Shown: one piece after another, positions 1 through 12,366 of the stretch
Layout of the letters: the number at the start of each line of letters is the position of its first letter
Position numbering within the stretch: position 1 is the first letter of the stretch
DNA from: Candidatus Woesearchaeota archaeon
Lineage (GTDB): Archaea > Nanobdellota > Nanobdellia > Woesearchaeales > UBA12501
Assembly: GCA_016180035.1 (NCBI GenBank)
Contig: JACPCA010000012.1
Span: 1 to 12,366 of the forward strand
Direction: 5' to 3'
DNA: 12,366 bases
Translations under genes and position numbers: made by a program
The notes under the pieces: model-generated
What the model was told of the DNA's origin: nothing
The model's input: the letters and a program-made list of their open reading frames with translations, nothing else
Database searches by the model: none

Positions 1-155
1 ACGCCCAGAAAAGCAATGGCTTTTCTTTCCGATACATTCGGAGAGTTGTACGAAAGAGGAAAGAAAAGACATTGTGAGGGAGGAAAAGCCATTGGCCTCA
101 ATGATGCTCTCCCTGCTTCAGGAAGCTGAAGTATTACGGAAAATCGTACAGGGGC

Positions 156-920
156 CTACTGCTTCTTTCCTTTCTTCATCCCCTCAAACGCCTTCAGTAT
201 CTCGAGCGGAACAGCAAACACCACGGTATTCGACTGGTCGCTGGACAGGTCATTGATGGATTGCAGCGTTCTCAGATGCAGCGCGCCTGGCGCTGCGCTG
301 AGGGTCTTTGCCGCCTTTGCCATGTTCGTTGACGCCACGACTTCGCCTTCTGCCTTGACGATAACCGCGCGTTTTTCACGCTCTGCCTCTGCCTCCTTGG
401 AGATGACGCGCTTCATGTCCTGCGGCAGCTCGATATCTTTTATTTCAATCTTCTGGACGTCAATGCCCCACTTGTCGGTCTGCTTGTCAACGATCTCCTC
501 GATCTTTTTGGAAATCATCTCGCGCTTCTGGAGGATGTCATCCAGCTCAAATTCTCCGACAATATTTCTCATCGTGGTCTGGGCAAGCTGGGAGACGGCA
601 TAATTGTAATGCTCAACTTCGAGAATGGACTTATCGGCAGCATTGACACGGTAGTACAGCACGGCATTCACGCGGATGGAAACATTGTCCTTGCTGATGC
701 ATTCCTGGCTTGGAACATCCACTGCCTTGACGCGCATATCGACCCGCTCCCAGCTTTGGATGAGGGGGAGGACGATACGCAAGCCTGGCCCCATGATGCC
801 GGCATATTTTCCAAGCGTAAACTTGACGCCGCGCTCGTACTCTTTGACGATCTTGAGGCATGATGCTATGCCGATGATGGCAACAACTGCCGTCAAGCTT
901 TCTACTCCGATGGGTGCCAT
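156..920 (-). CDS. SPFH/band-7 family protein (stomatin/prohibitin/HflC-like)
   Basis: Translation has an N-terminal TM helix (LTAVVAIIGIASCL) followed by an SPFH-like core (VKEYERGVKFTLGKY...PSQECISKDNVSIRVNAVLYYRV...TTMRNIVGEFELDDIL) and a C-terminal coiled-coil/charged tail. The track ORF begins at 983. I prefer the internal ATG at 920 (MAPIGVES), because 921-983 is the AT-rich promoter shared with the divergent gene. Stop at 156-158. Confidence 0.8.
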   Translation of the reverse strand: MAPIGVESLTAVVAIIGIASCLKIVKEYERGVKFTLGKYAGIMGPGLRIVLPLIQSWERVDMRVKAVDVPSQECISKDNVSIRVNAVLYYRVNAADKSILEVEHYNYAVSQLAQTTMRNIVGEFELDDILQKREMISKKIEEIVDKQTDKWGIDVQKIEIKDIELPQDMKRVISKEAEAEREKRAVIVKAEGEVVASTNMAKAAKTLSAAPGALHLRTLQSINDLSSDQSNTVVFAVPLEILKAFEGMKKGKKQ

Positions 921-992
921 AGGCTGGGGGAAGAATGACTGGTTTATAAATATTGAGATATATTTAAAAACTACTCCTTTCATTTGGGAATC
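921..992. promoter_or_regulatory. AT-rich bidirectional promoter region with TATA-like boxes for the divergent SPFH and TerC-like genes
   Basis: TTTATAAATATT at 943-954 and ATATATTTAAAAA at 958-970 lie about 25-30 bp from the ATGs at 920 (minus) and 993 (plus). This arrangement is consistent with archaeal TATA/BRE promoters and leaderless transcripts. Confidence 0.4.
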
Positions 993-1937
993 ATGGCTGA
1001 TATCATTCCCATGATTCTTACGGTGTTAGGCCTTGTGCTCTACGAGACTGTCAGCAGCGTCGACAATGCGGTCATCAATGCTGAAGTGCTGCGGACTATG
1101 TCCCAAAAGGCAAGACGATGGTTCCTGGTCTGGGGCATCCTGTTTGCTGTCTTTGTCGTCCGCGGCCTTCTGCCCTGGGTGATCATCTGGGCGACAACGC
1201 CAAACATCAGCTTCATGAATTCCCTGACCGCAACCTTCAGCTCGGATCCGCTGGTCATTGCCGCGATAGAGCAGTCTGCACCAGTGCTGCTGATGGGCGG
1301 CGGCGTGTTCATGCTTTTCCTCTTCTTCCACTGGCTGTTCATGGAGCCGAAGAATTACGGGCTTCATGCAGAACGATTCTTTCATGAGCAGTCTGTCTGG
1401 TTTTATGCGGTAGTATCCATCCTCCTGGCCAGCCTTGTCTGGTTCTCGATCAAGAAGAACCCGTTCATGGCCTTTGGAGCCGTGGTCGGCTCTACCGCGT
1501 TCTTCATCACCCACGGGTTCAAGCAGAATGCAGAGAAGGCAGAGCATGCCATGATGCACCACAAGCAGCACCTGTCGGACTGGAGCAAGATCCTGTATCT
1601 TGAAGTGATCGACTCCACGTTCTCGATCGACGGCGTCCTTGGCGCCTTTGCCTTTACCTTGTCTATCCCGCTCATCCTTCTCGGAAACGGCCTTGGCGCG
1701 ATTGTCGTCCGGCAGCTGACGGTCGGCAACATCCAGAACGTGAAAAAGTACAAGTACCTCAAGAACGGGGCGATGTATTCTGTCCTCGGGCTCGGCCTTG
1801 TCATGACAGTAGATGCGTTTGGATTCCACATTCCAAGCTGGGTGACGCCAGTTGTGACGTTTGCAATTCTCGGGTACTTCTTCTACCTGTCAAAGAAAGA
1901 GCTTGACCGCGCGAAACGTGCTGCACAGGGGCAATAG
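993..1937 (+). CDS. TerC/DUF475-like integral membrane protein (call by family resemblance)
   Basis: Polytopic membrane protein with duplicated acidic motifs in hydrophobic segments (SVDNAVINAEVL near the N-terminus; EVIDSTFSIDGVLGAFAFTLS in the second half), as in the TerC/DUF475 clan. The track starts at a TTG at 984. The ATG at 993 (MADIIPM) is more likely. Confidence 0.55.
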   Translation: MADIIPMILTVLGLVLYETVSSVDNAVINAEVLRTMSQKARRWFLVWGILFAVFVVRGLLPWVIIWATTPNISFMNSLTATFSSDPLVIAAIEQSAPVLLMGGGVFMLFLFFHWLFMEPKNYGLHAERFFHEQSVWFYAVVSILLASLVWFSIKKNPFMAFGAVVGSTAFFITHGFKQNAEKAEHAMMHHKQHLSDWSKILYLEVIDSTFSIDGVLGAFAFTLSIPLILLGNGLGAIVVRQLTVGNIQNVKKYKYLKNGAMYSVLGLGLVMTVDAFGFHIPSWVTPVVTFAILGYFFYLSKKELDRAKRAAQGQ

Positions 1938-1943
1938 AAACCG

Positions 1944-2339
1944 ATGGAAAAACAAAAACACCCGGAACGGTGGCTTCAGTATTTCCTGTCCATGCCGTTT
2001 ATCTATGCCATGATCATTCCCCTGGCCCTCCTTGACGCGTTTCTTGCAGTGTACCACCGCATCTGCTTTCCGTTGTATGGCATCTCTCTGGTCAAGCGAT
2101 CACACTACCTTCGTTTTGACCGGCATAAGCTCGCCTACCTCACACCATTGGAAAAAATAAACTGCACCTACTGCGGCTACGCCAATGGGCTTATCCAGTA
2201 CGCTGCCCGCATTGCGGGAGAGACTGAACGCTACTGGTGCGGCATCCGCCACAAGCAGGGCGGCGGGTTCGTCAATCCTCCGCACCACAAGGACTTTGTG
2301 CCGTACGGGGACGTGAAAGCGTTTGAGAAGAGGTATTGA
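1944..2339 (+). CDS. hypothetical small membrane protein with Cys/His-rich C-terminal half
   Basis: ATG lies 6 nt after the stop of the upstream gene, suggesting an operon. N-terminal hydrophobic helices (FLSMPFIYAMIIPLALLDAFLAVY) are followed by a CTYCGYANG...WCGIRH...PPHH segment that could bind metal. Confidence 0.55.
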   Translation: MEKQKHPERWLQYFLSMPFIYAMIIPLALLDAFLAVYHRICFPLYGISLVKRSHYLRFDRHKLAYLTPLEKINCTYCGYANGLIQYAARIAGETERYWCGIRHKQGGGFVNPPHHKDFVPYGDVKAFEKRY

Positions 2340-2390
2340 GAGTTTTGACAGAGGAAGGTGGTATTCAAAACTCTCTGTAGTTAAATCTAC
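2338..2390. terminator. hairpin pair between convergent genes (candidate bidirectional terminator)
   Basis: Perfect 11-bp inverted repeat GAGAGTTTTGA (2338-2348) / TCAAAACTCTC (2365-2375) with a 16-nt loop, then a small GTAG..CTAC hairpin and an A/T run (CAAAAATTT). It lies between the stop of the + gene (2337-2339) and the stop of the - gene (2398-2400). Confidence 0.4.
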
Positions 2391-2397
2391 CAAAAAT

Positions 2398-3105
2398 TTA
2401 CAATTTCTCTCCCTGAAGCGCCTGATACGCCTTCTCTGCCGATGTCTCCAGGCCGCAGTATTCTCTTGATTTGTCCAATGTCCAGTTTGTCGTCGGAGAA
2501 ATGAAGGGCGACATCAACGATGCGGCGACCATGCCATCCTTAATGCGTTCCAGATCAATATGGCCTTTCGTGATAAGCAGTGTTGTTGAGATGGCGGCGG
2601 CATACGTCGGGACCTGGAACGTGTAAAAAGCAAAGAAGTCAGCGGCAAATTGACGGCGCTTCGAGCTCTCCGTTGTTGTTTTTGTTATTTGGAAAACCAC
2701 GTCCCTATATTTTCCGTACACTCCGCCCGTCAGGCTGTTCCACACAAATGCAATTGTCCTATTCAGTGCAAGCCCGGTCGGTGTCATCCCTGCGCCAAAA
2801 ATGTCCAGAAACCCGCCGACAATGATGCTGTAAGCGTTCATGGACATCTTATCCGAGCGCTGCTGCGTTATCCTGCCAGAATCCCGCCAGGCCTGCGCGC
2901 GCTCGGCACCGACTGTGCTGTCTATCGTTAGCGTGCGGTTCCATGGCTGCTCATTGAGCTCATGCCATGCTTCTGCAGCAGTGCAGTATGCTCTCTGATA
3001 TGCATTCCTTGCCTTATCAACAATTGCTTCAAGCATGGGCTGCTGAAAAAGATGGTTGCTTATAAAAGTAATGGGCGAAATAGATAGCGGCAGATAGCTA
3101 TGCAT
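2398..3105 (-). CDS. hypothetical protein (possibly membrane-associated)
   Basis: 235-aa ORF immediately downstream of ftsY on the same strand (33 bp gap). Hydrophobic stretches (YSIIVGGFLDIFGAGMTPTGLAL; AAAISTTLLI). No family recognised. An alternative start is at 3036 (MLEAIVDK). Confidence 0.5.
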   Translation of the reverse strand: MHSYLPLSISPITFISNHLFQQPMLEAIVDKARNAYQRAYCTAAEAWHELNEQPWNRTLTIDSTVGAERAQAWRDSGRITQQRSDKMSMNAYSIIVGGFLDIFGAGMTPTGLALNRTIAFVWNSLTGGVYGKYRDVVFQITKTTTESSKRRQFAADFFAFYTFQVPTYAAAISTTLLITKGHIDLERIKDGMVAASLMSPFISPTTNWTLDKSREYCGLETSAEKAYQALQGEKL

Positions 3106-3138
3106 ATCACCATTAAATGATCATTATACAGCAGCCGC

Positions 3139-4554
3139 TCACAGTCCCAGATGCCCCAGGATCATGGAAGGCTTGAAAGGCGTTAGGTCGTCATACCCCT
3201 GCCCGGTTCCCAAGAAAAGGATCGGCTTTTTCGTGATGTACGATACGGACACGGCAGCGCCGCCTTTCTCATCGACATCAGCCTTGGCAAGGATGATCCC
3301 GTCGATGCTGATGGCGTCGTGGAACTGGCGCGCCTGCTCGACGCAGTCATTGCCCGTGATGCTCTCTCCGATAAAGATCTTGAGGTCTGGCTTCGTGACG
3401 CGGATGACCTTTTTCATCTCGTCCATCAGGTTGGTGTTGGAATGAAGCCTTCCTGCCGTGTCAACAAGAACAACATCAATCTGCTTTGACTGCGCGTACT
3501 TGATGGCATCGAAAGCGACGGCTGCAGGATCTGCGCCATAATCGTGCTTGATGAGCTTGATGCCGAGCTTGTCAGCGTGCTCTTCCAGCTGCTGGATGGC
3601 AGCAGCCCGGAACGTGTCGGACGCGCTGATCACGCAGCTCCGCTTATGCTTCTTGAGGTAGTGCGCCATTTTTGCGATCGTGGTGGTCTTTCCAAAGACG
3701 ATGACGTACGGCTTTTTCTTCTCTGCCATGGACAGGATGTCAATCAGAGGAACCTGAAAAAGGCTTGCCATGGACTGCCGCAACGTTTCTGTCACTGCCT
3801 CTTCGATCTTTCCCCTCGGCAGCTTGGTATCCACGAGCGCAGCCTTGAGATCGCCCTTGATCTTCTCGATGACCTCGACAGCGACATTATTTTCGAGAAG
3901 AGAGATTTCCAGCTCCCAGAAGAGCTCGTCAAACTTTTCTGAAGAAAGGGTTTTCTTGGTGACGGCGTCGGTGATCCTGGAGAAGAAGCCCTTTCCTTCT
4001 TGTTCTTTTTCTTCTGTTTCTTCTTGTTCTTTATCTTCCCCTTCAGCTACTTCTTGTTTTTTCTCTTCAGGCTCTTGCTGCCTTCCCTTCTCTTTCTTCT
4101 CTTTATGTTCTTCCTTCTCTTCTCCTGTTCCCTCTTCTTTTGCCGGCTCCTTTGCCGTGAAGCTCTCTTTGATGCGGGAGAAGAAGCCTTTTTTTGCGGC
4201 AACCGGCTCGGCAACTTGTCCGGGAACAGGCTTGGCAACCGGAACGGCGGCTGGTTCACGGCTTCCTTCTGCTGCCAGTGATGGCCCGCCATGATCGCTT
4301 ATTTCTTCCTGTTCCTTTTTTCCAACGTTCTTTTGTTCCTTTTTTTTCGCCAGAGTCGGAAGCGCACGTTCTTTCCCTTTTTGTCCTTTACCTTTTTGCT
4401 TTCGTTCTATTCTATCTTCCTTTTCTTTTTTCTCTTTCTTTTCTTTTTTTTCTGGCGCTGATTCTGCCTCTTTACTATCATCAGCTTCCTTGCTGACATC
4501 TTTAGAAAATGCAGAGATTGCCTTTTTCAGCTTGTCTTTGAGAAATCCAAACAT
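3139..4554 (-). CDS. ftsY: signal recognition particle receptor FtsY
   Basis: C-terminal NG domain with SRP-GTPase motifs (GKTTTIAKMAHYL; DTAGR; ...ILAKADVDEKGGAAVSV...PILFLGTGQGYDDL). The N-terminal ~270 aa is an extremely K/E-rich acidic A-domain (KEKKEKKEKED..., EEKEQEG...). Confidence 0.95.
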   Translation of the reverse strand: MFGFLKDKLKKAISAFSKDVSKEADDSKEAESAPEKKEKKEKKEKEDRIERKQKGKGQKGKERALPTLAKKKEQKNVGKKEQEEISDHGGPSLAAEGSREPAAVPVAKPVPGQVAEPVAAKKGFFSRIKESFTAKEPAKEEGTGEEKEEHKEKKEKGRQQEPEEKKQEVAEGEDKEQEETEEKEQEGKGFFSRITDAVTKKTLSSEKFDELFWELEISLLENNVAVEVIEKIKGDLKAALVDTKLPRGKIEEAVTETLRQSMASLFQVPLIDILSMAEKKKPYVIVFGKTTTIAKMAHYLKKHKRSCVISASDTFRAAAIQQLEEHADKLGIKLIKHDYGADPAAVAFDAIKYAQSKQIDVVLVDTAGRLHSNTNLMDEMKKVIRVTKPDLKIFIGESITGNDCVEQARQFHDAISIDGIILAKADVDEKGGAAVSVSYITKKPILFLGTGQGYDDLTPFKPSMILGHLGL

Positions 4555-4559
4555 GGGAA

Positions 4560-5030
4560 TCAGCCTCGGCCGCCTTCTTCAGTCGCCTCTTTATCTTTCA
4601 TAATGCTGCGAAACTCTGCTTCAAGCTCTTTGGTCTTTTTCTGGACTGCTTCGATCTGATCGTGAAGCTTGTCCCGGTACTGGCGAACCTCATCCATCTG
4701 ATTGCTGACCAGCTTTGCTGATGCTTCGATCGGCTTGGGAACAGCGACACCAGCGCCGACATTGACGATGACCTCTTTATTATCAAGAAGGGATGCCTTC
4801 GCAAAGATGCCGCCGCTGACCGGCACAAGGAGTTCTGTCCCTGGAGAAGCAGCGTTCAGCTCGTCAAGGCTGTTCTTGACCTGCTCCAGCTCGCTGATCT
4901 GCTGGTCAAATGCCCCCTGCTGCTCTTTTGCCTGCTTCATCTGCTGCAGGAGCATCTGGAGCTGGAAGTACTTCTGGCGAAACTGCTCTTCGTGCGCTTC
5001 TTTTTCCTTCTGGATGGTGTGCTTTGTCAT
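4560..5030 (-). CDS. pfdA: prefoldin alpha subunit
   Basis: Coiled coil / beta-hairpin / coiled coil architecture (LLVPVSGGIFAKASLLDNKEVIVNVGAGVAV between two heptad-rich helices). It sits immediately upstream of ftsY with a 5 bp gap, as in the conserved archaeal pfdA-ftsY linkage. I chose the ATG at 5030 (MTKHTIQ); the longer track ORF starting at 5150 would overlap aIF6. Confidence 0.8.
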   Translation of the reverse strand: MTKHTIQKEKEAHEEQFRQKYFQLQMLLQQMKQAKEQQGAFDQQISELEQVKNSLDELNAASPGTELLVPVSGGIFAKASLLDNKEVIVNVGAGVAVPKPIEASAKLVSNQMDEVRQYRDKLHDQIEAVQKKTKELEAEFRSIMKDKEATEEGGRG

Positions 5031-5073
5031 GCGTTGGCCTGTTCTCCCTGCTGCTTCCAGTTTTCCATACCGC

Positions 5074-5748
5074 TTATTTCCGATCCATAAATCCAAGAGC
5101 CTGGTCGATAAAGGTGATTTCTGGCCCGCCGCTGCGGTCGCCAACAACAAATCCCCTTGAATTGCAGATGATGCCGGACCGGATATACGGGCTTGCCAGA
5201 TTGACTGTCCCGGTCTCCGCTTTTGCCTCGAGGAGATCTTCGATATAGGCTATCTCTTCATCCGTGGCGTCGCGGTGGAGGAAGCAGGATGCTGCATTGG
5301 CAACGCCGCATGACCCAACAGTGGGAAGGCCTGCGATCAGTCCCGGCTTGAGCTTGACGTTCAATGCCTGCCGGATGCGCTTTTTCACGTCAGCGCTGAA
5401 TTCCGGATTTACCAGGCATCCCACATCGTTGCACAGGATATTATTGCCCAGCGCCGTCAGCTTGGTGGAGATGACCTGGTATGGTATCCCAAGACGGTCC
5501 AGCTCTGCCTTTTCTTCATCATGGATGACCCCTGGAACAAGCACAACCTGATTGTTTCCGGCGCAGAATGCCCCCACCAGCGACGTGCCGCAGATCGTTA
5601 CCCGGTGGACAGGAACCCGAAGGGCCTGTTCTATCTCCTTCGCCGTGTGGTTTGGAACCTCCCTGCCAAGCAGGCAGAAGGAATCATTGGCGAACCCGAA
5701 CAGGCCGACATTGGGATTGCCGTGGACACTGGTGATGACGATGTGCAT
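5074..5748 (-). CDS. eif6: translation initiation factor 6 (aIF6/eIF6)
   Basis: 224 aa from ATG at 5748 (MHIVITSVHGNPNVGLFGFANDSFCLLG...) with the pentein-repeat character of eIF6 (...SPYIRSGIICNSRGFVVGDRSGGPEITFIDQALGF). A TATA-like CTATATAAA (rc of 5771-5779) lies about 25 bp upstream. Confidence 0.85.
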   Translation of the reverse strand: MHIVITSVHGNPNVGLFGFANDSFCLLGREVPNHTAKEIEQALRVPVHRVTICGTSLVGAFCAGNNQVVLVPGVIHDEEKAELDRLGIPYQVISTKLTALGNNILCNDVGCLVNPEFSADVKKRIRQALNVKLKPGLIAGLPTVGSCGVANAASCFLHRDATDEEIAYIEDLLEAKAETGTVNLASPYIRSGIICNSRGFVVGDRSGGPEITFIDQALGFMDRK

Positions 5749-5764
5749 ACGTCTTCGACTCGGC

Positions 5765-5860
5765 TGTTCCTTTATATAGTTTTGGGGAAAAACTCGCATC
5801 GCTTTAAGCTTGTGGGCAAGTTTGCGGTGCAAGGCAGATAACAAGGCATATAAATAGTTC
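5765..5860. promoter_or_regulatory. divergent promoter region between aIF6 and the 5877 gene
   Basis: TTTATATAG at 5771-5779 serves the minus strand (aIF6 ATG at 5748). CATATAAATAG at 5848-5858 lies about 25 bp upstream of the ATG at 5877. Confidence 0.4.
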
Positions 5861-5876
5861 CCATCTTCCGCTGTCC

Positions 5877-6848
5877 ATGGGAAAGTTAGAACAGCCTGAT
5901 TTTGGGATTCAACGATTGCTGGAAATGTCAAAGGCGATCACGTTTATTGCTGACAAAGCGTTGGATGGCTCGGTGGATCTTGCTGCCGATCATCGCCAGG
6001 CTCTTGAAAGGTGCGATCTGAACAGGCCTCAACAGCGCAAGCTTGAAGGCATCGTTGCACGGCTTGGAAAAGCACAGCGGATTATCAGCCATTTGGCAGA
6101 ACGGTATGAGGTACGACCGTCTGGTGTGATTCGAGACAAGCGTGGATTGTATCAGGCAATGTACAATGACTTTCCATCAGGGCCGTTTTCTGCAAGGCCG
6201 CAATCATTTGTCATGGTGTTCTATGTGATTCCAGAAGATATGCATTCTGATTCAGCAGGCCTCACCATGTCATCGGAAATATTAGACGATCTTCTTGATT
6301 ATAATATTGGCCAGATTAGAAAAAGATCCCCCCAATACTGCTCTCTTGATGTTCTTGCCGCAAAGATCAGCCATCATGAGCTTGATGCCAAGAATGGGCA
6401 AGTAAGAGAATATGTCGGCCATGAAACAGGCCATGTTTTTTCGAACATATTAAACCCGCGCTTGTTGCCTTATTTTTCTGAAATCACTGCTGAACTCTTT
6501 GCCCGTGCGGACCTGTCAGCCCGTGATAAGCGTCATGCTATTGCTGAAGCAAAGGAGCTTCATAAGGATTGGGCTGCAGTCCACAAAAGAATGAGGAAGA
6601 GCACGCACTTGGCTGCCCGTTCAGAAATGAATAAGCAGTATGGGAAGGGGTATGGCGACGTTTCAAAATGCCTCGCTTCGCTGCCCCTTTCACGGTTTAG
6701 GAACGTTCTTGAAACAGGTCTCGACAGCAGGGTGCTCGGCGTAGCCATCACGCTGGTACCGTATCAGCAGGCCGAAACGCAGTTGAGGCGCATGACGCGC
6801 TACCTCCAAGAACATCCAGAAGAAGCAACATACGAAAAGCCGAGATGA
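5877..6848 (+). CDS. hypothetical protein with HExxH motif (possible zincin-like metallopeptidase), compositionally atypical
   Basis: 323-aa ORF with HETGH at about 6420-6434 and a glutamate 16 residues downstream (FSEITAEL). GC is about 40-45% and codon usage is AT3-rich (tta, aga, ata, gat, ttt), against about 58-68% GC and GC3-rich codons in the flanking aIF6 and scpA genes. Confidence 0.65.
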   Translation: MGKLEQPDFGIQRLLEMSKAITFIADKALDGSVDLAADHRQALERCDLNRPQQRKLEGIVARLGKAQRIISHLAERYEVRPSGVIRDKRGLYQAMYNDFPSGPFSARPQSFVMVFYVIPEDMHSDSAGLTMSSEILDDLLDYNIGQIRKRSPQYCSLDVLAAKISHHELDAKNGQVREYVGHETGHVFSNILNPRLLPYFSEITAELFARADLSARDKRHAIAEAKELHKDWAAVHKRMRKSTHLAARSEMNKQYGKGYGDVSKCLASLPLSRFRNVLETGLDSRVLGVAITLVPYQQAETQLRRMTRYLQEHPEEATYEKPR

Positions 6849-6884
6849 GAGTATTCCTATAATCGGATTCTTATAACGGTATTC

Positions 6885-7655
6885 TTAATACACCTCTCCC
6901 AATTCCTTCTCGATCTCCTTGTCAATGTTCTGCTTGAGGACCTTGACGTCGATCTCGCCGAAGGGAACTTCCTGCTCAAGGTCGATCTTGCGCTGGTTGG
7001 TCAGGTGGAGAAGCGGAATGAAGGTGTAGATCTTTCCGTGCTTGTCGCTCTCCTTGCCGACCAGCTGGTTGAACGTGATCTTCTTTTCCTCGTCCTTGCG
7101 GAATATGGTAAGGATCCTGGCGTACACCTTTCCCATAATCTCGTTGATGTCGATCTTCTTGGTCGGCAGCTCCAGCTTGATAAGGGAAGGAATGCGGAGC
7201 TTCCGCCGTTTTTCAACCTCCAAGGCCTTTTCAAGCGCGCTGATGAGGTCATAGATGGACACTTTCCGCTTTCTCGGCTGCGGCGTCTTGGGAATCAGCC
7301 GCAAGCCCTTGTACCTGCTGCGGTCAAAGGGCTGGCCAGGCTGTCCGGTATCATCGGCAAGCAGGGCCTGCTCGTCCGTGCCGGCAAGGAGGCCGTCGAA
7401 TTGGGCAATATCCTCTTCCACCAGCCGGTTGGACTTGATACGGAGAAGAATGGCAGCGGCAAGGACGACCTTGCCAGAAATCCGAAGATTAGCTTCCTTC
7501 ATCTCCTTCAGCATCTTGATATACTGCTTCGTCAGCTCAGAGATGTCAATGTCCCAGGGATCCATCTCTTCACTCTTGACCAGGTCGAGAAGAAGGGACT
7601 TCCATGTGATCTCATCTTCCTGAAAGAGGATCGTGAAGATCTTGTCATGCATCAT
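6885..7655 (-). CDS. scpA: segregation and condensation protein A (ScpA kleisin)
   Basis: N-terminal ScpA signature (MDPWDIDISELTKQYIKMLKEMKEANLRISGKVVLAAAILLRIKSNRL) and a C-terminal winged-helix-like region. The ATG at 7655 (MMHDKIF) is preferred over the 7790 track start. TATA-like TATTTAAAG at 7678-7686 sits just upstream on the minus strand. Confidence 0.85.
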   Translation of the reverse strand: MMHDKIFTILFQEDEITWKSLLLDLVKSEEMDPWDIDISELTKQYIKMLKEMKEANLRISGKVVLAAAILLRIKSNRLVEEDIAQFDGLLAGTDEQALLADDTGQPGQPFDRSRYKGLRLIPKTPQPRKRKVSIYDLISALEKALEVEKRRKLRIPSLIKLELPTKKIDINEIMGKVYARILTIFRKDEEKKITFNQLVGKESDKHGKIYTFIPLLHLTNQRKIDLEQEVPFGEIDVKVLKQNIDKEIEKELGEVY

Positions 7656-7778
7656 TGGCGAATCAGTGGCTGGATAGTATTTAAAGATTGTGAAATGAAT
7701 GATTGCCGGGGAGCGACGGAGCGGCAATGCTGCAACAACCATCTTGTCTCTGCGAATATCTTGATACCACCCCGATAC

Positions 7779-7841
7779 AGTCTCAGACAAGTATCAGTCT
7801 TAGTCTCTTGTTTAGTCTTAGTCTCACTGTTTGTCTGAGAC
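7779..7841. repeat. nested inverted repeat enclosing a tandem 12-mer
   Basis: GTCTCAGACAA (7780-7790) is the perfect reverse complement of TTGTCTGAGAC (7831-7841). Inside, AGTCTTAGTCTC occurs twice (7796-7807 and 7814-7825), and GTCT tetramers are enriched throughout. Confidence 0.7.
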
Positions 7842-7859
7842 AAAATACCCTCGCAGACA

Positions 7860-7986
7860 GGAGTTTGGAGTAAGGAGTTTGGAGTTGCGGCGCAGTGAGT
7901 TGGGAGTTTGGAGTAAGGAGTTTGGAGTTGTTGCTGGTGGTAACGCAGCTATTACTCCTAACTCCAAACTAATAACTCCCAACTCA
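7860..7986. repeat. palindromic array of GGAGT pentamers (28-bp direct repeat x2 plus inverted copies)
   Basis: GGAGTTTGGAGTAAGGAGTTTGGAGTTG appears at 7860-7887 and 7903-7930, with GGAGT spaced 7-8 bp apart. A right arm at 7951-7986 carries reverse-complement copies (ACTCCTAACTCCAAACT...AACTCCCAACTC). GAGTTGGGAGTT (7897-7908) pairs perfectly with 7974-7985. The centre of symmetry is near 7940. Confidence 0.7.
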
Positions 7987-8092
7987 TTTCGGGTCTTCCA
8001 CCAGCATAAAGGCTGAGAACAGGGTCTTCCGGAAGCAAAAGTTTTATAAAGAAGCCATAAATTCCAGCCAATGCTGAATACGGTAAGTGCTT

Positions 8093-8632
8093 ATGGCTGA
8101 AAAAAATTCATTTACGGAATTTGAAAGCATTCATCAGGCATTAGGGGAAACGAAGAAGCTCTATCATCCTCGCCCTTCTATAGCAGGAGCTTTCCGGGAC
8201 GGTCAGAACCCAAACCAGCTTGGCAACCATCCTTCAGCGCATTCTCCCACCTCTTCAACAGACGATATCTTCCAGAGCCTCAAGACCATCAAAGTCGATT
8301 CTATCAAAGGCGTCATTGAGGACATTGAAGAGCTGATCCAGAAGCGCAACGAGCTCAGCGATGCCATTTCTACCAAGATCGACAAGATGCTCAACACGCT
8401 CAATAACGTCGAGCTGGAAATCAACGCCGCCCATCGTGACGATACCGCGCTCCAGCACGACATGATGACACTCAAGGGCAAGAAAGTAGATCTTGAAAAG
8501 CTCCGCATTGAGGAGCAGATCGAAAACTGGAAAGACATCGCCCAGCTCAAGCATGAGCTCCGGGAACGCGTCAAGGAATTCAAGGAAAAAGAAGGAAGGC
8601 TTGACATGCTCGACAAGATCCTGTCGGAGTAA
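8093..8632 (+). CDS. hypothetical coiled-coil protein
   Basis: Low-complexity, probably disordered N-terminus (PRPSIAGAFRDGQNPNQLGNHPSAHSPTSST) followed by about 110 aa of heptad-rich, charged sequence (IEDIEELIQKRNELSDAISTKIDKMLNTLNNVELEINAA...LEKLRIEEQIENWKDIAQLKHELRERVKEFKEKEGRLDMLDKILSE). The track start is a GTG at 8087; I prefer the ATG at 8093. TATA-like TTTTATAAAG at 8041-8050. Confidence 0.6.
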   Translation: MAEKNSFTEFESIHQALGETKKLYHPRPSIAGAFRDGQNPNQLGNHPSAHSPTSSTDDIFQSLKTIKVDSIKGVIEDIEELIQKRNELSDAISTKIDKMLNTLNNVELEINAAHRDDTALQHDMMTLKGKKVDLEKLRIEEQIENWKDIAQLKHELRERVKEFKEKEGRLDMLDKILSE

Positions 8633-8698
8633 AATGGACCAAAACGAACCGATAGAGTAACGAAATGTTAGGGTAACAAAATATCATGGCAGCGAAAT

Positions 8699-10534
8699 AT
8701 GGAACACGCACTCACGACTGAGGAAATCTGCAAGAAGCTCCGGCCAGTCTTCGGAGACAAGATCGGCCAGATCTACCTCAAGTACAAGCTCTGCGACAAG
8801 ATCGAGAGCAAGATGGAGATTGAGCAGGCCCTCCACAGCCTCTACCACAAGTATCTCAACAAGGGGCTGCTGGATGATGATATCCTGCTCGAGCCGCCTA
8901 AAGAAGGGCAGGTTGCCGGAGAGTACCCTCTCGGCCTGGTGACCTATGCCAAGAAAGACCTGCACTCGTTCTGCCTCCGCGAAAAGGACTGGCCCCGGCA
9001 CGTCTGCATCTCCGGCATGAGCGGCAGCGGCAAGACCACGTTCGCCTTCCAGATCCTTGGAAACTTCATCCTCAAGAAAAAGCCGTTCGTCGCGTTCGAC
9101 TGGAAGAAAAGCTTCCGGCAGCTCATGAACGTCAACAAGAGCCTCCACTGCTTCACGGTCGGCAATGAGCGCGTCAGCAATCACTTCAAGCTCAACATCA
9201 ACCAGCCGCCGCGCAACGTCGGCGCCAAGGAATGGATCAACATCCTCTGCGACCTGATCAACGACGCTTTCTTTGCCAGCTTCGGCGTGCACAAGCTCCT
9301 TCGCGAGACGCTGGACCAGGCTTTCAAGGACTTTGGCGTGTACGAAGGCTCGGAAAATTACCCGACCTGGCGCCAGATCAAGGACAGGCTGGAAGAGATG
9401 GACGCGGACATGCACGGCAAGCGGGGCAGGGAATCAGAATGGCTGGAAAGCGCGCTCCGTATCGCGTCGTCGCTGACGTACGGCGATTTTGGGGAGGCTA
9501 TCAACCATAAAGGCGAAACCATGTTCACGGTGGATGACCTGCTTGACAAGCAGGTGGTCTTTGAACTGCACAATCTCGGCGCCAGCGAGAAAAAGTTTTT
9601 TGCCAGCTTCTTCCTCACCTACGTCTACAAGCTGATGAAGACGAACAATTACGAGTCCGATGGCTTCAAGCTCGCCATTGTCGTTGATGAAGCCCATAAC
9701 ATCTTCCTCAAGGAAAAGCCAAACTTCCTCAACGAAAGCATCACCGACATGATCTATCGGGAGATTCGAGAGTACGGCGTCAGCCTGATCTGCCTTGACC
9801 AGCACATCTCCAAGCTGTCCGACACGGTGGCCGGCAACAGCGCATGCAACATCGCCTTCCAGCAGATCCTGCCGGCAGATGTCGAATGCGTCTCCTCCCT
9901 CATGCAGATCCGGGACCACCGCAAATTCTTCTCCATGCTTCCTGTCGGCCATGCCATCGTCAAGATGGCAGACCGCTACTACAATCCCTTCCTGATCAAG
10001 GCCCCTTTTATTGAACTCAAGAAGAGCATCCTCACGGACGACCAGCTCCGTGACCTGATGAAAGAGCACGTCACCTTCCAGAAGCGCGTCAAGTACTTCA
10101 AGCAGGCCTGCGACGTTACCAACATCAAGAAAGAGCTGGAAAAGCTGGACACCACCTTCAAGGTGAGCAGGGTGGAGACAAACGGCGACCTTGGCGCCAT
10201 GCAGCAGATGAAAGAGCAGAACAGCCGCCTTGTCAGCGAAAGCAAGGCCCCAGTATCCTTTTCATACGAACTAACACAACAACAACAGCAATTTTTGGCA
10301 ACAATCCAAAGCCAAAAACTCTCCCCAATGGGAACCACGCAAATCTATCGACAGCTTAAGTCATCTATCCGGAAAGGAAATGAATTAAAATGTCAATTGA
10401 TAGATTTGGGGTTAATTTCTGAAGAAGTCGAGCGGCACGAAAAAGGTTGGATAAAACATCTTGTTTTAACACCCAGTGGCGCTAGCTATCTTTCGGAAAA
10501 CCCTGAAATACGTGGAAATGTCATCTCTAACTGA
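8699..10534 (+). CDS. HerA/DUF87-family (FtsK-HerA superfamily) P-loop ATPase with C-terminal winged-helix-like extension
   Basis: The RH-x4-G-x-SGSGKT Walker A (PRHVCISGMSGSGKTT, nt about 9007-9039) is preceded by the LDL/hydrophobic context typical of DUF87/HerA. The Walker B is of the hhhhDEAH type (LAIVVDEAHNIF, about 9670-9700). The family R-K/E-Y-G-x-x-h-x-h-x-x-Q motif follows (IREYGVSLICLDQHISKLSDTV, about 9770-9830). The C-terminal ~95 aa (TQIYRQLKSSIRKGNELKCQLIDLGLISEE...WIKHLVLTPSGASYL) resemble a wHTH. It follows the coiled-coil gene after a 66 bp gap. Confidence 0.8.
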   Translation: MEHALTTEEICKKLRPVFGDKIGQIYLKYKLCDKIESKMEIEQALHSLYHKYLNKGLLDDDILLEPPKEGQVAGEYPLGLVTYAKKDLHSFCLREKDWPRHVCISGMSGSGKTTFAFQILGNFILKKKPFVAFDWKKSFRQLMNVNKSLHCFTVGNERVSNHFKLNINQPPRNVGAKEWINILCDLINDAFFASFGVHKLLRETLDQAFKDFGVYEGSENYPTWRQIKDRLEEMDADMHGKRGRESEWLESALRIASSLTYGDFGEAINHKGETMFTVDDLLDKQVVFELHNLGASEKKFFASFFLTYVYKLMKTNNYESDGFKLAIVVDEAHNIFLKEKPNFLNESITDMIYREIREYGVSLICLDQHISKLSDTVAGNSACNIAFQQILPADVECVSSLMQIRDHRKFFSMLPVGHAIVKMADRYYNPFLIKAPFIELKKSILTDDQLRDLMKEHVTFQKRVKYFKQACDVTNIKKELEKLDTTFKVSRVETNGDLGAMQQMKEQNSRLVSESKAPVSFSYELTQQQQQFLATIQSQKLSPMGTTQIYRQLKSSIRKGNELKCQLIDLGLISEEVERHEKGWIKHLVLTPSGASYLSENPEIRGNVISN

Positions 10535-10680
10535 TAAGCCTCGAGCTTAAGATGGCATAGACAGCACATTCTTGTAGTTAGATCTTTCTTCGATGGCAAG
10601 TTTCCTTGGATTACAGCGGAGATCCCTGGAAAAGGCAGTTCTGGTCCGCAATAGGCGTAGTTGTTCTCAACAGGAGAAGA

Positions 10681-10861
10681 CGTGAAAGTGCGACTGGATG
10701 TTGTTGACGAGATTATCGACACGGAGTACGAAGCGCGCGGCGATGCCAAGAAACCGAAGGGCAAGGTAGTGAAGACGCGCCAGCCGGATGATGGCAACAT
10801 GCGGTTGACTGTCCCTCTGGGTGTGTTGGTGAAGTTCAAGAAAGGACAGAAGCAGTCGTAG
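10681..10861 (+). CDS. hypothetical small basic protein (59 aa from GTG; 66 aa from the ATG at 10661)
   Basis: GGAG-type motif (CAACAGGAGAAGAC) sits just before the GTG at 10681. Translation is VKVRLDVVDEIIDTEYEARGDAKKPKGKVVKTRQPDDGNMRLTVPLGVLVKFKKGQKQS, with GC3-rich codons. No family recognised. Confidence 0.3.
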
Positions 10862-10908
10862 GGAAGAAAAGAAGAAGGCAAGATAGACAACGAAAGGAAA
10901 AAGGCAAG

Positions 10909-11085
10909 ATGGTTCCCGTGTACGAAAGAGCGACGACTGGAGAATACCGGTTTTCCAGATTCGTCAAACCGAGGGTCCGCACCGGCAAGAAGAGAGGCGC
11001 CCTGCAGGGTCCGATGATCCGCATCGACCTGGTGGCCCTCAACAACAGACCGAACCGCAACCAAGGAGAGAAAGCAGCGTGCTGA
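10909..11085 (+). CDS. hypothetical small basic protein (58 aa; not in the ORF track)
   Basis: ATG at 10909 preceded by AGGAAAAAGG. Translation is MVPVYERATTGEYRFSRFVKPRVRTGKKRGALQGPMIRIDLVALNNRPNRNQGEKAAC. GC3-rich codons suggest coding. AAGGCAAGAT is directly repeated at 10876-10885 and 10901-10910 in the leader. Confidence 0.25.
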   Translation: MVPVYERATTGEYRFSRFVKPRVRTGKKRGALQGPMIRIDLVALNNRPNRNQGEKAAC

Positions 11086-11294
11086 CGCGACCGAAGAAGA
11101 AGGAGGTTGATGGACGGACACCAGTGCCGCTCATCGTCCCCATGGATCGTGCCCGTCTCGCAACGATGCTTGGCAAACCTGCCATCATCGCGACGGCCTC
11201 GGCATCCGCCAGTGATCCGCTCGCACATCTCCTGAAGGAGGGAGAGGAGGACATGGCAGTCACCGATCCGTGCGTGATGACCGATCTCGAGTGA
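11079..11294 (+). CDS. hypothetical small protein (71 aa, GTG start)
   Basis: GC3-rich ORF overlapping the previous one by 7 nt. Translation is ...PVPLIVPMDRARLATMLGKPAIIATASASASDPLAHLLKEGEEDMAVTDPCVMTDLE. No recognisable domain. Confidence 0.25.
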   Translation: MLTRPKKKEVDGRTPVPLIVPMDRARLATMLGKPAIIATASASASDPLAHLLKEGEEDMAVTDPCVMTDLE

Positions 11295-11360
11295 CCTACC
11301 GAAGCAACCTGAAAGGAGGATACTGTATAGAATAGAGACAAGGCAACGCGCTACCATCAG

Positions 11361-11510
11361 GGTTTTTGCTGCTTTTTACCTGACGGCGAGCGGCATTGTA
11401 GCAACCTAAAAAGCAGCAGCAGAGAGCCATTGACGGAGTATCCACACTGTCGTGGGCGGTCCGCTTTCCCAGACCTTTGACGCGAAAGAAGACCACGTCA
11501 ATGGCTCTCT
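11361..11510. other. structured non-coding region with two perfect inverted repeats (candidate ncRNA, att site or regulatory site)
   Basis: TGCTGCTTTTTA (11367-11378) pairs with TAAAAAGCAGCA (11407-11418) around a 28-nt loop. This is immediately followed by AGAGAGCCATTGACG (11421-11435), which is the perfect reverse complement of CGTCAATGGCTCTCT (11496-11510) across a 60-nt spacer. The surrounding 380 bp (11295-11683) contains no ORF. Confidence 0.45.
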
Positions 11511-11683
11511 AGGCAGCAGCTGCCATAAACGCAAAGCGTAGCGTAGCTGTTGTCTGTCCGCAGTACGAATAAGAGTAGCAGTTGAATGGAAGTGCCACCC
11601 TCCTTAAATCCGTGATGGGGCTCTCACGTCGAGAGTGGAATGGTGGATAGTCGCAGTAAGATGTATCAAGGAAAGAGATAGAT

Positions 11684-12366
11684 ATGTCCAAGATCCGGAA
11701 GACCCAGAAGCCCAACGGCATCAGCAACGCAACCTGGAAGAAGACCAAGCAGATCGCGAAGCAGCAGGGCCTCGACCAGCAGCAGACTCTGCAGGTGGCG
11801 GCGAGCATCCAGGCGCAGAAGCAGCAGAAGGGCAACGGCCAGAAGACGCTCGGCACGCAGTTCGTCGTGACGATGCATGGTGGCATCCCGCAGGACGTGC
11901 AGTACCGCATCGCCGAGGCCGCCACGGGAACGCCCTCGCTCATCGGGAGCAAGGACGGCTGCATCGTGGCGTTCAACGACAAGACGACAGCTGCGGTGAA
12001 GCAGGCACTTGCCGAGACGTACGGTGGCCGCGTGTCGATCCAGCAGGTGAACGTCAAGACGGAGGACAAAGAGGCAACCTTCGTGTCCGCGACCAAGGAC
12101 CTGCCCAACCTGGCGCTGAAGACGGGCGACGTCCAGGACGAGCAGATGAAGGTGCACGGGATGGAGATCGCTTCGACGCCGCAGGGCACCGAGCTCCTCG
12201 GCTTCCTGGCGAACCTGATCGGCGACGGCTACTACGCGGCGCAGATCGGGGAGGTGACGGGCATCCGCGGACCGGCGTTCGGCAACATGATCGACGGCAC
12301 GCCGCGCTCGGTGGAGGTGCTCATCAACTGCAACCCGCTTGCGTGGATGGAGCACCAGGTCGGCCT
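11684..12366 (+). CDS. hypothetical protein, 3'-truncated by the window end (at least 227 aa), strongly GC3-biased
   Basis: I translated by hand from the ATG at 11684 to the window end with no stop (MSKIRKTQKPNGISNATWKKTKQIAKQQGLDQQQ...GYYAAQIGEVTGIRGPAFGNMIDGTPRSVEVLINCNPLAWMEHQVG). Third positions are almost all G or C, as expected of a real gene in a high-GC context. The track shows only the antisense ORFs 11509-12189 and 11666-12355, because this ORF has no stop within the window. Confidence 0.75.
   Translation, partial: MSKIRKTQKPNGISNATWKKTKQIAKQQGLDQQQTLQVAASIQAQKQQKGNGQKTLGTQFVVTMHGGIPQDVQYRIAEAATGTPSLIGSKDGCIVAFNDKTTAAVKQALAETYGGRVSIQQVNVKTEDKEATFVSATKDLPNLALKTGDVQDEQMKVHGMEIASTPQGTELLGFLANLIGDGYYAAQIGEVTGIRGPAFGNMIDGTPRSVEVLINCNPLAWMEHQVG

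Follow-up and report, generated by a model that had tools for sequence, protein, structure and literature searches.

A repeat array in a divergent intergenic spacer

The window, that is the whole 12,366-nt stretch of Woesearchaeota (DPANN archaeon) DNA analysed here, carries genes that fit an archaeon, coding for a Band 7 protein, a DUF475/TerC membrane protein, FtsY, prefoldin alpha, eIF6, ScpA, a coiled-coil protein and a DUF87/HerA-type ATPase. The ScpA gene (6885-7655, minus strand), whose start at the ATG at 7655 was confirmed by an exact gene call, diverges from an operon formed by the gene of the 179-aa coiled-coil protein (8093-8632, plus strand, ATG at 8093) and that of the 611-aa HerA/VirB4-like ATPase (8699-10534). 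The ATPase is 100 % identical to an NCBI protein of a Candidatus Woesearchaeota archaeon. ScpA and the operon are separated by an intergenic spacer of 437 bp, in which a repeat array occupies positions 7860-7988.

Specifically, the array contains eight exact GGAGT pentamers in strict 7-bp phase, split over two identical 28-bp blocks on the plus strand. Block A (7860-7887) consists of the contiguous heptads GGAGTTT, GGAGTAA, GGAGTTT and GGAGTTG, with the pentamers starting at 7860, 7867, 7874 and 7881. Block B (7903-7930), in which they start at 7903, 7910, 7917 and 7924, is offset by 43 bp and is a second copy of the same unit, GGAGTTTGGAGTAAGGAGTTTGGAGTTG, at 28 of 28 positions (100 % identity). 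The 15 nt between the two copies (7888-7902, plus strand) comprise the linker CGGCGCAG followed by a ninth direct unit, the degenerate heptad TGAGTTG (7896-7902), which is in phase with block B. Downstream, a loop or spacer of 23 nt, TTGCTGGTGGTAACGCAGCTATT (7931-7953), with a small stem of its own (GCTG...CAGC), leads to the right arm, block C (7954-7988, minus strand), whose five reverse units ACTCCTA, ACTCCAA, ACTAATA, ACTCCCA and ACTCATT converge on blocks A and B; three of them carry an exact ACTCC (at 7954, 7961 and 7975), while the other two are degenerate (ACTAA and ACTCA).

Of the 19 GGAGT/ACTCC pentamers present in the window, 11 fall within 7860-7979. The longest inverted repeat has arms of 46 nt each (7891-7936 and 7946-7991) with 76 % complementarity and a gap of 9 nt, so that the whole imperfect palindrome spans 7891-7991 and is centred at about 7941. 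The comparison of ten independent heptads showed that positions 3-5 (AGT) are invariant, with G at position 2 in nine of the ten, T at position 6 in eight and G at position 1 in seven, while position 7 is free. When the array was analysed with TRF, a period of 7 with 9.9 copies and a period of 14 with 4.9 copies were returned. These data agree with the initial annotation of this DNA, which had described a palindromic array of about 11 pentamers centred near 7940, a 28-bp unit duplicated 43 bp apart and a right arm with ACTCC copies; the regular phasing that it reported also holds, at exactly 7 bp instead of the 7-8 bp then given. The same annotation had excluded a CRISPR array, and we likewise reject it, the units being 7 nt long and contiguous and the sole 28-nt repeat having two copies with 15 nt between them.

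The array lies outside both core promoters that can be read from the sequence. An inferred TATA box of ScpA, TTTAAATA, maps to 7678-7685 on the minus strand, 23 nt before the ATG, and an inferred BRE/TATA of the coiled-coil gene, AAAAG-TTTATAAA, has its TTTATAAA element at 8043-8050 on the plus strand. Transcription would accordingly start near 7655 (minus strand) and near 8075 (plus strand). The array is located 55 bp upstream of the latter TATA box and 175 bp from the former, and overlaps neither promoter. Two GGGTCTTCC boxes (7991-7999 and 8022-8030, plus strand) lie between the array and the inferred BRE/TATA of the coiled-coil gene. In addition, a cluster of GTCT/AGAC boxes outside the array (7778-7843) contains AGTCTTAGTCTC twice as well as a 13-bp palindrome, TTGTCTGAGACAA (7831-7843). 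The GC content of the windows covering the spacer is 0.45-0.46, and no AT-rich unwinding stretch stands out.

A coding function of the array is very unlikely, since a 7-nt period breaks the reading frame and the ORFs that overlap it, of 61 aa (7831-8016) and 52 aa, have no Pfam match. The 61-aa ORF is indeed present, and its earlier dismissal as the repeat merely read through is in line with these observations.

Chance, assembly and secondary structure

The pattern counts show that chance does not explain the array. The motif GGAGTNNGGAGT, searched with at most one mismatch, occurs nine times, always within the array, against 0.51 occurrences expected, and none of 200 shuffled sequences reached nine. 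Similarly, the top 5-mer cluster in the window comprises 11 occurrences in 130 bp, compared to a null maximum of 8 in 300 simulations.

The array is not an assembly artefact either, since independent assemblies from two other sequencing runs give the same sequence. The Logan contig L636 (run SRR12113424) covers the whole intergenic region and is 100 % identical to the window; the contig L635 (run SRR12113422), also identical, begins inside block B, and a break at such a position is the usual behaviour of short-read assemblers at repeats. These two consensus assemblies of different runs are identical to each other and exhibit no copy-number difference at the array.

Folding predictions gave z-scores, compared to shuffled sequences, of -6.8 for the plus-strand RNA, -7.3 for the minus-strand RNA and -6.5 for the DNA, with predicted hairpin energies of -61 kcal/mol (plus-strand RNA, 146-nt fold) and -29.5 kcal/mol (DNA). 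In the plus-strand minimum-energy fold block A is unpaired, the left hairpin arm begins in the stretch at 7888-7902 and block B makes up that arm. Scores of this kind follow automatically from a palindrome in the DNA. An intrastrand triplex of blocks A, B and C was also considered and, from inspection of the sequence, rejected, block A being a direct and not a mirror repeat of block B. An intrinsic terminator was rejected as well: the flanking genes are divergent and nothing longer than TTT follows the 3' arm.

The predicted structure nevertheless raises the possibility, already advanced in the initial annotation, that the array is transcribed as a long hairpin RNA. On the plus strand, four free GGAGU units resembling Shine-Dalgarno sequences would precede a hairpin of about 100 nt, and the product, which could be a small RNA or a long 5' leader of the coiled-coil/ATPase operon, would exert its effect through its fold or titrate a factor. 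Both strands do fold well beyond shuffled sequences, the heptamer arrays of Xanthomonas are mostly transcribed (PMC4692102), and the palindromic TTTAAA at 7680-7685 could in principle fire rightwards too. However, the DNA palindrome alone produces such z-scores, no Rfam family was found at the array (cmscan, E<=1, with a single weak and unrelated match elsewhere in the window), neither strand was seen to have a convincing archaeal TATA/BRE immediately ahead of the array, and no oligo-T terminator comes after it. The search for tRNA and tmRNA genes with ARAGORN found none in the window, while a sigma-70 promoter and terminator scan, uninformative for an archaeon, returned one weak terminator-like match. 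Furthermore, the equivalent regions of close relatives showed no fold better than shuffled sequences (z of -0.95 in locus L001 and of -1.10 in L003) and barely align, so that covariation cannot back an RNA; a conserved structured RNA is thus rejected. All together, the hairpin potential of either strand stands, and a transcript acting as a hairpin RNA appears quite improbable.

The operon and its upstream region in related archaea

To place the array in its genomic context, we examined 68 other loci from Woese-, Pace- and Nanoarchaeota, using tblastn for the coiled-coil protein and the ATPase. An alignment-based scan of genome contigs for the ATPase yielded 64 loci. Neither looking up the exact ATPase protein nor scanning genome contigs with a single protein gave a match. 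The coiled-coil and ATPase genes are adjacent in 59 of the 68 loci (tblastn). Within 600 bp upstream of the coiled-coil gene, where clustered 5-mers were searched, a GGAGT array was found in none of these 59 loci. The upstream neighbour of the operon also varies, with ScpA found solely in the window and a divergent, putative tRNA-Leu-like gene, recognised by eye, in many lineages; ARAGORN detected no trace of a tRNA-like gene upstream of the operon in the window.

The closest relatives by ATPase identity are L003 (75 %) and L001/L002 (73 %). Their spacers upstream of the operon, about 490 and more than 530 bp against 440 bp in the window, are similar in length and of sequences that barely align. 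DPANN genomes are compact, and the length of this spacer in all three close relatives suggests that part of it probably has a function. Common to these relatives and the window are GTCT/AGAC boxes, of the forms TTGTCTC, GTCTSAGAC and GAGACAA. In addition, boxes of the GGAA(A/G)ACC type, related to the two GGGTCTTCC boxes of the window, stand beside the TATA box in L003 and recur in L005, L006, L008, L012, L052 and L059. The conservation of the GTCT boxes is only moderate, and the highest-count cluster of L001/L002 is placed elsewhere in those loci.

At the position corresponding to the array, L001 carries GGCGTTT, GGAGTCA and TAAGTTT on the left and CCCAAAC twice on the right, in arms that are not complementary. 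Judging from the sequence, these heptads look like a decayed counterpart of the array. The array thus turns over rapidly, in the manner of a simple-sequence repeat, being absent from the 59 loci, with no more than decayed heptads left in L001. Period-7 arrays are ten in number over 558 kb of related loci, and all of them are small.

When 6-mer clusters were ranked over the same 558 kb, the top two were those of L059 and of the window, both located 230-310 bp upstream of the coiled-coil gene. In L059 the array is large and different: TATGCTTG recurs about 14 times in the region 130-330 bp before the coiled-coil gene. The presence of an array was the reason for choosing the window, so that independent evidence for a link between arrays and this operon comes from L059 alone; moreover, the upstream spacer makes up a large share of the non-coding DNA in the related loci. 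We therefore treat this ranking as a weak hint and a lead. On the other side of the operon, four to six GAAATAC(C) boxes follow the ATPase gene at a distance of 100-260 bp in at least six Pace/Nanoarchaeota loci.

We then considered whether the ATPase itself could read the array, as had been proposed for an operator tied to its winged helix-turn-helix domain. Its AlphaFold model (mean pLDDT 82) predicts a C-terminal winged helix at residues 527-600, with the order helix-helix-helix-strand-strand-helix, preceded by a core that in the model resembles HerA, VirB4 and TrwB. This domain, predicted from the AlphaFold model, escaped Pfam detection; its presence is plausible, in agreement with the initial annotation. 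The putative recognition helix, S-x-RKGNELK, is identical in relatives devoid of the array and nearly invariant across the family. As this helix is unchanged where the array is absent, the GGAGT array is unlikely to be the cognate site of the winged helix, and the proposed link of the array to the neighbouring coiled-coil/ATPase module finds no support, none of the 59 other loci having the array upstream. A conserved reader is expected to have a conserved site, and for this reason the conserved boxes, namely the GTCT palindrome TTGTCTGAGACAA and the GGAAGACCC boxes, are better candidates for winged-helix sites.

A different role for the ATPase comes from considering DNA translocation. In FtsK a translocase fold is joined to a winged helix at the C-terminus, and KOPS motifs converge on dif; in archaeal oriC regions, ORB or mini-ORB boxes flank an AT-rich unwinding element, usually beside orc1/cdc6. 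By analogy, the array could belong to a replication origin, or it could serve as a polar loader for the adjacent ATPase, of the FtsK/HerA superfamily, with oriented motifs converging on a central site. Consistent with this, the motifs converge on about 7941, the spacer is long, repeat-rich and placed between divergently oriented gene blocks, and the modelled ATPase would have the FtsK-like pairing of a translocase fold and a winged helix at its C-terminus. However, no orc1/cdc6 was recognised among the genes of the window, no ORB-like box was seen on reading its sequence, no AT-rich stretch stands out and the array is missing in the other orthologous loci. Convergence, moreover, is a general property of heptad pairs, seen in bacteria and phages alike, as described below. 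Nor were ribbon-helix-helix or ParA genes recognised in the window, when ORFs of at least 50 aa were compared to Pfam and NCBIfam. Nothing thus speaks in favour of the origin- or partition-like site suggested in the initial annotation, as far as the genes recognised in the window are concerned, and we assign an origin or a polar loading site a very slim probability.

A related scenario may be drawn for a fast-evolving, lineage-specific assembly site, centromere-like or acting as a polar loader, where a protein that reads heptads would nucleate on the GGAGT units, which converge, and pass the DNA on to the coiled-coil protein and the ATPase. If true, this would describe a chromosome-handling system of DPANN archaea, encoded next to ScpA, and its divergent counterparts would be the array of L059 and the GAAATACC box clusters that in other lineages closely follow the ATPase gene. 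We regard such an assembly site as very unlikely.

Heptameric arrays elsewhere and comparison with known systems

The heptad pattern is by no means restricted to the window. At least 120 metagenome contigs and at least 120 viral contigs match the four-heptad pattern GGAGTNNGGAGTNNGGAGTNNGGAGT, which has free spacers and 20 specified bases and for which, by a rough estimate that was not computed, chance would give about one match or less per collection. In a subset of the matching contigs the GC content ranges from 0.31 to 0.68. Several of the contigs carry more than one copy, with four in 13.5 kb in L115, three in 3.5 kb in L103 and multiple sites in L219 and L238. The gene context of these matches, based on stop-to-stop ORFs, was set aside as unreliable in GC-rich contigs.

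Three other pentamers, used as controls and identical to GGAGT in composition without being cyclic shifts of it, had viral matches numbering at least 120, 96 and at least 120. As these are about as frequent in four-heptad arrays, the GGAGT unit itself is not special, and the heptad arrays are generic and do not define a GGAGT-specific system. Where two arrays are paired, the G-rich array comes first in 51 distinct loci, against one locus with the opposite order, and the window conforms to the majority; this G-rich-first order reads alike on both strands. The loops of the paired arrays have a median length of 54 nt. A run of at least four T after the 3' arm is present in only 3 of the 51 pairs, so that these are not classical terminators, and a terminator role for them is rejected.

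Such recurrence bears on the possibility that the array is one copy of a dispersed palindromic family, MITE-like or STRR-like, which spread through this genome and landed at this locus by chance. The heptad recurs within the other contigs named above (L115, L103, L219 and L238), in some loci (L305 and L483) the palindrome reaches past the arrays into the flanks, and the short-read assembly L635 breaks inside block B, as mentioned. On the other hand, no second copy exists within the 12.4-kb window, neither a target-site duplication nor distinct terminal inverted repeats were seen around the array, and positions 7770-8045 found no blastn match, in distant mode, in the phage and plasmid collections. 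The few small period-7 arrays of the related loci do not speak for a dispersed family, and the decayed heptads of L001, at the same position, suggest local descent and not insertion. A mobile family member is thus rather improbable. The initial annotation had named a common dispersed repeat, unrelated to this gene pair, as the finding that would speak against its proposals; this is borne out in part, since the repeat type does occur in many unrelated contigs with no tie to the pair.

The most probable interpretation, to which we assign a probability of roughly 55 %, is that the array is a lineage-specific heptanucleotide simple-sequence repeat of unit (G)GAGT(T)N, joined to its own inverted copy, prone to form a hairpin or cruciform and lacking any conserved role tied to its sequence. 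We do not regard it as a conserved operator, centromere or RNA gene. Its head-to-tail 7-nt units, four in each direct block, are those of a heptanucleotide simple-sequence repeat, which takes about four copies or more, and its G-rich array lies 5' of its complement, on opposite strands and across a short spacer, as in convergent inverted heptamer pairs. According to Mrazek et al. 2007, as cited in PMC4679880 and PMC4692102, heptanucleotide units outnumber every other class among the long simple-sequence repeats of most prokaryotic genomes, and polymerase slippage has been invoked for them. The strict 7-bp period, the 14-bp higher-order unit, the identity of the blocks at 28 of 28 positions and the more diverged inverted units form the pattern that recent slippage or duplication would be expected to leave. 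From the anatomy, the lack of conservation, the abundance of the repeat type and its convergent architecture, all observed above, we infer a slippage origin and the lack of a specific function.

The proposed sequence of events would start with slipped-strand replication of 7- and 14-nt units, producing a short array, to which block C, its convergent partner, would have been added by an inverted duplication or a template switch. Block A, still identical to block B, would then have arisen by a recent duplication of 28 bp. The outcome would be a stretch of 130 bp, prone to hairpin or cruciform formation, in the divergent spacer and outside both predicted core promoters. Any effect of the array would probably be structural and not sequence-specific, for instance through supercoiling absorbed by cruciform extrusion. 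The array may also set the distance between the GTCT palindrome (7831-7843) and the promoter, which would shift by 7 bp for each unit gained or lost.

Taken alone, the array matters little, being one more heptameric repeat pair of an abundant class documented in bacteria. Its value is modest and twofold: the class, with its convergent order, is now seen in a DPANN archaeon, and, for an uncharacterised operon that is very widespread in Nanoarchaeota, comparing the loci revealed the cis-elements that are conserved. Archaea are not known to have the bacterial Rho factor, so that explanations relying on bacterial machinery would not cover the DPANN array. Should a mechanism underlie the convergent-order rule (51 against 1), it would concern many genomes and be of greater interest than this single locus.

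Among the known systems with 7-bp repeats, the hmw1A promoter of Haemophilus influenzae contains an (ATCTTTC)n repeat whose copy number sets expression via promoter-to-gene geometry (PMC8262952). The window likewise has a 7-bp tandem repeat in a promoter region. In contrast, the hmw1A repeat, placed between two promoters, comprises 13-24 perfect units and has documented copy-number variation, while here 4+4 imperfect units lie upstream of the inferred promoter and two assemblies show no variation.

A closer parallel in DNA-binding terms is offered by two ribbon-helix-helix proteins: by omega, the ParB of plasmid pSM19035, which binds contiguous 7-bp WATCACW heptads in either orientation, 7-10 per site, and needs at least four of them to activate its ParA (PMC9499535), and by ParG, which at parH/OF of plasmid TP228 reads 8-20 ACTC boxes with AT-rich spacers and in mixed orientation, in a site that is operator and centromere at once (PMC3130281). 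By comparison with these systems, the array could be a multi-site platform for a small oligomerising DNA-binding protein with one dimer per heptad, that is an upstream operator or a centromere-like site beside ScpA and the ATPase. Like the omega sites, it has contiguous 7-bp units, direct and inverted, with an invariant AGT core, variable flanks and four contiguous heptads in each of blocks A and B; as in parH/OF, its boxes are short, and the core ACTC equals that of ACTCC. The neighbours belong to chromosome biology (ScpA and an ATPase of the HerA/VirB4 type with a predicted winged helix), and in L059 another large array, of different sequence, occupies the equivalent place. With the omega and ParG sites the array therefore has in common a fixed period in the 7-8 bp range and at least four contiguous boxes, and it lacks their adjacent cognate genes and promoter overlap. 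Specifically, the omega sites overlap the copS, delta and omega promoters, with the binding protein encoded adjacent (PMC9499535), and parH/OF has a period of 8 bp (4+4), against 7 bp here, in a plasmid partition locus with parF and parG adjacent; the array overlaps no inferred promoter, and no small DNA-binding gene, ribbon-helix-helix, ParA or other, was recognised among the ORFs of at least 50 aa in the window. Moreover, the array is missing from the 59 other orthologous loci despite the unchanged putative recognition helix of the ATPase, equally regular heptad arrays of unrelated sequence are common, and the convergent order is general to heptad arrays and not specific to this locus. A protein platform is, on balance, unlikely, though more probable than the other alternatives.

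Several observations do run against a simple-repeat reading. The invariant AGT and the free position 7 also fit a core recognised by a protein, blocks of exactly four heptads correspond to the minimum functional array of the omega/ParB system, and the two assemblies agree in copy number and so give no sign of hypermutability. The long spacer of the close relatives and, as a weak hint, the cluster of L059 placed like that of the window also count against it.

Tandem heptanucleotide repeats of the STRR type were reportedly described in cyanobacteria by Mazel et al. in 1990. The TAACTGA repeats of Beggiatoaceae and cyanobacteria are a further example (MacGregor 2015, PMC4679880). As in these families, the array is made up of tandem 7-nt units of lineage-specific sequence, mostly intergenic in those genomes and without an established function. 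Unlike the window array, the STRR and TAACTGA repeats are mostly direct only (one inverted case in 170 sets, in the Guaymas genome) and number hundreds of copies per genome, and the TAACTGA sets lie immediately upstream of start codons (PMC4679880).

The GGGAATC arrays of Xanthomonas are 89-93 % intergenic and of unknown function (Rehm et al. 2015, PMC4692102), and each genome has 70-75 instances of two neighbouring arrays, convergent and on opposite strands, with the potential to form a stem-loop or cruciform (PMC4692102). With these and with the GGGGA(C/T)T repeats of Nostoc (PMC4692102), the window array shares a G-rich 7-nt unit, about four units per array and an intergenic location; with the Xanthomonas pairs it also shares convergent arrays, a short spacer and a length and sequence that vary between close relatives. 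It differs from the Xanthomonas and Nostoc repeats in its DPANN host, in its two direct blocks with one inverted and in its GGAGTNN unit, which has no G-run and so cannot form a G-quadruplex. Xanthomonas has about 190 arrays per genome, against the one copy seen here within a 12.4-kb contig. In conclusion, the heptamer repeat class is known in bacteria, and the window array appears to be an archaeal, DPANN member of it, with the characteristic convergent order.

Promoter-proximal and upstream boxes of the coiled-coil/ATPase operon

The gene pair at positions 8093-10534 of the window encodes a coiled-coil protein (about 180 aa) together with an ATPase that resembles HerA, VirB4 and TrwB and carries a winged helix at its C-terminus. 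The pair is conserved in 59 of the 68 related loci, which belong to Woese-, Pace- and Nanoarchaeota. Against NCBIfam, only weak matches to the CedD/CedB DNA-import ATPases were obtained, far under the cut-off.

In the spacer upstream of this pair, a cluster of GTCT/AGAC boxes maps to positions 7778-7843, 17 bp to the left of the GGAGT array. Specifically, nine boxes were counted within 90 bp, against a null mean of 4 and a null maximum of 7. A 13-bp palindrome without mismatches, TTGTCTGAGACAA, belongs to this cluster, as do the half-site CAGTCTCAGACAA and AGTCTTAGTCTC, which is present twice. Since related GTCT/AGAC boxes are retained 5' of the coiled-coil gene in the three closest relatives (L001, L002 and L003), the cluster is a stronger candidate for an operator than is the GGAGT array.

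Closer to the coiled-coil gene, two GGGTCTTCC boxes, 31 bp apart, adjoin its putative BRE/TATA element (positions 7991-8040), the second of them lying within the palindrome CTTCCGGAAG. At the equivalent position, other members of the clade carry GGAAGACCC (reverse complement) and YGGAAAACC boxes; loci with equivalent boxes just 5' of the TATA element are L003, L005, L006, L008, L012, L052 and L059. Boxes of the GGGTCTTCC type appear to form a conserved element close to the promoter of the coiled-coil/ATPase operon. In addition, the related locus L059 harbours, 130-330 bp 5' of its coiled-coil gene, an array of about 14 TATGCTTG units (3135-3305), all in the same orientation and organised in a higher-order repeat of 83 bp present twice. 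In relative position it corresponds to the window's GGAGT array, and it is likewise large, but it is built from a different repeat.

Regions downstream of the ATPase gene

In six relatives (L024, L031, L042, L045, L049 and L056), clusters of four to six (Y)GAAATAC(C) boxes were found 100-260 bp past the ATPase stop codon, with looser matches in L019, L029, L038 and L051. The intervals between these boxes are irregular, about 25-45 bp, and most boxes share one orientation. They sit directly 3' of the ATPase gene, in a spacer that is AT-rich and about 350 bp long, and they resemble the promoter boxes (YGGAAAACC) of the clade to which the window belongs. Pfam returned no family for the genes 3' of the pair in the relatives.

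In the window itself, the region 10535-12366 contains only short, doubtful ORFs for about 1.1 kb past the ATPase gene, followed by an open frame that starts at 11681, runs past the contig end and gave no family match. Unlike the remaining contig, this region reaches a GC content of 0.58-0.65 and an AT skew of +0.2 to +0.3. On its forward strand, long perfect inverted repeats, of 15 nt (11421-11435/11496-11510) and 12 nt (11367-11378/11407-11418), were identified, and for the segment 11340-11560 a fold with three long stems is predicted (-86 kcal/mol, z -3.8). No Rfam match was obtained for this segment, which may represent an unannotated structured RNA or a regulatory region 5' of the last ORF.

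Other repeats and paired heptanucleotide arrays

Elsewhere in the window, the gene 5877-6848 (+) converges with ScpA (-), and the 36-bp gap separating the two holds a 14-bp tandem repeat (GTATTCTTATAACG, 2.6 copies, positions 6851-6887). The CTTCTT-type runs at 3990-4455 (+) correspond to the Lys/Glu-rich long N-terminal region of FtsY, encoded on the opposite strand; they are low-complexity coding sequence rather than a regulatory repeat.

The metagenome contig L103 carries three GGAGTTG arrays, at 1124-1393 and 2884-2909, two of them with inverted partners. The open frames that contain these arrays are long (545 and 414 aa), which suggests that such hairpin arrays can lie inside, or interrupt, apparent coding sequence. 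Among the matches listed from metagenome and viral contigs (L069-L634), and pooling four pentamer families, the G-rich array stands 5' of its reverse complement in 51 loci with paired heptanucleotide arrays, and in the opposite order in one. This G-rich-first order agrees with the 'convergent orientation' reported in Xanthomonas.

Follow-up and report, generated by a model that had tools for sequence, protein, structure and literature searches.

FtsK and SpoIIIE are ring motors with a C-terminal winged helix, the gamma domain, which reads an oriented 8-bp motif (KOPS/SRS). TraB of Streptomyces is a hexamer of the FtsK type with a DNA-recognition domain at its C-terminus; the protein targets the 8-bp direct repeats of the clt locus, and plasmid-encoded Spd proteins act together with it (PMC4447253, PMC5365140). 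In nanohaloarchaea, giant SPEARE-type proteins combine a VirB4/TraG-like ATPase domain with a terminal coiled coil (PMC10266531). The pair of genes considered here, for which no published description was found in the searchable literature, lies in a window (the whole stretch of DNA that was analysed, 12,366 nucleotides) from a Candidatus Woesearchaeota archaeon and encodes a coiled-coil protein followed by an ATPase with a DNA-binding-type tail (Table 1).

From the point of view of its logic, TraB is the closest analogy to this locus. In both, an FtsK-HerA-superfamily ATPase ends in an HTH-type domain for DNA recognition, and 8-bp direct repeats make up a cis element, which here forms arrays flanking the ATPase operon itself; in addition, the poorly conserved small membrane-protein genes that follow the ATPase in most loci recall the Spd proteins. 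With FtsK/SpoIIIE the pair shares a ring-motor-type ATPase, a C-terminal winged helix and an oriented 8-bp motif, the binding of which is putative here. It differs from them in that Pfam gives no significant FtsK_SpoIIIE (PF01580) or Ftsk_gamma match, the ATPase has no predicted transmembrane (TM) segment or N-terminal membrane domain, its winged helix-turn-helix (wHTH) is MarR-like and, in the 10-kb flanks, the motif keeps close to the operon instead of being dispersed and polar like KOPS. SPEARE proteins, compared by description, resemble the pair in their origin from DPANN archaea and in bringing a VirB4-like ATPase together with a coiled coil; there, however, both parts are fused to a huge TM-anchored extracellular adhesin, whereas the pair consists of two small soluble proteins. 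The likeness to DptH/DndH of the Dnd phosphorothioation-dependent restriction systems is limited to the ATPase core (15% identity); DptH is a very large multidomain protein of the dptFGH operon, and no other Dnd components lie beside the pair.

Table 1. Features of the window (positions counted from its first letter)
Feature	Position	Strand	Description
Heptad-periodic GGAGTTT/GGAGTAA direct repeats	7856..7991		Long imperfect palindrome, between the operon and minus-strand scpA
Motif GGAAGACC, two copies	7992-7999 and 8023-8030	-	31 nt apart
Palindrome CTTCCGGAAG	8026-8035		Contains part of the site of the second GGAAGACC copy; directly 5' of the TATA-like box
TATA-box-like element TTTTATAAA	8042..8050	+	About 40-50 nt upstream of the partner start codon
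Partner gene	8093..8632	+	ATG start; 179 aa, as NCBI record P0121
ATPase ORF	8699..10534	+	611 aa, soluble, FtsK-HerA superfamily, C-terminal wHTH
Family-specific N-terminal domain	8699..8983	+	aa 1-95; three-helix bundle and beta hairpin
Walker A (P-loop)	9014..9037	+	G106-MSGSGK-T113; invariant R100-H101 just before (30-sequence alignment)
Walker B, AIVVDEAH	9674..9697	+	aa 326-333; invariant columns (30-sequence alignment)
Variable helical linker	10019..10264	+	aa 441-522; alignment columns 500-690 and AF2
MarR-type wHTH	10265..10498	+	aa 523-600
Motif copy GGAAAACC	10495..10502	+	In the final 40 nt of the ATPase ORF
66-aa ORF	10661..10861	+	Matches an 83-aa ORF that lies at this place in L007 (39% identity over 38 aa)
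Non-coding region	11295-11683		Mildly structured (z=-2.4)
ORF cut by the contig end	11684..12366	+	At least 227 aa; homologue of the ORFan (468 aa) that L007 has downstream of the pair
Motif copy	11697-11704		Inside the contig-end ORF

Both open reading frames called in an earlier sequence-only reading of this DNA are present, and the motifs on which it had placed the larger protein in the HerA/FtsK superfamily, RH-x4-G-x-SGSGKT (R100-T113), hhhhDEAH (A326-H333) and R-E-Y-G...Q (R357-G360, Q368), are invariant in 30 diverse homologues. In the same alignment, Walker B is followed by the invariant residues R354, E355, R357, E358 and G360 and then by D367-Q368-H369. The protein, 100% identical to an NCBI entry named 'ATP-binding protein [Candidatus Woesearchaeota archaeon]', has the RecA-like ASCE core, the Walker A motif, the acidic pair of Walker B, the arginine finger/polar sensor and the structural likeness to known members that characterise the FtsK-HerA superfamily. 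Its match to Pfam DUF87, the central domain of HerA, lies above the gathering score (28.8 bits vs 23.2, E=1.6e-6), and the nearest structural matches of its core are DptH-C and VirB4-CTD, with anti-phage HerA complexes also among the top ones. The wHTH tail proposed in the earlier reading is borne out by the AlphaFold2 (AF2) model and by a fold match to the MarR type; its identification needed structure, because the isolated N- and C-terminal fragments gave no match in Pfam, the N-terminal one not even at E<=10. The recognition helix of the wHTH carries the conserved pattern S-x-R-K-G-N-x-L-K. Between core and wHTH lies the linker, modelled as helices over residues 447-515 with a dip in pLDDT at 507-521, which in some relatives is enlarged by an inserted helical domain of ~100 aa. 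The N-terminal domain (H7-18, H20-31, H35-57, E76-83 and E86-93 in the AF2 model) has conserved columns that include L64, P66 and P67 in the 30-homologue alignment. It is neither a HAS-barrel nor a VirB4 N-terminal domain; the model has three helices and one hairpin before the P-loop and no barrel.

The ATPase is thus a member of the FtsK-HerA superfamily with a C-terminal MarR-type wHTH, without being HerA proper. In fact, a strict identity with HerA, as in HerA-NurA, SIR2-HerA or DUF4297-HerA, does not hold: in place of the HAS-barrel there is another N-terminal domain, a wHTH is added at the C-terminus, no nuclease or NADase partner (NurA, DUF4297, Sir2) belongs to the pair, its conservation is lineage-wide, and the HerA equivalog models of NCBIfam score only 13.6-27.2 bits against cut-offs of 800-970. 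The same is true for VirB4, CedB, CedD and TedB, which have no wHTH; the ATPase lacks the VirB4-type N-terminal domain (PF03135) and TM helices, and its NCBIfam scores are 55 bits for CedD vs 600, 32 for CedB vs 700 and 33 for VirB4_plasma vs 590.

The partner protein has a variable N-terminal tail, with pLDDT <50 at residues 19-55. Two helices of ~60 residues come next (H56-115 and H120-180), modelled for most of their length at pLDDT 86-94. This agrees with the disordered N-terminus and long coiled coil that had been read from the sequence. An alternative GTG start at 8087 would give 181 aa. The conserved core of ~125 aa is a helical-hairpin coiled coil with the family motifs K..SlKe.i.dI..lI.eR..Ls and nCWrDiAlLKKELRE. 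No TM segment is predicted, Pfam contains no matching family, and neither Pfam nor the AF2 model points to an enzymatic domain. The family counts 125 cluster representatives among 1.84 billion proteins; among the matches listed, all but one stand alone as proteins no longer than 214 aa, most of them 110-190 aa in length.

The coiled-coil gene had been taken for the only close partner of the ATPase, and the comparison of loci agrees: in 79 of 82 loci, jackhmmer places exactly one homologue upstream of the ATPase gene and in its orientation, the gap to the ATPase is mostly between -20 and +20 nt, the two proteins co-vary in pairwise identity (Pearson 0.84), and no other conserved neighbour was found. 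The two genes form a real operon, and its conservation spans an entire group of ultra-small archaea. An alignment-based scan of GTDB, which succeeded where a single protein as query returned nothing, detected relatives in 189 or more species-representative genomes; the 80 loci that were examined are all of the Woesearchaeota/Pacearchaeota type. Across loci, the ATPase has a median identity of 51% (minimum 43%), compared with 47.4% for Nanobdellota phylogenomic markers (bioRxiv 10.64898/2026.05.13.725050), and in locus L033 it is 54% identical vs 44% for ScpA; judged by these identities, the conservation of the pair seems similar to that of phylogenomic markers, that is, core-like. The GC content of the pair tracks that of the upstream DNA (r=0.95), so that its composition is native. 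Of the traits of a housekeeping pair against which the sequence-only reading had set its candidate, wide conservation is present; a known function and a fixed chromosomal context across loci were not found.

These data bear on two further explanations. According to the first, the pair would be a HerA-type anti-phage module in which the ATPase acts as a scaffold activating an effector partner. The structural matches to anti-phage HerA complexes and weak PADLOC matches (mad8, E=6e-13; antiphage HerA models, E=2e-9 and weaker) are in its favour. However, the PADLOC scan, which covered the two module proteins, gave only ATPase-domain matches for one, coiled-coil noise for the other and no full gene complement of a known anti-phage system; NCBIfam and PHROGs too gave only weak, sub-threshold matches to the ATPase domain, in line with the earlier view that the pair fits no described system. 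Moreover, the ATPase has no HAS-barrel, the partner is a plain coiled coil, no Sir2, DUF4297, NurA or other effector is encoded nearby, and in the window the genes next upstream are housekeeping ones or code for uncharacterised proteins. The defence role that had been suggested is disfavoured because of the broad lineage conservation at marker-gene-like identity, the native composition and the housekeeping neighbours, with no sign of a defence island; the pair is no patchy defence module, and we regard such a function as highly improbable.

The second explanation, in which the pair would be the remnant or hallmark of an integrated mobile element or provirus, with a packaging, replication or transfer ATPase and the variable, GC-shifted downstream DNA as cargo, is very unlikely as well. 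Nothing was confirmed among 2.9 million IMG/VR contigs, and phage and plasmid collections hold only DUF87 relatives at 21-30% identity. The structural matches of the ATPase in the viral BFVD are no better than those in the PDB, and viral A32-type ATPases match far more weakly than the top viral matches, which are HerA/VirB4-like. Among the Pfam families listed for 150 downstream proteins (the best 25 of 55), none occurs in more than two, so that no integrase, capsid or transposase family is recurrent there. Native GC and marker-level conservation of the pair also argue against it, and tRNAs consistently adjacent to the pair were not found.

The operon separates conserved housekeeping DNA from hypervariable, membrane-protein-rich and often GC-shifted DNA. 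ORFs belonging to families shared between loci make up 44% upstream vs 13% downstream, and those with at least two predicted TM segments 10% vs 26%; in most loci, proteins with 2 and with 4-7 TM segments are over-represented among the downstream ORFs. Another explanation takes the ATPase for a VirB4/CedB-like one that would energise a T4SS-like or Ced-like envelope machine built of the fast-evolving downstream membrane proteins. Such a machine would serve in protein secretion, pilus assembly or interaction with the host, and the wHTH would be only autoregulatory. We consider this improbable: besides the features of the ATPase described above, no downstream family is shared by more than six of ~77 loci (821 downstream ORFs, BLAST clustering and jackhmmer), so VirB2-, VirB3- and VirB6-like components are not identifiable. 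No recognisable sequence family of VirB2, VirB6 or CedA homologues lies beside the pair; polytopic ORFs are enriched downstream in most loci and absent there in the window. In the clade of the window, represented also by its closest relative (L007), the downstream genes do not encode membrane proteins, and type-IV-pilin signal peptides are rare downstream (7/521).

As had been noted earlier, small ORFs (66, 58 and 71 aa) are present downstream in the window, and only the 66-aa one has a detectable relative, in L007 (E=7e-4, small database); no Pfam or PHROG family was found for it, and it is probably a real, fast-evolving downstream gene. The ORF cut by the contig end is 35% identical over 172 aa (E=9e-22) to the ORFan of L007, which has no other relative in a word-indexed search and no Pfam family. 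The structured non-coding region also reported downstream is only mildly so. Structured RNA downstream of the pair was rejected as a general feature (up-vs-down difference in z-score, p=0.08 overall; strong in one clade only), as was stop-codon recoding as the cause of a gene-less, GC-rich spacer in L005. Rfam gave nothing on this spacer or on the window.

The motif GGAARACC occurs in phased arrays, mostly of direct repeats, confined to 400-500 nt on either side of the operon. In an unbiased 8-mer scan the top words were CGGAAAAC, GGAAAACC and GAAAACCC, with 74 occurrences of GGAAAACC vs 4.5 expected. The strict motif reaches a density of 1.14/kb over the 500 nt before the operon and 1.51/kb over the 500 nt after it, compared with 0-0.3/kb in all other 500-nt bins out to 6 kb, and around the 3' end of the ATPase gene the copies are concentrated within 500 nt downstream of the stop codon across the family. 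At least two sites are found in 57 of 74 loci, against a mean of 2.7 of 71 in length-matched controls. Downstream copies are strongly biased in orientation (101:17), and the spacing peaks at 9-11 and 31-35 nt; in the window, the copy at the end of the ATPase gene is followed at 10-nt spacing by a degenerate one, GAAATACG. Pacearchaeota-type loci have a clade-specific variant, GAAATACC, which goes with a Pacearchaeota-type wHTH sequence, a co-variation by clade that is confounded with phylogeny. The motif is essentially missing from a subclade whose recognition helix is of the RKC type (L020, L034 and L058, the last with a single degenerate site). A metagenome scan for the tandem motif gave at least 120 loci, and the pair is absent from all those listed; the scan is uninformative because chance matches dominate. 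GGAARACC is a candidate recognition sequence of the wHTH of the ATPase. On the promoter side, the DNA upstream of the partner gene is enriched across loci in TATA-like 8-mers, CTTTATAA and TTTATAAA among them, and TTTTATAAA is a candidate promoter of the operon in the window.

The elaborate repeat and palindrome region pointed out upstream of the pair is a different matter. It is real, with a 28-nt direct repeat in two 100%-identical copies and a third at 68%, a 7-nt GGAGT periodicity, inverted arms of 46 nt and a z-score of -6.5 for folding as DNA. As a family feature it was rejected: it is specific to this contig, since nothing comparable exists in six other loci, the closest relative included.

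We give a probability of roughly 0.45 to the reading in which the pair is a vertically inherited operon specific to Woesearchaeota/Pacearchaeota-type DPANN archaea for a hexameric, sequence-targeted DNA motor or regulator, which by analogy would follow the logic of TraB and clt. Like every characterised relative, the ATPase would assemble as a hexamer, and its flexible helical linker would present the MarR-type wHTH to DNA. The wHTH domains may recognise the phased GGAARACC direct repeats directly up- and downstream of their own operon, sites at which the motor would load onto double-stranded DNA and then translocate or remodel it; those beside the TATA box could feed back on the transcription of the operon and of the following genes. 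The coiled-coil partner would act as adaptor, stator or regulator, probably via the family-specific N-terminal domain of the ATPase, and the poorly conserved small membrane proteins of most loci are candidate membrane partners. Of the alternatives offered by the sequence-only reading, DNA translocation or a partition-like role gains support because 8-bp repeat arrays flank the operon; repeats flanking the operon are, however, the only trait shared with ParABS/SegAB, which use a ParA/Soj-type deviant Walker ATPase and a separate centromere-binding protein, whereas here an ATPase of the FtsK-HerA type has its DNA-binding domain fused.

MarR-type domains usually act as transcription factors, and for this reason the repeats could be plain operators. 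The pair would then be an ATP-dependent transcription regulator only, binding GGAARACC operators or upstream activating sites and controlling the operon and the adjacent variable genes, with the ATPase as a switch or remodeller like bacterial enhancer-binding proteins or Orc1/Cdc6-type ATPase-wHTH proteins. The position of the copies is consistent with it: across loci they lie directly 5' of a TATA-like box or between box and start codon, arrays also precede the first downstream gene, and the motif is not dispersed within 10 kb. Nevertheless, this explanation is rather unlikely. To our knowledge, all characterised members of this ATPase fold, those in the structural match list among them, are translocases or secretion motors and none is a transcription factor (Iyer et al. 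2004, cited in PMC5365140). Direct, phased repeats with a strong orientation bias are unusual for dimeric MarR operators, and a 600-aa motor with an obligate coiled-coil partner at marker-level conservation seems excessive for local regulation.

It is also conceivable, if doubtful, that the pair is the motor of a chromosomal, vertically inherited system for the transfer or sharing of double-stranded DNA, with the arrays as a clt/oriT-like entry site and the downstream DNA as the footprint of entry and recombination. Such a system, an archaeal equivalent of Streptomyces TraB/clt, would be common to Woesearchaeota/Pacearchaeota-type archaea; the DNA that starts just past the downstream array, hypervariable, foreign in composition and in places devoid of genes, would bear the marks of repeated entry and recombination anchored on the conserved ATPase gene.

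Woesearchaeota- and Pacearchaeota-type archaea are abundant, uncultivated, genome-reduced and probably host-dependent. The pair is likely to be important to them, because it is kept throughout small genomes at marker-gene-like conservation. What was a 'hypothetical ATP-binding protein' becomes a defined system, in which a DptH/VirB4/HerA-like motor has a candidate DNA-reading head and an obligate coiled-coil subunit, together with a candidate 8-bp recognition sequence at known positions and a reproducible boundary between stable and fast-changing parts of the genome. Should the motor move DNA, it would have a bearing on DNA segregation, exchange or acquisition in these archaea. If it is only a regulator, it would be an unusual case of a pump-type ATPase used as a transcription factor, and the genes under its control may be the most rapidly evolving, surface-related ones of these symbionts.

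Both ORFs of the pair are present as the sequence-only reading had described them, and NCBI lists a protein with 100% identity to the 611-aa ORF under Candidatus Woesearchaeota archaeon, the organism from which this 12.4-kb contig comes. The three motifs on which that reading was built, RH-x4-G-x-SGSGKT (R100-T113), hhhhDEAH (A326-H333) and REYG...Q (R357-Q368), do not vary among the 30 diverse homologues that were aligned, and Pfam DUF87 matches the ATPase above its gathering score. When PDB sequences were searched with a profile, the only significant matches were HerA proteins (8xau, E=3.4e-6; 4d2i, E=1.6e-5). An AlphaFold model derived from the 30-homologue alignment (mean pLDDT 82) shows four regions, listed in the table below, the last of which is a helix-helix-helix-beta-beta module that agrees with the wHTH-like tail proposed from the sequence. 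The label HerA/DUF87-like is correct as far as DUF87 is concerned and does not extend to HerA proper: a HAS-barrel was not found in the model, the NCBIfam HerA equivalogs score the ATPase at 13-27 bits against cut-offs of 800-970, and Pfam searches of the window genes and of 150 downstream proteins of the homologous loci returned no NurA, Sir2 or DUF4297 gene near the pair. Moreover, the VirB4 N-terminal domain is absent and the scores with the NCBIfam models of CedB, CedD and VirB4 lie far under their cut-offs. From the missing HAS-barrel, HerA partners and VirB4 domain, together with these sub-cut-off scores, it follows that the ATPase is a distinct family within the FtsK-HerA superfamily. 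The family and its system are new and lineage-wide. The literature searched on DUF87, HerA, FtsK and VirB4 ATPases of DPANN, Woesearchaeota and Pacearchaeota does not describe this family, the nearest item being a VirB4-like ATPase with a coiled coil inside giant SPEARE-type proteins of nanohaloarchaea (PMC10266531). Some members (e.g., P0007, P0009 and P0030 in the family alignment, columns about 560-690) carry an insert of ~100-150 aa at the junction of motor and wHTH, part of which is a short, conserved domain of helices (NH.Q..I.....Q...GYSLD.LK..L..QGY...D...A) resembling a UBA-type fold.

Positions of the modelled ATPase regions and of the 8-bp motif copies in the window
Feature	Position	Remark
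ATPase N-terminal three-helix bundle and beta hairpin	aa 7-93	AlphaFold model
ATPase RecA-like core	aa about 100-435	AlphaFold model
ATPase helical linker	aa 447-515	AlphaFold model
ATPase C-terminal helix-helix-helix-beta-beta module	aa 527-590	AlphaFold model
Two GGAAGACC copies	7992, 8023	adjoin TATA-like box 8042-8050
GGAAAACC copy	10495	within the 3' end of the ATPase ORF
GGAAAACC copy	11697	start of downstream ORF

The predicted structure of the partner, a disordered N-terminal region followed by two helices of 60 residues, matches the disordered N-terminus and long coiled coil expected from its sequence. A word-indexed search with this protein returned four relatives only. A jackhmmer search seeded with it against every ORF of the fetched loci recovered exactly one homologue per locus, on the same strand and upstream of the ATPase, in 79 of 82 loci, so that the accompaniment of the ATPase by this gene, suggested for checking across genomes, is indeed the rule; two of the three remaining loci have no upstream DNA. 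The gaps between the two genes are mostly -20 to +20 nt. Within the family the N-terminal tail is variable and a core of about 125 residues is conserved, nCWrDiAlLKKELRE being one of its motifs. When 1.84 billion cluster representatives were searched exhaustively with phmmer, 125 proteins matched; with a single exception, those listed stand alone, are no longer than 214 aa (110-190 aa in most cases) and align over this conserved core. Furthermore, the identities of partner and ATPase co-vary (Pearson 0.84).

Relatives of the ATPase form at least 800 clusters in a word-indexed search, the best 120 of which are full-length at 49-75% identity, and nearly all the named proteins among these 120 are labelled Woesearchaeota or Nanoarchaeota. 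In an alignment-based scan in which each GTDB species was represented by a single genome, relatives were confirmed in at least 189 genomes, and the 80 loci kept belong to Woesearchaeota, Pacearchaeota or Nanoarchaeota MAGs, a few of them with obviously loose labels. For the ATPase, the 72 loci compared pairwise have a median identity of 51%, the lowest value being 43%; a recent preprint, which includes 208 closed Nanobdellota genomes, gives a median of 47.4% for a marker set specific to that phylum (bioRxiv 10.64898/2026.05.13.725050). In one locus (L033) the ATPase is 54% identical to that of the window and ScpA only 44%. In GC content the pair goes along with the housekeeping DNA on its upstream side (r=0.95; mean difference 0.1 points). 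Among 2.9 million IMG/VR contigs no relative was confirmed, and the phage and plasmid collections gave DUF87 proteins of 21-30% identity only, the two plasmid matches inspected being about 1,046 residues each. Taken together, distribution, identity, GC content and the viral and plasmid data carry the signature of a native, vertically inherited pair rather than of a defence-island or mobile gene. The proposals that the pair is a mobile-element module or a HerA-type defence system, the latter close to the defence module suggested by the sequence-only reading, are accordingly those that fit the distribution least. Overall, what had been observed in the sequence stands, and its interpretation holds in part.

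In the window the genes upstream of the pair encode Band-7/SPFH, DUF475/TerC, AlaE-like, FtsY, prefoldin alpha, aIF6, a 323-aa protein and ScpA. Upstream genes are housekeeping in character, yet they differ between lineages, and all-against-all clustering found each other family near the pair in at most about 10 of about 80 loci. Within 6 kb, 44% of upstream ORFs belong to families common to other loci, against 13% downstream. A jackhmmer analysis of 821 downstream ORFs found no family reaching more than six loci, and every Pfam family detected in 150 downstream proteins occurs in at most two of them; those listed are a scatter of enzymes, translation factors, a PIN domain and repeat domains, and none of them is an integrase, capsid or transposase family. 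GC content rises by at least 6 points downstream in 11 of 42 loci and upstream in none of the 42. Seven close relatives (L005, L010, L014, L015, L017, L018 and L030) share about 69-85% identity in the flanking Asn-synthase block, and the spacer after the ATPase (0.7-3.6 kb) is alignable over its first 150-320 nt only, with the exception of L005 and L015, in which the distal ~1 kb aligns too. In the clade of the window the downstream genes are syntenic and diverge much faster than the pair: against L007, the closest relative, the ATPase is 72% and the partner 64% identical, while identity falls to 35% between the truncated ORF at 11684 and a 468-aa ORFan, and to 39% between a 66-aa ORF and its counterpart. 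The pair holds a conserved position at a boundary of genome stability.

Downstream ORFs, two thirds of which are co-directional with the operon, are also richer in predicted transmembrane proteins (52% versus 29% upstream) and in ORFs with at least two transmembrane segments (26% versus 10%). A rival reading makes the ATPase a VirB4/Ced-like motor of an envelope machine built from these membrane proteins; the low CedB, CedD and VirB4 scores and the scatter of the downstream families speak against it. A hydrophobic segment fitting a transmembrane helix is absent from both proteins of the window, and no such segment occurs in 75 of 77 ATPases and 73 of 74 partners of the family.

Several loci show features of their own behind the pair. 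In L031 (7327-10299) four small ORFs with 1-2 predicted transmembrane segments follow the pair, and about 2 kb beyond them, past opposite-strand ORFs, lies a T2SSE (VirB11/PilB-type) ATPase, the sole such match among the 150 downstream proteins scanned. In one Nanoarchaeia clade (L003:9920-17770, L041 and L042) the pair is followed by tRNA-Thr, plus tRNA-Val in L003 and L042, then by an ORF of 63 aa and a protein of 637-641 aa whose class III signal peptide (MKRGQVSLFVIIG...) is type-IV-pilin-like. In L003, the clade's one locus with gene annotation, they are followed by a giant protein (more than 2282 aa) that bears a lytic-transglycosylase (SLT) domain; these genes are reminiscent of DPANN host-interaction loci. 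In L057, tRNA-Val(TAC) genes at 4028-4098 and 13811-13884 flank a region comprising the pair and the beginning of the GC-shifted DNA downstream, and could be att-like duplicates from an integration event. The spacer directly after the ATPase in L005 (9758-12458), L010, L014, L015, L017 and L018 is gene-less, with a GC content of 48-56% against about 40%; reassigning any single stop codon opens no ORF in it, and it lacks tandem repeats and matches to Rfam families. It is nevertheless very strongly structured (two 900-nt pieces give z=-9.7 and -6.2; z<-3 in eight of ten 150-nt windows each in L015 and L018) and may represent a large, fast-evolving non-coding RNA.

The DNA upstream of the partner gene contains conserved TATA-like words together with GGAAAACC and GGAAGACC. 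An unbiased comparison was made, 8-mer by 8-mer, between the flanks (upstream 400 nt, downstream 500 nt) and the remainder of the loci: CGGAAAAC, GGAAAACC and GAAAACCC ranked first, followed by GGAAGACC, GAAATACC and GAAAAACC; GGAAAACC was seen 74 times against 4.5 expected. The strict motif GGAARACC is densest in the 500-nt bins next to the operon, with 1.14/kb ahead of the partner gene and 1.51/kb past the ATPase stop, compared with 0-0.3/kb per 500-nt bin elsewhere out to 6 kb and 0.15/kb inside the pair. At least one site of the broader GRAA[AGT]ACC is found in the flanks of 65 of 74 loci and at least two in 57, against means of 16.8 and 2.7 of 71 in length-matched control windows from the same loci. 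The sites are mostly direct repeats in operon orientation (101:17 downstream, 43:23 upstream), and their preferred spacings, 9-11 and 31-35 nt, correspond roughly to one and three helical turns. In Pacearchaeota-type loci the arrays are made up of GAAATACC and the wHTH sequences change in parallel, a co-variation that is confounded with phylogeny. The window has 8 matches versus 2.3 expected, a number reached in 2 of 200 shuffles. Since the motif-bearing loci come from separate species whose proteins are only about 50% identical, a shared motif is not expected in neutral non-coding DNA; this flanking 8-bp repeat element of the operon is newly recognised. In L038 a composite element of ~40 nt with two motif copies (ATCCATTGCGGAAAACCCC..TGTGCG.CAGGGCGGAAGACC) occurs at both 2893-2925 and 6255-6295; the two occurrences are separated by 3.4 kb, and about 720 nt lie between the second one and the partner gene downstream of it.

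On the upstream side, arrays are placed either immediately 5' of the TATA-like box or in the stretch from the box to the start codon, and downstream arrays sit before the next gene. A further rival takes the pair purely as an ATP-dependent transcription regulator; if the pair is instead a DNA motor, autoregulation would be a by-product of these site positions.

The window has other peculiarities. The repeat and palindrome region noticed upstream is real: heptad-periodic GGAGTTT/GGAGTAA direct repeats with palindrome arms of about 45 bp (7856-7991; DNA fold z=-6.5) lie between the operon and the minus-strand scpA, and have no counterpart in six related loci. The non-coding stretch claimed downstream is also present (11295-11683), although its structure is only mild (z=-2.4); it is GC-rich, contains two long near-perfect hairpins (GCTGCTTTTT...AAAAAGCAGCAGC and AGAGAGCCATTGACG...CGTCAATGGCTCTCT) and has no Rfam match. 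FtsY (3139-4554, minus strand) apparently misses the first half of its GTPase P-loop, reading ...KPYVIVFGKTTTIAKMA... where ...VGVNGxGKTTT... is expected, and its Pfam SRP54 match begins at profile position 13; the gap may be genuine, the result of an in-frame deletion, or may stem from the assembly. The 323-aa ORF between aIF6 and ScpA (5877-6848, plus strand) is without a match in Pfam, NCBIfam and PHROG, and overlaps, 5' end to 5' end, the aIF6 ORF on the opposite strand.

The characterised proteins in the structural-match list for the ATPase fold are ring-shaped NTP-driven translocases, coupling or secretion ATPases. With its wHTH on a flexible linker and its oriented, phased 8-bp repeats beside the gene, the system resembles sequence-directed DNA translocases, among which KOPS is the sequence read by FtsK-gamma and SRS the one read by SpoIIIE. 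Streptomyces TraB comes closest: its C-terminal domain recognises direct repeats of 8 bp within clt, and it acts together with Spd proteins encoded by the plasmid (PMC4447253, PMC5365140). The fold relatives and this likeness, TraB being the closest, favour a hexameric DNA motor, a reading to which we assign a probability of somewhat under one half (about 0.45). A hexameric ATPase motor would be recruited to the GGAARACC arrays by its wHTH domains and would act there on double-stranded DNA, with the coiled-coil protein as a putative adaptor or regulator.
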